A DNA stretch of 64,000 nt. Origin: Alphaproteobacteria bacterium. Its GTDB lineage: Bacteria; Pseudomonadota; Alphaproteobacteria; SP197. The translations under genes were made by a program, and so were the position numbers. Positions 1 to 64,000 of the stretch are shown piece after piece; position 1 is the stretch's first letter; each line of letters opens with the position of its first letter. The stretch covers positions 32,001-96,000 of the forward strand of contig OZ219918.1 of assembly GCA_964291415.2 (NCBI GenBank), in the 5' to 3' direction. The notes beneath the pieces were generated by a model that was not told the origin of the DNA, searched no databases, and worked only from the letters and a program-made list of their open reading frames with translations.

Positions 1-504
1 GTGCCTGCGATTCGCCATTGCTGTCCCTCGCGTTCCGGCGCCGGGTGAATGAGAAACCCTTCGTAGGCCTCGGCCTCGTCGCTTCCGGCGGGTTGCTTCT
101 CCTCACCGCCCGACTGCCCGGTGAGGCCTTTGAGAATTCGCGATACGAACGACGCCATGATCGGCATCCCTGTTGTCCCAGGGTCCAGACAACCACCTGA
201 CCGCGGTGAAGTCCACTGTCTCAACCCCATGCTGTTCGAACCAAGGACTGCGTCGGCCACCTCGAGTCCATCCCTTGACAGTCCTGGCGAACAGGACAAG
301 GCGCATGGACCGACGTACCGGACCACGAAACCGAAGCACCCGCCCCTGCACAGAGCCCGCCGGATAGGGGCCGCGCGCCGAGCGATGGATCCGGAAACGG
401 TTCAGGCAGGGGACCCGGTGCGGGAAGGCGCTCTCCGCCGATCACGCGCCGCCGGCAAAGCAATCGTCGACGACACCAGCGTCTTCATGCAGCAAGCAAG
501 CCGC

Positions 505-629
505 AGGCGGCCCTGTGTGACAGTTCCCCGTTCTCCAGCTGCTCCAACCCCTTCTCTTCTGTCTACTGCATAGTCAGTCAGATAGCGTCGAAGGGGCGCC
601 GGGGTTTCGTGATCAAACAGGACCTTCAC
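505..629 (-). pseudogene. Decayed PIN-like (DUF5615/VapC45-type) toxin fragment
   Basis: GTG overlaps the DUF433 stop (GTGA); reads MKVLFDHETPAPLRRYLTDYAVDR, then continues in a shifted frame as EKGLEQLENGEL; lower boundary approximate. Confidence 0.6.
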
Positions 630-853
630 GCCGCGACGGTCTCCTTGAGAGACTCCGTTTCGTGCCTGAGAACGGCTGTTACCTGCCACTCCTTGACCTC
701 GGGAAACCACTCCAGGAAGTCATTGACGGTGGCACCGCTCTCAAGGTTCTCGAAGAGCGCATAAACCGGCACCCGGGTTCCTGTGAAAGCCCAGGCGCCA
801 CTGATCTTGCGAGGGTTGCGCTCTACCGCCGGGCAATCCTTCCAGTCGGTCAT
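626..853 (-). CDS. DUF433 domain protein (putative antitoxin)
   Basis: MTDWKDCPAVERNPRKISGAWAFTGTRVPVYALFENLESGATVNDFLEWFP is a typical DUF433 pattern; GGGAG RBS-like motif upstream of ATG 853. Confidence 0.85.
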   Translation of the reverse strand: MTDWKDCPAVERNPRKISGAWAFTGTRVPVYALFENLESGATVNDFLEWFPEVKEWQVTAVLRHETESLKETVAA

Positions 854-1247
854 GGCGTGTTCTCTTCTCCCTGAGTATCGATTCACATGAACTGCCATCG
901 GACCGGACATCATCGCTTCCATCGCAGTTGGCAACAACGCTCAACTCTGGAAAACGGGTTGCAGCGTCACGTGCGTCAAGCTTGCCAGTGCGGGCGTCGA
1001 TTCGGTCGATGATGGCGTCAGGACGATAACCTGCTTCCAATTCTCCAGCAGCGCCATCAGGTTTTCCGTGGCACTTGAACGAAGGGCCGCTTCGCGGCCA
1101 TGGGTGCTGTGATCGGGTTCCGTGGCGCGTGATCGACGTGAATGGTGTGGAGGGAGCGGGGTCCTTGCTGTTCCGATGATCTAAGAGGGGATTCACACTT
1201 CCTGGTCTCCCGACTGTTCGGGAGGACGATCAACCAGGGAGTGAGAG

Positions 1248-2105
1248 ATGAAGGCAAGGGAAGTATCCCCTCTTCGCCAGAAGACGCTCGACGTGATGAC
1301 GATGAAGGGGCTGTCGCCTGTCACGCAGAAGCACTATCTGCGCGAGATTGCGAAGTTCGACCGCCACACCGGACATCAGCTGGACGTGCAGACGGACGAC
1401 GCGATCAGGGACTGGGTTCTGATGCTGATTGACGGTGGTCTGTCGCCGCGCACGACCAATGTCACCGTGGCGGCGTTGCGTCTGTTCTACGACACTGTTC
1501 TCGGTCAGCCGGAGAAGGTCGCGACTCTGCGCTTTCGCCATGTCCCCGATCGCTTGCCCCGGACGATGCCGGAAGAGGATGTGGAGCACCTGATCCAGGC
1601 GATGACAGACATGCGCTACCGCATGGCGACCCTTGTGGCCTACGGCTCGGCGCTGCGTGTCTCCGAGGTGGTGTCGCTGCAGATCCCGGACATCCGGCGC
1701 AACGAGTGCCTCCTGCGCATCCGCAAGGGCAAGGGCAACCGCGAGCGCATGGCCTACCTGCCCGAGGCCGTGCTCGGGGAACTGGAGCGCTACTGGAGGA
1801 CCACCTGGCCGCGTCCCACAAGCTGGCTCTTCTACCGCAAGACGCCCGATGAGCCGATCACCGCGAGCGCCCTGCACGGCGCCTTCAGGAAGGCCCGCGA
1901 CCAACTCGGACTTGATCGCGGGCTCACCTTCCATTGCCTGCGGCACGCGGCCGCGACACACCTTCTCGAAGGGGGTGCGTCGCAGAGTGTCGTGCAGGAT
2001 GTCCTGGGACACAAGTCCCCGGAGTCCACCAGGGTCTATGCCCGCACCACGTCCGTGATGTTCCGTTCCCTCGACCATCCGGTGGGGAGGTTCCTGACCG
2101 CCTGA
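1248..2105 (+). CDS. Tyrosine-type recombinase/integrase
   Basis: Motifs ALRVSE, KGKGNRER, HCLRHAAATH, LGHKSPESTRVY. Confidence 0.95.
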   Translation: MKAREVSPLRQKTLDVMTMKGLSPVTQKHYLREIAKFDRHTGHQLDVQTDDAIRDWVLMLIDGGLSPRTTNVTVAALRLFYDTVLGQPEKVATLRFRHVPDRLPRTMPEEDVEHLIQAMTDMRYRMATLVAYGSALRVSEVVSLQIPDIRRNECLLRIRKGKGNRERMAYLPEAVLGELERYWRTTWPRPTSWLFYRKTPDEPITASALHGAFRKARDQLGLDRGLTFHCLRHAAATHLLEGGASQSVVQDVLGHKSPESTRVYARTTSVMFRSLDHPVGRFLTA

Positions 2106-2108
2106 TCC

Positions 2109-3314
2109 TTGGCCCTTCCCAGCCCCGGCGTGGCAGACATCATGCGCCACGCCGGGCCCGGCTTCCGCGAACGCCACGCGGGACGTCTCGACGCGCTCTC
2201 GCGTGACGTGCTCTCGAGCATCGCGCGCTGCCGCACGGCGGAACTCGGTGGTCACCTCTACCAGTGCCCGCACTGCGAGCGCTTCCATGTCGCCTGGCAT
2301 GCGTGCGGCAACCGTCACTGCCCCTCCTGCCAGGGCGCTGCGGCGCGGGCATGGATGACGAGGCAGGTCGGCGATGTGCTGCCCGTGCCCTACTTCCACG
2401 TCGTCTTCACCCTGCCGCCATCCATCGCCAGGATCGCCTTCCAGAACCGAAAGACCGCGTTCGCCATCCTGTTCCGCACCGCCGCCGACACCATCAAGAC
2501 CATCAGCGCCGATCCCCGCCGCTTCGCCGCCCATGTCGGCGGCACCGCCGTGCTGCACACCTGGAACCAGAAGATGGAATGGCATCCCCACCTCCACTGC
2601 CTCGTCCCCAACGGCGGCTTCGACGTCACCACCGGCGCGTGGAAGACAGGCTCCCCTCACTTCTTCGCACCCGTGCGCGTCCTGGCACGCTTCTTCCGCA
2701 ACCGCTTCCTCGAGAACCTGGCGAAGGCCGATCTCGCCTTCCACGGCTCCATCGCCCACCTCGCCGACCGCAAAGCCCTCGAGGCCGTGCTGCGCGAAGC
2801 GCGCACGATCGCGTGGAACGTCTACGCCAAGCGGCCCTTCAACGGGCCCGACGCCGTCATCCGCTACCTCTCCAGGTACACCCACCGGATCGCCATCTCG
2901 GATGCCCGTATCCTCGCCTTCGACGGCGACACCGTCACCATGCGTCACCGCAAGCCGGTCGCGAAGGCCGGGGAGAAGCCCTCCTACGGCACCATGACTC
3001 TCGGGACCGACGCCTTCATCAGGCGCTTCCTCCTCCATCGCCTGCCCAGAGGACTGCACCGCATCCGCCACTTCGGCATCCTCGCCAACGGGTGCCGCGC
3101 CAGGACCCTCGACGCCGTGCGCTCATCCACCGGCGCCACGCCCGATATCACCGACAACGCCACCGGCGAGAACGTCAGGGTCTGCGCCCACTGCGGCGCC
3201 CCCTTGCGGCTCGTTCTCGACTTCGGCCGCAAGCGTCTCTCTCCCGACAAACGCGCGTTGGTCGACGCCCTGCTGCGCCAACGTGGGCCTCCCACGCCGG
3301 AGCCAACGCCATGA
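2109..3314 (+). CDS. IS91-family transposase
   Basis: N-terminal zinc motif CRTAELGGH..CPHC..HACGNRHCPSCQ, HUH motif HPHLH, YLSRYTHR, RIRHFG. Confidence 0.95.
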   Translation: MALPSPGVADIMRHAGPGFRERHAGRLDALSRDVLSSIARCRTAELGGHLYQCPHCERFHVAWHACGNRHCPSCQGAAARAWMTRQVGDVLPVPYFHVVFTLPPSIARIAFQNRKTAFAILFRTAADTIKTISADPRRFAAHVGGTAVLHTWNQKMEWHPHLHCLVPNGGFDVTTGAWKTGSPHFFAPVRVLARFFRNRFLENLAKADLAFHGSIAHLADRKALEAVLREARTIAWNVYAKRPFNGPDAVIRYLSRYTHRIAISDARILAFDGDTVTMRHRKPVAKAGEKPSYGTMTLGTDAFIRRFLLHRLPRGLHRIRHFGILANGCRARTLDAVRSSTGATPDITDNATGENVRVCAHCGAPLRLVLDFGRKRLSPDKRALVDALLRQRGPPTPEPTP

Positions 3315-3768
3315 CGGGCCCGGCATGCCCGAGCCTGCGGTGTACGCACCGCCACACGGCTCCGCGCCCTCGTGGCGCCGGATCGCCGCCAACAGCGTGT
3401 CGGCGCCCCACGTCAGGCCGACCGTCCGTGTCCCACAGGCTCGGCACGCCGCGCCGTGGGCCGAACGTCGCTGTCAGGAGCCGTACAACACGCCGCTTCG
3501 CGCGTCCGTAATCGACGCTTCCTTCACACTTTATCCATGGAAAGAACGAGCCCGCGCGGCCTTCGTTCAAACCTGCTTAGCGACGGCGCTCCGGCCGTCA
3601 CTAACCAGAATCTTGTAGCGGTCGATGAGGCCGGTGGCGTGGTCCAGGAAACGGGTGATGGCTGTTTGCTCAAACACGGTTGCGAAACAAGCCGTTCCGA
3701 ACAGAGTGCTCACATCACAGGGTGCATGGAACGATGCACCGACCCTGGAGACCGAAACATCGCGAGGT

Positions 3769-5292
3769 CTAATCGAGTGCCGATGCAACCAGTTCGGCAA
3801 AGGCGCCGTCGCGCACCATCGCCGAGACCGCCTCGATGTCCGGCGCCATCAGACGGTCCTCGTCCCAGAAGGGCACCTGCTGTCGGACCAGTTCGTGCGC
3901 CCGCGCCAACGTCGTGGAGGTCCAGAGCGGCTGGCGGAAATCGATCCCCTGGGCCGCTGCCAGCAGTTCGACGGCGATGATATCGGCGAGGTTGTCGTTC
4001 ATGCCGGCGAGTCGGCGCGCCGCATGGGTTGCCATGGACACGTGATCCTCCTGGTTGGCCGAAGTCGGCATGCTGTCGATGGAGGCTGGCGCCGCTCGTT
4101 GCTTGTTCTCGGCGGCAAGTGCGGCAGCGGTGACATGGGCGATCATGAAGCCGGAGTTGACGCCGCTGTCCTCGACCAGGAAAGGCGGCAGCGAACTCAT
4201 GCTGCCGTTCGTGAGCAGCGCCGTGCGCCGTTCGGACATCGATCCGATCTCGGCCAGCACCAGGGCGAGGATATCGGCTGCCATGGCCACCGGCTGGGCA
4301 TGGAAGTTTCCGCCCGAAAGGACGTCACCCTCGTCGCAGAACACCAGTGGATTGTCGGTCACCGCGTTGGCCTCGCGGACCAGCACATCGCCGACCGATC
4401 GCAGATGATCGAGACAGGCGCCCATGACCTGAGGCTGACACCTCAGCGAATAGGGGTCCTGCACCCGATCGCAATCCTCGTGCGACTTGCGGATTTCGCT
4501 GCCGCTCAGGAGGGTGTGGTAGACGCCTGCGACCCTGGTCTGCCCGACCTGCCCGCGTGCCGCGGAAATGCGCGGGTCGAAGGGCGTGTCGGCGCCCAGG
4601 GACGCATCAACCGAAAGCGCGCCGGCCACGACGGCCGCCGCAAAGTTGCGTTTTGCCCGGATCAGGCCATCAAGCGCCAGCGCCGCCGAGACCTGCGTTC
4701 CGTTGAGCAGTGCCAGACCCTCCTTGGCGGCAAGCGTCACCGGCTCGAGGCCGACACGCTCGAGCGCCGTGGAGGCGGGGACTGTCTCGCCAGCCATGCG
4801 GACCTGGCCGTAGCCAAGGAGAACGGCGCTGAGATGGGCCAGAGGGGCCAGGTCGCCGGACGCGCCAACCGATCCCTTGGCCGGAATGACAGGGAGCGCA
4901 TCGTGGTTGTAGAGCCGGACAAGCGCCTCGATTGTCGTGCGCTGGCACCCGGAAAGGCCAAGGGCGAGCGCGTTGATCTTGAGTGCGAGAACCAGTCGCA
5001 CGATGGAGTCGGGCAGGGGCGCACCGGTGCCGGCCGCATGGCTGAGGACGATGCGTCTTTGCAGGTCGTTGATGCGGTCGCGCGAGATCGCTGTCCGCGC
5101 GAGGCTGCCGAATCCGGTGTTGATGCCGTAGACCCTGGCGTCGCCCGCGGCAACATCGAGTACGAGCCTTGCCGAACGCTCGACCTCGGCCCAGGCCTGC
5201 TCCTCGACGGCCACGGCAAGCCCACCCGACAGAAGGCGCTCGATGTCGGTAAGTGACAGCGCTCCCGGCGTCAGGGTCAGGGTCTCGGGCAT
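3769..5292 (-). CDS. hutH: Histidine ammonia-lyase
   Basis: YGINTGFG, MIO-forming GSVGASGDLAPLAH, VQDPYSLRCQPQV, ANQEDHVSM; RBS GAGGAGG before ATG 5292. Confidence 0.95.
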   Translation of the reverse strand: MPETLTLTPGALSLTDIERLLSGGLAVAVEEQAWAEVERSARLVLDVAAGDARVYGINTGFGSLARTAISRDRINDLQRRIVLSHAAGTGAPLPDSIVRLVLALKINALALGLSGCQRTTIEALVRLYNHDALPVIPAKGSVGASGDLAPLAHLSAVLLGYGQVRMAGETVPASTALERVGLEPVTLAAKEGLALLNGTQVSAALALDGLIRAKRNFAAAVVAGALSVDASLGADTPFDPRISAARGQVGQTRVAGVYHTLLSGSEIRKSHEDCDRVQDPYSLRCQPQVMGACLDHLRSVGDVLVREANAVTDNPLVFCDEGDVLSGGNFHAQPVAMAADILALVLAEIGSMSERRTALLTNGSMSSLPPFLVEDSGVNSGFMIAHVTAAALAAENKQRAAPASIDSMPTSANQEDHVSMATHAARRLAGMNDNLADIIAVELLAAAQGIDFRQPLWTSTTLARAHELVRQQVPFWDEDRLMAPDIEAVSAMVRDGAFAELVASALD

Positions 5293-5707
5293 AAGTCCCT
5301 CCTCAAGCAGCGGCATTCGCCGTGTTTACACCGTACCGGACCGATACGAATAGCGCCGGAACAGTCATCGTGGGAACAGGAGTCCGGCAAGACGCGGTGC
5401 AGCCGGCCTGATCTGACACGCTGACACCTTGGGCGCGCAGCGCATCGGGGAAGTTTGTTCAACCATCTGCATTGCGCGCGTCGGGGCTCGCCGGGGATCT
5501 CAGGGCCGAAGCGGGCATCGTCAAGGTGGCGATGCGCCAAACGGAACACGACGGGAAGCAGTCCCTCCAATGATCATCCGCAAGGAAATCTCCCGCCCTG
5601 CTGGGGACCCGGATCACACGTGCCCCTTCGTGGCGCGGAATCAGCTTGGCCGGGTTCAGGACTGCAGGCTTTCGATGTCTGGCCGCCGTGGTTGAGGACT
5701 CGGATGG

Positions 5708-6850
5708 TCAGACCGGATCCATCAGCGAGATGGCCTCGGCCATGGCGATGGTTTCGAGCTGGTAGGAGAAATCGGCGGCACTGTCGTCCTCGAGGACACT
5801 GAAGAACGCCACCACGGTGCCGCTGTCGGGATCAACGAAGAGAAACTGGCCACCCCAGCCGCCGTGTCCGATCCAGCGGCCGTTGGTGCGCATCTGGTTG
5901 CCGTAGGTGATGTGGTCGGCCGGTGGCGCGTAGCGCGGACCGGTCTGCGCGCGGGTTGCGTTGATGAAGGCCTCGCTGCCGACCTTTTCGCCGTGGATGC
6001 CCCGGCCGCCGCGAACGAAGATGAGACCATAGCGCGCCAGGTCGCGGGCGCTCATCGACACTCCGCCGTTGAGGTTGGGCACGCCGTCGCGGTCGCACGA
6101 CAGCCAGAACGTGTCCTCCATGCCCGCACCCTCGACGATGTCGATGAAGTGATATCTGAGAGGCGTCTTCGTGACACGTTCGGCGACCCAGCCGACGACA
6201 TCGGTGTTCGCCGACTTGTACTGCGGCTCGCCGGAACGGTTGGCGAGGTCATCGCTTGCAATGCTGCAGAGAAATGACCGGTTGACGGGTTCTGCCCCGT
6301 CATCAGCCGGCAACCGCCAGCCCATGGCGGCTCCATGGTCGAGGAGGGCAGTGGTCATCGGATCGGAATAGTCTTCCGCGTAGTCGTTGACGATGTTCAT
6401 GTCCATGACGTCCTGGACGGTCGCGTCCGCGTAGCCGCTGCCGATCTCCGGCAGGTGCTCGCCGACGCGTGAGCGCATGTCGAGACGCCCCTCCTCGACG
6501 AGGCGGCCGATCAGCAGGTTCATGGCCGTCTTCGAGATGGACATGACCGTGTGGGGCCGGTCGGGACCGAAGTCGGGCGCGTAGTGCTCGAACACGAGCT
6601 CGTCGTGTCGCAGCACCACCATGGCGGAAAAGTAGGTGGTGCCTGTCAGGCGCCGGACCTCGGGCATGTCGCCGATCCGCCGGTCGATCCGGCGGTTGAG
6701 TGTCAGAATGTTCGGGCTCCTCAGGAAGAGGCCATAGCGCGTCAGGCGCCACAGATTGTGGAACCCCCGACGCCGGTTGCTGGACGTGACCCATGCTTCC
6801 CGCTGATCCGGGCCGACAGTGAGGTCGGGATTGGCAATGATGGTGCTCAT
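5708..6850 (-). CDS. Serine hydrolase, beta-lactamase/NylB-like family
   Basis: SxxK (MSISK), YxS (QYKSANT), GHGGWGGQ. Confidence 0.85.
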   Translation of the reverse strand: MSTIIANPDLTVGPDQREAWVTSSNRRRGFHNLWRLTRYGLFLRSPNILTLNRRIDRRIGDMPEVRRLTGTTYFSAMVVLRHDELVFEHYAPDFGPDRPHTVMSISKTAMNLLIGRLVEEGRLDMRSRVGEHLPEIGSGYADATVQDVMDMNIVNDYAEDYSDPMTTALLDHGAAMGWRLPADDGAEPVNRSFLCSIASDDLANRSGEPQYKSANTDVVGWVAERVTKTPLRYHFIDIVEGAGMEDTFWLSCDRDGVPNLNGGVSMSARDLARYGLIFVRGGRGIHGEKVGSEAFINATRAQTGPRYAPPADHITYGNQMRTNGRWIGHGGWGGQFLFVDPDSGTVVAFFSVLEDDSAADFSYQLETIAMAEAISLMDPV

Positions 6851-7809
6851 GTGGTTTCTCCTCTCGGAACGACTTCCTGGCCGGGTTCTTCCGGTTCGTC
6901 GTCGATCATCTCCGCCGGAAATCCGGGGGCAAGAACCGAGACGCCGCAGGCTTCCTCGAGCCTGCGGATGATGTTGGGCGACCATTCCCTCGGGCCGTAA
7001 CGCGCCTCGCCATCCTGGAAGATCTCGACCAGCTTCGGCGCGACCTCGACAGGGACCCCGGCCCGTTCGGCGATAGTCCGGAAGATTCCGATATCCTTCG
7101 ACACGAGGTCCATCGTGAAGTTGATGTCGCGGCTGCCGTTGAGGATCACCTGGCTCTCGGTCTCGTGGACGAACGAGTTGCCCGAGGAAATGCGGATCGC
7201 CTCGTAGGTGGTGGAAAGGTCCATGCCGGCCATCTTCGAGGTGACGAGAGCCTCAGAGAGGGAGACGAGATTGGCCGTGGCCAGGTAGTTGGTGACCACC
7301 TTGAGGATGGATGCGGAACCCAGCGGGCCGGTATGAAGGATGCGCCGGCCCATCGCCTTGAGCAGAGGCAGCATGCGCTCGAAGACGCGGCGCTCGCAGC
7401 CGGCGAAGATGGCAATGTTGCCTGTCGCAGCCCTGTGGCATCCACCGGAGACGGGACAGTCCACCGCGTCACCGCCCGCAGCCTCGACAAGCGCTGCGAG
7501 GCGGCGGACTTCCGCTTCGTCGGTGGTGCTCATTTCCGCCCAGATGCTTTCCGGGCGAAGGCCGGCGAGGATGCCGTCCTCCGCCTCCATGACGCTCGTC
7601 GAGGCTGCTGGAGAGGGCAGGCACGTGATCACGACGTCGCACGTGCGGGCCATGTATTCAGGGCTCTCTGCCCAGGCGGCGCCGTTCTCGACGAATGGGT
7701 GGGCGGCATCGCGATCGAGATCCCTCACCACGAGTTCGAACCCGTTGCGCTGGAGGCTTCCCGCGAGCTTGCCTCCCACATTGCCCAGCCCGATGAAACC
7801 GACCTTCAT
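6847..7809 (-). CDS. NAD(P)-dependent oxidoreductase, 3-hydroxyisobutyrate dehydrogenase family
   Basis: MKVGFIGLGNVG Rossmann motif, DCPVSGG, LKVVTN; 4-bp overlap with the downstream gene. Confidence 0.9.
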   Translation of the reverse strand: MKVGFIGLGNVGGKLAGSLQRNGFELVVRDLDRDAAHPFVENGAAWAESPEYMARTCDVVITCLPSPAASTSVMEAEDGILAGLRPESIWAEMSTTDEAEVRRLAALVEAAGGDAVDCPVSGGCHRAATGNIAIFAGCERRVFERMLPLLKAMGRRILHTGPLGSASILKVVTNYLATANLVSLSEALVTSKMAGMDLSTTYEAIRISSGNSFVHETESQVILNGSRDINFTMDLVSKDIGIFRTIAERAGVPVEVAPKLVEIFQDGEARYGPREWSPNIIRRLEEACGVSVLAPGFPAEMIDDEPEEPGQEVVPRGETT

Positions 7810-7967
7810 GATGGAATGCTCCGCGCCACGATCACGAAATCCTGCACTGCCGCCAGACCGGTGTCGACACGTTCCCGTGCATCGTTGCCGGTCCTGTGTC
7901 CCTTGACCGGCGCCGGAGCCGGCCATGACAATGGCCAAAGAGACCGGGAAGGCTCCGGGAGGAACCA

Positions 7968-8954
7968 GTGAGCGACGAGCGCGACATCTTCTGGGACGAA
8001 AGGGACCTCCCTGGACCGACGCGAGACCCGTCACGGCTCAAGCGTGACATGGACCGGTGGGGGTACTGCATGATTGCCGAGGCCGTGGCCGGCGACACGC
8101 TGCGGGTCATGCGCGAACGCCTCGAGGAGCTCGCCGAAACCGAGGCGGGAATGGGCGATCATGTCTTTGCCGACAGGGTCAACGCCGCCGACAGCGACAA
8201 CCAGTGGATCCTCATGCTCGTCAACAAGGGCGAGGACTTCCTGCGTGCGGTCGATCATCCCGACACCCGGCCGATTCTCGAGCACCTGCTGGGCCCCGGG
8301 TACCTGCTGAGCGAATCGTCAGCGCACCTCACCCGTCCGGGCAATCCGGCGATGGCGCTCCACACGGACCAGTGGTGGATGCCGCCGCCCGTGATGCCGG
8401 GAGAGCGTCATCAGCCCGGCGGCACGATCACCCGCGAGGGAGCGGTTCAGGGACCACTCAGGAAGGCAACTCGACCGATCGCGGCCCCTATGGTCGCCCA
8501 GAACATGCTCTTCGTCTCGGACTTCACGGAAGCCAACGGCGCTACCCGCCTGGTGCCGGGGAGCCACATGACCGGCAGTCAGCCGGACCAGTCCGTGCCT
8601 CAGGTGGTGCCCTCGATCGCCGCCGAGGGACCGGCGGGCACGATCGCGATCTGGGAGGGCCGGACCTGGCATTCGGCGGGTCCCAACACCTCGAACGAGA
8701 CACGCTACGGGATGCCGACGCTCTATGCCGCACCCCAGATGCGGACACTCATGAACTTCACGCTCGGCACCCGCACCCGCATCGTGGATGAGGCACCGGA
8801 GCGCCTGCGCCAGCTTCTCGGGTTCAGGATCTGGAGCGGCTACGGCTCGACCGGCGAAATGGGCGCCCAATGGGCCCGTTCAGGCGACGCAATTGAGGCC
8901 GACACGGACCGCCACAATCCTGCGGATTCGACCGTCAAACCCGCTTCCAAGTGA
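7968..8954 (+). CDS. Phytanoyl-CoA dioxygenase (PhyH) family protein
   Basis: HTD, DFTEANGATRLVPGSH, TWHSAGPN; GGAGG RBS before GTG. Confidence 0.9.
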   Translation: MSDERDIFWDERDLPGPTRDPSRLKRDMDRWGYCMIAEAVAGDTLRVMRERLEELAETEAGMGDHVFADRVNAADSDNQWILMLVNKGEDFLRAVDHPDTRPILEHLLGPGYLLSESSAHLTRPGNPAMALHTDQWWMPPPVMPGERHQPGGTITREGAVQGPLRKATRPIAAPMVAQNMLFVSDFTEANGATRLVPGSHMTGSQPDQSVPQVVPSIAAEGPAGTIAIWEGRTWHSAGPNTSNETRYGMPTLYAAPQMRTLMNFTLGTRTRIVDEAPERLRQLLGFRIWSGYGSTGEMGAQWARSGDAIEADTDRHNPADSTVKPASK

Positions 8955-9197
8955 CGATATCAGGCCAAGCGATGCCGAATGAAACATGGTCCTTAACCCA
9001 ACGCACATGAACCGGTCGGACCGTTGAGGTGACAGGGGGTCACTCGGGATCGCCCGTGCAATTCGGCACTTGTGGAGGATCACGGGCGTCATGCGTTCCG
9101 TCACTGGGGATAGGTTTTCGGTCATGGACCACAGGGCATGCGACAATCACATGCCGGTCGGTTATCAAGGAACCAGCGGTTGAATAGGGAATGAGCG

Positions 9198-9953
9198 ATG
9201 CCTCGGGAAGCGATACAACGAACCGAGCAGACTCATGCTTCCTCCGATCCACCAGCCGAAACAGTTTACTCGGGCGAGCGCACAATCAGTGCGCCGGCCA
9301 TCGATCTTCCGCCGGATCTGGAACCGAACACGCGGCTCAAAATGGATGGACTAGAGTTTCTGGCGAAGATTCCTTCGAGCATGATACCGGTTGCCTTTTT
9401 CGATCCACAGTATCGGGGAGTACTGGACAAGCTCGCCTATGGCAACGAGGGCAAGCAGCGCGGTCAGAAAAGGGCCGCACTAATGCAAATGCCGGAAGAC
9501 GTCATAGGCCGATTCATCCATGGCATCGACCGGGTTCTGATCCCTTCCGGTCACCTGTTCCTATGGGTAGACAAATTCCACCTATGCCAAGGTGTACGCC
9601 CTTGGATACGAGAAACCACCCTCGACATCGTGGACCTTGTGACATGGGACAAGGGTACATTCGGTATGGGCTACCGTACACGCCGCAGGGCTGAGTATTG
9701 CATCGTGCTGCAGAAGCAGCCGCGCAAGGCCAAGGGCGTATGGAAGATTCACAACATTCCCGACGTGATCCAGGAGCAGGTGTCTCAGCGCGAACATCCG
9801 CACTCGAAACCCGTGGACCTGCAAGGCCAACTCATGGCCGCCGTGAGCCATGAAGGTGACTATGTGATCGATCCAGCTGCCGGGTCATTCTCGGTTCTGC
9901 AGGCGGCGATGAACTGGCAACGCAAGTTCCTCGGCTGCGACCTGAACGGCTAG
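9198..9953 (+). CDS. N6/N4 DNA methyltransferase (beta-type motif order)
   Basis: Catalytic motif variant FFDPQY, then HPHSKP and VIDPAAGSFS (SAM-binding). Confidence 0.88.
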   Translation: MPREAIQRTEQTHASSDPPAETVYSGERTISAPAIDLPPDLEPNTRLKMDGLEFLAKIPSSMIPVAFFDPQYRGVLDKLAYGNEGKQRGQKRAALMQMPEDVIGRFIHGIDRVLIPSGHLFLWVDKFHLCQGVRPWIRETTLDIVDLVTWDKGTFGMGYRTRRRAEYCIVLQKQPRKAKGVWKIHNIPDVIQEQVSQREHPHSKPVDLQGQLMAAVSHEGDYVIDPAAGSFSVLQAAMNWQRKFLGCDLNG

Positions 9954-9957
9954 GTCC

Positions 9958-10638
9958 ATGGCCCGCCTTAGCGATGCAAATCCGAGGAACACGTCTGGTT
10001 CCTATGTCCGACTGTTCGGCAACGAAGCACTGGGCGAGTTGGCCAGCAAGATTCAGTCCACCGTGATCTCGTCGGGTTCGGAACTTGAAGCAATGATCGT
10101 TGCAGCAGTTCCTGATATCCCCGACCTGGATGCCTTCCTGGAGCAGGAGATCATGCCTGACGGCGTACTTCTCGCCTCCAAGCGGCAGATCAAGCGGAGC
10201 CAAACCTTAAGCTTCGCAGGGTCCGAGCCCGATTTCATGGTGTTCAAACGCCGCGCCGGTGCGCAAACTTGCCACATTATCGAGTTGAAGGACGGACATG
10301 TTTTCGACACCAAGAAGGCCGACGCCGAACGTCAAGCAATGCGCAGGTTCATCGAGCGCAACGCTCAGCACATCCAGTATCGAGTCCGGGCACACTTCTG
10401 CGCATTCAACCAGGAAGATCGTCAGGCGATATGGGAAGGCTTCAAGAGACGCATCGACTTAGACGAGGCGATGACTGGCCGGGAGTTCTGCGAACTGTTG
10501 GAAATCGACTACGACGACATTGTGCAGGCACGGCGGGCGGACTGCGCTGACAATGTGGAGTTCTTGCTATCCGAACTAGTCAAGATCGAACCAGTCCGCC
10601 ACCGTTTGCTAGAGCTTCTTGGCCAGCACCGCATCTAG
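9958..10638 (+). CDS. Putative type II restriction endonuclease (PD-(D/E)xK)
   Basis: GSELE, EPDF and IIELKDG motifs; 4 bp downstream of the MTase. Confidence 0.75.
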   Translation: MARLSDANPRNTSGSYVRLFGNEALGELASKIQSTVISSGSELEAMIVAAVPDIPDLDAFLEQEIMPDGVLLASKRQIKRSQTLSFAGSEPDFMVFKRRAGAQTCHIIELKDGHVFDTKKADAERQAMRRFIERNAQHIQYRVRAHFCAFNQEDRQAIWEGFKRRIDLDEAMTGREFCELLEIDYDDIVQARRADCADNVEFLLSELVKIEPVRHRLLELLGQHRI

Positions 10639-11797
10639 TGTCCTGTGCCAAGAATGGATTGAATTAATGTCTGGGCTCCCGGATCTGTTCGAGTCGCTCT
10701 CTGGCACGCCTGATCTTGGCCAGGATGTCTTCGCTCCTGGCGGTCCATTTGTAGGGCCGCGGATTCTCGTTGTGCGCGTCCAGGTGGCGCACGATCTCGC
10801 GCCGCAGCTCGGCGACGCTGGCGAAGCTGCCATCGCGTATGACGGCGGTCAGGTCGGCGAAGAAGCGTTCGACCAGATTGAGCCACGACCCCGACGTTGG
10901 CGTGAAGTGCATTTCGAAGCGCGGGTGACGGGCGAGCCATGCCCTGACCTTGCCATGCTTGTGCGTGGCGTAGTTGTCGGCAATGACGTGGATCGTCAAG
11001 CCGTCCGGCGTCTCCCGGTCGATCTGCTTGAGGAAGCGCAACCACTCGACATGCGTGTGCTTGGCCTCGAGGCGCTGGATCAGCTTGCCGTCGAGATAGT
11101 TCATCGCCGCGAACAGCGTGATGGTGCCGTGCCGGACATAGTCGTGGGTCGCGGTGCGGATGTGGCCGACGCCGAGCGGCAGCCCGGGTTGCGTGCGTTC
11201 CAACGCCTGGATCTGCGACTTCTCGTCGCAGCACAGCACGATGGACCTCTCCGGTGGATCGAGGTACAGCCCCACGACATCCCAGAACCTGGCCTCGAAC
11301 TGCGGATCGTTCGACAGCTTGAACGTGCGCCTGAGGTGCGGCTTGAGGCCGTGTTCGCGCCAGATGCGAGCCACGCTCGACGCCGAGATGCCGACCTCGG
11401 TCGCCGTGGTGCGCGTGCTGCGCCGCCGCATGCCCGGCGCCTTCTGGCCGGCCTTGGCCACCACCGCCTCGACCACCGCCGGCGCAATGGACGCCTTGAC
11501 GCCTCGCCCCGGACGGTCCGCAAGGCCGTCCAGCCCCAGCAGCTCGAAGCGTTGCGACCACTTGTTGACCGACGTCGTCGACACCCCCACCGCCCGCGCC
11601 ACGTCGCTCTGCTTCATCCCCGTGCTGCGCAACAGCACGATGCGCGCCCGCACGACATCGCGCGCCGCGGTCGTCGGCGCACGAACACGACGGTGAAGCT
11701 CCGCTTCCTCTTCCGCCGTCAGATCCAGAACCGAAACAGGTCGTGCCATCGCACTCGCCATCATACGCCCAACGGAGGCCATGGCACGGAACACTAG
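10635..11797 (-). mobile_element. IS630-family insertion sequence
   Basis: Inverted ends ctagtgtcctgtgcca (10635) and revcomp ctagtgttccgtgcca (11797); CTAG/TA at both junctions. Confidence 0.92.
10664..11749 (-). CDS. IS630-family transposase
   Basis: HTH, CCDEKSQIQAL, YVRHGT, ADNYATHK, SWLNLVERFF. Confidence 0.95.
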   Translation of the reverse strand: MARPVSVLDLTAEEEAELHRRVRAPTTAARDVVRARIVLLRSTGMKQSDVARAVGVSTTSVNKWSQRFELLGLDGLADRPGRGVKASIAPAVVEAVVAKAGQKAPGMRRRSTRTTATEVGISASSVARIWREHGLKPHLRRTFKLSNDPQFEARFWDVVGLYLDPPERSIVLCCDEKSQIQALERTQPGLPLGVGHIRTATHDYVRHGTITLFAAMNYLDGKLIQRLEAKHTHVEWLRFLKQIDRETPDGLTIHVIADNYATHKHGKVRAWLARHPRFEMHFTPTSGSWLNLVERFFADLTAVIRDGSFASVAELRREIVRHLDAHNENPRPYKWTARSEDILAKIRRARERLEQIREPRH

Positions 11798-12288
11798 TTC
11801 CCTTCACATTCTGTGCCGACCACAGCGAGTCGTGTTCTGAAGCGACGTCAGAGAGATCGACCACTTGCCAGTCCCGTTCTTCTCGGTCAACGGTCATGCT
11901 CGATGTGGCATCTAGTGACGGTCAACTATCTCGATTCCCCAGGCGTAGCCATCACGCCGAGGGAAACAGGTGCGCCATTGCTTGTTGACCCGAGCGCCAC
12001 GTTACCCAAGTAGGTCGCTGCGAAGAATTTCCAGCCGGTTGCCGGGCCAGACCTCAGGTTATCGAGGCGGCCGATCGCGTTCCTGTCCCATACCTTGACA
12101 GTTTGCCGGTTGTCTCGATGTGCCGACAAAGAACGACACCAATCGGTCTCCCTCCGGCCCCAAGAACGCCGGCTGGTTCGTTCCGATCCTGGTGCGGCTG
12201 GCGACCGCATGAAAGAGAGGTTTGCCCGGGCATTCATCATCCGAACGGATGGCCCTATTCTTGCCGTACGGTGGAGCGAGGACGAGGC

Positions 12289-13263
12289 ATGAAGAGACCA
12301 CGCATGCTCATTGCCATGCCGCTGGCGCAACGGACGATGGAACGCCTTGCGGAGGCGGGCGATGTCACGGTCATGAATCCGGGCGAGGCGGGGGAGGAAG
12401 CATTCCAGGAGGCGCTGGCCAGTCATGACGGGGTCCTGTGTTCCGCCATGCAGGGCATTCCCGACGGTTGTCTCGAAAGGGCGTCGGAGCGCTTGAGGGT
12501 GGTGAGCAACTTCGGTGTCGGATACGACAACGTCAACGTGGCGCTGGCGACGAGGTGCGGCGTGAGAGTCTGCAACACGCCGGGCATTCTCAGTGATGCG
12601 GTGGCGGAACTCGTCATGCTGCTCATTCTCGCCCTGGCACGCCGCCTGGACGAAGCCTCGGGGTTCGTGCGTGGCGGTCACTGGGGAACGGCGTCATTTC
12701 CCCTTGCCCATGACATCTCCGGCAAGACCCTCGGGCTCGTCGGATTCGGCCGCATTGGCAGGGCTGTGGCCGAACGGGCGCTGGCCTTCAACATGCGCGT
12801 GGTGGCGAGCGATGTCCGCGACATCGCCGAGGGTCCCTGGGAACAGGTGCCCCTGGCAACCCTTCTCGCTGAAGCGGACTTCGTCAGCGTCCACGTCAAC
12901 CTGTCGCAGACCACCAGGGGGCTGATCGGCGAGGAGTCGCTGGCGTGCATGAAGCGGTCCGCTTTCGTGATCAACACGTCACGTGGTCCTGTCGTCGATA
13001 CGGCAGCACTGCGCCGGGCGCTGGCCTCGGGCACCATTGCCGGAGCTGCTCTCGACGTGACCGATCCCGAACCGCCTGCGCCGGACGACCCGCTCCTGTC
13101 GCTGCCCCAGGTCATCGTCACCCCGCATGTCGGCACGGGGACCGTCGAGACCCGCGAAAAGATGGGTGATCTGGCGGCCACCAACCTCATCGAGAGCCTG
13201 GCAGGGCGCCGGCCTCCGGCGGTCGTCAACCGGGTGGACCTTCAGCTGGCCGGAGAAACCTGA
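12289..13263 (+). CDS. D-isomer 2-hydroxyacid dehydrogenase (glyoxylate reductase-like)
   Basis: GVGYDNV, GFGRIG, INTSRGPVVD, ALDV..PEP, TPHVG. Confidence 0.92.
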   Translation: MKRPRMLIAMPLAQRTMERLAEAGDVTVMNPGEAGEEAFQEALASHDGVLCSAMQGIPDGCLERASERLRVVSNFGVGYDNVNVALATRCGVRVCNTPGILSDAVAELVMLLILALARRLDEASGFVRGGHWGTASFPLAHDISGKTLGLVGFGRIGRAVAERALAFNMRVVASDVRDIAEGPWEQVPLATLLAEADFVSVHVNLSQTTRGLIGEESLACMKRSAFVINTSRGPVVDTAALRRALASGTIAGAALDVTDPEPPAPDDPLLSLPQVIVTPHVGTGTVETREKMGDLAATNLIESLAGRRPPAVVNRVDLQLAGET

Positions 13264-13317
13264 AGACCGATGCGCCAGGGGGCATCGGACTCATGGATGC
13301 CGGCAGTGCTGACGGGT

Positions 13318-14247
13318 TCAGGGCGGTTTCGAATGGCGCTTCAACTGTGTCACCGACGGTGCGGCGTCATCACGTGAACGGTTTCTAACGGGCAGGAAGG
13401 CGTGGAACGAGATGGCTGCCATGATGACAGCGCCGCCGATGATGGTCAGGAGAGTCGGGACTTCGCTCAGGAAGAGGAAGACCCAGAAGGGGGACAGGAC
13501 CGATTCGACCATGGAGAGCAGGGTCAGTTCGGCAGCGGGCAGGTGTCGTGCGGCAAGCGTGAAGAGGCCGTTGCACACGGCGCTGATGAAGACGCCCTGG
13601 ATCAGGCACAGCGCCAGATCGTGGAACGAGATGGAAAGGTGGTCGGCTGTCAGCGCTGCGGCCGCGGCCGCCATCATGCCCGAGACGGCAACGGTCGGCA
13701 CCATGTCCCGTCCCCGGCCAAAGCGACAGGCGACGACATAGAATGACGCAAGCAGGGCGCAGGCAAGGGCCAGAAGATTGCCCTCCCAACTGCCGCCGGC
13801 AAATCCTTCCCAGACCATGAGGGCGACGCCCCCCATGGCGATAGCGGATGCCAGGACGGTGCGCCGGCCCATCGATTCCCGCATCACGATCCAGGCGAGC
13901 GCACCGACGATGAACGGTGCGGTGGCAACCAGGAAGCTGATGTTGGCAATGGTCGTGTGATCGATTGCCATGATGAACGTGACCGAGGCGAATCCGAGAC
14001 CGGCGCCGCCGATGACGCCTGGCCAGCCGATGGCCCTGAAGGCGCGAAGCGTGTTGATGCGGTATCTGAACGCGACGAAGGACGTGATGGCCGAAGCGAG
14101 AGCAAGACCGCGGTAGAACACGACCTCGAGGGCGCCGGCCTCCTCGATGAGACGGAAGACGAGACCCGTTGTGCTCCATCCGGCGGCGAGGACAAGAGCG
14201 ACGATGACCCAGAGAAGACGGCTTTCTGAACGGAACCAGCCCAGCAT
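13318..14247 (-). CDS. DMT/EamA family transporter
   Basis: About 10 hydrophobic helices in two EamA-like repeats. Confidence 0.88.
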   Translation of the reverse strand: MLGWFRSESRLLWVIVALVLAAGWSTTGLVFRLIEEAGALEVVFYRGLALASAITSFVAFRYRINTLRAFRAIGWPGVIGGAGLGFASVTFIMAIDHTTIANISFLVATAPFIVGALAWIVMRESMGRRTVLASAIAMGGVALMVWEGFAGGSWEGNLLALACALLASFYVVACRFGRGRDMVPTVAVSGMMAAAAAALTADHLSISFHDLALCLIQGVFISAVCNGLFTLAARHLPAAELTLLSMVESVLSPFWVFLFLSEVPTLLTIIGGAVIMAAISFHAFLPVRNRSRDDAAPSVTQLKRHSKPP

Positions 14248-14375
14248 GGCGTTGCACCTTGATGCCGAATGCGGATCCTTGCGGACTGCCGACAGGCAGT
14301 TCGCACGCTATCTCAAGGTCAAAAGACCCCTGTCGTCCAGAGGCCAGCCGAAAAAAAGGGGATTATATACTGAGT

Positions 14376-14405
14376 TTGACAAGCGGCGGCATCTCGCCCT
14401 AGCCT
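14376..14405 (+). promoter_or_regulatory. Putative sigma70 promoter for the cargo lipoprotein, -35 inside the TIR
   Basis: TTGACA-18 bp-TAGCCT. Confidence 0.45.
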
Positions 14406-14578
14406 CCATCCTGCAACGTTACACGGACCCGCGAGTCGGGTCGCCCGCCGAATAGAACAGCCCTCAGACCGGCAAGGGGTAGCTCCCCATGCTTGGCGAA
14501 TAGGCGGGGCTTCACCAATCCGTGTGACGTTGCAACGGCCCGGCACCCGCTGGGCTGGCACACCGGAGGGGAGGCTCC

Positions 14579-15973
14579 ATGAATATCAGAAACACGTTAA
14601 CTTCATCGGTGATCGCCGCAGGAATGCTGTTTCTCGCCGCTTGTGGCGGCGGTGGCGGCAGTTCAAGTTCGACGGAGCAACCGACGGTCGGTTTGCCGCC
14701 CAGTGCATCGAACAACGAGTACCGGATACACCTCGGCATCCCAGCGTCTGATGCGAAGCGATCTCCCATCTATCGGACAGGCAACCTGCTTCGCGTCGGC
14801 GTAGATCAAGGGGCTGCACTGGAACGGTTGCCAAAGCTGACGATTCCCGGCTTCCCGGATGTCGAAGTGCGGTACGGCACAATCAGTGACGGCGCGGGCG
14901 GTTCGGCTCTACGCGACTATTTGTCATCGATCGAAGGATCCTATTCGGGCTTGAGCCGCCGGTTGCCAGGTTATGAAGTGCGCGTTATCGGCGCTTCAAC
15001 CGCGGCAGAACGTCGGCGCGTCCTCGCGGCCGTCCAGTTGGTGAACGCCGCCCTGCCGGAGAATGCCAAACTGAGCGTCGGAACGCCACTGCCGGGCTTC
15101 AGCCTCAAGGACACGGTGAATGCGGACGGGCGCTATTTCGGGGCCGGCAGCGAACTGCCGAACACGATTCATGTCGAGTTCACGCCGGAAAGCGAGTTCT
15201 ACGACAGCGACGCCGCTGGCACGTCGTGGGGCGAGTACATGCTTCTGTCACGCGGCGACTTCCCGGCATACACAGACGAGCGCAAGGCCGTGATCCTGAT
15301 AGCCCACGAATTCGTGCACTCGCTCGGGATCGGTGGGCATGTGCCGGAACACTTCGACACGATCATGGAGACTGGCAGCAGGGTCTATGACAATGCCCAG
15401 GGCATCCGACAGCCTGCGTCCTTGCTCTACCCGATCGACCGTGAGGCTGTGCGGGCACTCTACGGACCCTTGCGGAACAGCAACGATCCCAACGATCTCG
15501 GGCCATGGTCCAGCACATCGGAACACTTGTTCGTGGGCAATGAGCATGGCGCGTTCGGCGTCGCAAGCCGCAACGGTTATGCGGAGCCATGGGCGTATGG
15601 AACCACACCGCGAACCAATCTCGCCTCCAACCCGCAACTGTCCGGCACCGTGAACTGGTATGGCGCCCTGGTTGGCTTCACGTCGAACGCCCTACCCATG
15701 GCAGGCGACGCGGGAATCGCCGTTGATCTCACGAACATGGCGGGAACGGCGGCGTTCACGGATCTGACGATCATTTCAATAGACGGTGCGCCGGTTCCGC
15801 AGTGGGCTGACCGAGACCTCCACTACACCATCGCCGTCACCGGCAACACGTTCCGCGAAACCGGAGGCGATGACGGTAGGCTCACCGGCATCTTCGTGGG
15901 CCGTTACCATGAAGCGGCGGGCGGCACGCTGGAGCGGTCCGACTTGTCAGCGGCGTTCGGTGCGGTACGCTGA
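14579..15973 (+). CDS. Lipoprotein with zinc-metallopeptidase motif and C-terminal TbpB-like barrel
   Basis: Lipobox LAAC followed by GGGGGSSS; HEFVHSLGIGGH; C-terminus ...GRLTGIFVG..AAGGTLERSDLSAAFGAVR. Confidence 0.75.
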   Translation: MNIRNTLTSSVIAAGMLFLAACGGGGGSSSSTEQPTVGLPPSASNNEYRIHLGIPASDAKRSPIYRTGNLLRVGVDQGAALERLPKLTIPGFPDVEVRYGTISDGAGGSALRDYLSSIEGSYSGLSRRLPGYEVRVIGASTAAERRRVLAAVQLVNAALPENAKLSVGTPLPGFSLKDTVNADGRYFGAGSELPNTIHVEFTPESEFYDSDAAGTSWGEYMLLSRGDFPAYTDERKAVILIAHEFVHSLGIGGHVPEHFDTIMETGSRVYDNAQGIRQPASLLYPIDREAVRALYGPLRNSNDPNDLGPWSSTSEHLFVGNEHGAFGVASRNGYAEPWAYGTTPRTNLASNPQLSGTVNWYGALVGFTSNALPMAGDAGIAVDLTNMAGTAAFTDLTIISIDGAPVPQWADRDLHYTIAVTGNTFRETGGDDGRLTGIFVGRYHEAAGGTLERSDLSAAFGAVR

Positions 15974-15989
15974 CCACATGGAGACAGAC

Positions 15990-16139
15990 ATGACGGAACA
16001 GACGAAGGGCCCGGACTTGCTCACCTTGGCGATGCGTCGGGTTCAAGCCGAGACGGTCGAAAGACAGGGGCGGGAACCGGAATCCCCGCCCCATGCCGAA
16101 AACGCGTCAGCCGCGGATGCCGCTGACCGTGATGAATGA
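15990..16139 (+). CDS. Small hypothetical passenger protein
   Basis: GGAG RBS upstream; MTEQTKGPDLLTLAMRRVQAETVER. Confidence 0.4.
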   Translation: MTEQTKGPDLLTLAMRRVQAETVERQGREPESPPHAENASAADAADRDE

Positions 16140-16325
16140 ACCGTCCATGAGCCGCTGTTCGTTGACCAATCCGTGAAGCAGTCCCCGGCGGATCGCGCCT
16201 ATCACGGTGGTCTCGATCACGTGAGGACTGGCGTCGGGGATCTCGGTGGCGAGGTCATCAACGGTGTTGAATTCTCGGCCTCGGCAGGTCGTGAGAATGC
16301 GTTGTAGAAGGGATGTCTGAGCCAT
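16107..16325 (-). CDS. Small hypothetical passenger protein (possible winged helix)
   Basis: AAGGAGG RBS; 72 aa; downstream of the transposase on the same strand. Confidence 0.55.
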   Translation of the reverse strand: MAQTSLLQRILTTCRGREFNTVDDLATEIPDASPHVIETTVIGAIRRGLLHGLVNEQRLMDGSFITVSGIRG

Positions 16326-16460
16326 TCGGGCCTCCTTGAATCGGAGGCCGCATGACCCTATGCTGTAGAAATTGTTGCAGCATCCCGCACGGCCTCCAAA
16401 GCAGCGATGCGGGGAAACGGGCGCCCTTGCCGGGGCGCCTGTTTCGAATCTGGGATCAGG

Positions 16461-17444
16461 CTAACAGGAACGCGCCCCAGAAGACAATCCGTTGTCCTCG
16501 ATCAAGGCGCGATAGGCCAGATGCTTGCCGATCATGTGTGTGAACGCGGCTTCCATCTGGTCGATGGTGTCGGCGTCGCGCACATTGTGACGACCGGAAA
16601 ACTCGCTGATGTACCGCGCAAGGTGCTTCGGGCTCATCTTGTGATAGGTGCCCTGATAGCCGCGCTTGAGCATGGACCAGAAAGACTCGATGCCGTTGGT
16701 ATGGGCCATCCCACGCACATATTCGCCGGCGGAGTGGTTCACGGCTTCACGGTCGTAGTACGGATCGAGAATGTTGTAGGCACTGGCCTCATCGGTGAAC
16801 AGCTTGGCGCCGAACTCGGCCTTGGCGACCACGACATTCGAGACCGTCAGAGAGTCGGTCTTGTTGACGCGCTGAGCGGAGACGCGATTGGTGGCCCGAT
16901 CCTTCACGCCGACGATCGTCTCTTTGCCGACCGCGCCGCGTCCGCGCAGTTCCGTGCGCTTGCTCTTGGGCATGTTCTTGCGCTTACCGCCGATGAATGT
17001 CTCGTCGGCTTCGACCGGGCCGGTGAACGCGTCGGAGTCGCCATCTTCCCAAGCATCCCGGAGCCGGTGAAGCATGAACCATGCGGTCTTCTGCGTGACT
17101 TTGAGATCGCGGTGGAGCTTCATGCTGCTCACGCCCTTGAGGTTCGTCATGTAGATGTAGACGGCGAACACCCACTTGCGGAGCGGCAAGCGGGAACCCT
17201 GCAACATCGAGCCGGTGCGGACGGAGAAGTAGGAACGGCACGACTTGCACCAGTAGGGCATCGGCTTGGCGCTCGGCACTTCCCTGGTCTCGGTCGATCC
17301 GCAGTGACCGCAATGGCGTTCACCGTTCGGCCAGCGCGTATCCTCGAACCACCTCACCGCCGATGCCTCGTCGGGGAACATATCGGTCAACTCGATGATC
17401 GAGATACCTTCGCGGTGTGACTTGCCCGGTGCTTTCTGTGCCAT
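16461..17444 (-). CDS. IS1595-family transposase
   Basis: Zn ribbon CGHCG..CKSCR, HTH, VEADETFIGG, FTDE, HTNGIESFW. Confidence 0.95.
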   Translation of the reverse strand: MAQKAPGKSHREGISIIELTDMFPDEASAVRWFEDTRWPNGERHCGHCGSTETREVPSAKPMPYWCKSCRSYFSVRTGSMLQGSRLPLRKWVFAVYIYMTNLKGVSSMKLHRDLKVTQKTAWFMLHRLRDAWEDGDSDAFTGPVEADETFIGGKRKNMPKSKRTELRGRGAVGKETIVGVKDRATNRVSAQRVNKTDSLTVSNVVVAKAEFGAKLFTDEASAYNILDPYYDREAVNHSAGEYVRGMAHTNGIESFWSMLKRGYQGTYHKMSPKHLARYISEFSGRHNVRDADTIDQMEAAFTHMIGKHLAYRALIEDNGLSSGARSC

Positions 17445-17471
17445 GTCCCGACTCCGTGTCTAACTGACCGG

Positions 17472-17500
17472 AATATAGGGATTCTCGTTGCGCTTGTCAA
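17472..17500 (-). promoter_or_regulatory. Sigma70-type transposase promoter, -35 inside the TIR
   Basis: Minus strand TTGACA-17 bp-TATATT upstream of ATG 17444. Confidence 0.7.
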
Positions 17501-17612
17501 GTTCAGTATATAATCCCCCAAAGAAAAGGGAATTATACGCCTAACTAGCCAAAGCGCTTGACACCGGCTGGATAATCACCATTATACTAGCCATATCACA
17601 CGGAGTCGTGAG

Positions 17613-18578
17613 ATGGCGCAGAAAGGTCCGGGACGGTCGCACAGAGAAGGGATGACCGTTGTCCAGTTGCTCGGGATGTTCCCCGACGACGCAAGCGCCG
17701 AGGCGTGGTTCGAGGCGCAGAGATGGCCCGAGGGCCGGTTCTGCCCGGACTGCGGTTCGACCAACACCGTGTCGGTCACCAGCCGCAAGCCCATGCCCTA
17801 CCGTTGCCGCGACTGCCGCAATCACTTCTCCGTCCGCAAGGGCACGGTCATGCAGTCAAGCAAGCTCGGATTGCAGAAGTGGGCGATCGCGCTCTACCTG
17901 GCGACGACGGGCATCAAGGGCACGGCCAGCATGAAGGTCTACCGGGATCTCGGTATGCGTCAGGCGACGGCCTGGCACCTCATGCACCGCATCCGCGAAG
18001 CCTTTGACGACGGCGTGAACCTGCCGTTCCCCGGACCCGTCGAGATGGACGAGTCGCACTTCGGCGGCCGCGAGAAGAACAAGCACGGCAACAAAAAACT
18101 GCGCGCCGGCCGTGGTGCCGTCGGCAAGACCACTGTCGCCGGCGTCAAGGATCGCGGCTCCAGGCACGTCAGCGCCGCCGTGGTTCCGGCAACCAACAGG
18201 GAGACGCTTCAGGGCTTCGTGAAGGACCGTGCCGCTGACGGCGCGATGATCTACACCGACGAGCACGGCGCCTATCGGGGCATGGAGAACCACGAGTCGG
18301 TCAGTCACAGCACTGGCGAGTTTGTCCGCGGCATGGCGCACACGAACGGCATCGAGTCGTTCTGGAGCCTGTTGAAACGCGGCTATCACGGCACGTTCCA
18401 CAAGATCAGTGCCAAGCACCTCGACCGCTACGTCCGGGAGTTCGCCGGTCGCAACAACATCCGCGATCTCGACACGCTGGCACAGATGACCGCGCTGGCC
18501 CGTGGCATGGTCGGCAAGCGGCTTCGTTACAGCGACTTGATCGCGGACAATGGATTGCCTTCGGGAGCCCGAAGGTAG
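17613..18578 (+). CDS. IS1595-family transposase
   Basis: CPDCG..CRDCR, VEMDESHFGG, YTDE, HTNGIESFW. Confidence 0.95.
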   Translation: MAQKGPGRSHREGMTVVQLLGMFPDDASAEAWFEAQRWPEGRFCPDCGSTNTVSVTSRKPMPYRCRDCRNHFSVRKGTVMQSSKLGLQKWAIALYLATTGIKGTASMKVYRDLGMRQATAWHLMHRIREAFDDGVNLPFPGPVEMDESHFGGREKNKHGNKKLRAGRGAVGKTTVAGVKDRGSRHVSAAVVPATNRETLQGFVKDRAADGAMIYTDEHGAYRGMENHESVSHSTGEFVRGMAHTNGIESFWSLLKRGYHGTFHKISAKHLDRYVREFAGRNNIRDLDTLAQMTALARGMVGKRLRYSDLIADNGLPSGARR

Positions 18579-18696
18579 AAGTAACAGCGCTCCGACCAGC
18601 GGCAACTGGCGGAGCGCACAATCAGGCGAGAACCCTCTCGGCAACAACCGTAGCCGAGAGGGCTTTGGCATGTCTAGTTCCGAGTCAACCCACGAA

Positions 18697-18960
18697 TCAT
18701 GTCTCGCCGCTATCAGGGCCGAGATCCCCGACAGTCCCAGCGCGGATATGATCGCGAATATCATCGCACGCGATTGCAATCGCCTCCATCTCAGGGCTCG
18801 TGAAAGCAACGCCCGTCGGGTGCGTAGGGAGGCAATCGAGAATCTCGCACGCCACTTCCGGGTTTCGTTGCATGAGCTCTCCGAACATGAGAAGGACGAG
18901 AGCCTTCAACGCAGTGAGATCGGCTTGAAGCCCGGCGATTCCATCATCGTCTTGCGTCAT
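18697..18960 (-). CDS. Hypothetical passenger protein
   Basis: 87-aa ORF with GGAG upstream, following the 130-aa ORF; a competing + strand ORF exists. Confidence 0.45.
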   Translation of the reverse strand: MTQDDDGIAGLQADLTALKALVLLMFGELMQRNPEVACEILDCLPTHPTGVAFTSPEMEAIAIACDDIRDHIRAGTVGDLGPDSGET

Positions 18961-18981
18961 CTCTAGCGATCACTCCAACAG

Positions 18982-19374
18982 CTAGTAGAACGAGAACTCC
19001 GTGATCCTCCAGCGACGTTCTTCTCCGCCCTCCACGCATTGGGCGATGCCGTAGAAGTAGAGTCGGAGCGGGCCACCATACATGTTGAGGGTGTCAAGGT
19101 GCGATACGAGTTCGTATCTGTCGCCACTCTTGCGAACTGGTTTCTCGAAGGCGAAATCCGCCTCATCAGGAGCGTATAACTGGCCTTTGGCATGGCGCTC
19201 TATGATGACCTTGGCGGCCCATTTGGCGTCGTCCGCATCGCAACTTGCCCGGCTCTCGGCGGTCTTGGCACACATGGCAATGACACCGCCGATCGCGACA
19301 AAGATCGCCACCAAAACGATCACAATGACGGTTTGCTCGTTGGGACCTCTACCATTGGACATCTTGCACTCCAC
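18982..19374 (-). CDS. Membrane-anchored hypothetical passenger protein
   Basis: N-terminal TM segment (VIVIVLVAIFVAIGGVIAM) and small soluble domain. Confidence 0.65.
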   Translation of the reverse strand: MECKMSNGRGPNEQTVIVIVLVAIFVAIGGVIAMCAKTAESRASCDADDAKWAAKVIIERHAKGQLYAPDEADFAFEKPVRKSGDRYELVSHLDTLNMYGGPLRLYFYGIAQCVEGGEERRWRITEFSFY

Positions 19375-19673
19375 TCGCTGGCGAGCGGCGGGCTGGGCAA
19401 GACACCCTTGTCGTCAATCTCCTGTCGTGTGTTACCCCATGGTCATTGCCGCTCGGTTTGCGACCCGGCGGGATGCCGGGCCGGTCGCCAAACAACCATG
19501 GGTTCAAGGTTCCCGCTGATTTCCGCACGAGGCGGTGTTGTATTCACGGGCAGCCCGACACAGGGCGTCCCATGGTTGGTTTGGCGATGGTGAAAGCGTG
19601 GGTGTGCGGTTGGTGGGAGTCAACCACTATTAGATCAGTTGCCTAGCCGTAGGTCGTGCCATAGGATGGCGGC

Positions 19674-19841
19674 ATGACGGACAAGCCAGAACCTCGGCCG
19701 CGCGGTCGGCCACCGAAGCCCATGCCGAAGATCGACGCCACTCCGGAGCGAGCGGCCCAGGCGATCTTCTCGGCCGTCAAGAAGCCGGACCCGTCTGTCC
19801 GGATCCAGAAAGCCTACGAGCGGAAGAAGCCTAGTCAGTGA
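19674..19841 (+). CDS. 55-aa basic microprotein with AT-hook-like motif
   Basis: MTDKPEPRPRGRPPKPMPKIDATPERAAQAIFSAVKKPDPSVRIQKAYERKKPSQ; below the ORF-track cutoff; AGGA upstream. Confidence 0.55.
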   Translation: MTDKPEPRPRGRPPKPMPKIDATPERAAQAIFSAVKKPDPSVRIQKAYERKKPSQ

Positions 19842-20015
19842 GCAACACGCCCAAAGCACCCACACCTAGCCCATCCTCGGCAAACGCCAAGCAGTCACCG
19901 CCTGCGGCAGTCAATCCGCCGAAGCCTCCGCTGGTTATCGGCGGGCGAGTGGAGAAGCACGAAGCGCCATCTGGCTAGTTAGGCGTATAATTCCCAAAAA
20001 AAACGTCCGTTTGTG

Positions 20016-21452
20016 TCAGGCGTTCGGGCGCGTCTCGCCGTTCCCCTTGTGCCGGGGCGCCAGCCGCACGCGAAGATTGGCCGGGAACATCGTGAAGGCG
20101 AGGCGCTCCTCGACGCCGTCACTGGCCGGGTGGATGTCGAAGTTCCGCACCAGCATGGCGAGCACCGTGCGGATCTGGGTGAGAGCGATGTTGCGGCCCG
20201 GACAGAGCCGCGGGCCGGCGCCGAACGGCAGGAAGGCGCGCGGATCATGGGGTGAAGGCTTGTCCCTTGAGAGCCAGCGTTCGGGGTCGAAACGGCGGGC
20301 ATCCGCGAAATGCTCCTCGCGCGTGGCTTCGCGGCGGACCAGCATCATGATCGGCGTGCCTCGAGGAACGTGGCAGCCCATGAGTTCGACGTCGCTGACC
20401 GGTTCCAGGACGTGAAGCGGCGCCACCGGCTTGAGGCGCATGGCCTCGTTGTTGAAGGCATCGATGAATGGAAGCTGCTTCGTCTGTTCCAGGGTTTCGA
20501 TGGCTTCAGCCGGTGCGATGAGTCTGTCGACCTCCTGGCGTGCCCGGTCGAAGTGTTCCGGATACTGCATGAAGTAGTGAACGGCCCAGCCGGTGGAGTT
20601 GGCCGTCGTGTCCTCCCCGGCCAGCAGCAGTGTCCCGGCGTTGGCAAAGATGTCTGCATCGGTGAACCCCGACCCCTCATCCTCCAGGGCAGCAAGAATG
20701 GCTTCGATGAAATTGGTCGGCTCGGGCTTCTCCGCCATGCGCTCCCTGGCGGTGCGGACCATGGCGTTGACCTCCTCCTCGAGACGGTCGAGCGCCCGGG
20801 CGAGCGTCCGGTCCGAAGGCATCGGCACATAGCGCCAATAGGGAAAGGGCGCATTGACCCGGCGATGCAGCACGGGGAACACCTTGTCGAGATGACGCTG
20901 GATCACAGGCCCCGGGGTCTCCAGCGTGTTGGCATCGATACCGAAGGCAAGGCCGATGGTGACGTCGACGGTGAAACGCATGAGATCGCTGCAGAGATCG
21001 ATTGTGTCCCCTCGAACGGCTGCCTGTTGCCAGTGCCGCCGCAAGCGTTCGGCCGTCATGACCAGGCGTGGGAAGAAATCCTCGAGATGCGCACGATTGA
21101 GCGCGGCGGCAACGATCCGGCGCTGACGCCGCCAGTCGTCGCCTTCAGCGGCAAAGACGCCCTTCAGCCTCATTTCCGTGGCGACCGCTTCCAGCGCCCT
21201 CGTGCGCCGGAACGCCTGCGGGCGCTGGACGAGGAGTCGCTGAATCGTCGCCCGGTCCGACACCACGACGACATCGGAGGGTCCGATACGGACCCGGTAG
21301 ATCGGACCGTAACGGTCCGCCCATTTCTCGAGATGCAGATGCAGTCTCGAGAACCGGATCTGGTGGAGGTTGCCGATCAGCGGGAGGCCACCCGGTCCGG
21401 GAAGATTTCGGACCCTGGCCGGTGTCGAGGCGGTTTCCTGGTACAGTGTCAT
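20016..21452 (-). CDS. Cytochrome P450
   Basis: PGPGGLPLIGNL, AGEDTT, EAMR, FDPERW, heme motif FGAGPRLCPG. Confidence 0.95.
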   Translation of the reverse strand: MTLYQETASTPARVRNLPGPGGLPLIGNLHQIRFSRLHLHLEKWADRYGPIYRVRIGPSDVVVVSDRATIQRLLVQRPQAFRRTRALEAVATEMRLKGVFAAEGDDWRRQRRIVAAALNRAHLEDFFPRLVMTAERLRRHWQQAAVRGDTIDLCSDLMRFTVDVTIGLAFGIDANTLETPGPVIQRHLDKVFPVLHRRVNAPFPYWRYVPMPSDRTLARALDRLEEEVNAMVRTARERMAEKPEPTNFIEAILAALEDEGSGFTDADIFANAGTLLLAGEDTTANSTGWAVHYFMQYPEHFDRARQEVDRLIAPAEAIETLEQTKQLPFIDAFNNEAMRLKPVAPLHVLEPVSDVELMGCHVPRGTPIMMLVRREATREEHFADARRFDPERWLSRDKPSPHDPRAFLPFGAGPRLCPGRNIALTQIRTVLAMLVRNFDIHPASDGVEERLAFTMFPANLRVRLAPRHKGNGETRPNA

Positions 21453-21707
21453 GGTGATCTCCCGAATCTGAAGAACCTGGCGCCGACCGACTGCTCTGGA
21501 GGAGATGTCACCATGCTGCAGGCAGCGCCGCAACCGCTGCTTGACAGGGGATCCCCCTGGGAGAACGCAAGGGCGTCGGGAATCGGGGAAGCCGCCAAGA
21601 GCGTTGTTCCGGCGACACGTGCGCAAGGAGCTTCAGCGCTTCCCCTCCGGGGGGACGGGGGAACTCCCGTTCAGAGCGGATACGGGGGGGGCGGCGTCGA
21701 CGGACGC

Positions 21708-24035
21708 TCAGGGGGTCTTCGCCTTGCCCGGCCGAAACAGCCAGGCACCCAGCGCCGGCAGCAGGACGACGGCGCCGACCATGTTGACCAGGAACATGAA
21801 CGTGAGCACCGTGCCCATGTCGGCCTGGAACTTCAGCGGCGCCACGGTCCATGTGGCAACGCCCGCCGCCAGGGTGAGGCCGGTCAACACGACACCCGCC
21901 CCGCTGGTGGCCAGCGCCCGCTCGTAGGCCGCGGCGAAGTCGAGACCCTCGGCGAGGTGGGTTCGCAGCCGTCCGTAGATGTAGATCCCGTAGTCCACTC
22001 CAATTCCCACCCCGAGAGCCACAACCGGCAGGGTGGAGACCTTGAGGCCGATCTCGAGCAGCGCCATGAGCGCGTAGGCCAGGAGAGAGACCACGGCGAG
22101 CGGCACGACGATGCACGCTGTTGCCGCCAGGGAACGGAAGGACACCAGGCACAGCGCGATGACCGCAGCGTAGACGTAGGCGAGGATGGGGAACTGTGAC
22201 GCTTCCACCTCCTCGTTGGTCGCCGCCATGACCCCGACGTTGCCGGAGGCGAGCCGGAAGGTGATGCGCTCGTTGGTGTTCGCGGCATCGAACTCCTTCA
22301 CCGCGTCGACCACGCGCTTGATGGTCTCGGCCTTGTGGTCGGTGGTGAAGACCGACACCGGCATCACGCTGCAGTCCAGATTGAGCAGGCCACTGCTCGT
22401 CGGCACCGGGGAGACGGCCTGCACGAGCATGTAGTGGTTGCGGGGCAGGGTGCGCCACTTGAGGCTGCCCTCGTTCCAGCTTGCGTTGATGGTCCGGGCG
22501 ACACCGGCAAGCCCCAGCACCGACTGGACGCCGTCCACGCTGCGCAGCCGCCATTCGAAGTCGTCGAGGGTGCGCATCACCTCGTAGTCGATGCAGCCTT
22601 CGGTCACCGTCTCGGAGATCACCGTCAGCACGTCCACGCCGATCTCGAAGCGATCGGTGATGACAGCCGAGTCGAGGTTGTACACCGAATCGGCCCGCAG
22701 TTCCGGCACTCCCTGGTGCTCGTCGCCCACCCGGACCTGCCGGGCGTACTCCCAGCCAACCGCCAGCAGCACTGCGGCTGCGACGATTACCATCGCTGCA
22801 GGCCGGCGATGAGCCAGTCGCGCGATCCGCATCCAGACCGGCCGCAGCAGGCCGTCGCGCGCCCGGGCCGCGCGGCGATGCTTCTCGTCCGGCTCAACGT
22901 AGGAGAGCAACACCGGCAGCAGCGCCAGGTTCGTCAGGATGATGGCGGCCACTCCCAGACTTGCGGTGACCGCGATTTCCCGGATGACCTGCACCTCGAT
23001 GTGCGAGATGGTGATGAACCCCGCCGAATCGGAAGCGAGCGCCACGGTGCCGGGCAACAGCAGGCGGCGGAAGCTCGCCCGCGCGGCGTCCAGGCCCGTG
23101 GCGCCATCAGCCACCTCCGCGCGGACCGAGCTCACCATCTGGACGCCGTGGCTCACCCCGATTGCAAAGACGAGGAACGGCACCAGGATCGACATCGGAT
23201 CGACGCCGTAACCCAGCGCGGTGAGTCCGCCGAGCTGCCAGACCACAGCGATGAGGGAGCAGGCGAGCGGCGGCGCAGTCAACCGGACCGACCGCGTGTA
23301 GGCGTAAACGAAGAGCGCGGTGATGAGGAATGCCAGTCCGAAGAATGCCATGACCCGGACCGCGCCATCGGCGATGTCGCCGACCATCTTCGCGAATCCT
23401 ATGATGTGCAGGTCGACGTGAACATCCACGGCCGCGTCTGCGCTGGCCTCGCGGCGGATGCGCTCCAGTTCGTGCGCCACCTCGATGTAGTCGAGCCGCT
23501 CGCCGCTGTTGGGATGGAACTCCTGAAGCTTGGCGGCGACGATGGCGCCGGTGAAGTCGTTCGCCACCAGGCGACCGACGATGCCGGCCTTGATGATGTT
23601 CTCCCGCACCCGGGCGAAGCCGGCCTCGGTCGGCTCGAAGTCCGGCGGCAGGACGTTGCCGGCGGCGATGCCGTCCTCCACCACCTCGATGTAGCGCACG
23701 TTCGGCGTCAGGATGGAGAAGACCTGGGCCCGGTCGACACCGGGAAGGAAGAACATCTCGTCTGTCACCTTGCGCAACGCGGCGAAGAAACCGGGTGTGA
23801 ACATGTCGCCGTCCCGCGCCATGACCGCGATCAGCACCCGATCCGCGCCGCCGAACTCCTCGCGGTACTCGAGGAAGGTTTGCATGTACTCGTGCTTGAC
23901 CGGGACCAGCTTGGTGAAGCCGGCGTCGACCCGCAGGCCCGACGCGAGCCACCCCATGGCCAGGGTGGCCAGCAGGAATGCCGCCAGCACGAGGGGCCGT
24001 CGGGCGAAGAGCAGTCGTTCTATGTGGGAAGTCAC
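21708..24035 (-). CDS. RND/MMPL family transporter
   Basis: Two TM bundles, AIGVSHGVQ and GIGVDYGIY motifs; start codon uncertain. Confidence 0.9.
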   Translation of the reverse strand: MTSHIERLLFARRPLVLAAFLLATLAMGWLASGLRVDAGFTKLVPVKHEYMQTFLEYREEFGGADRVLIAVMARDGDMFTPGFFAALRKVTDEMFFLPGVDRAQVFSILTPNVRYIEVVEDGIAAGNVLPPDFEPTEAGFARVRENIIKAGIVGRLVANDFTGAIVAAKLQEFHPNSGERLDYIEVAHELERIRREASADAAVDVHVDLHIIGFAKMVGDIADGAVRVMAFFGLAFLITALFVYAYTRSVRLTAPPLACSLIAVVWQLGGLTALGYGVDPMSILVPFLVFAIGVSHGVQMVSSVRAEVADGATGLDAARASFRRLLLPGTVALASDSAGFITISHIEVQVIREIAVTASLGVAAIILTNLALLPVLLSYVEPDEKHRRAARARDGLLRPVWMRIARLAHRRPAAMVIVAAAVLLAVGWEYARQVRVGDEHQGVPELRADSVYNLDSAVITDRFEIGVDVLTVISETVTEGCIDYEVMRTLDDFEWRLRSVDGVQSVLGLAGVARTINASWNEGSLKWRTLPRNHYMLVQAVSPVPTSSGLLNLDCSVMPVSVFTTDHKAETIKRVVDAVKEFDAANTNERITFRLASGNVGVMAATNEEVEASQFPILAYVYAAVIALCLVSFRSLAATACIVVPLAVVSLLAYALMALLEIGLKVSTLPVVALGVGIGVDYGIYIYGRLRTHLAEGLDFAAAYERALATSGAGVVLTGLTLAAGVATWTVAPLKFQADMGTVLTFMFLVNMVGAVVLLPALGAWLFRPGKAKTP

Positions 24036-24051
24036 GCAGGTTCCCCGGGGG

Positions 24052-25044
24052 TCAGTCCGCCAGACGCCGGACGCCGAATTCACCGATCAGCAGCACGCCG
24101 CCGTCCGCAAGCGGCAGCACTGCCGATATCCCCTCGCGCAAGGGAAGCGTTGCGGTCGACACACTGCGACCTTCGTCGCGGCTGGTGAGCACGCTCCCTT
24201 CCAGGCCCGTCACGACGATCGCACCCGATGGCAGCCGGGTGGCTCCGGTCAGCAACGCCTGGGTTCCGGTGGCGAGTTGCGTCCAGGTCTCGCCGCCGTC
24301 TGCCGACCGGAACAGGTGGCCCCTGAGCCCGGTCAGCAGCACCTGGTCCTGGTCGAGCGCAATCCCGCCGAACCACGATCCGGCGTAGGGTGAGGGAAGT
24401 TCGCGCCAGGTCGTGCCGCCGTCGTCGGAGCGGTAGACGACCCCTGCCTCCGCGGCGATGTACAGGCGCCGGGATGCGGTCGGCTGCGTGCCGGTGTCGT
24501 CGGCGGCCACGGGTATCAGCGCGTTCAGGTGGAAGTCGTCCTCGCTGACGGAACGACGGGACCAGGTTTCGCCGCCGTCGTCGGTGGCGAGGAAGTAACC
24601 ATAGGCCCCGACCGCGAAGCCGGCGCGTTCGTCGCGAAACCAGACGTCGAGCAGGGGAAGCTCCTCCTCCGGTGCCCGGTGCACCACGGACCAGGTTTCG
24701 CCGCCGTCGACGGTGCGCAGGATGACCGCGTCGTGTCCGACGGCCCAGCCGGTGCGCTCGTCGTGCATGTGAACCGCCGTGAGCAGGACGCGGGTGGGGA
24801 CCTCGGCCTGGGTCCAGCTTGCGCCGTCGTTGGTGGAGACCAGGATATGGCCGCGCTCACCCACCACCACGAGCCGCGCGCCGGCCGCCGCGCCGTCGAG
24901 CAGCAGGCCTTCGACCGCCAGCGGCGCCTTCACTGCCTCCCCGGCCTTCGCGGCAGACGGCGCAAGAAGCGCGAGCAGGAGCATGACCGACGCAAATCCC
25001 GCGGCCACCGGCCGCCGCCACGGCGTCGGTCTCGGGGTCATCAT
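24052..25044 (-). CDS. YCF48-like BNR-repeat beta-propeller protein
   Basis: Repeated S/TxDGGxTW Asp-box motifs, VGERGHIL; signal peptide. Confidence 0.9.
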   Translation of the reverse strand: MMTPRPTPWRRPVAAGFASVMLLLALLAPSAAKAGEAVKAPLAVEGLLLDGAAAGARLVVVGERGHILVSTNDGASWTQAEVPTRVLLTAVHMHDERTGWAVGHDAVILRTVDGGETWSVVHRAPEEELPLLDVWFRDERAGFAVGAYGYFLATDDGGETWSRRSVSEDDFHLNALIPVAADDTGTQPTASRRLYIAAEAGVVYRSDDGGTTWRELPSPYAGSWFGGIALDQDQVLLTGLRGHLFRSADGGETWTQLATGTQALLTGATRLPSGAIVVTGLEGSVLTSRDEGRSVSTATLPLREGISAVLPLADGGVLLIGEFGVRRLAD

Positions 25045-25104
25045 GACCCTGGGGGAAGAGCGGCGTCGGGAATGTCGAGGCTCAGGCGGCCGACGCCGGA
25101 CTCG

Positions 25105-26490
25105 TCACCGCCCTTCGCTGCGCAACGCCGCGGGCGTGAAATTCCGGGAGGTCAGGTCAGAATCCCAGGTGCACATCCGGTACTCGTTGTCGAGGCCGAA
25201 CGCGAGGTAGCGCCCCGCCTGGAGGTCGGTGTGCAACTCCAGGGTTGGCCACATCAGCGGCTTCTCATAGTAGTTGATGAGGTGGCCTTCCGACACTCGC
25301 CAGAGCTGATCGCGGTTGTCGTAGATATCGGCGACCAGAATCTGCCAGGAATCCTCGTCCACGTAGAAGGTGCGCCGCTTGTAGATGTGCGTGGCACCAT
25401 CCTTCAGCGTGGCCTCCACGACCCAGACCCGGTGCAGCTCGTAGCGCAGGAGTTCCGGATTGACGTGAAGCGGCTTGAGGATGTCGTCGAAGGAGAGGTC
25501 GCCGGCGTGCAACCGGTACGAGTTGTAGGGCACGTACATCTCGCGCTTGCCGACGAGTTCCCAGTCGTAGCGATCGACCGCGCCATTGAACATGTCGAGC
25601 TGGTCCGCGGTGCGCAGTCCATCCGAGGTGGTTCCGGGATTGTCGTAGGCGATGTTCGGCGCGCGACGCACCCGGCGCTGGCCTGGATTGTAGACCCATG
25701 CGCTGCGGGGTTCGCGAACCTGGTTCATGGTCTCGTGGATCAGCACGATGTCGCCCGCGAGCCGGGCCGGCGCGAGGGTCTTGTTCTTGTAGTAGATCAT
25801 CGTGTTGCCGAGCTCTTCGAGCGTCATGCCGGGTAGCGAGTAGCGCAGTTCAGCCTCAAGGCTCTGTTTGACCACCGTGTAGTCGCCGCCGCGGGTGACG
25901 GCGGCCTGTCCGACGATGCACGACAGCGTCTCGCCCCGGTAGCGCAGCAGGTGATTCCAGATCACCTCGAGGCCGCTGGACGGAATCGGGAAGGGAATGC
26001 CGATCACGGCATCGCCGACGCCGTTGCCGCCGTCGACCAGCCTTGCGGTGGCTGCGGCGGTACGCGTGGCGTCGTAGATCCGCTCCGGCACGGAGGCGCT
26101 GCGCCGGGTGGGATAGATCGTCATGGAGAAGCTCGGATAGGTCTCCAGCATGCGCTGGTGCCCGACCGAAAGCCGGTCGCGGTGCTCGTCGAGGTTCTCG
26201 GCTGTGATGACGAACAGAGGCTGGTCATCGGGATAGGGGTCGCGGTGATGCTCGCCGACGCTGTAGCCCGCCGGCGGCGCGGTGATGCCGCCGGTCCACT
26301 CCGGGATGGTCCCATCGGCGTTGCCGGCCCTTTCCCCGCCCAGTGGCGTGAGGTCGGCGCCGAGCCGCGCGATCTGGTCGGCGGCAAGTTCGGCCGAGGC
26401 GGGAAGCGCCAGGGTGCAACCGAGGATGAAGGCGGCACCCAGACGGAGCGTGGACGGTTTCGTGCAGTAAATGGCTTTCGTGGCGTTCAT
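25105..26490 (-). CDS. DUF1329 domain periplasmic protein
   Basis: LTPLGGERAGNADGTIPEWTGG, AWVYNPGQRRVRRAP, RYELHRVWVVEATLK. Confidence 0.92.
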   Translation of the reverse strand: MNATKAIYCTKPSTLRLGAAFILGCTLALPASAELAADQIARLGADLTPLGGERAGNADGTIPEWTGGITAPPAGYSVGEHHRDPYPDDQPLFVITAENLDEHRDRLSVGHQRMLETYPSFSMTIYPTRRSASVPERIYDATRTAAATARLVDGGNGVGDAVIGIPFPIPSSGLEVIWNHLLRYRGETLSCIVGQAAVTRGGDYTVVKQSLEAELRYSLPGMTLEELGNTMIYYKNKTLAPARLAGDIVLIHETMNQVREPRSAWVYNPGQRRVRRAPNIAYDNPGTTSDGLRTADQLDMFNGAVDRYDWELVGKREMYVPYNSYRLHAGDLSFDDILKPLHVNPELLRYELHRVWVVEATLKDGATHIYKRRTFYVDEDSWQILVADIYDNRDQLWRVSEGHLINYYEKPLMWPTLELHTDLQAGRYLAFGLDNEYRMCTWDSDLTSRNFTPAALRSEGR

Positions 26491-26502
26491 GGCGTCGGAC
26501 CC

Positions 26503-28575
26503 TCAGAACGAGTACTTGACGGAGGCGGTGACGAAGTCGCGGTCGCTCAGTTCGTTACCCTCGCCCGCGAGGCGCGTATAGCTCACGTTGGCCTGCCAAC
26601 TGCTCAGGTAGTCGGCACGCAAGCCGAGCGTGACAGCAGTCCGGTCCTCGACGAACGGACCGCTGGGCGCGGGACTGTTGCCGCTGACATCGTGCAGGAA
26701 CTGCATGTACGGGTAGAGATTGATCGACCCGACGGCGTTGTTGTAGTCGAGCCGCGCCGCGAGCCTGTAGCCCCAGGAGGTGGCATCGGCGTCGGCCTCA
26801 CCCTCGGCGAGCGTACCGCCGGCAGGGCTCTCCAGGGGCGTGACGGCCTTGTCCGGCATGCCGTGCACGTGCATCACGGCGGCCTCGGTCACGAAGACGA
26901 CGGCGTCCGCGCCCATGGCGGGCCCAAACACCTTCGTGGCGGTGGCCTGGAGTTGGCTGACGTCGTGCCTGACATACCCCTGGACCGCGCTTGGAGCGTA
27001 GCCGCTCAGGAAGGCCTGGAGGTTAGCTCCCGCCTGTTGTGCCGCGTGCGCGGCAGCTTGTGCTCCAGCCAAATCTCCGGCGGCCTGCAGCGCGGCTGCC
27101 CGGGCTTGGGCTGCTCCCGCAGCGCCCGCCAGTCCCAGTGCCGTGTTGATGGGTGCCAGACCGTCCTCAATCACCTTCCGCTCCGCTCTCTGCAACGGTG
27201 CATCGCGGCGGAATGAGTACTCGCCCTGCAGCGCCCAGCCCGAAGTGCCGAGCAGGGTGTTGAAGCTCAGGCCAAAGAGCTGGATGTCCTCGGGATAGTC
27301 AAGAAAATAGGTTCCTTGCTGGCCGTATGCGTCAATACCGGCCTGCGCCGCGACCAGAGGAGCAACAGCGCTCGCGTAGTCCTGGGTATTCTTGGCAATG
27401 CCGCCGCATGCTGCACTCGCCATGGGAGAGGGGCATCCCGCGGCAGCCAAGGCCTGACCGACGAGGGTTCTGACAGCCCCAGGGGCGGCTGCTCCAGCCG
27501 CTCCGGCGGCCGCGAGGCCCGCGTTCACGGCCTCCAAGGGAGCGGTCTGGGCGGCGACCGTGGGCAGGCGGCTATGGTAATTCATGGCGTAGAAGCCGAA
27601 TTCGGTGTCGTTGAGATCCGCCGCGAAGTAGCGCATCGCCAACCCCCACTGTCCGGTGTCGTCAGGAGTCCGGTCAGGGCCGCGGGGCACGTTCATGAAG
27701 TGAGGATCCGCCGCGATTTGGAATGCCGCGTAAAGGCGGTCTTCGGAGGTTACGCCTTCGTCACCCAACTGGACTCCGGGGATGACGAGCCGGGGGTCTT
27801 CAATCACCGCCCGGTTAGCTCCCGCTCCCGCATAGTCCACGCTCGAGAAGTAGCTGCCGACCGGGTCGATCCGCGTCTCCTCCCATTCGAGCTGGTAGAA
27901 GGCCTCCAGCGTCAGGTCGTCGGTCGGCGACACGGAGAGCGACGCCAGCCCGACCGGCAACAGCGCCTCGCGCAACTCCGAGCCCGGCTGCCTCAGCTTG
28001 CTCACGTCGAAGTGGTTCACGGCGTTGACGCCGTTGGGAATGAAGGTGCTCTCGCCCCAGTTGAGCACGTGGCGGCCGAGCCGCGCGTCGACGATCGCGT
28101 CGTCAATGTCGAAGGATCCGGTGACGTAGGCGTCGAGCACCTCGAAGTCCTGGCCCACCAGTTCCTTTGCCTCGTCGCTCAGCGGAGTGCGCTCCCGCGT
28201 CCCGCGCTCGTTTTCGAAGTCAATGAACCCGGTGGCCCGGACGAACGCGCCGAACGCGCCGCGGCGGACATCGAGGTCGGTGGTGAACTTCGACGTGTTG
28301 GAGACGATGCCCCGGTCGTAGTTGAGGTCGCCGTCGTTGCCGTTGGTGTCGGCGGCCAGCTCGGGGTCGCGATCCTCGACGCGAATCGTGACGCCGTGGG
28401 TGATCGTGGTGCCCAGGCTCCCCTGGAGTTCCCCGTCGCCGAACTCGATCGCCCGCGCCGGCGGCGTCTGCAGGAGCCCGCACAGGAGAGCGGCAGCCGC
28501 GGCCACGGCGACCGAGCCCGTGGCGCGCCCCGGATGAAGCCATCCGATCGCGTCAAATTCGCGTGTGTTCCTCAT
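26503..28575 (-). CDS. DUF1302 domain outer-membrane protein
   Basis: NGNDGDLNY, NWGESTFI, NYHSRLP, terminal DRDFVTASVKYSF. Confidence 0.92.
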   Translation of the reverse strand: MRNTREFDAIGWLHPGRATGSVAVAAAAALLCGLLQTPPARAIEFGDGELQGSLGTTITHGVTIRVEDRDPELAADTNGNDGDLNYDRGIVSNTSKFTTDLDVRRGAFGAFVRATGFIDFENERGTRERTPLSDEAKELVGQDFEVLDAYVTGSFDIDDAIVDARLGRHVLNWGESTFIPNGVNAVNHFDVSKLRQPGSELREALLPVGLASLSVSPTDDLTLEAFYQLEWEETRIDPVGSYFSSVDYAGAGANRAVIEDPRLVIPGVQLGDEGVTSEDRLYAAFQIAADPHFMNVPRGPDRTPDDTGQWGLAMRYFAADLNDTEFGFYAMNYHSRLPTVAAQTAPLEAVNAGLAAAGAAGAAAPGAVRTLVGQALAAAGCPSPMASAACGGIAKNTQDYASAVAPLVAAQAGIDAYGQQGTYFLDYPEDIQLFGLSFNTLLGTSGWALQGEYSFRRDAPLQRAERKVIEDGLAPINTALGLAGAAGAAQARAAALQAAGDLAGAQAAAHAAQQAGANLQAFLSGYAPSAVQGYVRHDVSQLQATATKVFGPAMGADAVVFVTEAAVMHVHGMPDKAVTPLESPAGGTLAEGEADADATSWGYRLAARLDYNNAVGSINLYPYMQFLHDVSGNSPAPSGPFVEDRTAVTLGLRADYLSSWQANVSYTRLAGEGNELSDRDFVTASVKYSF

Positions 28576-28815
28576 GGTACCCCCCTGTCACAATCCAGGC
28601 CGCGGACGCGAAGACGCCCGGCGATCCTCCCAACAAGCCGCGCGAATTAGAACACAAATCCGTACGCCAGACCAAGCCCCCTCGAACGGTCGAGGTGGAC
28701 AATGCGGGAGCCGTCTCCGGCACGGCGGCAATCCGGCGGCCGTTGACGCCGAAAAGCCGGGTGTGGCGCGTCTTCAAACCCGGTGATTTCGTCGTGCCCG
28801 ACAACCGCAGGATGA

Positions 28816-29748
28816 TCAGGGCTTGATGATCCATCGCACATGGCGGGATTCGGCCGTGATCACCAACCGGACAAGCCGTGCGGCCTCACGCCAGGCAACG
28901 GACACCGGCCGGTTCCTGGCGACGGCAAGCGAGAGCGTCCTCGCCATGACGGGCTCAACGATCCTGGAGGCGGCCAGGGTCGCGGAATGTCTGCGGACGA
29001 TGCTGAAGGGCAGGATGGCGAAGCCCTCGCCAGCCTCGACGAGGTCGATCAGCGGACCGTTCGTGTCTATCTCCATGACGACATCGGGCGTGAGGCCGCT
29101 GGATGCAAAGGCCTTGTCCGTCACCGACCGGAAGCCGCCGGGAAGGCCGTTGAGGATGAGCGGCAGCCGCGCCACGTCGGACAGTGGTATCGTCGGCTGC
29201 CGCGTCTCCGGCGCGCCCGCTGGCCCGACAAGGTAGAACTCCTCGGTGAACAGGACCTCGACGTTGCCGGCCGGCCGCGGATGGGTGTCGGCGACGATGC
29301 CAAGATCGGCAGCGTTGGTGTCCAGCATGCTGGGAATGCCGGAACTGTGGGCGGTGATGGTGCGCACGGCAGCGTTCCTGTGGAGTCCCCGGAACTGCTT
29401 GACGAGCGGTGCGAAGATGACGGCGCCGACACTGTCGGGAGCGGCGAGCCGGACTTCGCCGACAAGTGTTTCCCGCAATGTCTGGAGTTGATCGAGAGCG
29501 CGGTCATGGAAGCGGAGAACCTGTTCGGCATTCTCGAGGAAGTGCTGTCCGGCGGTGGTCAGGGCAACGCCGTGGCCGGAACGGATCAGCAGTGGCGTGG
29601 CGGCGAGGGATTCAAGGCGTTTCACGAGGCGGCTGACGGCTGGCTGAGGCACCGACAGGGCGTTTGCGGCTCCGGTCACGCTCCCGTGCCTGGCTACGGC
29701 GACAAAGCCCCGCAGCTGGTTGAGCGTGATATCGGGCCGGCGCGGCAT
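28816..29748 (-). CDS. LysR family transcriptional regulator
   Basis: LNQLRGFVAVARHGSVTGAANALSVPQPAVSR HTH. Confidence 0.93.
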   Translation of the reverse strand: MPRRPDITLNQLRGFVAVARHGSVTGAANALSVPQPAVSRLVKRLESLAATPLLIRSGHGVALTTAGQHFLENAEQVLRFHDRALDQLQTLRETLVGEVRLAAPDSVGAVIFAPLVKQFRGLHRNAAVRTITAHSSGIPSMLDTNAADLGIVADTHPRPAGNVEVLFTEEFYLVGPAGAPETRQPTIPLSDVARLPLILNGLPGGFRSVTDKAFASSGLTPDVVMEIDTNGPLIDLVEAGEGFAILPFSIVRRHSATLAASRIVEPVMARTLSLAVARNRPVSVAWREAARLVRLVITAESRHVRWIIKP

Positions 29749-29896
29749 GGTAGGGGAGGGACCGTTACGCCTGCTGCCTTGGAAAGCGGGAGACACCATA
29801 CCCTCAACAGCATGGCGAACATACCTTTTCGGGAAGGATGTGTGGACCGGTCATGAGCGTATTGTTGCAGACTTGGGCCAAGCGAATGGAGTGGTC

Positions 29897-31111
29897 ATGG
29901 ACACCATCGCGCATTCCGGTCCCTGCACCATGTCCGCAGACCCGTTACGCATCAGCGGACTTTCCCGCGGCGGGCGCGGATTGATCCTGCGCTGGCGGGA
30001 CGGTTCGGAGAGTTTCTTTCACCACATCTGGCTTCGCGACTGCTGCCATTGCCCGACGTGCGGCGATTGCTATTCGAGCAACCGCTGGATGGTGCCGTGC
30101 GACGTTCCGCTGGATGTGCATCCCCGCGGCGTGCGGATCGATGCCCGCGGCGACCTCGTTGTGGAGTGGGAACCGGATGGCCATGTCTCCCGCTACACGG
30201 GCCGCTGGCTTCACGAGAACCGGTATGATGCTCCCGCAAGGGAGAATCGCCGCTTTCATCCGGTCCTGTGGGACAGCCAGACTCCCGGCCAGCCACCCGC
30301 ATTCGATTTTGCCGATGTGCGGGATTCGGACAGCAATCGTCTCGCCCTTTTCCGGGCATTGCGCGATTGTGGTTGCGCCTTCATCACGAATGGTCCGTGC
30401 CGGCCGGGAGCCGTCGAGGACGTGGCATCGCTGGTTGGCGGCCTCGGGGAGTCGGCCTACAGCCGGATCTTCGACCTGACGCCGAAGGCAAGCGTCCGCA
30501 CCGCCGGCAACACCACGAGACCGGTTCCGCCGCATACCGACGAGGCGTATCGCTATGCGCCTCCCGGGCTGATGATCCTTGGTTGCGTGCGCCAGGCGAG
30601 CGAGGGGGGCGACACCGTTCTTGTCGACGGCTTCCGGATTGCTGCGGCGCTGAAAGAGGAGGATCCGGATGCCTACTCTCTGCTGGTCCGGCATGAACAG
30701 AACTTCGTCCGGATACACGAAGGAACGCTGAACCAGCAGGTGCGTGCGCCGATGATCGCGCTCGACAGCCAGGGCGACGTCTGCGGCGTGAGAATTCACA
30801 CCCGGTCATCGGGTCCGCTGGATCTTCCCGCTGACCTCGTGGAGCCATACTACGCGGCCTACCACCATCTCACCCGGCTGATGATGGCGCCTGAATACCA
30901 GGTGCGCCGCGCCCTTCAACCCGGCGATTTCGTCATGTTCGACAACCACCGAACGCTGCATGCGCGCACGGGCTTTGCCGATACCGGGCGGCATTTCCAG
31001 ATCTGCAATGTTCCGCGCGAGACGCTCCACGAACGCCTGCGCCTGCTGGCGGCGGCTCAGGGCTGTGCCGGTGAGGCGCGGATGATGCTTCCGGCCGGCG
31101 CCATTCGCTGA
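29897..31111 (+). CDS. Gamma-butyrobetaine/trimethyllysine dioxygenase-like (TauD/TfdA with DUF971-like N-terminus)
   Basis: WLRDCCHCPTC, W..DGHVSRY, PHTD, FDNHRTLHAR. Confidence 0.88.
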   Translation: MDTIAHSGPCTMSADPLRISGLSRGGRGLILRWRDGSESFFHHIWLRDCCHCPTCGDCYSSNRWMVPCDVPLDVHPRGVRIDARGDLVVEWEPDGHVSRYTGRWLHENRYDAPARENRRFHPVLWDSQTPGQPPAFDFADVRDSDSNRLALFRALRDCGCAFITNGPCRPGAVEDVASLVGGLGESAYSRIFDLTPKASVRTAGNTTRPVPPHTDEAYRYAPPGLMILGCVRQASEGGDTVLVDGFRIAAALKEEDPDAYSLLVRHEQNFVRIHEGTLNQQVRAPMIALDSQGDVCGVRIHTRSSGPLDLPADLVEPYYAAYHHLTRLMMAPEYQVRRALQPGDFVMFDNHRTLHARTGFADTGRHFQICNVPRETLHERLRLLAAAQGCAGEARMMLPAGAIR

Positions 31112-31167
31112 AACTCGACCACCGGGATCGCCCTGCCGCCGCTCAGGGGATCGATCGTCCTTGCCAA

Positions 31168-32409
31168 TCAGGCATCGCAGCAACGCTGGCCTGGAACGGG
31201 TGATCCGGTCGGGTCCTGGACGGACCCTTCGAGCGACGTGCCGAGGAAACGGATGGCTTCGTCCACGCCGCCTTCACCGTGGTCCACCTTCAGCGCTGTC
31301 ATGGCGGTTTCGATCACCGAGAGTGTCCCGAGCACCATCGGGGCATTGACATGACCCATGTGGGCGATGCGAAAGGCACTGCCCGAGAGTTCGGGCCCGA
31401 TGCCGATGCCTATGGTGACGCCGCAGACATCACGGCAGAAGGCGATCAGGGGCGCCGGGTCGATACCGTTTGCGCGCACGGTGGTGACGGAGTTCGCGCG
31501 CTCGCCAGGCTCGGTGATGTTGAACTCGAGGGCATCTCCACGGCACCACCGGGCCACGGCTGTTCTGACCGTCTCGGCGAGCAGGCGGTGCCGTTCGATG
31601 ACGTTTGGAAGTCCCTCCTCGAAGAGCATCTTCAGGGATTCGTCCAGGCCGAAGAGGAGATGTTCGGGCGCCGTGCCGCAGTACTTCATGTAGTGCTCGG
31701 GCCCGTCGCGAAACTCCCAGTCCCAATAGTGGGTGACGAGGTCGGCGTGTGCGCGGCGTTCCCTGGCCCTGCTGCCGACACCGTTGAACCCCAGGCCCGG
31801 AGGGACCATCAGCCCCTTTTGCGATCCGGCCACCGCGACATCGACGCCCCAGGCGTCCATCTCGAAGGGCATGGAGCACAGTGAAGCAATGGTGTCGACC
31901 ATGAGAAGGGCGTCGTGGCCAGCCATGTCCATGGCTCCGCGAATCGCCGGAATGTCGTTGACGACGCCGGAGGCGGTGTCGATCTGCACCGTGAGAACCG
32001 CCTTGATGCTGTTCGCTGTGTCGTTGCGGAGCCTTTGTTCGAGGGCTTCCGCGTCAACAGCCCTTCGCGGACGTCCGGGCAGGACCTCGACCTCGAGCCC
32101 CAGCACTTCGGCCATGCCTCCCCAGGTGACGGCAAAGAGACCGCTCTCCAGGACGAGAACCTTGTCGCCTGCGCTCAGGCAGTTGGTGAGGGCCGCTTCC
32201 CAGGCGCCGTGACCGTTGGCGGCGTAGATGTAGGCCTGCCCCTCGGTTTTCAGCACCGCGCGCAGGCCTTCCAGGCAGTTCCGGGTGACCTCCAGCAACT
32301 CGCCGTCGTAGATGTCGACGGCCGGACGGTGCATGGCGGCAAGCACCCGGTCCGGGACGGTGGTGGGGCCTGGTATGCTCAGAAACTCGCGGCCGTTGCG
32401 AACGCGCAT
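31168..32409 (-). CDS. Class V aminotransferase (serine/alanine-glyoxylate type)
   Basis: IPGPT, VDTIASL, GSQKGLMVPPG, FRIAHMG. Confidence 0.92.
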   Translation of the reverse strand: MRVRNGREFLSIPGPTTVPDRVLAAMHRPAVDIYDGELLEVTRNCLEGLRAVLKTEGQAYIYAANGHGAWEAALTNCLSAGDKVLVLESGLFAVTWGGMAEVLGLEVEVLPGRPRRAVDAEALEQRLRNDTANSIKAVLTVQIDTASGVVNDIPAIRGAMDMAGHDALLMVDTIASLCSMPFEMDAWGVDVAVAGSQKGLMVPPGLGFNGVGSRARERRAHADLVTHYWDWEFRDGPEHYMKYCGTAPEHLLFGLDESLKMLFEEGLPNVIERHRLLAETVRTAVARWCRGDALEFNITEPGERANSVTTVRANGIDPAPLIAFCRDVCGVTIGIGIGPELSGSAFRIAHMGHVNAPMVLGTLSVIETAMTALKVDHGEGGVDEAIRFLGTSLEGSVQDPTGSPVPGQRCCDA

Positions 32410-32510
32410 GATGAGCCCCTCTCCGTTCGAGAACGCTGCGGGCGAACGCCGAGCCTATCATGGCCTCCCGGAGAGGTCAGGATGGTGCCGCGAGGGGGCT
32501 AACGGCCGGT

Positions 32511-33302
32511 CTATTCCGGAGCCGGAAGGAGTTCCCGAAACTGTCGAATGTTCCGAGCTTCGTTTCCCTCCACCTGCTCGAGATGCCCGGACCTCACGAT
32601 GAAGTAGAACGTTTCCTCGTGCATGCACCCCGAGGGGCAGTCGCCCCAGGCGTTGCGCATCGCCACATGCCACGTATCACCATCCTTGGCCGCCAGGATG
32701 TCGGGGCCGTCTCCCAGAAACCAGTCGAGCTCCACGTCCCGGACACCGTCGATGGCCGCATAAGCCTCCCGGGCTGCACGCATGTTGACGAGCTTGCTGC
32801 AAGACACGATGACCATGGAGGAACGAGGATAGGCCTTGGCCCTGTGAAGGCCGATCCCGGCATTGAGTTCATCGAAGGCCGCATGACCGGTCCGCGGCAG
32901 GGGCTCACCAGTCCCGTTCTGCCAGCGCTCGATGACGGCATCGAGAAGGTCGCCTTCCAGATGGAGAATGAACCGGGCAGGCGCGTACCGCCGCCGAGCG
33001 GAAATCTCGTTCATGCGAGGATGACGATTCCGGATCTGCGTCAGGACGAGATCGATTGTCCGGCCCAGTTCCTGAAGCCTCGGATTGTCCATCATCAAGT
33101 CATCGGTCATCGCCTGGTGAAGGCGTGTGGCCAGAATCATCGCGTCTTCGGACACGCCCGTGTCGAATGAAGAGACGGCGATCTGGGAGGAATCATCCGA
33201 GCCGATGGCCAAAGCAACAAAGGGAAAACCGCCAGGCGTGGCAAGACCCGCAACGCTGCCTGCGATAAACGCCAGCAATGTCACGAGACGCAATTGATGC
33301 AT
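32511..33302 (-). CDS. Hypothetical exported protein with WGDCPSGC motif
   Basis: Hydrophobic N-terminal segment; C-terminal AWGDCPSGCMHEETFYF; start uncertain. Confidence 0.55.
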   Translation of the reverse strand: MHQLRLVTLLAFIAGSVAGLATPGGFPFVALAIGSDDSSQIAVSSFDTGVSEDAMILATRLHQAMTDDLMMDNPRLQELGRTIDLVLTQIRNRHPRMNEISARRRYAPARFILHLEGDLLDAVIERWQNGTGEPLPRTGHAAFDELNAGIGLHRAKAYPRSSMVIVSCSKLVNMRAAREAYAAIDGVRDVELDWFLGDGPDILAAKDGDTWHVAMRNAWGDCPSGCMHEETFYFIVRSGHLEQVEGNEARNIRQFRELLPAPE

Positions 33303-33642
33303 CCACCGCGCATGCGCAGGGAAACGACGCACCTGCAAGGCTGGATCATTGTGCTGCACGTGATTGCGTTGCCTCCCCTGCAGGGCCAGGAGGCCCTGTC
33401 CTGTATCGACACGACACCCGGGGGAAGCACTGTACGGCATGTGAGCCAAAGCCTTGAGGGATCGTTCGACACCAGGAGAAATCCCGGAAAGCAGAACGAC
33501 CGGAGTTGAAGCTGCCGGTCAACGGCCTGCCGGAGACCATTGCGGAGCGTGAATTGAACTCGTTGGCCGTGGCGTCGATAGTACCGCGGCGTTTCAGACA
33601 GCCTGGGGATGCGGCCATGAGTGTACGCCCGGACCAGCGGTA

Positions 33643-35367
33643 ATGGTCTCCGGAACGGGTCTCATCGTACGCATTGTCTCGGTCACGGTGCTCGGGCTTG
33701 TGACGGGGGTGCTGGCGTCGCTGGCAACCGTCGTCTTTCTCCAGGCCATCGAACTGATGAACGACTGGTTCCTCATTTCGTCGGACAGACGGGCCGCGGC
33801 CGCGGGCACCGACTGGCTCGTCGTCGCTACCATCGCCGTGCCTGCGCTCGGTGGCCTCGTGGTCGGGCTGGTCACCCGGAAGATTCCGGGGAAGAGAGCA
33901 GGCGGGCCCCAGGATGTCATCGAGGCAGTGCATGTCACCGACAGCCGGATGGCGCCCCGGTCGGGTTTCCTGTCGGCCGCGGCAAGCCTGCTGTCTCTCG
34001 GAACGGGCGCCTCGGTCGGACACTACGGCCCCCTGGTCCATCTCGGGGCCACCTTGGGGTCTCTCGTCGGTTTCAACGGCGCGGTGAGTACGTGGACGAT
34101 CAGGGTGGGGGTCGCCTGTGGTGTGGCGTCCGCCATCGCAGCGGCGTTCAATGCGCCCATCGCCGGGATCATCTTCGCTCACGAGGTGATTCTCCGGCAC
34201 TATTCCCTGCGCGCCTTTGCTCCGGTCACCGTGGCGGCCACGGCAAGCCACGTCATCGTGACGGTCGTCTTTGCCCACCCGCCTCTCTTCGAGGTGGCTC
34301 CCGTCAGCATCGGTCATGTGGGCGAATACCCGGGCTTCATCATCATCGGCATCCTCGCCGCCCTTGTCGCCGTCGCCTACATGAGGGCGATTCTCGTCAG
34401 CCAGACGCTCGGAGAGCGCCTGCCGATCCCTTCCTGTCTCAAGCCCATGGCGGCGGGTGCGGTTCTGGGCATCGCCGCCCTGTGGCTTCCCGGGATCCTG
34501 GGAACCGGAACGGACACCATGAGGCTGGCCGTCGTCGACGGCGCCTTCGGTTCAACCGAACTGGCCACGCTTCTCGTTGCCAAGATCCTGGCGACGGCGC
34601 TGTGCCTGGGGTGCGGTTTCGCCGGAGGCGTCTTCAGCCCGGCCCTGTTCGTCGGCATCTTCTTTGGCGCCCTTGCCGGCGATGCCGCCTTCCTGGTGTT
34701 CGGAGACCTTCGCTCCGATGTCTCCGTCTACGCGATCTGCGGCATGATGGCGGTGGCCAGCGCCGTCATCGGTGCGCCACTTGCCACGATCCTCATCGTC
34801 TTCGAACTGACACGCAACTATGACCTCACCACGGCAACCATGGTGAGCGTGGTCTTCTCCAATGTCGTCTGCTACCGGATGTTCGGCCGGTCCATCTTCG
34901 ACGTCCAGTTGCGCCAGCGCGGGTTCGACCTGTCACTCGGCCGTGATCAGGTGATGGCCGGCAACATGCTGATCGACCCCCATGTCAGCCGCGACTTCAC
35001 GGCACTCGAACCCGACACGACGCCCGAAGCGGCCATGGCACGCCTCGTCGAGACCCATCATCACGAGGCCTATGTGCTCGATGGTCGCGGAATCATCGTC
35101 GGCAGGGTGAGATTTGATGATCTGGTTGAAAGTTCCAGGCAGGCGACGACCATCGCCGAACTCGTGCTTCCGACCGGGCTCGTGCTCACGGCGGGCATGT
35201 CCATTCGCGACGCCATGGAACGTATCCGCCGGACAGGTGACGCCAGCATTCCGGTGGTGACGGCCGACGAGCCGGCCGCCATGCTCGGCACCGTGACGGA
35301 AGCGGATCTCGCCAGGGCCTTTCTCGACATGGCGAGCGGGATCCGCCGGGAAGAACACGCTTCGTGA
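33643..35367 (+). CDS. ClC chloride channel family protein with CBS domains
   Basis: GASVGHYGP, AAAFNAPIAG, GGVFSPALF; CBS pair at C-terminus. Confidence 0.92.
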   Translation: MVSGTGLIVRIVSVTVLGLVTGVLASLATVVFLQAIELMNDWFLISSDRRAAAAGTDWLVVATIAVPALGGLVVGLVTRKIPGKRAGGPQDVIEAVHVTDSRMAPRSGFLSAAASLLSLGTGASVGHYGPLVHLGATLGSLVGFNGAVSTWTIRVGVACGVASAIAAAFNAPIAGIIFAHEVILRHYSLRAFAPVTVAATASHVIVTVVFAHPPLFEVAPVSIGHVGEYPGFIIIGILAALVAVAYMRAILVSQTLGERLPIPSCLKPMAAGAVLGIAALWLPGILGTGTDTMRLAVVDGAFGSTELATLLVAKILATALCLGCGFAGGVFSPALFVGIFFGALAGDAAFLVFGDLRSDVSVYAICGMMAVASAVIGAPLATILIVFELTRNYDLTTATMVSVVFSNVVCYRMFGRSIFDVQLRQRGFDLSLGRDQVMAGNMLIDPHVSRDFTALEPDTTPEAAMARLVETHHHEAYVLDGRGIIVGRVRFDDLVESSRQATTIAELVLPTGLVLTAGMSIRDAMERIRRTGDASIPVVTADEPAAMLGTVTEADLARAFLDMASGIRREEHAS

Positions 35368-35407
35368 GACAACGGCATGCCGTCCGCGCGGTCTCGCGTG
35401 TCCAGAG

Positions 35408-36436
35408 TCAACACCTGGACATGTCGGCGGGCGACAGGTCCTCGCCGTATGCCGATCTGAGGTCGTCATAGTAGAGCCTCAGGCCCCGTGAGATCGGGTA
35501 GGGCTGCGGCATGTCGAGCCAGGCGCGCAGCATAAGGCGCCCGCGGCCCTCTCCAGGGTCATCCGTGAAGGCGTTTCGGGCGTGCAGCGTGTTGTAGTTG
35601 TTGATGAAGTAGGCCTCCCCCTCGTTCAGAGCGAGTGTCAGGACGATGTCCTCGCGTTCGCACGTGCGGGTGAAGAGGTCGAGGGCTTCCTCCGCGGCGC
35701 CGGTCAGCAAGGTGCCGGCAAGCTCCGCCGCCTCGCGGATCTGGGGAGGCAGGTGGCAGACCGAGATCCGCCCGTCGTTCCAGGAGAGGACCGGAACGTC
35801 GTAGTCGCTGTAGCCCTTGGTGGGCCGGTCAGGAGGTTCTTCCCCCCAGCCGACCGGAAACCCCTTCAGGAGCGGCTCGAGAAGGTCGGCCCGGGACGCC
35901 CGGATTTCGTCGTGGATGGTGAACGCGCTCGCCAGCCTCGATTCTCCGCCCTCGCTGGCTCTGCGTACGCACAGCATGCCGAGAACGGCTTCCATGTCGG
36001 TATGCAGGACCTGCCGGCCAGCCCTCTCGTAGCCTCTGAGTTCAAGGATCCGCTCCGGGCGGTAGGCGACGAAGCCGATGCGCTCCCGCCGCTTGCTCTG
36101 GCTGAGCAAGCGGCCCATGCGGCAGCAGAATGCACGGTACACGAGTGCGATGGTGTGCTCGTCGTGGTCCCTGACCGGGAAGCCGCGCACGACGGCCATG
36201 CCGCGGCCATCCATCAGTTCAGTCGCGAGGCCACTCATGATCCCGTCCAGACCGGTCAGACATACGTCCTCGCGGCAGACAGGGTCGGGCAGGGTCCCGC
36301 CGCCGTCGCGCCATGGGGCGATGGCGGCTTCAAGGATGGCGATGTCGCGACCGGTGAGGTCCACGCAGAGTTCGTCCGGCGAAGCAAAGTCATCCGGCCG
36401 CCAGGCAGAAGGGTGACGCGTGTCAGTGCCGTTCAT
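35408..36436 (-). CDS. TauD/TfdA family dioxygenase
   Basis: LHTD, EGGES, NNYNTLHARNAF, RLMLRAWL. Confidence 0.88.
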   Translation of the reverse strand: MNGTDTRHPSAWRPDDFASPDELCVDLTGRDIAILEAAIAPWRDGGGTLPDPVCREDVCLTGLDGIMSGLATELMDGRGMAVVRGFPVRDHDEHTIALVYRAFCCRMGRLLSQSKRRERIGFVAYRPERILELRGYERAGRQVLHTDMEAVLGMLCVRRASEGGESRLASAFTIHDEIRASRADLLEPLLKGFPVGWGEEPPDRPTKGYSDYDVPVLSWNDGRISVCHLPPQIREAAELAGTLLTGAAEEALDLFTRTCEREDIVLTLALNEGEAYFINNYNTLHARNAFTDDPGEGRGRLMLRAWLDMPQPYPISRGLRLYYDDLRSAYGEDLSPADMSRC

Positions 36437-36483
36437 GTCCGGTTCCCGGATGACAGGGGGCCATCGTCCGGCGGAGGACGGGG

Positions 36484-38274
36484 TCAGGGCGGTTCATGCC
36501 ACCAGGCCCAGATGTCGCTGCCGTAAAGTACCGGTCGTTGCGGCCGCCTGAGCGAAGACCAGTAGGCCACGAGATCCTCCGTGCGATGGTAGAGGGGAAG
36601 GACATGGCGGCCCCACATCAGGACGCGGTCGAGTGCCCGGGCGGCGGCTTCGAGGTCTTCCCTTGATCGGGCGTCCGAGAGAGACGAGATGATCGAATCA
36701 AGCACCGGACTGCGGATGCCGGCGTAGTTCCGGCTTCCCTCGTCATCCGCTGCATTGCTTCCCCAATAGATCCACTGCTCATTGCCCGGTGACAGCGAGA
36801 CACCCCAGCGCCAGACGAGGGCGTCAAAGTCGAACTGCCGCATGCGGTTGCGGTGCTGCGCGGCATCGACCGTCCGCATGACCGGACGAATGCCGAGACG
36901 CTCGAGGTTGGCGAACCAGGCAAGGAAGATCCGTTCCTCCCGGGGGTCGTTGAGCAGCAGTTCAAAGGTGAGCGGCTCACCCGTCGCTTCACTGACCAGG
37001 ACACCGTCGCGCAGGACGTAACCCGCCTCCTGCAGCAGGCGGGTCGCCTCCTTCAGGCGCTGGCGCAGGGTGCCTTCGGCCGGTGACCAGGGCTCTTCGA
37101 ATACGATGGATTCCAGTTGGTCCCGCCACGGTTCGAGAAGGGCGCGTTCCCCTCCCGCTGCGACGCCACGTGCCCGGAGTGTGGAGCTGTCGAAGAGACT
37201 TGTCGTGCGCGTGTACTGGCCGTGGAGCAGGTTCTCGTTGATCCAGTCGAAATCAAGGGCGAGCCCCAGGGCGTCGCGCACCCGGACATCGTCGAATGGC
37301 GCCCTTCTGTGGTTCCACGCGACGGCGTAGAGACCTGACGGGCGCCCACTTGCAACGGAGGCCATGATGATGCGGCCGTCGTCACGCGCCGGGACATCAT
37401 AGCCGGTGACCCAGCGCCTGCTGTCGCCCTCGAAGCGTATGTTGGCATCGCCGGCCAGGAACGCCTGGTGCGCGACGTTGGAATCCCGGTACCAGGTGTA
37501 CGTGATCGTGTCGAAATTGTAGCGGCCGACGCTTTGCGGCAGGTCACGGCCCCAGTAGTCCGGATCACGCCGGTAGATGACGCGATGTCCCGGATCGATG
37601 GTGTCGACCCGATAGGGGCCTGTCCCGACCGGGATCTCGAGGCTGGTCCCGGTGAATGCCACGGTCTCGAAGTACCTCTTCGAAAGGACCGGCATGAGAC
37701 CCAGGAGAAGGGGAAGTTCCCAGTTGTCCCCCCTGAGATCGAAGGAAACGGCAAGCGGGCCAAGTTTGCGGGCGCTCGTGACACCCGAGAAATAGGTCTG
37801 CGTGTGGGGACGGCCGTCGTTGAGCAGGGCGTCGAAGGTGAAGAGCACGTCATCGGCCGTCACTTGCGTTCCATCATGGAAACGGGCGCGCGGATCCAGG
37901 TGGAAGACGATTCTCGTCCGGTCATCGGCGATGTCGATGGCCCGTGCCACCTGAGGGTAGAGCGTGAACGGCTCGTCGGGAGATCGATAGAGCAGCGACT
38001 GAAAGACAAGCGCCTTGAGGCCGCTCGCGGGAAGTCCCTGGATGATGTAGGGATTCATGCTGTCGAACGTGCCGACGACGGCAAGGCTCAGGTCCCCGCC
38101 CTTGCGCGCCTCCGGATCGACCCAGGGAAGGTGGGCCCGAGGGCCGTCGGGAAAGACCTCGTCGCCGTGCATCGAGAGGGCGTAAACCTCTTCTGCGCCC
38201 GCAGGCGCGATGGCGGGGCCGGAAAGGAGCGCGATCGCTGTGGTGACAAGCGCTCCTGCGAGAAGGCGGTGCAT
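36484..38274 (-). CDS. ABC transporter substrate-binding protein (family 5, YejA/AppA-like)
   Basis: ALSMHG, GTFDSMNPY, ARFHDG, GTGPY, SPGNEQ; signal peptide. Confidence 0.9.
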   Translation of the reverse strand: MHRLLAGALVTTAIALLSGPAIAPAGAEEVYALSMHGDEVFPDGPRAHLPWVDPEARKGGDLSLAVVGTFDSMNPYIIQGLPASGLKALVFQSLLYRSPDEPFTLYPQVARAIDIADDRTRIVFHLDPRARFHDGTQVTADDVLFTFDALLNDGRPHTQTYFSGVTSARKLGPLAVSFDLRGDNWELPLLLGLMPVLSKRYFETVAFTGTSLEIPVGTGPYRVDTIDPGHRVIYRRDPDYWGRDLPQSVGRYNFDTITYTWYRDSNVAHQAFLAGDANIRFEGDSRRWVTGYDVPARDDGRIIMASVASGRPSGLYAVAWNHRRAPFDDVRVRDALGLALDFDWINENLLHGQYTRTTSLFDSSTLRARGVAAGGERALLEPWRDQLESIVFEEPWSPAEGTLRQRLKEATRLLQEAGYVLRDGVLVSEATGEPLTFELLLNDPREERIFLAWFANLERLGIRPVMRTVDAAQHRNRMRQFDFDALVWRWGVSLSPGNEQWIYWGSNAADDEGSRNYAGIRSPVLDSIISSLSDARSREDLEAAARALDRVLMWGRHVLPLYHRTEDLVAYWSSLRRPQRPVLYGSDIWAWWHEPP

Positions 38275-38445
38275 GGCAGGCTCGGTCTGGCTGTCCGAAT
38301 CGTCATCAACGGCGCCGTCGACGCAACAGGTTTCTGGGCGGCGAACGACATGTGTGCCGCGGGGCCGATGGCCTGGCGCTTCGCTCATCAACCTATCGCA
38401 GATATGTGTACAGCCGAACGGGACTTCGAACTGCAGGGAGGAAGC

Positions 38446-38673
38446 ATGACGGAACGTAGCGCTCTGCTTGGGCGCATCACGGCTCGCCCCGATGTCCTCG
38501 GCGGCAAACCCATCATCCGTGACATGCGGATCCCGGTGGAACTCGTCCTGAGCCTGCTGGCTCAGGGCGTGACGCCGGAAGACATCCTGGACGATTATCC
38601 CGACCTGGAGCTGGAAGATATCCGCGCCTGCCTGACCTACGCACACGCGGTCATCGCCAGCGACATCCAGTAG
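38446..38673 (+). CDS. DUF433 domain protein
   Basis: RITARPDVLGGKPIIRDMRIPVE..EDILDDYPDLELEDIRACLTYA; GGAGG RBS. Confidence 0.9.
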   Translation: MTERSALLGRITARPDVLGGKPIIRDMRIPVELVLSLLAQGVTPEDILDDYPDLELEDIRACLTYAHAVIASDIQ

Positions 38674-38835
38674 GTCGCGACCGTCGCCGAACCATGCGAC
38701 TCCTTGATGATCGGTGCGCCGGCTGACTCCTTGCCACCACGAGGCAAGACGCGCCAGCGGACATGTTTCCGCTCTGTGGGGACTGTGCCACAGTACCAAC
38801 ATGGAAGACCCATCCAACAGGAGGACCATGACGCG

Positions 38836-39930
38836 ATGAAAAGAAGAACATTCATCCGGACAGCCGCCACGGCGGCGCTCGGCGCCGCTGCCGCGCCCCT
38901 CGCGGCTCCGGCCGTCGCCCAGGGGATCACCCAGTGGACCATGGTGACGGCCTGGCCAAGAAACCTGCCGGGCCCGGGTGTGGCCGCGCAGATGCTGGCT
39001 GACAGGATCACGGAGCTGAGCGGCGGCAGGCTGACCGTCGAACTTCATGCCGCAGGCGAACTCGTGCCGGGACGCGGTGTCTTCGATGCGGTGTCGGAGG
39101 GCACCGCCGACCTCTACCACGCCGTGCCCGCCTACTGGGGTTCGAAGTCGAAGGGCATCCTGCTCTTCGGGTCGCAGCCATTCGGCCTGCGTGCCGACGA
39201 GCAGGTGGGCTGGCTCGTCCACGGCCAGGGCCAGTCGCTCTATGACGAGATGTACGCCCGGTTCAATCTCAAGCCCTTCCTTGCCGGCAACTCCGGTCCG
39301 CAGTGGGCGGGTTGGTTTCGTGACGAGATCGGGTCCGTCGACGACCTTCGCGGTCTGCGCTACCGCACCACCGGCCTTGCCTCCGAGATGTGTGCGAAGC
39401 TCGGTATGGCGGTCCAGGCCATGGGCGGCAGGGACATGTTCCAGGCGATGCAGTCGGGCGCCCTCGATGCCGGCGAATTCGTCGGTCCGTGGACGGACTC
39501 GGCCCTTGGATACTACCAGATCGCCCGGAACTACTACTGGCCGGGTGTGGGCGAGCCCTCCTCGGCCGAGGAGTGCGTCATCAACCTCGAGTCTTACAAC
39601 GCACTCGAGCCCGGCCTGCAGCTCGCCGTCGAGGCGGCGTGCAAGTCGCTCTACAACGATGTCTGGACGGAGTATCTCACGAAGCACGCCCTGGCGCTCG
39701 AGAGCCTCGTGAACGACCACGGCGTGGTGCCGCGAATGCTTCCCGAAAGCGTGATCGTCGCGATGGGTAACGCCGCCGGGGAGGTCATGGCCGAACTGCG
39801 CGACGACCAGGATGATCTCGTGCGGCGTATCGTCGAGAGCTTTCTCGCCTACAGGGAGAGCGTGGCAGCGTACATGGTTCATGCCGACAACGCGCAGATG
39901 AACGCGCGCGCTCTCGACTACACCTACTGA
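38836..39930 (+). CDS. TRAP transporter substrate-binding protein (TakP-like, Tat signal)
   Basis: MKRRTF twin-arginine leader, AAPAVAQ, GNSGPQWAGWF. Confidence 0.92.
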   Translation: MKRRTFIRTAATAALGAAAAPLAAPAVAQGITQWTMVTAWPRNLPGPGVAAQMLADRITELSGGRLTVELHAAGELVPGRGVFDAVSEGTADLYHAVPAYWGSKSKGILLFGSQPFGLRADEQVGWLVHGQGQSLYDEMYARFNLKPFLAGNSGPQWAGWFRDEIGSVDDLRGLRYRTTGLASEMCAKLGMAVQAMGGRDMFQAMQSGALDAGEFVGPWTDSALGYYQIARNYYWPGVGEPSSAEECVINLESYNALEPGLQLAVEAACKSLYNDVWTEYLTKHALALESLVNDHGVVPRMLPESVIVAMGNAAGEVMAELRDDQDDLVRRIVESFLAYRESVAAYMVHADNAQMNARALDYTY

Positions 39931-39982
39931 CGGCCCAGGCAACCGGACGCCATCGGGCGTCCGGTTGCCGATCCGGGACGCC

Positions 39983-40501
39983 ATGGAAGCTCTCGCCGAT
40001 CTCCTCGACCGGATCAACAGGACCACGGGTCTCGTCATCCGATGGTGCGCGGTGGCCATGGTGGCTCTTCAGTTTGTCATCGTCCTGCTGCGCTATGTCT
40101 TCGGCATCAGCTTCATCTTCCTCGACGAGGGCGTTCTCTATCTTCACTGCATGATCTTCATGCTCGGCGCGGGTTACACGCTCCTCGTCAACGGTCATGT
40201 CCGCGTCGACATCTTCTATTCCCGCCTGTCGCTCTCAGGCCGGGCGCGCATCGATGTTCTTGGCGCCATGCTCGCCCTGTTGCCCGGTGTCGCCGCCATT
40301 GCCTGGTTCACGCTGCCCTTCGTGGCGAACAGCTGGAAGAATCTCGACGGCGCGATCTCGGTTGGCGGCATTCCGGCGACGTTCCTGCTCAAGACGCTGA
40401 TCCCCGCCTTTTGCGTCCTGCTCTTCCTGCAGGGTCTGTCCTGTCTTCTGCGTGATGTCCTCCGATTGCGCCTCGGGGGCAGCAAGGCGAGGACCGGGTG
40501 A
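39983..40501 (+). CDS. TRAP transporter small permease (DctQ)
   Basis: HVRVDIFY; four TM helices. Confidence 0.92.
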   Translation: MEALADLLDRINRTTGLVIRWCAVAMVALQFVIVLLRYVFGISFIFLDEGVLYLHCMIFMLGAGYTLLVNGHVRVDIFYSRLSLSGRARIDVLGAMLALLPGVAAIAWFTLPFVANSWKNLDGAISVGGIPATFLLKTLIPAFCVLLFLQGLSCLLRDVLRLRLGGSKARTG

Positions 40502-42054
40502 TCATCGCGGAATCGCTCGACCTCCTCATGGTCGCCGTCCTGATGGGCGCGATCCTGGCGGGATATCCGGTCACCTTCACACTGTTCGGCGTGGCGTTCG
40601 CGTTTGCCCTCATCGGCGGGCTGACCGGGCAATTTGACAGCGGACTGCTCGGTGCCCTGGCCCAGCGAATCTACGGAATCATGACCAATTCGGTGCTGAT
40701 CGCCATTCCGATGTTCATCTTCATGGGTGCCGTGCTCGAGAAGAGCCGCATCGCCGAAGATCTGCTCACCAGGATGGGCACACTGTTTGGAACGGTGCAC
40801 GGCGGCCTTGCCGTTTCGGTGGTCCTGATCGGCGCGCTGCTCGCCGCCTCGACCGGAATCGTCGGCGCCACGGTCGTCGCCATCGGACTGATCGCGCTGC
40901 CGACGATGCTGCGCGCCGGTTACGACACGAGACTGGCGGCGGGGACCGTGACCACGGCCGGCACGCTGGGACAGATCATTCCTCCGTCGACCCTGCTCAT
41001 CATTCTCTCCGATGTCATGTCCAACGCCTACCAGCAGGCGCAGTTCGAAAAGGGCTCGTTCACGGTCAGCACCATCAGCGTTGGCCAGACCTTTGCCGCC
41101 ACCCTGCTTCCCGGACTGGTGCTTGTCGCACTCTACATCGTCTTCATCCTGGGCGTTGCCCGGCTCAGGCCATCCGCCGCGCCGCCGCTTGCCGAACCAC
41201 GGGGAGCCGCAGGTGACATTCTGAAGGTGCTCCTGCCGCCCATTCTCCTGATCGTCGCCGTTCTGGGGTCCATTCTCGGCGGTGTCGCCACCCCGACCGA
41301 GGCGGCGTCGGTCGGGGCCATCGGCGCGGTCCTGCTGGCGGCCTTCCGTTTGGGAAGCGCCCGTCTGAAGCGCTGGATCTTCATCGCCGGAGGTGCGTTT
41401 CTGACCCTGGCGCTCCTCGCCGGGCTGGCGCCCGTGCGCCTGCAGCGGCACGATCTCGAAGTCGGCGACTGGGCCCTCGGCGCCCTCGGAATCGCCCTTG
41501 CCGCCATCGCTCTCCCCGTGCTCGGCCGCTCCTTTCTTGTCACCGGACGCTCGGGCCACCTCGGCGGGGCCGCGACCGGCACGCTGACGATCAGCGCCAT
41601 GATCTTCGGCACCATCATCGGCGCCAGCGTTTTCGCCCTGGTGTTCCGTGGCCTCGGCGGCGATGACCGGATCGAGGAGCTGCTGTCTCTCATGCCCGGC
41701 GGCGCCGACGGCGCTCTCGTCTTCGTCATGATCCTGATCTTCCTCTTGGGCTTCATTCTCGACTTTGTCGAAATCTCGGTGATCCTGCTTCCCATCGTCG
41801 CGCCGGCGCTCATTCTCATGGGGCATGATCCGATCTGGCTCTCGGTCCTCATCGCCATCAACCTGCAGACGAGCTTCCTGACGCCGCCCTTCGGCTTCTC
41901 CCTCTTCTACCTGCGCGGCGCGGCGCCGCCGGAAGTCACCACAGGCGCGATCTACAGCGGCGTCCTCCCGTTCATCGGCCTGCAGGCCCTTGGCGTCGCT
42001 GCGGTCTGGTTCATGCCATCCCTGGCGACCGCGCTTCCCGATTGGCTTTTCTGA
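40498..42054 (+). CDS. TRAP transporter large permease (DctM)
   Basis: GTLGQIIPPS, ATPTEAA, NLQTSFLTPPFG. Confidence 0.93.
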   Translation: MIIAESLDLLMVAVLMGAILAGYPVTFTLFGVAFAFALIGGLTGQFDSGLLGALAQRIYGIMTNSVLIAIPMFIFMGAVLEKSRIAEDLLTRMGTLFGTVHGGLAVSVVLIGALLAASTGIVGATVVAIGLIALPTMLRAGYDTRLAAGTVTTAGTLGQIIPPSTLLIILSDVMSNAYQQAQFEKGSFTVSTISVGQTFAATLLPGLVLVALYIVFILGVARLRPSAAPPLAEPRGAAGDILKVLLPPILLIVAVLGSILGGVATPTEAASVGAIGAVLLAAFRLGSARLKRWIFIAGGAFLTLALLAGLAPVRLQRHDLEVGDWALGALGIALAAIALPVLGRSFLVTGRSGHLGGAATGTLTISAMIFGTIIGASVFALVFRGLGGDDRIEELLSLMPGGADGALVFVMILIFLLGFILDFVEISVILLPIVAPALILMGHDPIWLSVLIAINLQTSFLTPPFGFSLFYLRGAAPPEVTTGAIYSGVLPFIGLQALGVAAVWFMPSLATALPDWLF

Positions 42055-42615
42055 TGGATTCCAGGGCGGCCGCGCCCCCTGGTGCCGACAGGGCCTACCA
42101 CGAGACTATGCCGGTGCGTTTCGAAGAGAATCCGGCAAGAGTGAACGAGCGCTGACAGTCCGAGAAGCGCCCTGTCGTGGCGGCGCTGAACGGCTTCGAC
42201 GAGGGAGTTCAGGCTGGCGTGGCAGGGCCTCCAACGGTACCCCAGGCGTCCGGCGGTTTACCTCGAGGTCAAGCGGTACCCCGTCGAAGCCAGCACGAGA
42301 GCGGCATAACTCGTGGTCCCTTCCGGATGGAAAGGCAGACCGTCGGGATGGCGTGACCAGGTTGCGCGGGTGTCGCTTGCGCCAGATGCTGCGAGTCGAT
42401 CGAAGTTCCGGTCGGTATCGGGAATCATGCGGCCCGCGGCATTCGCTGGTTGGTCGAGTTCCGCCGGTATCCCCAATCCCCCTGCGGCATGCCGGCGACA
42501 AGTGGGCCCTTGCCTTCGACGAGACGGAAGGTGACAGCGACGTTGATGCGCTTCCCCCGGGCGAACGCCCTTGATCTTCGCCGCCGAAGTTGCACATCCT
42601 GCGCCAGCGGAATGA

Positions 42616-44289
42616 ATGAGAGATCACGTCATGCGACACGCGCCCAATGCGCCTGTTCTGGCTCCGCGAGGGCTGGAACTCAACACCAAGGGCTGGCCCC
42701 AGGAGACCGCTTACCGGTTGCTGATGAACAACCTGGAAGTGGCCGAGGACTGGAAGCGGCTCATCGTCTACGGCGGTCGTGGCAAGGCGGCGCGCGACTG
42801 GGACTCCTATTTCCGCATCGTCGAGATGCTCGAGACCCTCGAAGGCGACGAAACCCTTGTCGTGCAGTCGGGCAAACCGGTCGCCATCTGGCCGACCCAC
42901 GAGTGGGCGCCTCGTGTGCTGATCTCGAATTCCATGCTGGTGCCTCACTGGAGCACGCTCGAGCACTTCAACGAACTCGAGGCCAAGGGCCTCATGATGT
43001 ACGGGCAGATGACGGCGGGCTCATGGTGCAACATCGGGTCCCAGGGCATCGTCCAGGGGACCTACGAGACCTTCGCCACGCTTGCCAAGATGAAGTTCGG
43101 CGGCACGCTGAAAGGGCGCGTCACGATCACCGGCGGTCTCGGCATGTTCAGTGGCATCATGCCGCACTGCATCACGCTCAACGGCGGTGTGAGTATCGGT
43201 GTCGAGATTGATCCGGAAAGAATAGCCCGCCGCCTCGAACTGGGCTTCGTCCACGAGGTCCTGGATGATCCGGCCATTGCGTTGCAGAGGGCGAGGGACT
43301 GTGCCGAGCGGGGTGAGGCACGCGCCTTCGCCCTTCACGGCAACATGTCCGATGTCCTGAACGGGTACCTTGAACAGAATGTTCCCTTCGACATCGTGAC
43401 GGACCAGACGTCGGCCCACGACATGCTGGAAGGTTATGTTCCCGGCGGCATGGCGCTCGCCGAGGCGCTGGAGCTGCGCCAGAAGGATCCCGCCACCTAC
43501 ATCGAACGGGCCCGCTCGACGGCGGTCCGCCAGGTCCGCGCCATGGTCGAATACCAGAGACGCGGCGCCATGGTGTTCGACTACGGCAACAACATCCGCC
43601 AGGAAGCCTACAACCACGGCTACAAGGACGCCTTCGCCTTCCCGGGGTTCGTGGAAGCGTTCATCCGCCCGCTGTTTTGCGTCGGGCGGGGACCGTTCCG
43701 CTGGATCTGCCTGTCGGGAGAGGAAAGCGACCTGCGCAAGACCGAAGAGGTCGCCCTTGACGAGTTTGGCGATGACGAGGTGTTCGCCAACTGGGTGCGC
43801 CTTGCGTCCGAACACCAGCCCATCGAAGGCCTGCCGGCGCGCCTCGGATACCTGGGATTCGGCCAGCGTGCCCGCTTCGGAAAGCTGCTCAACGACATGG
43901 TGCGCTCGGGCGAGCTTGCCGGGCCTGTGGCGATGAGCCGCGACCATCTTGACACCGGCTCCGTCGCGTCACCGAACAGGGAAACGGAAGGCATGATGGA
44001 CGGCAGCGATGCGGTGGCCGACTGGCCCATCCTCAACGCCCTCCTCAACACCGCCTGCGGCGCAACCTACGTGGCGGTCCACAACGGCGGCGGCGTGGGC
44101 ATCGGCTATGCGACCCATGCCGGACTGGTGGTTCTGGCCGACGGCACAGACCTCGCCGAACGCAAGATCGAGCGCTGCCTCGCCGTGGATCCGGGCATGG
44201 GGATTGTCCGCCACGCCGATGCCGGCTACGAGCTGGCGAAAGATGCCGCGCGCAGACATGGCATTCGCATGCCCATGCTCGATGCCTGA
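42616..44289 (+). CDS. hutU: Urocanate hydratase
   Basis: LIVYGGRGKAARDW, MYGQMTAGSW, TDQTSAHD, RDHLDTGSVASPNRETE. Confidence 0.96.
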   Translation: MRDHVMRHAPNAPVLAPRGLELNTKGWPQETAYRLLMNNLEVAEDWKRLIVYGGRGKAARDWDSYFRIVEMLETLEGDETLVVQSGKPVAIWPTHEWAPRVLISNSMLVPHWSTLEHFNELEAKGLMMYGQMTAGSWCNIGSQGIVQGTYETFATLAKMKFGGTLKGRVTITGGLGMFSGIMPHCITLNGGVSIGVEIDPERIARRLELGFVHEVLDDPAIALQRARDCAERGEARAFALHGNMSDVLNGYLEQNVPFDIVTDQTSAHDMLEGYVPGGMALAEALELRQKDPATYIERARSTAVRQVRAMVEYQRRGAMVFDYGNNIRQEAYNHGYKDAFAFPGFVEAFIRPLFCVGRGPFRWICLSGEESDLRKTEEVALDEFGDDEVFANWVRLASEHQPIEGLPARLGYLGFGQRARFGKLLNDMVRSGELAGPVAMSRDHLDTGSVASPNRETEGMMDGSDAVADWPILNALLNTACGATYVAVHNGGGVGIGYATHAGLVVLADGTDLAERKIERCLAVDPGMGIVRHADAGYELAKDAARRHGIRMPMLDA

Positions 44290-44345
44290 AACCCTTTGGC
44301 AGGCGGGTCGTCGGGAGCGATGGTCCTCTGTTGCTTGGCGCCGGA

Positions 44346-45569
44346 CTACAGCAACGCTGTCTCGAAGGGCATGTCGGAGAGGAGCTCGACGCCATCGTCG
44401 GTCACGAGAACCTGCTGTTCGAGCTTGACTCCCTCCTTCCCGCCGGGCTTGCCGGCGTAGCTTTCGATGCAGAAGACCATGCCGGCCTCGACCATGCCGT
44501 TGTGACCGGCCTCCCTGTGGCGGGAGGCGTGGAGGACGATCGGGTACTCGTTGACGAGACCGACGCCGTGGGCGACGGCCGGAATCTGGTACTCCGAGAA
44601 GCTCCCCGGCAGGGCGTAGGCCCTTTCGGCGATCTCGTCGAATGTCGCTCCGGGGCGGAAGAGCTCCTGGTTTCGCATCACCTGTTCGAAGGCAAGGCCG
44701 TAGAGCGTCTTTTGCTCCCCGGTCGGCGGCTTGCCGTCGACGATCCAGCTGCGCGAGATGTCTGCCGAATATCCCATCGGACCGATGAGATCGGAATCCA
44801 GGCTCACCATGTCGCCTGCCTCGACACGGCGATTCGATGCCTCCTGATACCAGGGGTTGGTGCGCGGGCCGGAACTGAAGAGCCTTGTCTCGATCCACTC
44901 CCCGCCCAATCGGATGTTCGTCTCGTGCAGGACCGACCAGATCGCGTTCTCGGTCATGCCGGGCTCGGTCGCCTCCATCATGCCCGCGATGCCTCTCTGG
45001 CAGACGACAACCGCGTCGCGCAGGGCATCGACTTCTTCAGGCGTCTTGATGCGGCGCGCGCGCTCCGCCACCTCCCGCCCGTCGACGATCGTGCATCCGG
45101 CCTCCCGCAGGAGGTCCAGTCCTTGAGGATCGGCACGGTCAATGGCAATGCGCCGGTTGCCGGCGCCATGCGCCGCCACCAGGTCGAGGATCTGCGCTGC
45201 CCAGACTCCGGCATTCTCTCCGGTTCTGGGACCTGAGACACTGAAGTACCACGGGACGGCGTTGCGGACCTCGTTCACGGCAACGCAGTTCCCGGAGAGA
45301 TGCCCGCAGCCCTTGAACTCGAAGAGCGTGACGGGCCCCTCCACCGGCACGAGGACATACCGGCAGGGATTGTGAAGGGCGTAGACCTGCATGTTCGAGG
45401 TGCCGGTGGCGTAGCGGATGTTGACCGGGTCATAGAAAAGACCGGCTCCGCAGTCGGCCCGCGCGATTTCGCTTCTCAGGCGGGCGAGCCTGCCGAGATC
45501 CAGACGCTCGCGCCATTCCTGTCCGCGCTCCGGCAGCAGGTGGGCATCCGTTGTCCGGGTGTCGTGCAT
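44346..45569 (-). CDS. M24 peptidase family protein, DddP (DMSP lyase)-like
   Basis: DPVNIRYAT, GGEWIETRL, GPRTNPWYQE, DSDLIG, ADISR, HGVG, EGVKLE. Confidence 0.8.
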   Translation of the reverse strand: MHDTRTTDAHLLPERGQEWRERLDLGRLARLRSEIARADCGAGLFYDPVNIRYATGTSNMQVYALHNPCRYVLVPVEGPVTLFEFKGCGHLSGNCVAVNEVRNAVPWYFSVSGPRTGENAGVWAAQILDLVAAHGAGNRRIAIDRADPQGLDLLREAGCTIVDGREVAERARRIKTPEEVDALRDAVVVCQRGIAGMMEATEPGMTENAIWSVLHETNIRLGGEWIETRLFSSGPRTNPWYQEASNRRVEAGDMVSLDSDLIGPMGYSADISRSWIVDGKPPTGEQKTLYGLAFEQVMRNQELFRPGATFDEIAERAYALPGSFSEYQIPAVAHGVGLVNEYPIVLHASRHREAGHNGMVEAGMVFCIESYAGKPGGKEGVKLEQQVLVTDDGVELLSDMPFETALL

Positions 45570-45733
45570 GGCGACCATCAAGCATGCTCCGTGACGTTGC
45601 GCAACCCTCCCTTGCGTCGGGCTGCGCCGACGCCAGGTCCGGGGTGGCGGGAGACCGTCAAGCGGTGGTATGGAGACCCATGCCTCCGGTGGTTCCCGGA
45701 GGGTGATCGCAAGAACAAGGGAGACCTGAAGCC

Positions 45734-47038
45734 ATGGCCGACACACGGGACGCCATCGTGATCGGAGCGGGAATCATCGGTGCCAGCGTGGCGCGTGAAC
45801 TGGCCGCCAGGGGCATGAATGTTCTGGCCATCGACCGTCTGCCGGCGGCGAGCTACGGCTCGACCGCCAATTCCTGCGCGATCGTCCGCCCCTACTACTC
45901 CACGGTGCACGGATCGGCCGTTGCCTACGAGAGCCACTTCTACTGGTCCGACTGGGAGAACTACTGCGGGGTCGTCGATGAACGCGGCATGGCGCGATAC
46001 CACGACGTCGGCTGCATGATCATGAAGACGCGGCAGAACAACTTCCTCGAGAACATCCTCAAGGTCATGGACGAGATCGGCTGCCCTTACCAGGAACTCA
46101 CGCCCGAGGAGGTCCGCCAGCGCATGCCGTCCGTCTCGACGGCGTGCTTCGGGGAACCGCGCCGCACGGATGACCCGGATTTCGGCGAGTCCCTTGGCCG
46201 CGAGGTCGCCGGCGCTGTCCATTTCCCGTGCGGCGGGTACATCTCGGATCCGCAGCTTGCCGGTCACAACGTCCAGAGGGCCGCGGAAAAACGCGGCGCG
46301 ACGTTCCGATTCAACACCACCGTGACCGCCATCCGCCGCGACAACGGCCGTGTGACGGGTGTCACCCTCGACGGTGGCGAGGAGATCGATGCGCCCGTGG
46401 TGGTCAACGTCGCCGGCCCTCACTCGTCGAAGGTCAACGAGATGGCGGGCCTTGCCGGCACCATGCGCATCACGACCCGCGCCCTGCGCCACGAGGTCGC
46501 CCATGTCCCGGCGCCGGACAACTACGATTCCAGCGTCAGCCACGTCTTTTCGGACAGCGAGATCGGCACCTATTGCCGCCCCGAGACGGGCAATCACATT
46601 CTCATCGGCAGCGAGGATCCGTCCTGCGACGACAAGGAATGGGTTGACCCGGATGACTATCTCCAGGAGTTCACGGGCATGTGGACGACCCTCGTCATGC
46701 GCCAGGCGCAGCGTTTCCCGGAACTGAAGATTCCGGGTTCCGCGGCAAGGGGCGCGGTCGATCTCTACGATGTCACCGAGGACTGGGGACCCATCTACGA
46801 CAAGTCGGACCTCGGCGGCTTCTACCTGGCGATCGGCACCAGCGGCAACCAGTTCAAGAACGCGCCCATCGCCGGCGAGATGATGGCGACCCTGATCGCG
46901 GCCTGCGAGGACGGCCAGGACCATGACGTCGATCCGGTGAGCTTCCATCTCCCGCACATCGATCGCGATGTCGACATCTCCTTCTTCTCGCGCAACCGGG
47001 AGATCAACCGGAACAGTTCCTTCACCGTTCTGGGATAG
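45734..47038 (+). CDS. FAD-dependent oxidoreductase (DAO/sarcosine oxidase beta-like)
   Basis: IGAGIIG, YDVTEDWGPIYD, GTSGNQFKNAP. Confidence 0.88.
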   Translation: MADTRDAIVIGAGIIGASVARELAARGMNVLAIDRLPAASYGSTANSCAIVRPYYSTVHGSAVAYESHFYWSDWENYCGVVDERGMARYHDVGCMIMKTRQNNFLENILKVMDEIGCPYQELTPEEVRQRMPSVSTACFGEPRRTDDPDFGESLGREVAGAVHFPCGGYISDPQLAGHNVQRAAEKRGATFRFNTTVTAIRRDNGRVTGVTLDGGEEIDAPVVVNVAGPHSSKVNEMAGLAGTMRITTRALRHEVAHVPAPDNYDSSVSHVFSDSEIGTYCRPETGNHILIGSEDPSCDDKEWVDPDDYLQEFTGMWTTLVMRQAQRFPELKIPGSAARGAVDLYDVTEDWGPIYDKSDLGGFYLAIGTSGNQFKNAPIAGEMMATLIAACEDGQDHDVDPVSFHLPHIDRDVDISFFSRNREINRNSSFTVLG

Positions 47039-47044
47039 CAGCCG

Positions 47045-49459
47045 ATGCAGTCCCATGCGCGCGTAGCCGTCATCGGCGGCGGCGTTGTCGGGTGCAGTGT
47101 CCTCTATCACCTGACGAAGTTCGGCTGGACCGATGTCATGCTCATCGAGCGCTCGGATCTGACATCGGGCTCGACGTGGCATGCGGCGGGTGGGTTCCAC
47201 ACGCTGAACGCGGACCCCAACATGGCGGCCCTGCAGGGCTACACCATCCGCCTCTATCGCGAACTCGAGGAGATCACCGGCCTGTCCTGCGGCCTCCACC
47301 ATGTCGGTGGCCTGACCATCGCCGAATCACCCGACAGGATGGATTTCCTCAAGGCCGAACGGGCCAAGCACCGTCACATGGGGCTCGAAACCGAAATCGT
47401 CGGCCCCGGCGAGATCGCCGACTACACCCCCATCATCAATACCGACGGACTTCTCGGGGCGCTCTGGGATCCCCTCGACGGACACCTCGACCCTTCAGGC
47501 ACGACTCATGCCTATGCCCGTGCGGCGAGGATGGCCGGGGCCGACATCTCGCTCCACAACCGCGTGCTCGAACTGAACCAGAGAAACGACGGCCACTGGG
47601 ATGTCGTCACCGAGAAGGGATCCGTCGTTGCCGAACATGTCGTCAACGCTGCCGGACTGTGGGCCCGCGAAGTGGGCATGATGGCGGGTGTCCGCCTGCC
47701 TCTCCACCCGCTCGAGCACCAGTACCTCGTCACCGGCGACATCGAGGAGGTCTACGGGCACGGCAAGGAACTTCCCCATGTCATGGATCCGGCAGGAGAA
47801 AGCTACCTCCGGCAGGAAGGCCGGGGTCTCGTCATCGGCATCTACGAGCAGGCCTGCCGGCACTGGGCCGTCGACGGCACGTCCTGGGATTTCGGACACG
47901 AGCTTCTCGCCGATGACGTCGACCGCATCGCCGGGCCCCTGGAAACCGCCTACCAGCGGTATCCCGTGCTTCAGTCCGCCGGAATCAAGCGCATCATCAA
48001 CGGTCCCTTCACCTTCGCTCCCGATGGCAATCCCCTTCTCGGGAGGGTTCCGGGCGTTCCCGGATACTGGGCCTGCTGCGCCGTCATGGCCGGGTTCAGC
48101 CAGGCCGGAGGCGTCGGGCTGGCCCTGGCGGAGTGGATGATCGAAGGCGAGCCGTCGCGGGACATCTTCGCCATGGATGTGGCGCGTTTCGGAGACTGGA
48201 CGACGTCCGCCTGGACCCGCGCGAAGACCCGCGAGAACTATCAGCGGCGCTTTGCCATCGCCTATCCCAACGAGGAACTTCCCGCCGGCCGGCCCTTCCA
48301 TACGACGCCGGCCCACGGCATCTGGAAGGAGCGGCGGGCCGTCTTCGGCAGCGCCTTCGGCATGGAACATGTCAACTACTTCGCACCGCCAGGCGAGGCG
48401 CTCTACGAGACGCCGAGTTTCCGCCGCTCCAACGCCTTCGCCGCGACGGCCCGCGAATGCCGCGGCGTTCGCGAGGGCGTGGGCATCAACGAGATCCACA
48501 ACTTTTCGAAGTTCCGCGTCGAGGGAGAGGGTGCCGCAGCCTGGCTCGACCGCATCATGGCCGGGCGCGTTCCGAAGGAAGGACGGCTCACGCTGTCGCC
48601 GCTGCTCAACCACCGTGGCCGTCTGGCGGGAGACTTCACCATCGCCAGGGACGGGCCGGAGAGCTTCAGGGTGCAGGCGAGCTATGCCGCGCAGGATGCC
48701 CACATGCGCCTCTTTCTCGACCTCCTGCCCGAGCACGGGGTGACGGTCACCAACATCTCGCGCGATCTCGTCGGCTTCCAGATCGCCGGGCCGCGGGCAC
48801 GGGAACTGCTGCAGCGCACCACCGATGCCGATGTCTCAGGCAACGCCATGCCGTTCCGTTCCGTCCGCAGCATCGCCATCGGCATGGTCGAGGCCACCGT
48901 GCAGCGGGTGACCTACACCGGGGATCTCGGCTACGAGATCTACGTGCCGCCCGTCCTCCAGCGCGCCCTCTTCGAGACTCTCGAGGGCGAGAGCACCGGT
49001 CTCGGCCTCGTGCCCTTCGGCATGCGCGCCATGATGAGTCTCCGCCTGGAGAAGTCCTTCGGTTCGTGGCTGCGCGAGTACCGGCCCGACTACACCGCCG
49101 CCGAGACCGGTCTCGATCGCTTCATCGCCTTCGACAAGGAGGACTTCCCCGGCCGCGATGCGGCCTTGAGGGAAGCCGCGGAAGGACCCGGCCGACGGCT
49201 GGTGACGTTCGTTGTCGATGCCGCCGATGCCGACTGCGTCGCCGATGAGCCGGTGTGGAAGGACGGCAACGTCGTCGGTTTCGTCACGTCGGGGGGATAC
49301 GCCCACCACGTGGAGAAGTCCGTGGCGCTGGGTTTTGTGCCGGTCGACATGACCGAGACCGGGACCGAGTTCCAGATCGAGATCCTGGGCGACATGCGCC
49401 GCGCCACCATTGTCGACGCACCGCTCTTCGATCCATCCGGTTCGCGCATGCGCATGTAG
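47045..49459 (+). CDS. Dimethylglycine dehydrogenase-like GcvT family flavoprotein
   Basis: IGGGVVG, TSGSTWHAAG, TYTGDLGYEI, SLRLEK. Confidence 0.92.
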   Translation: MQSHARVAVIGGGVVGCSVLYHLTKFGWTDVMLIERSDLTSGSTWHAAGGFHTLNADPNMAALQGYTIRLYRELEEITGLSCGLHHVGGLTIAESPDRMDFLKAERAKHRHMGLETEIVGPGEIADYTPIINTDGLLGALWDPLDGHLDPSGTTHAYARAARMAGADISLHNRVLELNQRNDGHWDVVTEKGSVVAEHVVNAAGLWAREVGMMAGVRLPLHPLEHQYLVTGDIEEVYGHGKELPHVMDPAGESYLRQEGRGLVIGIYEQACRHWAVDGTSWDFGHELLADDVDRIAGPLETAYQRYPVLQSAGIKRIINGPFTFAPDGNPLLGRVPGVPGYWACCAVMAGFSQAGGVGLALAEWMIEGEPSRDIFAMDVARFGDWTTSAWTRAKTRENYQRRFAIAYPNEELPAGRPFHTTPAHGIWKERRAVFGSAFGMEHVNYFAPPGEALYETPSFRRSNAFAATARECRGVREGVGINEIHNFSKFRVEGEGAAAWLDRIMAGRVPKEGRLTLSPLLNHRGRLAGDFTIARDGPESFRVQASYAAQDAHMRLFLDLLPEHGVTVTNISRDLVGFQIAGPRARELLQRTTDADVSGNAMPFRSVRSIAIGMVEATVQRVTYTGDLGYEIYVPPVLQRALFETLEGESTGLGLVPFGMRAMMSLRLEKSFGSWLREYRPDYTAAETGLDRFIAFDKEDFPGRDAALREAAEGPGRRLVTFVVDAADADCVADEPVWKDGNVVGFVTSGGYAHHVEKSVALGFVPVDMTETGTEFQIEILGDMRRATIVDAPLFDPSGSRMRM

Positions 49460-49553
49460 GTCCCGGTCCGGCAACACAACTTTACACGCGCGCAACATTC
49501 GGGACATCGGCGGCGCCCATGATGTGTTTCATCACTGAAAGAAGGCCCGACCC

Positions 49554-50006
49554 ATGACCGACATGACTGGGAAACCCCGCCGCCGCCGCTGGTGGATCGC
49601 CGGAGCCATCGCCCTGGCCGTTATCGTGGCCGCAGGTGCCGTCGCGTTCTCGTTCCACGGCCACGGGATTGAACGATTTGCGGAAAAACGCATCGATCGC
49701 ATGCTGGACAAGGTCGATGCCAGCGACGACCAGCGTGCCGAGGTGAAAGGCATTGTCGGCGAGGCGGTTGCCGACATGAAGGAACTGCGCGGCCTCTTCC
49801 GGGAGAGCCGGCAGACCCTGCTCGCCACCCTCGGGGCGGAGACCGTTGACCGCCAGGCCCTGGAGGAGCTGCGCCTGGCGAAGCTGGAGACCCTGGATCA
49901 GGCCAGCAGGCGTCTCGTCACCGCCCTTGCCGATATGGCGGATGTCCTCACACCCGAACAGCGCCGCGAACTCGTCCAGTACATGCAACGCCACGAGCGT
50001 CCATGA
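49554..50006 (+). CDS. Spy/CpxP family periplasmic protein
   Basis: Signal/TM segment, helical body, VLTPEQR motif. Confidence 0.85.
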   Translation: MTDMTGKPRRRRWWIAGAIALAVIVAAGAVAFSFHGHGIERFAEKRIDRMLDKVDASDDQRAEVKGIVGEAVADMKELRGLFRESRQTLLATLGAETVDRQALEELRLAKLETLDQASRRLVTALADMADVLTPEQRRELVQYMQRHERP

Positions 50007-50689
50007 CACACCTGCTGATGATCGAGGACGACCGTGATCTTGCCTCGATGGTGACGGTCTATCTTGCCCGGGCGGGCATGACCCTGGAACATCACGCCAG
50101 CGCTGCCAGGGGCCTTGCCGCCGCCGCAAGGGGCGGATTCGATGCGGTCATCCTCGATCTCATGCTACCCGATGCCGACGGACTCGATGTGTGCCGGGCC
50201 ATCCGGGCGCGCTCGGACGTTCCCGTCCTGATGCTGACAGCCCGCGGCGCGGAGGAGGATCGTATCGTCGGCCTCGAGATCGGTGCCGACGACTATCTCG
50301 CCAAGCCCTTCAATCCGCGCGAGCTTCTGGCACGCCTGCGCGCCATCCTGCGCCGGCGCACGTCGACTCCCGACATCATGCGGTTCGGCCGCCTGGTGAT
50401 CGACCGGTCGACACGAACCGTGACCCTCGGCGGCGAGGAACGGGCGCTGACGGGTCATCAGTTCGACCTCCTCGTCGCCCTGGCAGGGAATGCGGGACGC
50501 GTGCTGAGCCGTGATCAGCTCATGGAAAGGGTGAGGGGCACGTCTCTCGAGGCCTTCGACCGGAGCATCGATGTGCATGTCTCGAGAATCAGGGCGGCGA
50601 TCGAGGATGACCCGGGCAATCCGCGACGGATCGTCACGTTGCGCGGCGCCGGGTATCTGTTCACCGACCACCGGGACGCAGAAGGGTGA
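50003..50689 (+). CDS. OmpR/CpxR family response regulator
   Basis: LDLMLP, GADDYLAKPF, DRSIDVHVSRIR. Confidence 0.95.
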   Translation: MTHLLMIEDDRDLASMVTVYLARAGMTLEHHASAARGLAAAARGGFDAVILDLMLPDADGLDVCRAIRARSDVPVLMLTARGAEEDRIVGLEIGADDYLAKPFNPRELLARLRAILRRRTSTPDIMRFGRLVIDRSTRTVTLGGEERALTGHQFDLLVALAGNAGRVLSRDQLMERVRGTSLEAFDRSIDVHVSRIRAAIEDDPGNPRRIVTLRGAGYLFTDHRDAEG

Positions 50690-51906
50690 GGCGGCGCCTC
50701 TTCTTCCAGGTCTATCTCACGTTTCTTTCGATCATCGTCCTCTTTGGCGTGCTGACCGCGCTGGCATGGTGGTTCATCCCCGATGAACACCGGGCGGGCG
50801 ATTTCACCCGGGGCATGGGGTCCTATCTCCAGGAGACGCTGCCGCCTGTCGGAGCGCCACGCCACCAAATCGACGCCCATCTCGCCCGCCTGGCGGAGCA
50901 CTTCGACGTCAACCTCGTCCTGCTGGCTCCCGACGGTGCCATCCTGGGGCGTTCCGGCTCCGGGGAGGAGAGGCGGCACCGCCGGCACGCCATCATGCTT
51001 TCCGACGGACGGACCATGGAGGTCGTCTGGTCGAAGGATGGTGTCTCCGGAGCCGGATTCATCGTCGTTCCCGGGCTTCTCGCGCTGGCTGCCGCCATCG
51101 GCGCCTGGCCCCTGTCGCGCCGCCTCGCCGGCCGTCTCGAGCGGCTGAAGTCCAGGGTCGAGGCCCTGGGTTCAGGGGACCTACAGGCGCGTGTCAAGGT
51201 CGAGGGCAGGGACGAGATCGCCGCCCTCGCGACGAGCTTCAACCACGCCGCCGGGCGTATCGAGGACCTTGTGGAGGCCCAGCGCAACACCCTGGCGGCA
51301 GCATCCCATGAACTGCGATCTCCGCTGGCGAGGATCGCCATGGCCACAGGATTGCTCGCCGACACAGCGGATCCACAACTGGTCGCCAGGATCGAGCGCG
51401 ACATTGCGGAGCTCGATCAGCTGATTGACCAAATCCTGCTCGGCAGCCGCCTCGAGATCGAGGAGGGACCGGCCCGTCTCGACGAGATCGATCTTGGCGC
51501 ACTCGCCGCCGAGGAGGCGGCACGCTTCGAGGTCGCGTTCACTGGCGGCACGGCCGTGATCGAGGCCGAGGAACACCTGGTCCGTCACCTCGTGCGCAAC
51601 CTTCTCGGCAATGCTCGGCGTCATGCCGCGGGAAGTCCAGTGAGCGTCGAAGTCGCGGCTGACGGACCAGGGGTGCGCCTTCGTGTCGCCGACAGGGGCC
51701 CCGGGGTGAGCGAATCCATGAGGGAGAGCATCTTCGAGCCGTTCCGCTCCTTCGCCGCTGATGGCACGGGTGCCGGTCTCGGTCTCTATCTGGTGCGGCG
51801 CATCGCGAGACGCTACGGTGGCGACGCAGTCTGCCTCGAGAGGCCAGGCGGTGGCGCGCTCTTCGACGTCAGCCTGCCTGCCAAGGAAGAGGAGCAGGGC
51901 CCATGA
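50686..51906 (+). CDS. HAMP sensor histidine kinase
   Basis: SHELRSPLARI, NLLGNA, DRGPG, GAGLGL. Confidence 0.95.
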   Translation: MRRRLFFQVYLTFLSIIVLFGVLTALAWWFIPDEHRAGDFTRGMGSYLQETLPPVGAPRHQIDAHLARLAEHFDVNLVLLAPDGAILGRSGSGEERRHRRHAIMLSDGRTMEVVWSKDGVSGAGFIVVPGLLALAAAIGAWPLSRRLAGRLERLKSRVEALGSGDLQARVKVEGRDEIAALATSFNHAAGRIEDLVEAQRNTLAAASHELRSPLARIAMATGLLADTADPQLVARIERDIAELDQLIDQILLGSRLEIEEGPARLDEIDLGALAAEEAARFEVAFTGGTAVIEAEEHLVRHLVRNLLGNARRHAAGSPVSVEVAADGPGVRLRVADRGPGVSESMRESIFEPFRSFAADGTGAGLGLYLVRRIARRYGGDAVCLERPGGGALFDVSLPAKEEEQGP

Positions 51907-52533
51907 CAAGCACGCTCGATGCCGGCGGCTTTGACGTCTCTGCCGAGCACTCGACCACGCTGCCCTCGAGCTGGTACCGCGATCCCGCCATCTGGCGCCT
52001 CGAGCACGAGGCGATCTTCTACCGCAGCTGGTGGTATCTTGGACATGTCAGCGATCTCCCCCGACGCGGCGACTACCTCACCGGCAGGATTGCCGATCAG
52101 AATGTTCTCGTCATCAGGGGTCACGACGGGGTGTTGCGCGCCTTTCACAACGTGTGCAGCCACCGCGCTCATCCGCTGCTCGAGGGCTGCGGCAACACGG
52201 CCTTCATCACCTGCCCCTACCACCAGTGGACCTACGACGCGAACGGCCGCTTTCGCAACGGCCGGGGATGCGAGCCCCTGAGGGAGTGGACTGACGCGAA
52301 CGCCGACCTCAAGCCTGTGCGGCTCGAGGACTATGGCGGCTTTCTCTTCGTCAACCTCGATGCCGGTGCGATCCCCCTCATCGACCAGGCGGGGCGCTTT
52401 CTCGAGAACATGCGCCGCGCCTGTCCGCGGTTGCCGGACCTGGTGCGCGCCTGTCGCTGGGAAGTCGACGTGGCGGCGAACTGGAAGACGGTGATCGACA
52501 AGGGGATTACATACGTAACTTGACAGAATCGAC

Positions 52534-52562
52534 TTGACATCCAGTGGTGTTATCGGCATGAT
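52534..52562 (+). promoter_or_regulatory. Putative tnpB promoter
   Basis: TTGACA-17 bp-CATGAT, then GGAG RBS before ATG 52604. Confidence 0.55.
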
Positions 52563-53794
52563 TTCGCGAAGTAAATCAGTGTCCGCAACACCGGAGTCCC
52601 CGCATGTCGTCCTCTGTCACCTATCGACAGATCACCTTTCGCCTGCTGCCCGAGAAGCGCAGCACCTGGCGGCGGCTGGACGCCATGCTCGACGCGCAGC
52701 GCTGTCTCTACAACGCGGCGCTCGAGGAACGGATCGACTGCTACCGGAAGACCGGGAAGTCACTCACCTACTTCGATCAGGCAAAGTCCCTGACCTTGTG
52801 CCGGAAGGTTCTGCCGGACATGGCTGCGATGCCGGTGGCCATCCAGCGAGGGACGCTCAAGCGCCTCGATCATGCCTTCAAGGGGTTCTTCCAGCGGGTG
52901 AGCCAAGGTGGGGCCGGGTTCCCCCGGTTCCAGGGACGCCGGCATTTCAACAGCCTGTCCGTGGTCTCCGGCGTCAGGGTCGAGGGCAACCGTCTGCGCA
53001 TCCCCGGCCTGGGCTGGCTCACCATTCGCCGCCGGGGCGGCAATCCCTGGCCGCAGGGCACGCCGGTGAGCGCGGTTCTCAAGCGCGAGGAGGGACGCTG
53101 GAAGGCGGTGGTATGCCATGCGGTGTCTCTGCCGGAACCGGACGACAACGGCCATGCCGTCGGCGTGGACATGAATGCGGGCCAGGTGGCGACCTCGGAC
53201 GGGGAGATCCTGCGCCTGGAGAGGAGCCGGCGTCTTGAGGCCCGCGCCCGGCGCTATGCCAGGCAGCTGGCGCGGCAGCGCCGTGGCAGCAGACGCCGGG
53301 AGAAGACGCGGCGGCGTCTGTCGAAGACCACCCGGCGCATGGCGATGAAGCGCCATGACTGGCAGCACCATGTCAGCCGCCGCCTGGCGGATGCGGCCGG
53401 CACGGTGGTGGTCGAGGATCTGAAGGTCCGCAACATGACCCGCAGCGTCAGGGGCACGAAGGAGGAGCCGGGACGCCACGTGCGCTCCAAGGCGTCATCC
53501 TGGAGACGGGCTGGTCGTCGTTCCGGAGAATGCTGGACTACAAGGCGCGCCGCGTCATCGCGGTGAACCCGGCCTGGACCAGCCAGACCTGTGCAGCGTG
53601 CGGCGTCGCAAGCGCCCAATCACGCAGGACGCGGGATCTCTTTCAATGCGTGGCGTGCGGCCATGCGGATCATGCCGACCTTGTATGACCGGGTTTCATT
53701 CCCGTGATCACGTCATCCACAGCGGTTGGGATTGGGAAAGTGTGGACAACTGCGGTTGTGTAGGAGCTGTCCGGTCTATGGTTTCAGAGAGATT

Positions 53795-53989
53795 CCGCTC
53801 CCCTGCGCGAGGGCGCACAGGGGAGCGGGGTGCGGAGATCTCACGATCCCCGCGGAGGTCGGTCGGAGCCGACCTGGCTTTGTAGAGCCGTCATTGAGCT
53901 TGGTCGGCCGGCCTCCCTTGACGTCCCTCGCGTCCTGAATGGATGCCTGGGCTTGGACCGTATCATCACAAGGCGAGGAGCAAGGGACG
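53795..53989 (+). ncRNA. Predicted IS110 bridge RNA
   Basis: 5' hairpin 53795-53828; target loop with GCCGACCT (53868-53875) and CATTGAG (53892-53898); donor loop with ATGGATGC (53939-53946) and ACAAG (53968-53972); true 5' end may lie nearer 53700. Confidence 0.8.
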
Positions 53990-54915
53990 ATGGTTAAGGT
54001 AGTGGCAGGGATCGATGTCGGCAAGGCCAGCCTGGACATCTGCGCGGCGGGCAGACGCGTCGTTTTGCCAACGACGCCACGAGCTGGCGGGCGCTGGGTG
54101 CGTGGCTTCGGGGTCTCGAGGTGAGCCGGGTGGTGATGGAGGCGACGGGCCGCTATCACCGCAGGGTTCACCAGTGTCTTCATGACCGGGGCTTCGAGGT
54201 CATCGTGATCAACCCGTTGCGGGCCCGGCGCTTCGCCGAGGTGATGGGCCATCTGGCCAAGACCGACCGCGTCGACGCGTTGATGCTGGCCAGGCTGGGG
54301 ACGGCGCTGGGCGACGATCTTGAGCCGGTGGCCCCTCAGGAGGCCTTCCTCAACCGCTTGGAGGATCTCCTGGTGGTGCGCGCCAGGCATGTCGATACGC
54401 GGACCATGCTGAGGCAGGTGGCGGGTGAGGTGGACGGCGAGGGCGAGACCCTCACACGGGCCACGATCGCCGATCTCGACGAAAGGATTGCCGCACTGGA
54501 TGCGGCGATCGAAGCGCTGATCGCCGGTGATCCCGAACAGGCCGAGCGGTACAGCATCCTGATCTCGATCCCCGGCGTCGGTCCGGTGACCGCCGCGGCC
54601 CTTCTTTGCTGGATGCCCGAACTCGGCAGTCTCGAGGGTCGCCAGGCGGCAGCGTTGATCGGGGTGGCGCCGGTTGCCGACGACAGCGGCCAGCACCACG
54701 GCGCCCGGCACATTCGCGGCGGGCGCCGCAGGCCACGCGATCTCCTGTTCATGGCCGCGACTTCGGCGTCACGCTACAATCAGGATCTCGCCATCGTGTT
54801 CCAACGCCTCAAGGCCGCCGGCAAGGCCCACAAGGTGGCGATCGTTGCCGTGATGCGCAAACTCATCGCGCTGGCGAACGTCCTGTTGCGGGAACAGCGC
54901 TGCCGCCTGAAGCAC
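53990..54915 (+). pseudogene. IS110-family recombinase, frameshift near 54052
   Basis: GIDVGK, MEATG, KTDRVDA (DEDD), SIPGVG, DDSG, IRGGR, VAVMRKL; 3' end approximate. Confidence 0.9.
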
Positions 54916-54917
54916 CG

Positions 54918-55460
54918 GCACGCTCACCGGCGTGAAGGAGACTCCCTCATGGCCCTCACGCCTGCAGAGAAGCAGCGCCGTTATCGGGAACGGCTCAAGG
55001 CCGGCATGTCTCCCGTGCGCACCCGCAAGCTCCGTGACCGACGCTCGCGGGCCCAACGCTGGTGCGATGCGGTGGCCGAACTCGGCGCACTGCAGGAGCA
55101 CTATCGGGACTGTCTCGACAGGCTCCCGGACTCGCTGCACGACACAGCCTATGGAGAGCGCCTGCAGATCATCGTCGAGGCCGACATCGAGGCCCTCGAG
55201 GAGATCGAGCCTCCGCGCGGCTACGGACGGACACATGACACATGACACCTGGAGCCCCATTGTGCGCGGTAACGTTCTGACTGTGGTCACAATGCCCGGC
55301 ACCCTCATGCCGGGTAACGTTACCGCAATCAATGGCGAACACCCCACTCATGCTGCCGGGCGAACTCAACGTCTCCCTGGCCACGGGGCGTAGACACCGC
55401 AATGTCGGAACGTCAGACCGCATGGGGACAGACCAGGGAAACATCTTCACGCACGCTCAC
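54918..55460. repeat. 10-bp direct repeats GCACGCTCAC bounding an insert
   Basis: Copies at 54918-54927 and 55451-55460. Confidence 0.7.
54949..55245 (+). CDS. Small hypothetical protein (TPAEKQRRYRER motif)
   Basis: Own RBS GAAGGAG; basic N-terminal helix; ..EEIEPPRGYGR end. Confidence 0.7.
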   Translation: MALTPAEKQRRYRERLKAGMSPVRTRKLRDRRSRAQRWCDAVAELGALQEHYRDCLDRLPDSLHDTAYGERLQIIVEADIEALEEIEPPRGYGRTHDT

Positions 55461-56150
55461 AAAAACCTTGCACCGAAACATGGATGCTCAATGCAGCGGC
55501 GAACATTCTGGCCTCGGGGACTGGGGCATCTGCGCGGGGAGGTTGCCGGGTTGCCGGGCCTGTGAACCGCGAAATCGATCGGAGGATGGCAGCATGACGC
55601 TGTCAACTTCTCGATATAAGTCCCATCGACAACAATCACGAGTGCTACCACTGCGATGTCAATCACCGCTCGCTGATGGAACTCGTCGACTATGACGGCC
55701 AGGCCGCATGGTCCGATGACGGCATCACCTTCAGCCACAGGATCACCGCCAGGGATCTCGACAACACGGCCTATCGCCTCGAAGCGGCGGACGTTGAACA
55801 GCCCGAAGCCCTCTTCGGCTATATCTGGCCCACCGCAATCCCCCTCATGTACCCGGGCAGCCCCCATCTGGCGATGTTCCAGGTTCTGCCCACCGGCCCC
55901 GAAACCACCCGCGAGAGATGGGACTTCTACTTCACGTCCCGCGAGCCCTCCGAACTCGAGAGGCGGTTCATGGACTACATCCGCACCGTCCTCGTGGTCG
56001 AGGATGTCCGGCTCTGCGAGAACGTCCAGCAGGGTCTCCACTCGCTCGGCTACCACCAGGGACGGTTCGTCGTCGACAGGGATCACCCCGAATTCAGTGA
56101 GCACCACGTGCACTTCTTCCAGTCCATGGTGCGCGACTCGCTGAAGTCCG

Positions 56151-57059
56151 TCACGGCGTGACCGGAACGAGGCGCCCCAGGACAAGTCCGGCAAAGACCA
56201 GGAGGCCAATCCGGTTGTTGGCGGAAAAGGCCCTGTGGCAGGAGGCCGGGTCATCGAGATCGACGGTGACGAGCTGCCTTGCCAGATCGGCGGCGGCGAC
56301 GGCGAGGACCACCAGGAAGGGCCACCCGGTCCCTGTCAGGTAACCGGCCAGGGCTGCCCCGGCAACGAAGACGCCGTAGAAGAGACCGGTGAGGGGTTTC
56401 GAGCTCTCGCCGAAGGCAAGGGCCGTCGACTTCACGCCGACCCGCTCGTCATCCGTCTTGTCCTGGTGGGCATAGATCGTGTCGTAACCGATCGTCCATG
56501 CGATGGCGGCGAGGTAAAGCACCAGGGGTTCCGGTGAGAGCGCGCCCCTGACCGCGACCCAGCCCACCAGGGCCCCCCAGCTGAAGGCGAGGCCGAGAAA
56601 GAGCTGCGGCCAGTAGGTGACGCGTTTCATGAAGGGATAGATGACCACCAGGCCAAGGGAGGCGAGCCCAGTGATGATCGCTGCCTGGTTGAGCTGGAGA
56701 AGCACGATCAATCCTGCGGCAAGCAGCAGGCCAAGGAAGACCAGGGCGCCTGGCAGCGTCACGGCGCCACTGGCGAGGGGACGGTCGCGGGTCCGCTCAA
56801 CCCGGGCGTCGATCCGCCGGTCGACGATGTCGTTGACGATGCAGCCGGCGGACCGCATCACCACGGCTCCGGCGGCGAAGAGGCCAAGGAGCGTCCAGTC
56901 CGGCCATCCAGGCGAAGCCAGGGCAACCGCCCACCAGCAGGGCCACATCAGGAGCCAGAAGCCAGCGGGCCTGTCGACGCGCGCCAGTTGCAGCCACGGT
57001 CGCCACTCGACGGGCGCCCGTGCGTTGACCCACTCCCTGAAGAACGGACGCCGGCTCAT
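56151..57059 (-). CDS. ubiA: 4-hydroxybenzoate polyprenyltransferase
   Basis: RVDRPAG, MRSAGCIVNDIVDRRID, RPLASG, YDTIYAHQDKTDD. Confidence 0.95.
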   Translation of the reverse strand: MSRRPFFREWVNARAPVEWRPWLQLARVDRPAGFWLLMWPCWWAVALASPGWPDWTLLGLFAAGAVVMRSAGCIVNDIVDRRIDARVERTRDRPLASGAVTLPGALVFLGLLLAAGLIVLLQLNQAAIITGLASLGLVVIYPFMKRVTYWPQLFLGLAFSWGALVGWVAVRGALSPEPLVLYLAAIAWTIGYDTIYAHQDKTDDERVGVKSTALAFGESSKPLTGLFYGVFVAGAALAGYLTGTGWPFLVVLAVAAADLARQLVTVDLDDPASCHRAFSANNRIGLLVFAGLVLGRLVPVTP

Positions 57060-57180
57060 TCAGGCGACTCCCGGGATGGCGCGCGCCGACATTGTCTGCC
57101 GCCAGCCTTCTTTGCAAGGGCCGTGTGCGCGGGATATCGTGCGCGCCGCCATTCGAGGCGCCCAGGGAGCCTTATCGACC

Positions 57181-58542
57181 GTGTCCATACCCTCCGCACA
57201 GAACGCCACGCCGGTCACGTCCCGCAACCAGCTCGTCGAAGTCCTGGAATCGGGATGCAAGCCGCCCGAGGAGTGGCGGGTCGGCACGGAGCACGAGAAG
57301 TTCGCCTACGACGCTGCCACCCGCGCGCCTCTCTCCTACGACGCTCCCAACGGCATCCGCGTCATCCTCGAGGAGTTGCAGCGTTTCGGCTGGCAGCCGC
57401 TCATGGAGGGCGACCATGTCATCGGCTTGAAGAAGGACAACCAGCACGTGTCCCTGGAACCGGGCGGGCAGGTGGAACTCTCCGGCGCGCCGCTGAAGAC
57501 GCTCCATGAATCCTGTCGCGAGGTGAATGCCCACCTTGACCAGTGCCAGGAAGTCGCCGAGGAGCTCGGCATCATCTTCCTCGGCCTTGGGTTGAGACCC
57601 CTCGACCGCCGGCAGGACGTGCCCTGGATGCCCAAGGGCCGTTACCGGATCATGCGGGAATACATGCAGAAGGTCGGGACCATGGGCCTCGACATGATGG
57701 TCGGCACCTGCACCATCCAGGCCAATCTGGATTTCGGCTCCGAGGCGGACATGGTGCGGAAGTTCAGGGTCGCCCAGGCGCTGCAGGCGGTGGCGACCGC
57801 GCTGTTCGCCAACTCGCCCTTCAGCGAGGGACAGCCGAACGGCTACCTGTCGATGCGCGCCCACATCTGGACCGACACCGACAACGACCGCAGCGGCTTG
57901 CTGAAGTTCGTCACCGAGGACGGGTTCGGCTTCGAGCGATACGTCGACTACGCTCTCGATGTGCCGATGTACTTCGTGCTGCGCGACGGGCGCTACATCG
58001 ACGCCTCGGGCCAGTCGTTCCGTGATTTCATGGAGGGCCGCCTGCCCGCCCTGCCAGGCGAAGTCCCGACGGTCTCCGACTGGGAAGATCACCTGACCAC
58101 ACTGTTCCCGGACGTCCGGATCAAGCGGTACATGGAAGTGCGTGGCGCCGATGGCGCCAGCTGGCGGCGCATCTGTGCTCTCCCCGCCCTGTGGACCGGG
58201 CTGCTCTATGTGGATTCGCAACTCGATGCGGCCTGGGAGATGGTGCGGGACTGGACCTGGGAAGAGCAGGTGCAGATGAAGGCCGACGTGCCGCGGCTCG
58301 GGCTGAGGGCACCGTTCAGGTCGGGCACCGTCCAGGATGTCGCCCGCACCATGCTGGAAATCTCCTGCGAGGGTCTCTACCGGCGGCGCTACTACGACGG
58401 CAGCCTCGACGAGGTGCATTTTCTCGATTCGCTGATGGAGATTGCGATGTCGGGAAGAACCCCGGCGGAGGTCCTGCTGGATCGATGGGAGAACGCCTGG
58501 GGCGGCAGTATCGATCCGGTGTTCAGCGAGTTCTCGTTCTGA
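57181..58542 (+). CDS. gshA: Glutamate--cysteine ligase (alphaproteobacterial/plant type)
   Basis: RVGTEHEKF, SLEPGGQVELSGAP, WMPKGRY, MEVRGAD; start uncertain. Confidence 0.93.
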   Translation: MSIPSAQNATPVTSRNQLVEVLESGCKPPEEWRVGTEHEKFAYDAATRAPLSYDAPNGIRVILEELQRFGWQPLMEGDHVIGLKKDNQHVSLEPGGQVELSGAPLKTLHESCREVNAHLDQCQEVAEELGIIFLGLGLRPLDRRQDVPWMPKGRYRIMREYMQKVGTMGLDMMVGTCTIQANLDFGSEADMVRKFRVAQALQAVATALFANSPFSEGQPNGYLSMRAHIWTDTDNDRSGLLKFVTEDGFGFERYVDYALDVPMYFVLRDGRYIDASGQSFRDFMEGRLPALPGEVPTVSDWEDHLTTLFPDVRIKRYMEVRGADGASWRRICALPALWTGLLYVDSQLDAAWEMVRDWTWEEQVQMKADVPRLGLRAPFRSGTVQDVARTMLEISCEGLYRRRYYDGSLDEVHFLDSLMEIAMSGRTPAEVLLDRWENAWGGSIDPVFSEFSF

Positions 58543-58570
58543 TTTTGCCCATGAAGGGAGCGCCACGGCC

Positions 58571-58960
58571 GTGCTGAGACGATTCAATCCCCAGGGTGTT
58601 GCGCCACCCCTGTCGAACTACAGCCACGGAGTCGTGATTCCCGATGGCATGAAGCAACTGCATGTCGCGGGGCAGATCGGCATCACGCCCGACGGCGCCA
58701 TTCCCGATGATGTCGGCGAACAGGCACGCTGGTGCTTTGCGAACATCCTGGCGATCCTCGCGGCGGAAGGCATGACGGCGGACAATCTCGTGTCAATGAC
58801 GACCTATGTTGTCGGCGAGGAGAACCTCGCGCCCGTGCGCCAGGCGCGCCAGCAGGCTCTCGGAGAGGCCGCTCCGGCCTCGACACTGGTGTTCGTCACG
58901 GCCCTGGCCACGCCGGCGCTCAAGGTCGAGGTCCAGGCGATCGCCGCCTCGGTGGTCTGA
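58571..58960 (+). CDS. RidA/YjgF family protein
   Basis: YSHGV, AGQIG, PASTLVFV, KVEVQAIA. Confidence 0.88.
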   Translation: MLRRFNPQGVAPPLSNYSHGVVIPDGMKQLHVAGQIGITPDGAIPDDVGEQARWCFANILAILAAEGMTADNLVSMTTYVVGEENLAPVRQARQQALGEAAPASTLVFVTALATPALKVEVQAIAASVV

Positions 58961-60388
58961 CTATCCGGCCCGCGTGCCGCCAACGGTGAGGCCTTCGATC
59001 AGCATGGTTGGCTGACCGACGCCGACCGGCACGCTCTGGCCGTTCTTGCCGCACGTCCCGATACCCGGGTCGAGCCGCATGTCGTTGCCAAGCGCCTTGA
59101 CGTGCTTGAGGGCGGACGGTCCGTCGCCGATCAGCGTCGCGCCCTTGACCGAAGGGCCCACCTTGCCGTTTTCGATGAGGTAGGCCTCCGATGCGGTGAA
59201 GACAAAGGTGCCGTTGACGATATCGACCTGCCCGCCGGAAAAATTGACCGCGTAGAGACCGTTGGGAACCGACTCGATGATCTCGTCGGGGTCGATGTCG
59301 CCTGACAGCATGCAGGTGTTGGTCATCCGCGGCATGGGCTGGTGGGCATGGCTTTCGCGCCGTCCGTTGCCGGTTGTCGCCGCGCCCATCAGGTGGGCAT
59401 TCATGCGATCCGTCATGTAGTTCTTCAGGATTCCGTCCTCGATCAGCACCGTCCGTTCGGTGGGCGTGCCCTCGTCATCGATGGTGAGCGAACCTCGTCT
59501 GCCGGCGATTGTCCCGTCGTCGATCACCGTGACTCCCGGGGCAGCCACCCGCTCACCCATGAGACCGGAGAATGCTGACGTCTTCTTGCGGTTGAAGTCG
59601 CCCTCGAGGCCGTGTCCGACAGCCTCGTGCAGCATGACGGCCGGCCAGCCGGGACCGAGGACAACAGGCATCTCGCCGGCCGGAGCATCGACGGATTCGA
59701 GGTTGACGAGGGCGATGCGCAAGGCCTCGTCGGCATGATCCTTCCATTGCTCCCGGCCAATGAACTCGTGATAGGGCAGGCGGCCGCCCGTGCCGTGCGA
59801 GCCGGCTTCCATGCGGTCGCCCGAGCTCACGACGCAGCTGATCCGGACCGAGACCAGGGGGCGGACATCCGTCACCATGTTGCCGTCGGCGCGCAGGATG
59901 GAGACCACCTGCCAGCTTGACATCAGGGCTGCCGTCACCTGGTGGACTCTCTCGTCCCTGGAGCGAAGCCAGGCGTCGATGTCCTCGAGCAGCGTCACCT
60001 TGTCGCCGAAGGGCATCTCCGAGACGGGGTTGTCCTCTCCGTAGAGATGACGGTTGGTGCGCGCCGGCGCGACAGCGACGTCCGCCTGGCGTCCATCGAT
60101 CTCGCGCACAGTCCTGGCGGCACGCTTGAGCGCGGCTTCGGAAAGCTCCGTGGTGTGGGCATAGGCGGTCACATCGTCGACAATGCGCCTCAAGCCCATG
60201 CCCTGGACGACGTCGTAGCCGGCCTGCTTCAGCCGCCCGTCGTCGAACACGAGGGTTTCGGACTGACCGAATTCCATGAAGAGTTCGCCGTCATCGGCGC
60301 CGTTGAGCGCATCGCCGACGATGCCGGTGACCCGGTTTCTCTCCATGCCGCTTCTCTGGAAGAAGAGGTCATCGGCTGACGCATTCAT
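58961..60388 (-). CDS. tldD: Metalloprotease TldD
   Basis: DDGELF, MLHEAVGHGLEGDFNRKKTS, MPRMTNT, GTCGKNGQSVPVGVGQPT. Confidence 0.96.
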   Translation of the reverse strand: MNASADDLFFQRSGMERNRVTGIVGDALNGADDGELFMEFGQSETLVFDDGRLKQAGYDVVQGMGLRRIVDDVTAYAHTTELSEAALKRAARTVREIDGRQADVAVAPARTNRHLYGEDNPVSEMPFGDKVTLLEDIDAWLRSRDERVHQVTAALMSSWQVVSILRADGNMVTDVRPLVSVRISCVVSSGDRMEAGSHGTGGRLPYHEFIGREQWKDHADEALRIALVNLESVDAPAGEMPVVLGPGWPAVMLHEAVGHGLEGDFNRKKTSAFSGLMGERVAAPGVTVIDDGTIAGRRGSLTIDDEGTPTERTVLIEDGILKNYMTDRMNAHLMGAATTGNGRRESHAHQPMPRMTNTCMLSGDIDPDEIIESVPNGLYAVNFSGGQVDIVNGTFVFTASEAYLIENGKVGPSVKGATLIGDGPSALKHVKALGNDMRLDPGIGTCGKNGQSVPVGVGQPTMLIEGLTVGGTRAG

Positions 60389-60589
60389 CCCTGGGGGCCT
60401 CCACCGGAACGCTTCCTTATAGCGACTGCGCCCCGTTTGCGCCAACTGCCGCGCTGACCGATTGATGTTTCCGAGGCCGTGGCCAGGGCATGAACGACAG
60501 CCGCCGCGCCGCCCCGAAGCGGGAACGACGCAGCCACAAGCCCGCCGATACCGGGCGTCGCGTTGAGCGCAGGGCCCGTCCTTGTCGGT

Positions 60590-61054
60590 TCACGCAGCGC
60601 TGGAGTCACCCATGTGGGCAAGGTAGGGATCGTGAAAGTGCCGCACCATGACTTCGGACACTTCCTCGTGCTCCGAATCGATCATGTACCAGCCATGCTC
60701 GAAGCAGCGTTGCGACATGCCCTCGTGCACCGATTCAATGAAGGCCATGTCTTCCGGCTGAAGGACATCCCGGGCCCGGACCGTCCTTTTCTCCTGACGC
60801 GCCAGCATGTCCGGATCGGTCGGCTCGGCCACGTCGAGCTGCACGATCTTGCGCCAGGCCCGGTTCGGGCCGAGCGGGAACCATTGCGACAGGGAGAGAT
60901 TCCCCGGGCCGGCGAACCGGGCCAGACCCATGTTGGGGAACAGGTGCCAGAAGTGCAGATCCTCTCCGGCCAGGGGCTGTTTGACAGGACCCCGCCGGAC
61001 GCCGGCGCATCGCCTTCCGCGAGGCTGGCAAGCGCGGGTGTTGACGTTCTCCAT
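60590..61054 (-). pseudogene. C-terminal catalytic-domain fragment of a Rieske oxygenase
   Basis: FWHLFPN, EDMAFIESVHEGM, SEVMVRHFH; no Rieske cluster domain and no room for one. Confidence 0.65.
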
Positions 61055-61184
61055 GACCGATCACACGTCAAGGGAGATTCGGGTCCTGCAGGCTTGTGAA
61101 GCGGATTGCGGGTCGTGTATGGTCCGCCTCGCCCGAACCGGTGGATCGGACCGGTCTGCCTGCGGGGTGAATGTCAGGAGGAGA

Positions 61185-63681
<2,497 letters not shown>

Positions 63682-63696
63682 CGAAGGGGTGAGACC

Positions 63697-64000
63697 CTGA
63701 CCACGGATATCCAGGCAGCGCATCCGGCCGGCACGCTCGCCGCGTCTCCGGGCGACTATCTTGCGCTCCTCAAGCCGCGGGTGATGTCGCTGGTGGTGTT
63801 CACCGGCGCCATCGGTCTCGTCGTTGCCGAGGGAAGCCTCCACCCGTTCCTTGCCGCGGTGGCGCTCCTGTGCATCGCGCTGGGCGCCGGTGCCGCCGGG
63901 TGCATCAACATGTGGTACGAGCAGGATATCGACGCCCTGATGCACAGGACGTGGCATCGACCCATACCAAGCGGCCGGATCGCCGGGACGACCGCCCTGG
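63697..64000 (+). CDS. ctaB: Heme o synthase (protoheme IX farnesyltransferase), truncated by window end
   Basis: [38 protein letters not shown]; start uncertain. Confidence 0.9.

Follow-up and report, generated by a model that had tools for sequence, protein, structure and literature searches.

A tnpB-only cassette family with IS1595-type ends, probably mobilised in trans, and an oriented guanine beside its target duplications

Within the window, the 64,000-nucleotide stretch of alphaproteobacterial DNA analysed here, the gene for a Rieske ring-hydroxylating oxygenase alpha subunit is interrupted by a 3123-bp element (52502-55624) flanked by direct repeats of ATCGACAA at 52494-52501 and 55625-55632. 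The left end of the element is GGGGATTACATACGTAACTTGACAG and the right end, read as its reverse complement, is GGGACTTATATCGAGAAGTTGACAG; the two agree at 17/25 positions. The element contains the pieces of a tnpB gene, with Pfam matches to OrfB_IS605 and Cas12f1-like_TNB, and a nested IS110-family element with Pfam matches to DEDD_Tnp_IS110 and Transposase_20. A separate IS1595-family element, designated A, lies upstream in the window. The features, by position in the window, are as follows.

14358-17518, minus strand: IS1595-family element A, 3161 bp; encodes a transposase (16461-17444) and a passenger ORF, and is the candidate source of mobilisation in trans
51903-52501, plus strand: 5' part of the Rieske ring-hydroxylating oxygenase alpha-subunit gene, interrupted by the insertion and resuming after 55625
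52493, plus strand: G(-1), the conserved base directly 5' of the left duplication copy; G in 35/36 insertions
52494-52501, no strand: left copy of the 8-bp target duplication ATCGACAA, from the sequence and the empty-site comparison
52502-52526, plus strand: left terminal inverted repeat, IS1595 type, GGGGATTACATACGTAACTTGACAG; 21/25 against the IS1595 end at 17494-17518
52604-53493, plus strand: 5' part of tnpB in the original frame, as far as a 13-bp deletion
53494-53681, plus strand: middle part of tnpB in a shifted frame (zinc-finger/TNB), ended by the IS110 inside the RuvC-III motif
53682-55488, plus strand: nested IS110-family insertion sequence, 1807 bp; transposase in two frames (53939-54124 and 54121-55245)
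55489-55597, plus strand: 3' part of tnpB, including the stop codon at 55595-55597
55511-55615, plus strand: predicted omega-RNA-like structured region, four helices; an analogous structure is predicted in the second major clade
55600-55624, minus strand: right terminal inverted repeat, reverse complement GGGACTTATATCGAGAAGTTGACAG
55625-55632, no strand: right copy of the duplication ATCGACAA; proposed to supply the first 8 nt of the guide

The initial annotation had read the direct repeats as an exact 8-bp duplication, and comparison with relatives bears this out: the oxygenase gene is uninterrupted and carries a single ATCGACAA in 11/11 orthologous loci from genomes of the same genus, so the duplication around 52502-55624 is not due to chance. 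Removal of the nested IS110, whose boundaries (53682-55488) are fixed because the two cassette halves are contiguous in four intact copies of the cassette, leaves a tnpB-only cassette of 1316 bp, in agreement with the ~1.3 kb proposed initially. The intact copies measure 1329 bp, and the difference reflects a frame-shifting 13-bp deletion after 53493. As also claimed at the outset, the tnpB stop codon (TGA, 55595-55597) lies 2 nt ahead of the 25-nt right repeat (55600-55624), no transposase is found inside the element except that of the nested IS110, and this copy is a pseudogene, with its reading frame broken and its RuvC-III motif split by the IS110. The frameshifting deletion, the ~6% divergence and the IS110 insertion mean that the window copy is dead. 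The promoter that had been placed in the element was not recovered; a promoter and terminator scan of an intact copy returned nothing, with 0 promoter-like sites by consensus. Two TTGACA hexamers are present within the left end of the element.

The same genome holds five copies of the cassette, four of them intact at 1329 bp and each with a 399-aa TnpB ORF. Clean 8-bp duplications flank 3/4 of the intact copies, or 4/5 copies when the window copy is counted. The intact-copy protein matches the NCBIfam model NF040570 (guided_TnpB) at 206.3 bits, against a cut-off of 100, over residues 19-372, and aligns over its full length with the solved ISDra2 TnpB structure (E 5e-32). Across 8 diverse members of the family there is no variation at RuvC residues D189, E271 and D363 or at zinc-finger residues C334, C337, C353 and C356. 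Because the intact copies keep the RuvC D-E-D triad and the zinc finger, their TnpB is most likely an active RNA-guided nuclease.

The last ~115 nt of the cassette are predicted to form a covarying four-helix structure, in whose final helix the C-terminal coding sequence would pair with the inner portion of the right repeat. This model comprises 23 pairs, which were counted in the same alignment from which the structure was predicted; paired cells amount to 94.6%, compared with 27-41% when the partners are slid, and compensatory changes are seen in 11 of the 23 pairs. The covariation score of 0.419, compared with 0.214 in shuffles, was matched by 0/500 shuffles. An analogous structure is predicted in the second major clade, with compensatory changes in 10/28 pairs. 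A search of Rfam with 6 cassette loci, at E values up to 1, gave no match. Judged from this model, the 3'-end structure looks like an omega RNA.

In other genomes we defined both ends of 32 elements with the same architecture and GGGNNTTATA-type inverted ends, which brings the family to 37 elements; the duplication is perfect in 24 of these and matches at 7/8 positions in 4 more (28/37 at 7/8 or better). The initial annotation had named, as the observation that would count against it, homologous copies with IS200/IS605-type ends and no duplication; 36 elements in addition to the window copy carry GGGNNTTATA-type ends, an outcome that favours the annotation. When generic viral TnpB loci were put through a scan of this type as a negative control, 1/76 was positive. 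Homologues of the cassette TnpB, at 28-93% identity, share the GGGNNTTATA inverted ends and 8-bp duplications in MAGs of Alphaproteobacteria, Gammaproteobacteria, Thermodesulfobacteriota, Dehalococcoidia and Spirochaetia, and the cassette architecture is present in at least four phyla, with inverted repeats that vary by sub-clade (tree rows for L037 and L038, whose frames are broken, and for partial loci were omitted). The two inverted repeats agree at up to 24-25 of 25 positions in relatives, compared with the 17/25 of the window copy. In 27/28 measured elements the distance between the tnpB stop codon and the right end is 5-56 nt, and the remaining one is broken and reads through the end. 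Cassette contigs are also present in three sponge metatranscriptome libraries from three studies; these contigs are silent on transcription, strand and ends, and could derive from DNA. Neither the 37 cassettes nor the fetched flanks contain a transposase, save for one unrelated neighbour in L033. All 37 cassettes lack a DDE_Tnp_IS1595 transposase, which leaves non-autonomous derivative as the sole possible status of the element within the IS1595 family.

The ends point to IS1595 as the source of the mobilising activity. The left end of the window cassette matches the transposase-side end of element A at 21/25 positions (the initial annotation had counted 21/24), and the cassette left ends in this genome match it at 20-23 of 25. 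Only two IS1595 transposase genes are present in this genome, both within the window and one with closely matching ends, and both IS1595 elements of the window start with GGGRATTAT. In a second genome, the end upstream of the IS1595 gene matches the tnpB cassette of that genome at 22/25. An IS1595 transposase was found in 5/5 other cassette-bearing genomes tested; an IS1595 element with closely matching ends was not found in 4/5. An end-pattern search for a cognate IS1595 in four other cassette-bearing genomes returned only further cassettes or solo ends, and automatic end-finding at 28 IS1595 loci in five genomes gave a single clean element. No further copies of element A were found in 33 genomes of the family, and in three other genomes the matches to it were tnpB-cassette-type ends or fragments. 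Among the 80 metagenomic relatives nearest to transposase A, 0 carried tnpB. Within the genus, an IS1595 transposase is present in 8/10 cassette-bearing and 10/13 cassette-free genomes; IS1595 is so widespread there that co-occurrence does not discriminate. Cassettes are found without any IS1595 transposase in one complete genome, G018.

We conclude that the cassettes very probably constitute an old and widespread family of non-autonomous, IS1595-ended tnpB elements, ~1.2-1.5 kb in length, moved in trans by an IS1595 DDE transposase. Mobilisation in trans, which the initial annotation had proposed, is an inference well supported by these comparisons of ends and gene content. The cassette would consist of IS1595-type inverted ends, a single tnpB and an omega-RNA scaffold overlapping both the tnpB 3' end and the right repeat. 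An IS1595-family DDE transposase encoded elsewhere, for which element A (14358-17518) is the likeliest source in this genome, would bind the ends and insert the cassette with an 8-bp staggered cut, and such an insertion would account for the duplication.

We considered whether the tnpB of an IS200/IS605 element could have landed just once, in this genome, within an IS1595 MITE. IS1595-type ends are missing from the most distant homologues, and in those that could be checked, from Nonomuraea and Kribbella (34-40% identity), the ends are IS200/IS605-like and no duplication is seen, as a single event would lead one to expect; set against 37 elements of one architecture from at least four phyla, with TnpB identity down to ~30%, inverted repeats that differ by sub-clade and an ORF ending 5-56 nt from the right end apart from one broken exception, such an origin is extremely improbable. 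It is similarly hard to credit that the cassette owes its mobility to an IS200/IS605 Y1 transposase or to TnpB, with the repeats and duplications incidental. The protein is a canonical ISDra2-like TnpB, which would suit that arrangement, but this genome, 100% complete by marker genes, gave 0 matches to Y1_Tnp (PF01797) in a search whose control was positive in 6/14 reference genomes, and 24/37 elements have perfect 8-bp duplications, whereas IS200/IS605 elements are described in passages of a 2026 review (PMC13565253) as having neither inverted repeats nor duplications.

The insertions of the IS1595-ended cassettes share a base next to the duplication. On the tnpB-upstream side, G(-1) is found in 35/36 insertions with duplications of at least 7/8 (p 4e-18) and G(-4) in 22/36 (p 6e-5), and the mirror positions, C(+9) in 15/36 and C(+12) in 12/36, are not significant. 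This oriented G(-1) beside the duplication is new here. Autonomous IS1595 relatives, which have 8-bp AT-rich duplications (a length preset by the scan), show G(-1) in 1/14, or 5/14 in the other orientation; the transposases of these 14 control elements share just 36-46% identity with transposase A. The genome that holds the window also has a MITE family with the left-type and right-type ends and no tnpB, and 3/3 orientable copies have G(-1) on the left-type side; no copies of this MITE were found in 22 other genomes of the genus. The G(-1) of the window insertion is already present in the empty site of 10/11 relatives, and that of copy c2a in the empty site of its one alignable relative. Addition of the G during insertion, raised by an empty-site contig without it, was rejected on the basis of these sites.

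The conserved G(-1) can be read in two ways, as a TAM or as a preference of the transposase that is oriented. If it is a TAM, the omega RNA would read out through the right end of the cassette, its guide would consist of the duplicated 8 bp and then the flank, and G(-1) together with the weaker G three bases further upstream would occupy the expected TAM position of the unoccupied allele. Each copy could then cut its own empty site, and repair would copy the element into it; the occupied site would be spared because CCC precedes the right-hand target. We put this homing step forward tentatively. The wider scenario, in which a prokaryotic TnpB clade switched its carrier from IS200/IS605 to IS1595 and adjusted its guide system to variable 8-bp duplications, with a guide starting at the duplicated bases, a TAM reduced to G or GNNG immediately outside them and oriented integration, is possible and falls somewhat short of probable. 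A TAM of one base, or of GNNG, would be unusually short. The same architecture could also carry a G(-1) that is unrelated to TnpB and arises because the cognate IS1595 transposase prefers its targets in one orientation, with the TAM different or elsewhere, and we regard this as a serious candidate that does not reach an even chance. Conservation in 35/36 insertions is easier to achieve at integration than through later selection, and G(-1) in all three tnpB-less MITE copies points to an oriented transposase preference and against a TAM. A transposase preference fits less well with the low counts in the autonomous relatives, or with the persistence of G(-1) in sub-clades whose outer repeats are identical on both sides; the repeats also differ among clades, so several different transposases would need the same asymmetry. 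Furthermore, the motif begins precisely at the duplication border, which is the expected place of a TAM. Both explanations could hold at once, as in IS200/IS605 elements, where passages of the 2026 review (PMC13565253) equate the TAM with the transposase target motif.

If the homing step operates, oriented integration would equip each new copy from the start with a TAM and a guide that match, and the one-base oriented signal leads to a concrete, testable prediction of the positions of both; were the TAM only G or GNNG, these would be nucleases with unusually relaxed targeting. TnpB, from which Cas12 descends, serves as a compact genome editor. To our knowledge, TnpB biology has been elucidated solely for IS200/IS605 and IS607 elements, with their scarless excision. 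Associations of TnpB with DDE transposases are called rare and unexplained in passages of the 2026 review (PMC13565253). The cassette family raises the question of how a DDE transposon with variable duplications benefits from an RNA-guided nuclease, and provides a tractable bacterial case: recent insertions are numerous, the candidate transposase is defined, and the scaffold is compact and built into the transposon end.

IS200/IS605 elements have hairpin ends, and the 4-5-nt motif 3' of which they insert doubles as the TAM. The cassette resembles their IS1341-type (tnpB-only) members in its single tnpB ORF, RuvC triad and predicted 3' omega-RNA-like structure, and differs from IS200/IS605 in having 25-nt inverted repeats, 8-bp duplications and just one or two conserved upstream bases. 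The IS1595 family, reportedly treated by Siguier, Gagnevin and Chandler in 2009 and in ISfinder, is said to include ISNwi1-type ends and both passenger-carrying and transposase-less derivatives; by the ISfinder end consensus, we take the cassette ends to belong to the ISNwi1 subgroup. Ends starting with GGGNNTTAT and 8-bp AT-rich duplications are common to ISNwi1-type elements and the cassette, and so is a cargo gene replacing the transposase or lying beside it, as with the passenger ORF of element A; both IS1595 elements of the window have ends of this type. Unlike in those derivatives, the cargo of the cassette is an RNA-guided nuclease, with a predicted guide-RNA scaffold built into the right end.

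The novelty implied by the initial annotation was overstated, as passages of Altae-Tran et al. (2023, PNAS; PMC10691335) describe both DDE transposons that have inverted repeats and contain TnpB and solo TnpBs that are mobilised in trans. Their DDE-associated branches are numbered DDE-1 to DDE-6, of which DDE-6 is IS630, the sole family named in the main text, and passages of the 2026 review list ISL2, IS630 and IS1031 as DDE carriers of TnpB (PMC13565253). IS1595 is not named as a carrier in the main-text sections of the former or in these passages of the latter, and the cassette family may be one of the branches DDE-1 to DDE-5. As in the cassette, tnpB of the DDE-associated branches lies within inverted terminal repeats, with its 3' end <250 bp from the transposon end (5-56 bp in the cassette), and the solo TnpBs likewise have ends resembling those found on elements that encode a transposase, a resemblance implying that they are mobilised in trans (PMC10691335, in the passages considered). 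In contrast to those branches, a form combining transposase and tnpB was not found among the cassettes here, and the same passages of PMC10691335 do not mention an oriented G beside the duplication.

The closest parallel for the proposed homing is eukaryotic. Fanzor1 and Fanzor2* elements, in the passages considered from Yoon et al. (2023, NAR; PMC10711439), resemble the cassette in being non-autonomous, in having inverted repeats and duplications and in encoding the nuclease only; their right repeat is predicted to lie in the guide-RNA scaffold, and the RNA extends past the transposon end. The cassette differs in being prokaryotic and in its duplication, which is 8 bp and variable, whereas those of the eukaryotic transposons are short and fixed (PMC10711439). 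Because it varies in sequence, the cassette duplication is precluded from forming part of a fixed scaffold or TAM, as the fixed eukaryotic duplications can. If the guide and TAM assignments proposed here are correct, RNA-guided homing, so far documented for eukaryotic Fanzors, would also serve a bacterial cut-and-paste DDE transposon.

We searched 40 relatives for an empty site and fetched the best 11 orthologous loci, all from genomes of the same genus. The word ATCGACAA brackets the tnpB cassette at 52502-55624, lying at 52494-52501 and again at 55625-55632, and the cassette breaks a gene for a Rieske ring-hydroxylating oxygenase. In 11/11 of the fetched loci this gene was whole, reading ...GACGGTG ATCGACAA CAATCACGAG... 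with the word present once. Because these relatives are uninterrupted and carry a single ATCGACAA, we conclude that the window copy inserted here and duplicated 8 bp of its target, as the initial annotation had claimed, and that the repeat is not due to chance. Its left end is GGGGATTACATACGTAACTTGACAG and the reverse complement of its right end is GGGACTTATATCGAGAAGTTGACAG; identical at 17/25 positions, they form imperfect inverted repeats. Between them lie a tnpB in pieces (Pfam OrfB_IS605, E 4.5e-14; Cas12f1-like_TNB, E 3.1e-13) and an IS110-family element (DEDD_Tnp_IS110 and Transposase_20).

The same genome (contigs C1, C2 and C4, the window lying on C2) holds four further full-length copies, each of 1329 bp with an open tnpB of 399 aa, and one fragment.

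Cassette copies outside the window
C2:285595-286923: copy c2a, duplication AAAAAATG
C1:540307-541635: copy c1, duplication CTTCCTTT
C2:1200166-1201494, minus strand: copy c2b, duplication AATCGGAG, provided the end is read as GGG
C4:1339554-1340882: copy c4, only 5/8 duplication positions agree
C4:587603-588001: cassette fragment, 399 bp

In these four copies nothing separates the two tnpB halves that lie apart in the window copy, which fixes the nested IS110-family element at 53682-55488 (1807 bp). The genome has no other full copy of this element, but 1.2 kb of it recurs at C1:121838-123053 with 90% identity and 157 nt at C4:639587-639741. Because its transposase is spread over two overlapping frames (53939-54124 and 54121-55245), the nested element may itself be broken. 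Relative to c2a, the window copy also lacks 13 bp after 53493 and shows 80 mismatches. We conclude that it is a dead member of a family that is real, widespread and active-looking, in which tnpB and a predicted RNA scaffold sit inside IS1595-type ends. At C1:387856-389013, we also saw another tnpB homologue, of a different subfamily, with 49% identity to the L027-type protein (that of another tnpB locus). A single contig (depth 11.8) of sequencing run X4, whose library type is not on record, joins the flanks of c2a (L002:1490/2829) as an empty site without a G before the word (GTG C AAAAAATG versus GTGCG AAAAAATG); the nearest alignable relative has the G, and the contig could reflect strain variation, misassembly or an allele that escapes targeting.

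The intact TnpB scored 206 bits against NCBIfam guided_TnpB (cut-off 100), and its residues 11-374 align with the solved ISDra2 TnpB (8bf8/8exa; E 5e-32). Eight diverse members of the family all retain D189, E271, D363 and four zinc-finger cysteines.

Scanning one genome per species, we found relatives encoded at 68 loci and sought ends and duplications wherever the match was full-length. Both ends could be defined in 32 elements outside this genome, of 1220-1503 bp with one ORF each, all starting with GGGNNTTATA or a close variant. The initial annotation had called for the ends and duplications of other copies to be compared, and copies with IS1595-type ends and duplications exist: together with the five from this genome there are 37 elements, 28 with duplications at 7/8 or better (24 perfect 8-bp, 4 at 7/8) and 9 with degraded ones. 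As a control for the method, a similar scan of 80 viral-contig loci with generic TnpB, made without the GG/CC-end requirement, gave one candidate, with four short loci skipped and the match off-centre in five. The host MAGs are labelled Alphaproteobacteria, Paracoccaceae, Gammaproteobacteria, Steroidobacteraceae, Thermodesulfobacteriota, Dehalococcoidia and Spirochaetia; their TnpBs are between about 28% and 93% identical to that of the window copy, and one Paracoccaceae genome carries six or more complete copies. In 27/28 elements measured, 5-56 nt separate the end of the ORF from the right end, the sole exception being a broken copy that reads through it. Past the first ten bases the repeats vary by sub-clade (GTGACCAT, CTAACCAT, TTGACAG and ACTCCC among the words), as separate co-evolution with different transposases would give.

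No cassette contains a transposase, as the initial annotation had noted for the window copy, and we found no Y1 transposase in this genome by a search that matches 6/14 reference genomes. By tblastn the genome has only two IS1595 transposase genes (Pfam DDE_Tnp_IS1595, E 1e-36; NCBIfam transpos_IS1595, 187 bits), both within the window.

IS1595-family features of the window
14358-17518: element A, 3161 bp, ends GGGGATTATATACTGA(G/A)(T/C)TTGACAA, with a passenger ORF
16461-17444, minus strand: IS1595 transposase 1, in element A
17528-19995: second IS1595-family element, with different repeats GGGAATTATACGCCTAACTAGCCA
17613-18578: IS1595 transposase 2, in the second element, 55% identical to transposase 1

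Element A is a cargo-carrying form whose 464-aa ORF (14579-15973) has a lipoprotein-like N terminus, an HEFVH motif and no NCBIfam match. Since the second element adjoins it at 9 nt in a poly-A target, the duplications of the two are not cleanly readable. The transposase-side end of element A is identical to cassette left ends at 20-23/25 positions, which bears out the IS1595-like character first ascribed to them; for the right ends the figure is 15-18/25. We take the cassette ends to belong to ISfinder's ISNwi1 group; the IS1595 family is reportedly the subject of a 2009 paper. Of 80 metagenomic loci with relatives of transposase 1, none carries tnpB, and the 14 with definable ends have AT-rich duplications like those of the cassettes, of an 8-bp length preset by the scan. 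Given the lack of an internal transposase and of a Y1 transposase in this genome, the IS1595-like ends and the 8-bp duplications, we infer that the cassettes are mobilised in trans by an IS1595 transposase, the only mechanism that fits both ends and duplications and the one initially proposed. IS1595 transposases are present in 5/5 other cassette-bearing genomes checked, in one of which the end before the transposase gene matches its own cassette at 22/25. Three results are neutral or count against this mechanism. No closely matching autonomous element was found in the other four of these genomes; within the genus, the transposase occurs in 8/10 genomes with a cassette versus 10/13 without; and in G018, a complete single-contig genome of the same genus, three cassettes of a 67%-identity subfamily (L231, L239 and L244) are stranded, with no IS1595 transposase match anywhere in the genome. 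No second copy of element A was found in 33 genomes searched.

More distant relatives are organized differently. In Nonomuraea (four copies, 39-40% identity) and Kribbella (two copies, 34-35%) the ends are hairpin-like and there is no duplication, the shared sequence being bounded by an asymmetric boundary on the left and one ending GTCA(A) on the right, which is the IS200/IS605 pattern. The GGGNNTTATA ends were also not found at four single loci, from Ferrovum, Marinobacter, Tundrisphaera and one Paracoccaceae. On a quick maximum-likelihood tree, which included 39 proteins (with ends, 31; without, 8) and left out the broken L037 and L038, the end label changes 3 times versus a shuffled mean of 7.4, and 5/8 end-less rows group on one side. 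The tree suggests a single old capture of tnpB by IS1595-type ends followed by losses, a history we call only likely because the tree is unrooted and the sample was drawn by pattern search.

Reading all sites in tnpB orientation, we saw a G directly 5' of the left duplication copy, G(-1), at 27/28 sites with good duplications and 9/9 with degraded ones. We extended the 28 with one re-examined locus and seven new sites from the genus, these being drawn from 18 loci, of which one was dropped because it repeated the L015 insertion and ten had ends that were poor or absent.

Bases flanking the duplication at 36 sites
G(-1): 35/36, p 4e-18, background G 0.29
G(-4), 4 nt 5' of the left copy: 22/36, p 6e-5
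C(+9), mirror of -1: 15/36, p 0.08
C(+12), mirror of -4: 12/36, p 0.36

G(-1) belongs to the target; it is present in the empty site of 10/11 relatives at the window copy locus. Duplication positions 2 and 7 are A or T in 36/36 and 33/36; this bias, symmetric and common to autonomous elements, is probably the transposase's taste.

An omega RNA reading out of the right end would have a guide whose first 8 bases are those of the duplication. Its target would be preceded by G(-1) in the empty allele; in the occupied allele CCC would precede the right-hand target, and the left-hand target match would be lost after 8 nt. With the guide starting at the duplication and the G directly before the empty target, the signal would sit where a TAM should. 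About as likely, G(-1) is an oriented target preference of the cognate transposase, because this genome has a tnpB-less MITE family that shares the left-type (GGGGATT) and right-type (GGGACTT) ends and carries G(-1) on the left-type side in 3/3 copies with distinguishable ends; no further copies were found in 22 genus genomes. The 14 autonomous IS1595 relatives, however, show G(-1) in 1/14 or, read in the other orientation, 5/14. The TAM and transposase readings may both hold, as they do in IS200/IS605 elements, where the TAM is the transposase target motif.

For 17 cassettes, alphaproteobacterial and related, we aligned the terminal 200 nt together with 20 nt of flank, and their consensus fold has four helices within the last ~115 nt. 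Predicted and counted on the same alignment, its 23 pairs are formed in 94.6% of cells versus 27-41% with partners slid 1-3 columns, 11 of the 23 show compensatory changes, and the covariation score of 0.419 (0.214 in shuffles) was reached by 0/500. In the final helix, C-terminal coding sequence pairs with the inner right repeat, leaving 9 nt (ATAAGTCCC) to the element end. A separate alignment of 12 cassettes from the other major clade, likewise used for both prediction and counting, gave an analogous fold with compensatory changes in 10/28 pairs and a final helix that also uses the right repeat. Rfam gave no match. The predicted 3' structure has the look expected of an omega RNA, and in the window copy the structured region (55511-55615) is intact, directly downstream of the IS110 insertion.

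Part of this omega-RNA-like scaffold also occurs in the MITE family (174 bp), whose left-type and right-type IS1595 ends are those of the tnpB cassette.

MITE copies
C4:1169275-1169572 (L262): 298 bp
C2:344481-344778: 298 bp
C4:883416-883589 (L261): shorter form
C4:560976-561149: shorter form

The 298-bp copies have a 124-nt insert that lies between 15-nt direct repeats, GC(A/G)TTGCACTTGAGC, and includes the scaffold core (helices 1-3), matching cassettes over 69 nt at 90-96% identity. The exact junctions of this insert are found in RNA-library contigs of run X1. The insert may be a guide-RNA module left as an orphan, or it may have arisen by recombination.

We found nothing on this cassette family in the literature on ISNwi1 or on TnpB with TAM or DDE, and no TnpB-IS1595 link in the titles and abstract openings from a full-text search; one of the papers lists IS1595 in a gene table only. 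Six TnpB branches associated with DDE transposases are described in the consulted portions of Altae-Tran et al. 2023 (PMC10691335), and an IS1595 branch may already be among them. All six have inverted terminal repeats and tnpB within 250 bp of an end, and the paper also reports solo TnpBs bounded by nearly identical ends and taken as moved in trans; IS630 is the only family named in those portions of the main text. Excerpts of a 2026 review (PMC13565253) list ISL2, IS630 and IS1031 and call such associations rare. Two features go beyond the descriptions we found, the oriented G(-1)/G(-4) signal and the use of the right repeat in the predicted scaffold, and both make it directly accessible to experiment how TnpB and a DDE transposon work together. 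Use of the repeat has been described for Fanzor RNAs (Yoon et al. 2023, PMC10711439, in excerpt), and the RNA-like structure of the cassette likewise draws on its terminal repeat. The cassette is thus a variant of a known arrangement, TnpB in DDE transposons, rather than an unprecedented kind.

What the first reader, a model, noticed from the sequence alone, without database searches (positions are those of the whole stretch)
53671..55500. IS110 bridge RNA programmed against the RuvC-III catalytic codons of tnpB
Seen: the reconstructed target is gccgacCTcaatg (codons A-D-L-N-A, including the RuvC-III Asp). In the IS110 leader, a stem (ggaggtcggtcg / cggccggcctcc, with G-U pairs) encloses GCCGACCT (53868-53875, left target plus core), a short hairpin, and CATTGAG (53892-53898, revcomp of CTcaatg). 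A second stem (cgtccct / agggacg) encloses ATGGATGC and TCATcACAAG, matching the circle junction atggatgCTtgtatga. Established: this hairpin / target-loop / donor-loop order is the IS110 bridge RNA layout, so a match to the insertion site is expected. Inference: the programmed 13-nt target is a strongly conserved motif of another RNA-guided element, giving a renewable safe harbour and inactivating TnpB.
Basis: partly seen in the sequence, partly recalled or inferred. Interest (0 to 1): 0.9.

Follow-up and report, generated by a model that had tools for sequence, protein, structure and literature searches.

The report
Decayed IS110 inserted in tnpB
A now-broken RNA-guided insertion sequence of the IS110 family sits right after the catalytic aspartate codon of another mobile element's tnpB gene, at a site that its own guide RNA matches perfectly; this is a new target for a known mechanism.

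Summary
Window 53682-55486 is an IS110-family element flanked by CT cores and inserted after the RuvC-III Asp codon of a tnpB gene. Its leader has the bridge-RNA layout. The target loop matches the flanks at 11 of 11 non-core positions. Non-cognate pairings in the family average 3.5 of 11 and never exceed 7 of 366.

Thirteen leader variants from relatives keep the scaffold, with compensatory pairs, and vary at the guide positions.

In this genome the other five exact 13-mers all lie in copies or a remnant of the same tnpB element.

The adaptive reading rests on one insertion. Only 1 of 6 sites is occupied. The copy has three deletions: two in the transposase gene and one in the target loop. 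The tnpB has its own 13-nt deletion. No second element with these guides could be read with its flanks.

Relatives with other guides sit in other places, none in tnpB. At least 13 of 26 insertions lie in other mobile elements: IS5-like transposase genes, group II introns, and this tnpB. The safe-harbour idea therefore fits a lineage habit, but survivorship bias fits it too.

Verdict: new member of a known kind.

The parts
51903..52523 (+). 5' part of a Rieske-type ring-hydroxylating oxygenase gene, interrupted by the tnpB host element
   Evidence: Pfam Rieske, 1.5e-21. The reading frame continues as NWKTVID|NNHECYHC across the removed element.
52494..52501 (.). Left copy of the 8-bp target duplication ATCGACAA of the tnpB host element. 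The right copy is at 55625-55632.
   Evidence: an 8-bp duplication is seen in 7 of 9 paired copies.
52502..55624 (+). tnpB host element. It is 1329 bp in uninterrupted copies and 3123 bp here. Its ends resemble IS1595-family terminal inverted repeats.
52604..53681 (+). tnpB 5' part, up to and including the Asp codon and the CT. It carries its own 13-nt deletion after 53491.
   Evidence: Pfam OrfB_IS605 4.5e-14 and Cas12f1-like_TNB 3.1e-13. PDB TnpB hits down to 2.3e-32 for the intact paralogue. Deletion shown.
53674..53681 (+). Left target GCCGAC plus the core CT
53682..55486 (+). IS110-family element, 1805 bp between the two CT cores
53684..53689 (+). TATGAC, a -10-like hexamer. In a circle junction it would lie 17 nt after the -35-like TTGCAC at 55468-55473.
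   Evidence: Counted by hand on the sequence. This is an inference by analogy with published IS110 circle-junction promoters.
53792..53853 (+). Two 5' stem-loops of the leader RNA
   Evidence: Helices 1 and 2, with 4 pairs changed on both sides.
53854..53916 (+). Target-binding loop. Stem 53854-65 pairs with 53905-16. LTG at 53868-75, hairpin at 53876-89, RTG at 53892-98. CCGTT is missing after 53867.
53922..53989 (+). Donor-binding loop. Stem 53922-36 pairs with 53976-89. LDG at 53939-46, RDG at 53963-72.
   Evidence: The G019 copies change the left end and the RDG together (TTATATGA with ..CATAAG).
53990..54935 (+). IS110 DEDD transposase pseudogene (315 aa in relatives). It has a 1-nt deletion between 54052 and 54053 and a 4-nt deletion between 54903 and 54904.
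   Evidence: Pfam DEDD_Tnp_IS110 1.3e-16 and Transposase_20 1e-16. Deletions shown.
54949..55245 (+). ORF2, 98 aa. It is conserved at 96 aa in 5 of 5 relatives checked and has no family assignment.
55487..55597 (+). Core CT, right target CAATG (55489-93) and the tnpB 3' part, to the stop at 55595-97
55676..56161 (+). 3' part of the interrupted Rieske oxygenase gene
   Evidence: Pfam Ring_hydroxyl_A, 2.2e-15.

Best explanation
This is a decayed copy of an IS110-family, bridge-RNA-guided insertion sequence.

The likely mechanism is as follows. A circular intermediate joined the right and left ends. The leader RNA then paired its donor loop with that junction and its target loop with GCCGAC-CT-CAATG. 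The DEDD recombinase exchanged strands at the CT. That placed the element immediately after the RuvC-III Asp codon of a tnpB gene.

The insertion was on-target. In this genome the guide's only perfect sites are copies or a remnant of that tnpB element, so the element was in effect specific for it.

The copy later lost function through deletions in the transposase gene and in the target loop.

The choice of another mobile element as target fits the habit of the whole lineage. Its guide variants sit in IS5-like transposase genes, in group II introns and, here, in tnpB.

Shown: the anatomy, the guide/flank match, covariation of scaffold and guides, the distribution of sites, and the lesions.

Inferred: the circle intermediate and its promoter, the order of events, and any selective benefit of targeting tnpB.
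For: - **Domains:** both IS110 Pfam domains are present.
- **Ends:** CT cores flank both ends, here and in 26 related copies.
- **Guide geometry:** the LTG has the sense of the top strand and the RTG is its reverse complement, both including the core. This is as described for IS621 in passages of PMC11208160.
- **Guide match:** 11 of 11 against a non-cognate maximum of 7 of 11 in 366 pairings.
- **Scaffold:** it shows covariation.
- **Donor guide:** the RDG and the left end change together in G019.
- **Sites in this genome:** 5 of 5 other exact 13-mers are in the tnpB element, and 0 of 19 one-mismatch sites with a CT core are in a tnpB-like frame.
- **Conservation:** the target opens a 26-nt invariant run.
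- **Lesions:**. Contigs of three sequencing runs carry the same leader, including the guides, with CCGTT present. Two have 0 other differences and the third (X2) has 3, one of them at the LTG position that pairs with the core C.
- **Lineage habit:** 13 of 26 insertions lie in other mobile elements.
- **Sister case:** G021 has 9 IS5-like copies. Four hold the IS110, one is cut at the same place, and four empty copies carry a G>A in the left target.
Against: - There is only one insertion in tnpB, and 5 of 6 perfect sites are empty.
- A right-end remnant 95% identical to this copy (G000 C4:639586-639741) is followed by CTCAAGG and is not in tnpB.
- No element with these guides was found among 44 pattern hits in 185,579 species genomes (0 of 44 resemble the IS) or in viral contigs.
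- The flanks of the copies seen in other sequencing runs could not be read, because the contigs stop inside the element.
- Enrichment in mobile elements could simply reflect insertions there being harmless and so surviving.
- Several 'insertions' may be copies of one event. Flanks are 94-99.9% identical within G019 and within G028, and 96-97% within G021.
- Activity was not tested.
Confidence: 0.8

Rival explanations
1. Selected hyper-parasitism. The guides of this lineage are under selection to track conserved coding motifs of co-resident mobile elements, here the RuvC-III codons of tnpB. This gives the IS110 a multi-copy, harmless and self-renewing landing pad and also disables the host element.
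For: - All perfect sites in this genome are in the tnpB element.
- The target lies in one of the most conserved stretches of that element.
- A sister variant sits in a motif of an IS5-like transposase gene. It occupies 4 of the 5 copies that carry the matching left target, and the fifth is truncated at that place. The 4 empty copies differ by one base there.
- Eight further insertions are in group II introns.
Against: - Occupancy here is 1 of 6 and the element is dead.
- 13 of 26 related insertions were not assigned to any mobile element.
- Survivorship bias and copying of already-nested units give the same picture.
- The 13-mer is not tnpB-specific in related genomes: 15 of 22 exact sites lie elsewhere.
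Confidence: 0.3
2. Neutral accident. The guide set arose by drift and happened to match a sequence in a tnpB element. The insertion persisted only because it landed in a gene that was already dispensable, and possibly already broken.
For: - It is a single event.
- The tnpB has an independent 13-nt deletion.
- The IS110 decayed without spreading to the five free sites.
- Related guide sets hit many unrelated sequences.
Against: - A chance target would fall in a fully invariant 13-nt window in only about 9% of positions.
- The lineage-wide excess of mobile-element targets (13 of 26) calls for at least a survival filter.
Confidence: 0.45
3. The leader is only a 5' untranslated region, and the matches to the flanks are coincidental or copied from the flanks after insertion.
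For: Rfam has no matching family. The only hit was a chance snoRNA match at E 0.81.
Against: - Guide positions covary with flanks across 10 guide sets.
- The stems show compensatory changes.
- The same leader, with the same guides, occurs in other samples.
Confidence: 0.02

Closest known systems
IS621 and other IS110-group bridge-RNA elements (Durrant et al. 2024, PMC11208160; passages read)
   Same: - A DEDD recombinase and a leader RNA upstream of the gene.
- Two internal loops holding left and right guides for target and donor.
- A CT core included in each pairing.
- An LTG with top-strand sense and an RTG as its reverse complement.
   Different: - The target is a coding motif of tnpB rather than a REP-like sequence.
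- The guides read 6+2+5 nt.
- The leader is longer, about 300 nt from the left end to the ATG, with two 5' hairpins.
- A conserved 96-98-aa ORF2 follows the transposase gene.
- This copy is broken.
[quoted passage not shown]
   Same: A site-specific IS of this superfamily uses a repeated sequence as its landing site. For IS4321/IS5075 that sequence belongs to another mobile element.
   Different: Here the site lies inside the catalytic-motif codons of a nuclease gene, not in a terminal repeat or an extragenic palindrome.
ISDra2-type TnpB of IS200/IS605 elements (PDB 8h1j, 8bf8, 8exa)
   Same: The interrupted gene is a TnpB homologue. The intact paralogue scores E 2.3e-32 over residues 22-388, with the zinc ribbon and the D-x-N-A-A motif.
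   Different: The host element has IS1595-like terminal inverted repeats and 8-bp target duplications. It does not have the IS200/IS605 layout.

Membership tests
IS110 family (IS110 group, bridge-RNA elements) | DEDD RuvC-like domain plus the IS116/IS110/IS902 Tnp domain | tested here: met
   PF01548 at 1.3e-16 and PF02371 at 1e-16 on the ORF after the frameshift. Relatives have an intact 315-aa ORF.
IS110 family (IS110 group, bridge-RNA elements) | Non-coding leader upstream of the transposase gene, folding into target- and donor-binding loops | tested here: met
   There are 308 nt between the left end and the ATG. The consensus structure has 68 pairs, 8 of them compensatory.
IS110 family (IS110 group, bridge-RNA elements) | LTG/RTG complementary to the insertion site and LDG/RDG complementary to the element ends, each including the core | tested here: met
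   The match is 11 of 11 non-core positions plus the core. The family-wide cognate mean is 8.71 against 3.53 for non-cognate pairs. The RDG and the left end change together in G019. The RDG needs one bulged C.
IS110 family (IS110 group, bridge-RNA elements) | The same core dinucleotide on both sides and no longer target duplication | tested here: met
   CT lies at 53680-81 and 55487-88. CT flanks all 27 related left junctions listed.
IS110 family (IS110 group, bridge-RNA elements) | RNA-guided recombination activity through a circular intermediate | not testable with these tools
   There is only a promoter-like arrangement across the joined ends, counted by hand. This copy has three deletions.
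TnpB (RNA-guided nuclease of IS200/IS605-type elements) | OrfB_IS605 RuvC domain, zinc ribbon and the RuvC-III D-x-N-A-A motif | tested here: met
   The motif HADLNAAANIL is seen in the paralogues.
TnpB (RNA-guided nuclease of IS200/IS605-type elements) | Host element of IS200/IS605 type, with no target duplication and subterminal hairpins | tested here: not met
   There are 8-bp duplications in 7 of 9 copies, and the ends align with the inverted repeats of an IS1595-family element in the same window.
TnpB (RNA-guided nuclease of IS200/IS605-type elements) | Omega RNA encoded at the 3' end | not tested
   No Rfam match in 52000-56500. No further test was made.

The most novel reading that the evidence does not exclude
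Within one bacterial genus, an IS110 lineage diversifies its bridge-RNA guides so that each sublineage lands in a conserved, multi-copy sequence of a different co-resident mobile element: the RuvC-III codons of tnpB, a conserved motif of an IS5-like transposase, and group II introns. This would be RNA-guided parasitism of mobile elements by a mobile element. Single-base target variants, such as the G>A in the empty IS5-like copies, would act as escape alleles.
Probability: 0.3. Interest if true: 0.65.

Novelty: new member of a known kind. Interest (0 to 1): 0.4.

Why it matters
If the targeting is selected, it would be a natural case of one RNA-guided mobile element aiming at the catalytic codons of another. 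It would also show how bridge-RNA guides evolve towards repeated, harmless sites.

Practically, the family gives 10 natural guide sets on one conserved scaffold, each with known sites. That is a ready-made natural reprogramming series.

As it stands, the finding is one dead copy, so its main value is as a well-documented example and a lead.

Tried and rejected
- **Rfam on 52000-56500:** no bridge-RNA or omega-RNA family. The only hit was a chance snoRNA match at E 0.81.
- **Guide-pattern scan of species genomes:** 44 stretches, none with similarity to the IS. All look like chance matches in unrelated sequence.
- **Metagenome guide scan:** 0 hits. That pattern required GA directly before the LTG. 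It would therefore have missed the form with CCGTT that later showed, so it is a weak negative.
- **Metagenome junction scan:** 0 hits.
- **Other collections:** viral contigs 0, plasmids 0, and 400 other genomes sampled across the class 0 at E 1e-20 or better.
- **Sequencing runs:** 4 runs were laid. Contigs end inside the element. The insertion sites of the same-guide copies in X1, X2 and X3 were therefore not seen, and no conclusion is drawn from uncovered parts. In X19 a 68-nt contig identical to the window crosses the left junction with only 29 nt on the IS side. That run may be the same strain, so it is not counted as independent.
- **tnpB tails that start near the site:** the G012 contigs simply begin inside a different tnpB family. 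G014 C74 is an unexplained truncation.
- **Solo right end at G000 C1:829121:** looked for a partner element and found no tnpB or transposase beside it.
- **Longest ORFs spanning the empty sites:** these were mostly spurious frames in this GC-rich DNA and were not used, except for the IS5-like frame.
- **ORF2 frame error:** one search scanned ORF2 one base out of frame. One search repeats it correctly, giving only PH_3 at E 0.056, below the cut-off.
- **Literature:** five searches and passages of three papers gave no report of an IS110 inserted in tnpB or of tnpB on IS1595-type ends. Supplementary tables of PMC11208160 and PMC11187229, which list natural targets, were not seen and may bear on this.
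Full report
**What is there**

The sequence shows three nested layers. A Rieske-type oxygenase gene (51903-52523 and 55676-56161; Pfam Rieske and Ring_hydroxyl_A) is split by a tnpB-only element (52502-55624). That element is in turn split by an IS110-family element (53682-55486).

The IS110 element is bounded by CT on both sides (53680-81 and 55487-88). The left junction reads gccgac-CT-tgtatga and the right junction atggatg-CT-caatg. The uninterrupted site was therefore GCCGAC-CT-CAATG, the codons A-D-L-N-A.

Intact paralogues read HADLNAAANIL at this place. In the PDB search the intact paralogue matches TnpB structures (8h1j 2.3e-32, 8bf8/8exa 2.9e-32). The Asp aligns with residue 361 of a 408-aa chain. 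That this is the RuvC-III catalytic residue of ISDra2 TnpB is recalled, not tested.

**The leader is a bridge RNA**

[quoted passage not shown] That is the geometry seen here:
- GCCGACCT has the sense of the top strand.
- CATTGAG is the reverse complement of CTCAATG.

A DNA search of the 33 genomes of the family found matches to this IS in 17 of them, G000 included. From these I collected 27 left junctions, which give 13 distinct leaders.

The leaders keep the scaffold and differ at the guide positions. RNAalifold gives 68 pairs. On these, 98.5% of cells are paired. Eight pairs change on both sides against 3.4 in shuffles (0 of 500 shuffles reach that), and slid controls pair in 41-49% of cells. 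Three of the compensatory pairs are in the target-loop stem. The donor-loop stem never varies and so says nothing either way.

Taking the 6 nt before the core and the 5 nt after it, 21 unique guide/site pairs from 10 guide sets match at a mean of 8.71 of 11. The 366 non-cognate pairings average 3.53 and never exceed 7. The window copy is the only one at 11 of 11 (L068 was left out because its loop could not be parsed).

The donor guides fit the ends. In G019, a change in the left end (TTATATGA) is matched by a change in the RDG.

Across a joined right-left end, TTGCAC (55468-73), 17 nt and TATGAC (53684-89) would form a promoter-like site. I counted this by hand, and it is an inference.

**This copy is broken**

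Relative to its relatives it has three lesions:
- It lacks one C between 54052 and 54053, in codon 22.
- It lacks four bases between 54903 and 54904.
- It lacks CCGTT after 53867, in the target loop.

In the relatives, CCG of that pentamer extends the loop stem. Contigs of three sequencing runs (X19, X1, X2) carry this same leader, including both guides, with CCGTT present. X19 and X1 show no other difference, while X2 shows 3, one of them at the LTG position that pairs with the core C. The loss is therefore specific to this copy.

The tnpB is independently damaged by a 13-nt deletion after 53491, which removes the G-L-N codons and shifts the frame. The order of the events is unknown.

**Is tnpB the programmed target?**

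In favour:
- The genome holds five other exact copies of the 13-mer. All are in copies or a remnant of the same tnpB element.
- None of the 19 one-mismatch sites with a CT core is in a tnpB-like frame.
- Among 9 full copies of the element from 5 genomes (87-97% identical), only 117 of 1317 13-nt windows are invariant. The target opens the second-longest invariant run, 26 nt.

Against:
- Only 1 of 6 sites is occupied.
- The genome has no second full copy. There is only a 5'-cut copy (90% identical) lacking its right end, and a 154-nt right-end remnant (95% identical). The remnant's flank CTCAAGG is not tnpB.
- None of the related copies with other guides lies next to tnpB: tblastn gave 0 hits on loci L030-L076.
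- In the 32 other genomes of the family, the exact 13-mer occurs 22 times, 7 in tnpB and 15 elsewhere.
- More distant tnpB families carry other bases at the site.
- No further element with these guides was found in species genomes (44 pattern hits, 0 related), viral contigs or plasmids. The IS subfamily was not found in 400 other genomes sampled across the class.

**A habit of the lineage**

I rebuilt the empty sites of 26 insertions (L068 left out) and compared them with each other and with three mobile-element proteins. I added Pfam and Rfam scans of some flanks. This places 13 of the 26 in other mobile elements:

| Host element | Insertions | Evidence |
|---|---|---|
| tnpB | 1 | this window |
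| IS5-like DDE transposase gene of G021 | 4 | Pfam DDE_Tnp_1 on a fragment; 95-100% identical spanning frame; |
| Group II introns | 8 | Pfam RVT_1, tblastn, and Rfam group-II-D1D4-6 at 123-170 bits beside or between the copies; |

The other 13 were not classified, so 13 is a lower bound.

G021 holds nine copies of the IS5-like element:
- Four carry the IS110.
- One is truncated at the same point, after six bases of the IS110 left end.
- Four empty copies carry G>A in the left target.

This pattern fits guide-specified saturation of a repeated target. It also fits copying of already-nested units, and flanks within G019, G021 and G028 are 94-99.9% identical. Survivorship bias, meaning that insertions in mobile elements do no harm, explains the excess as well.

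**Comparison with what is known, and verdict**

The mechanism is that of IS621-type elements. Site-specific members of this superfamily that land in repeated sequences, including parts of other transposons, are already known. I saw the titles on Tn21 inverted repeats and on REP sequences in the reference list returned, and the ISPpu9/ISPpu10 abstracts.

I found no report of an IS110 in tnpB in five searches and three papers read in passages. I could not see the supplementary target tables.

I rate this a new member of a known kind. It is well documented but rests on one dead copy. The adaptive reading remains open at about 0.3.

Noticed in passing
It makes 8-bp target duplications in 7 of 9 paired copies. 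Its ends share GGGnnTTnnATnnnnAnnTTGACA, in register, with the inverted repeats of an IS1595-family element in the same window. This suggests a tnpB carried on a non-autonomous IS1595-type element. A search for TnpB plus IS1595 listed 9 papers, none on this by title or abstract.
   Followed up: partly
window 14358-17518: A 3.16-kb element with inverted repeats of about 25 nt. It carries an IS1595-family transposase (16461-17444, minus strand; PF12762 1.2e-36) and a 464-aa passenger ORF with no Pfam family (14579-15973). It is a possible mobiliser of the tnpB elements.
   Followed up: partly
window 54949-55245; L052 1412-1717: ORF2 of the IS110 element is 98 aa here and 96 aa in 5 of 5 relatives, with no Pfam family. 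Its segment also recurs without the IS110 many times in G018, G019 and G024. In one of those places it lies just after an IS66-like transposase ORF, a name I judged by eye.
   Followed up: partly
L143 (G014 C74), about 2085-2100: A tnpB tail begins at ..gaCCTCAATGCAGC, at the IS110 target. The sequence directly upstream looks like an antitoxin/PIN-toxin pair (judged by eye), and no IS110 is present. This may be a rearrangement with a breakpoint at the target.
   Followed up: no
L157 (G021 C2:115373-118771), about 1495-1501: An IS5-like copy is cut exactly at the IS110 target. The CT is followed by six bases of the IS110 left end and then by unrelated chromosomal DNA with a MazG-like ORF, judged by eye.
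   Followed up: no
L002 (G000 C1:121838-123053): A second IS110 copy, 90% identical. It starts at IS position 544, directly after the end of a group II intron-type reverse transcriptase ORF (judged by eye), and it lacks the right end. Rfam found no intron RNA in this locus.
   Followed up: partly
L059 (G028 C1:1143488-1148895): Two IS110 copies with different guide sets lie 328 bp apart in one group II intron, on either side of its D1-D4 RNA segment.
   Followed up: partly
L032, L047, L048, L068: Several multi-copy relatives have short first ORFs (95, 95, 62 and 64 aa) where others have 315 aa. The G021 element is about 78 bp shorter and yet present in at least 8 copies. This may mean mobilisation in trans.
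   Followed up: no
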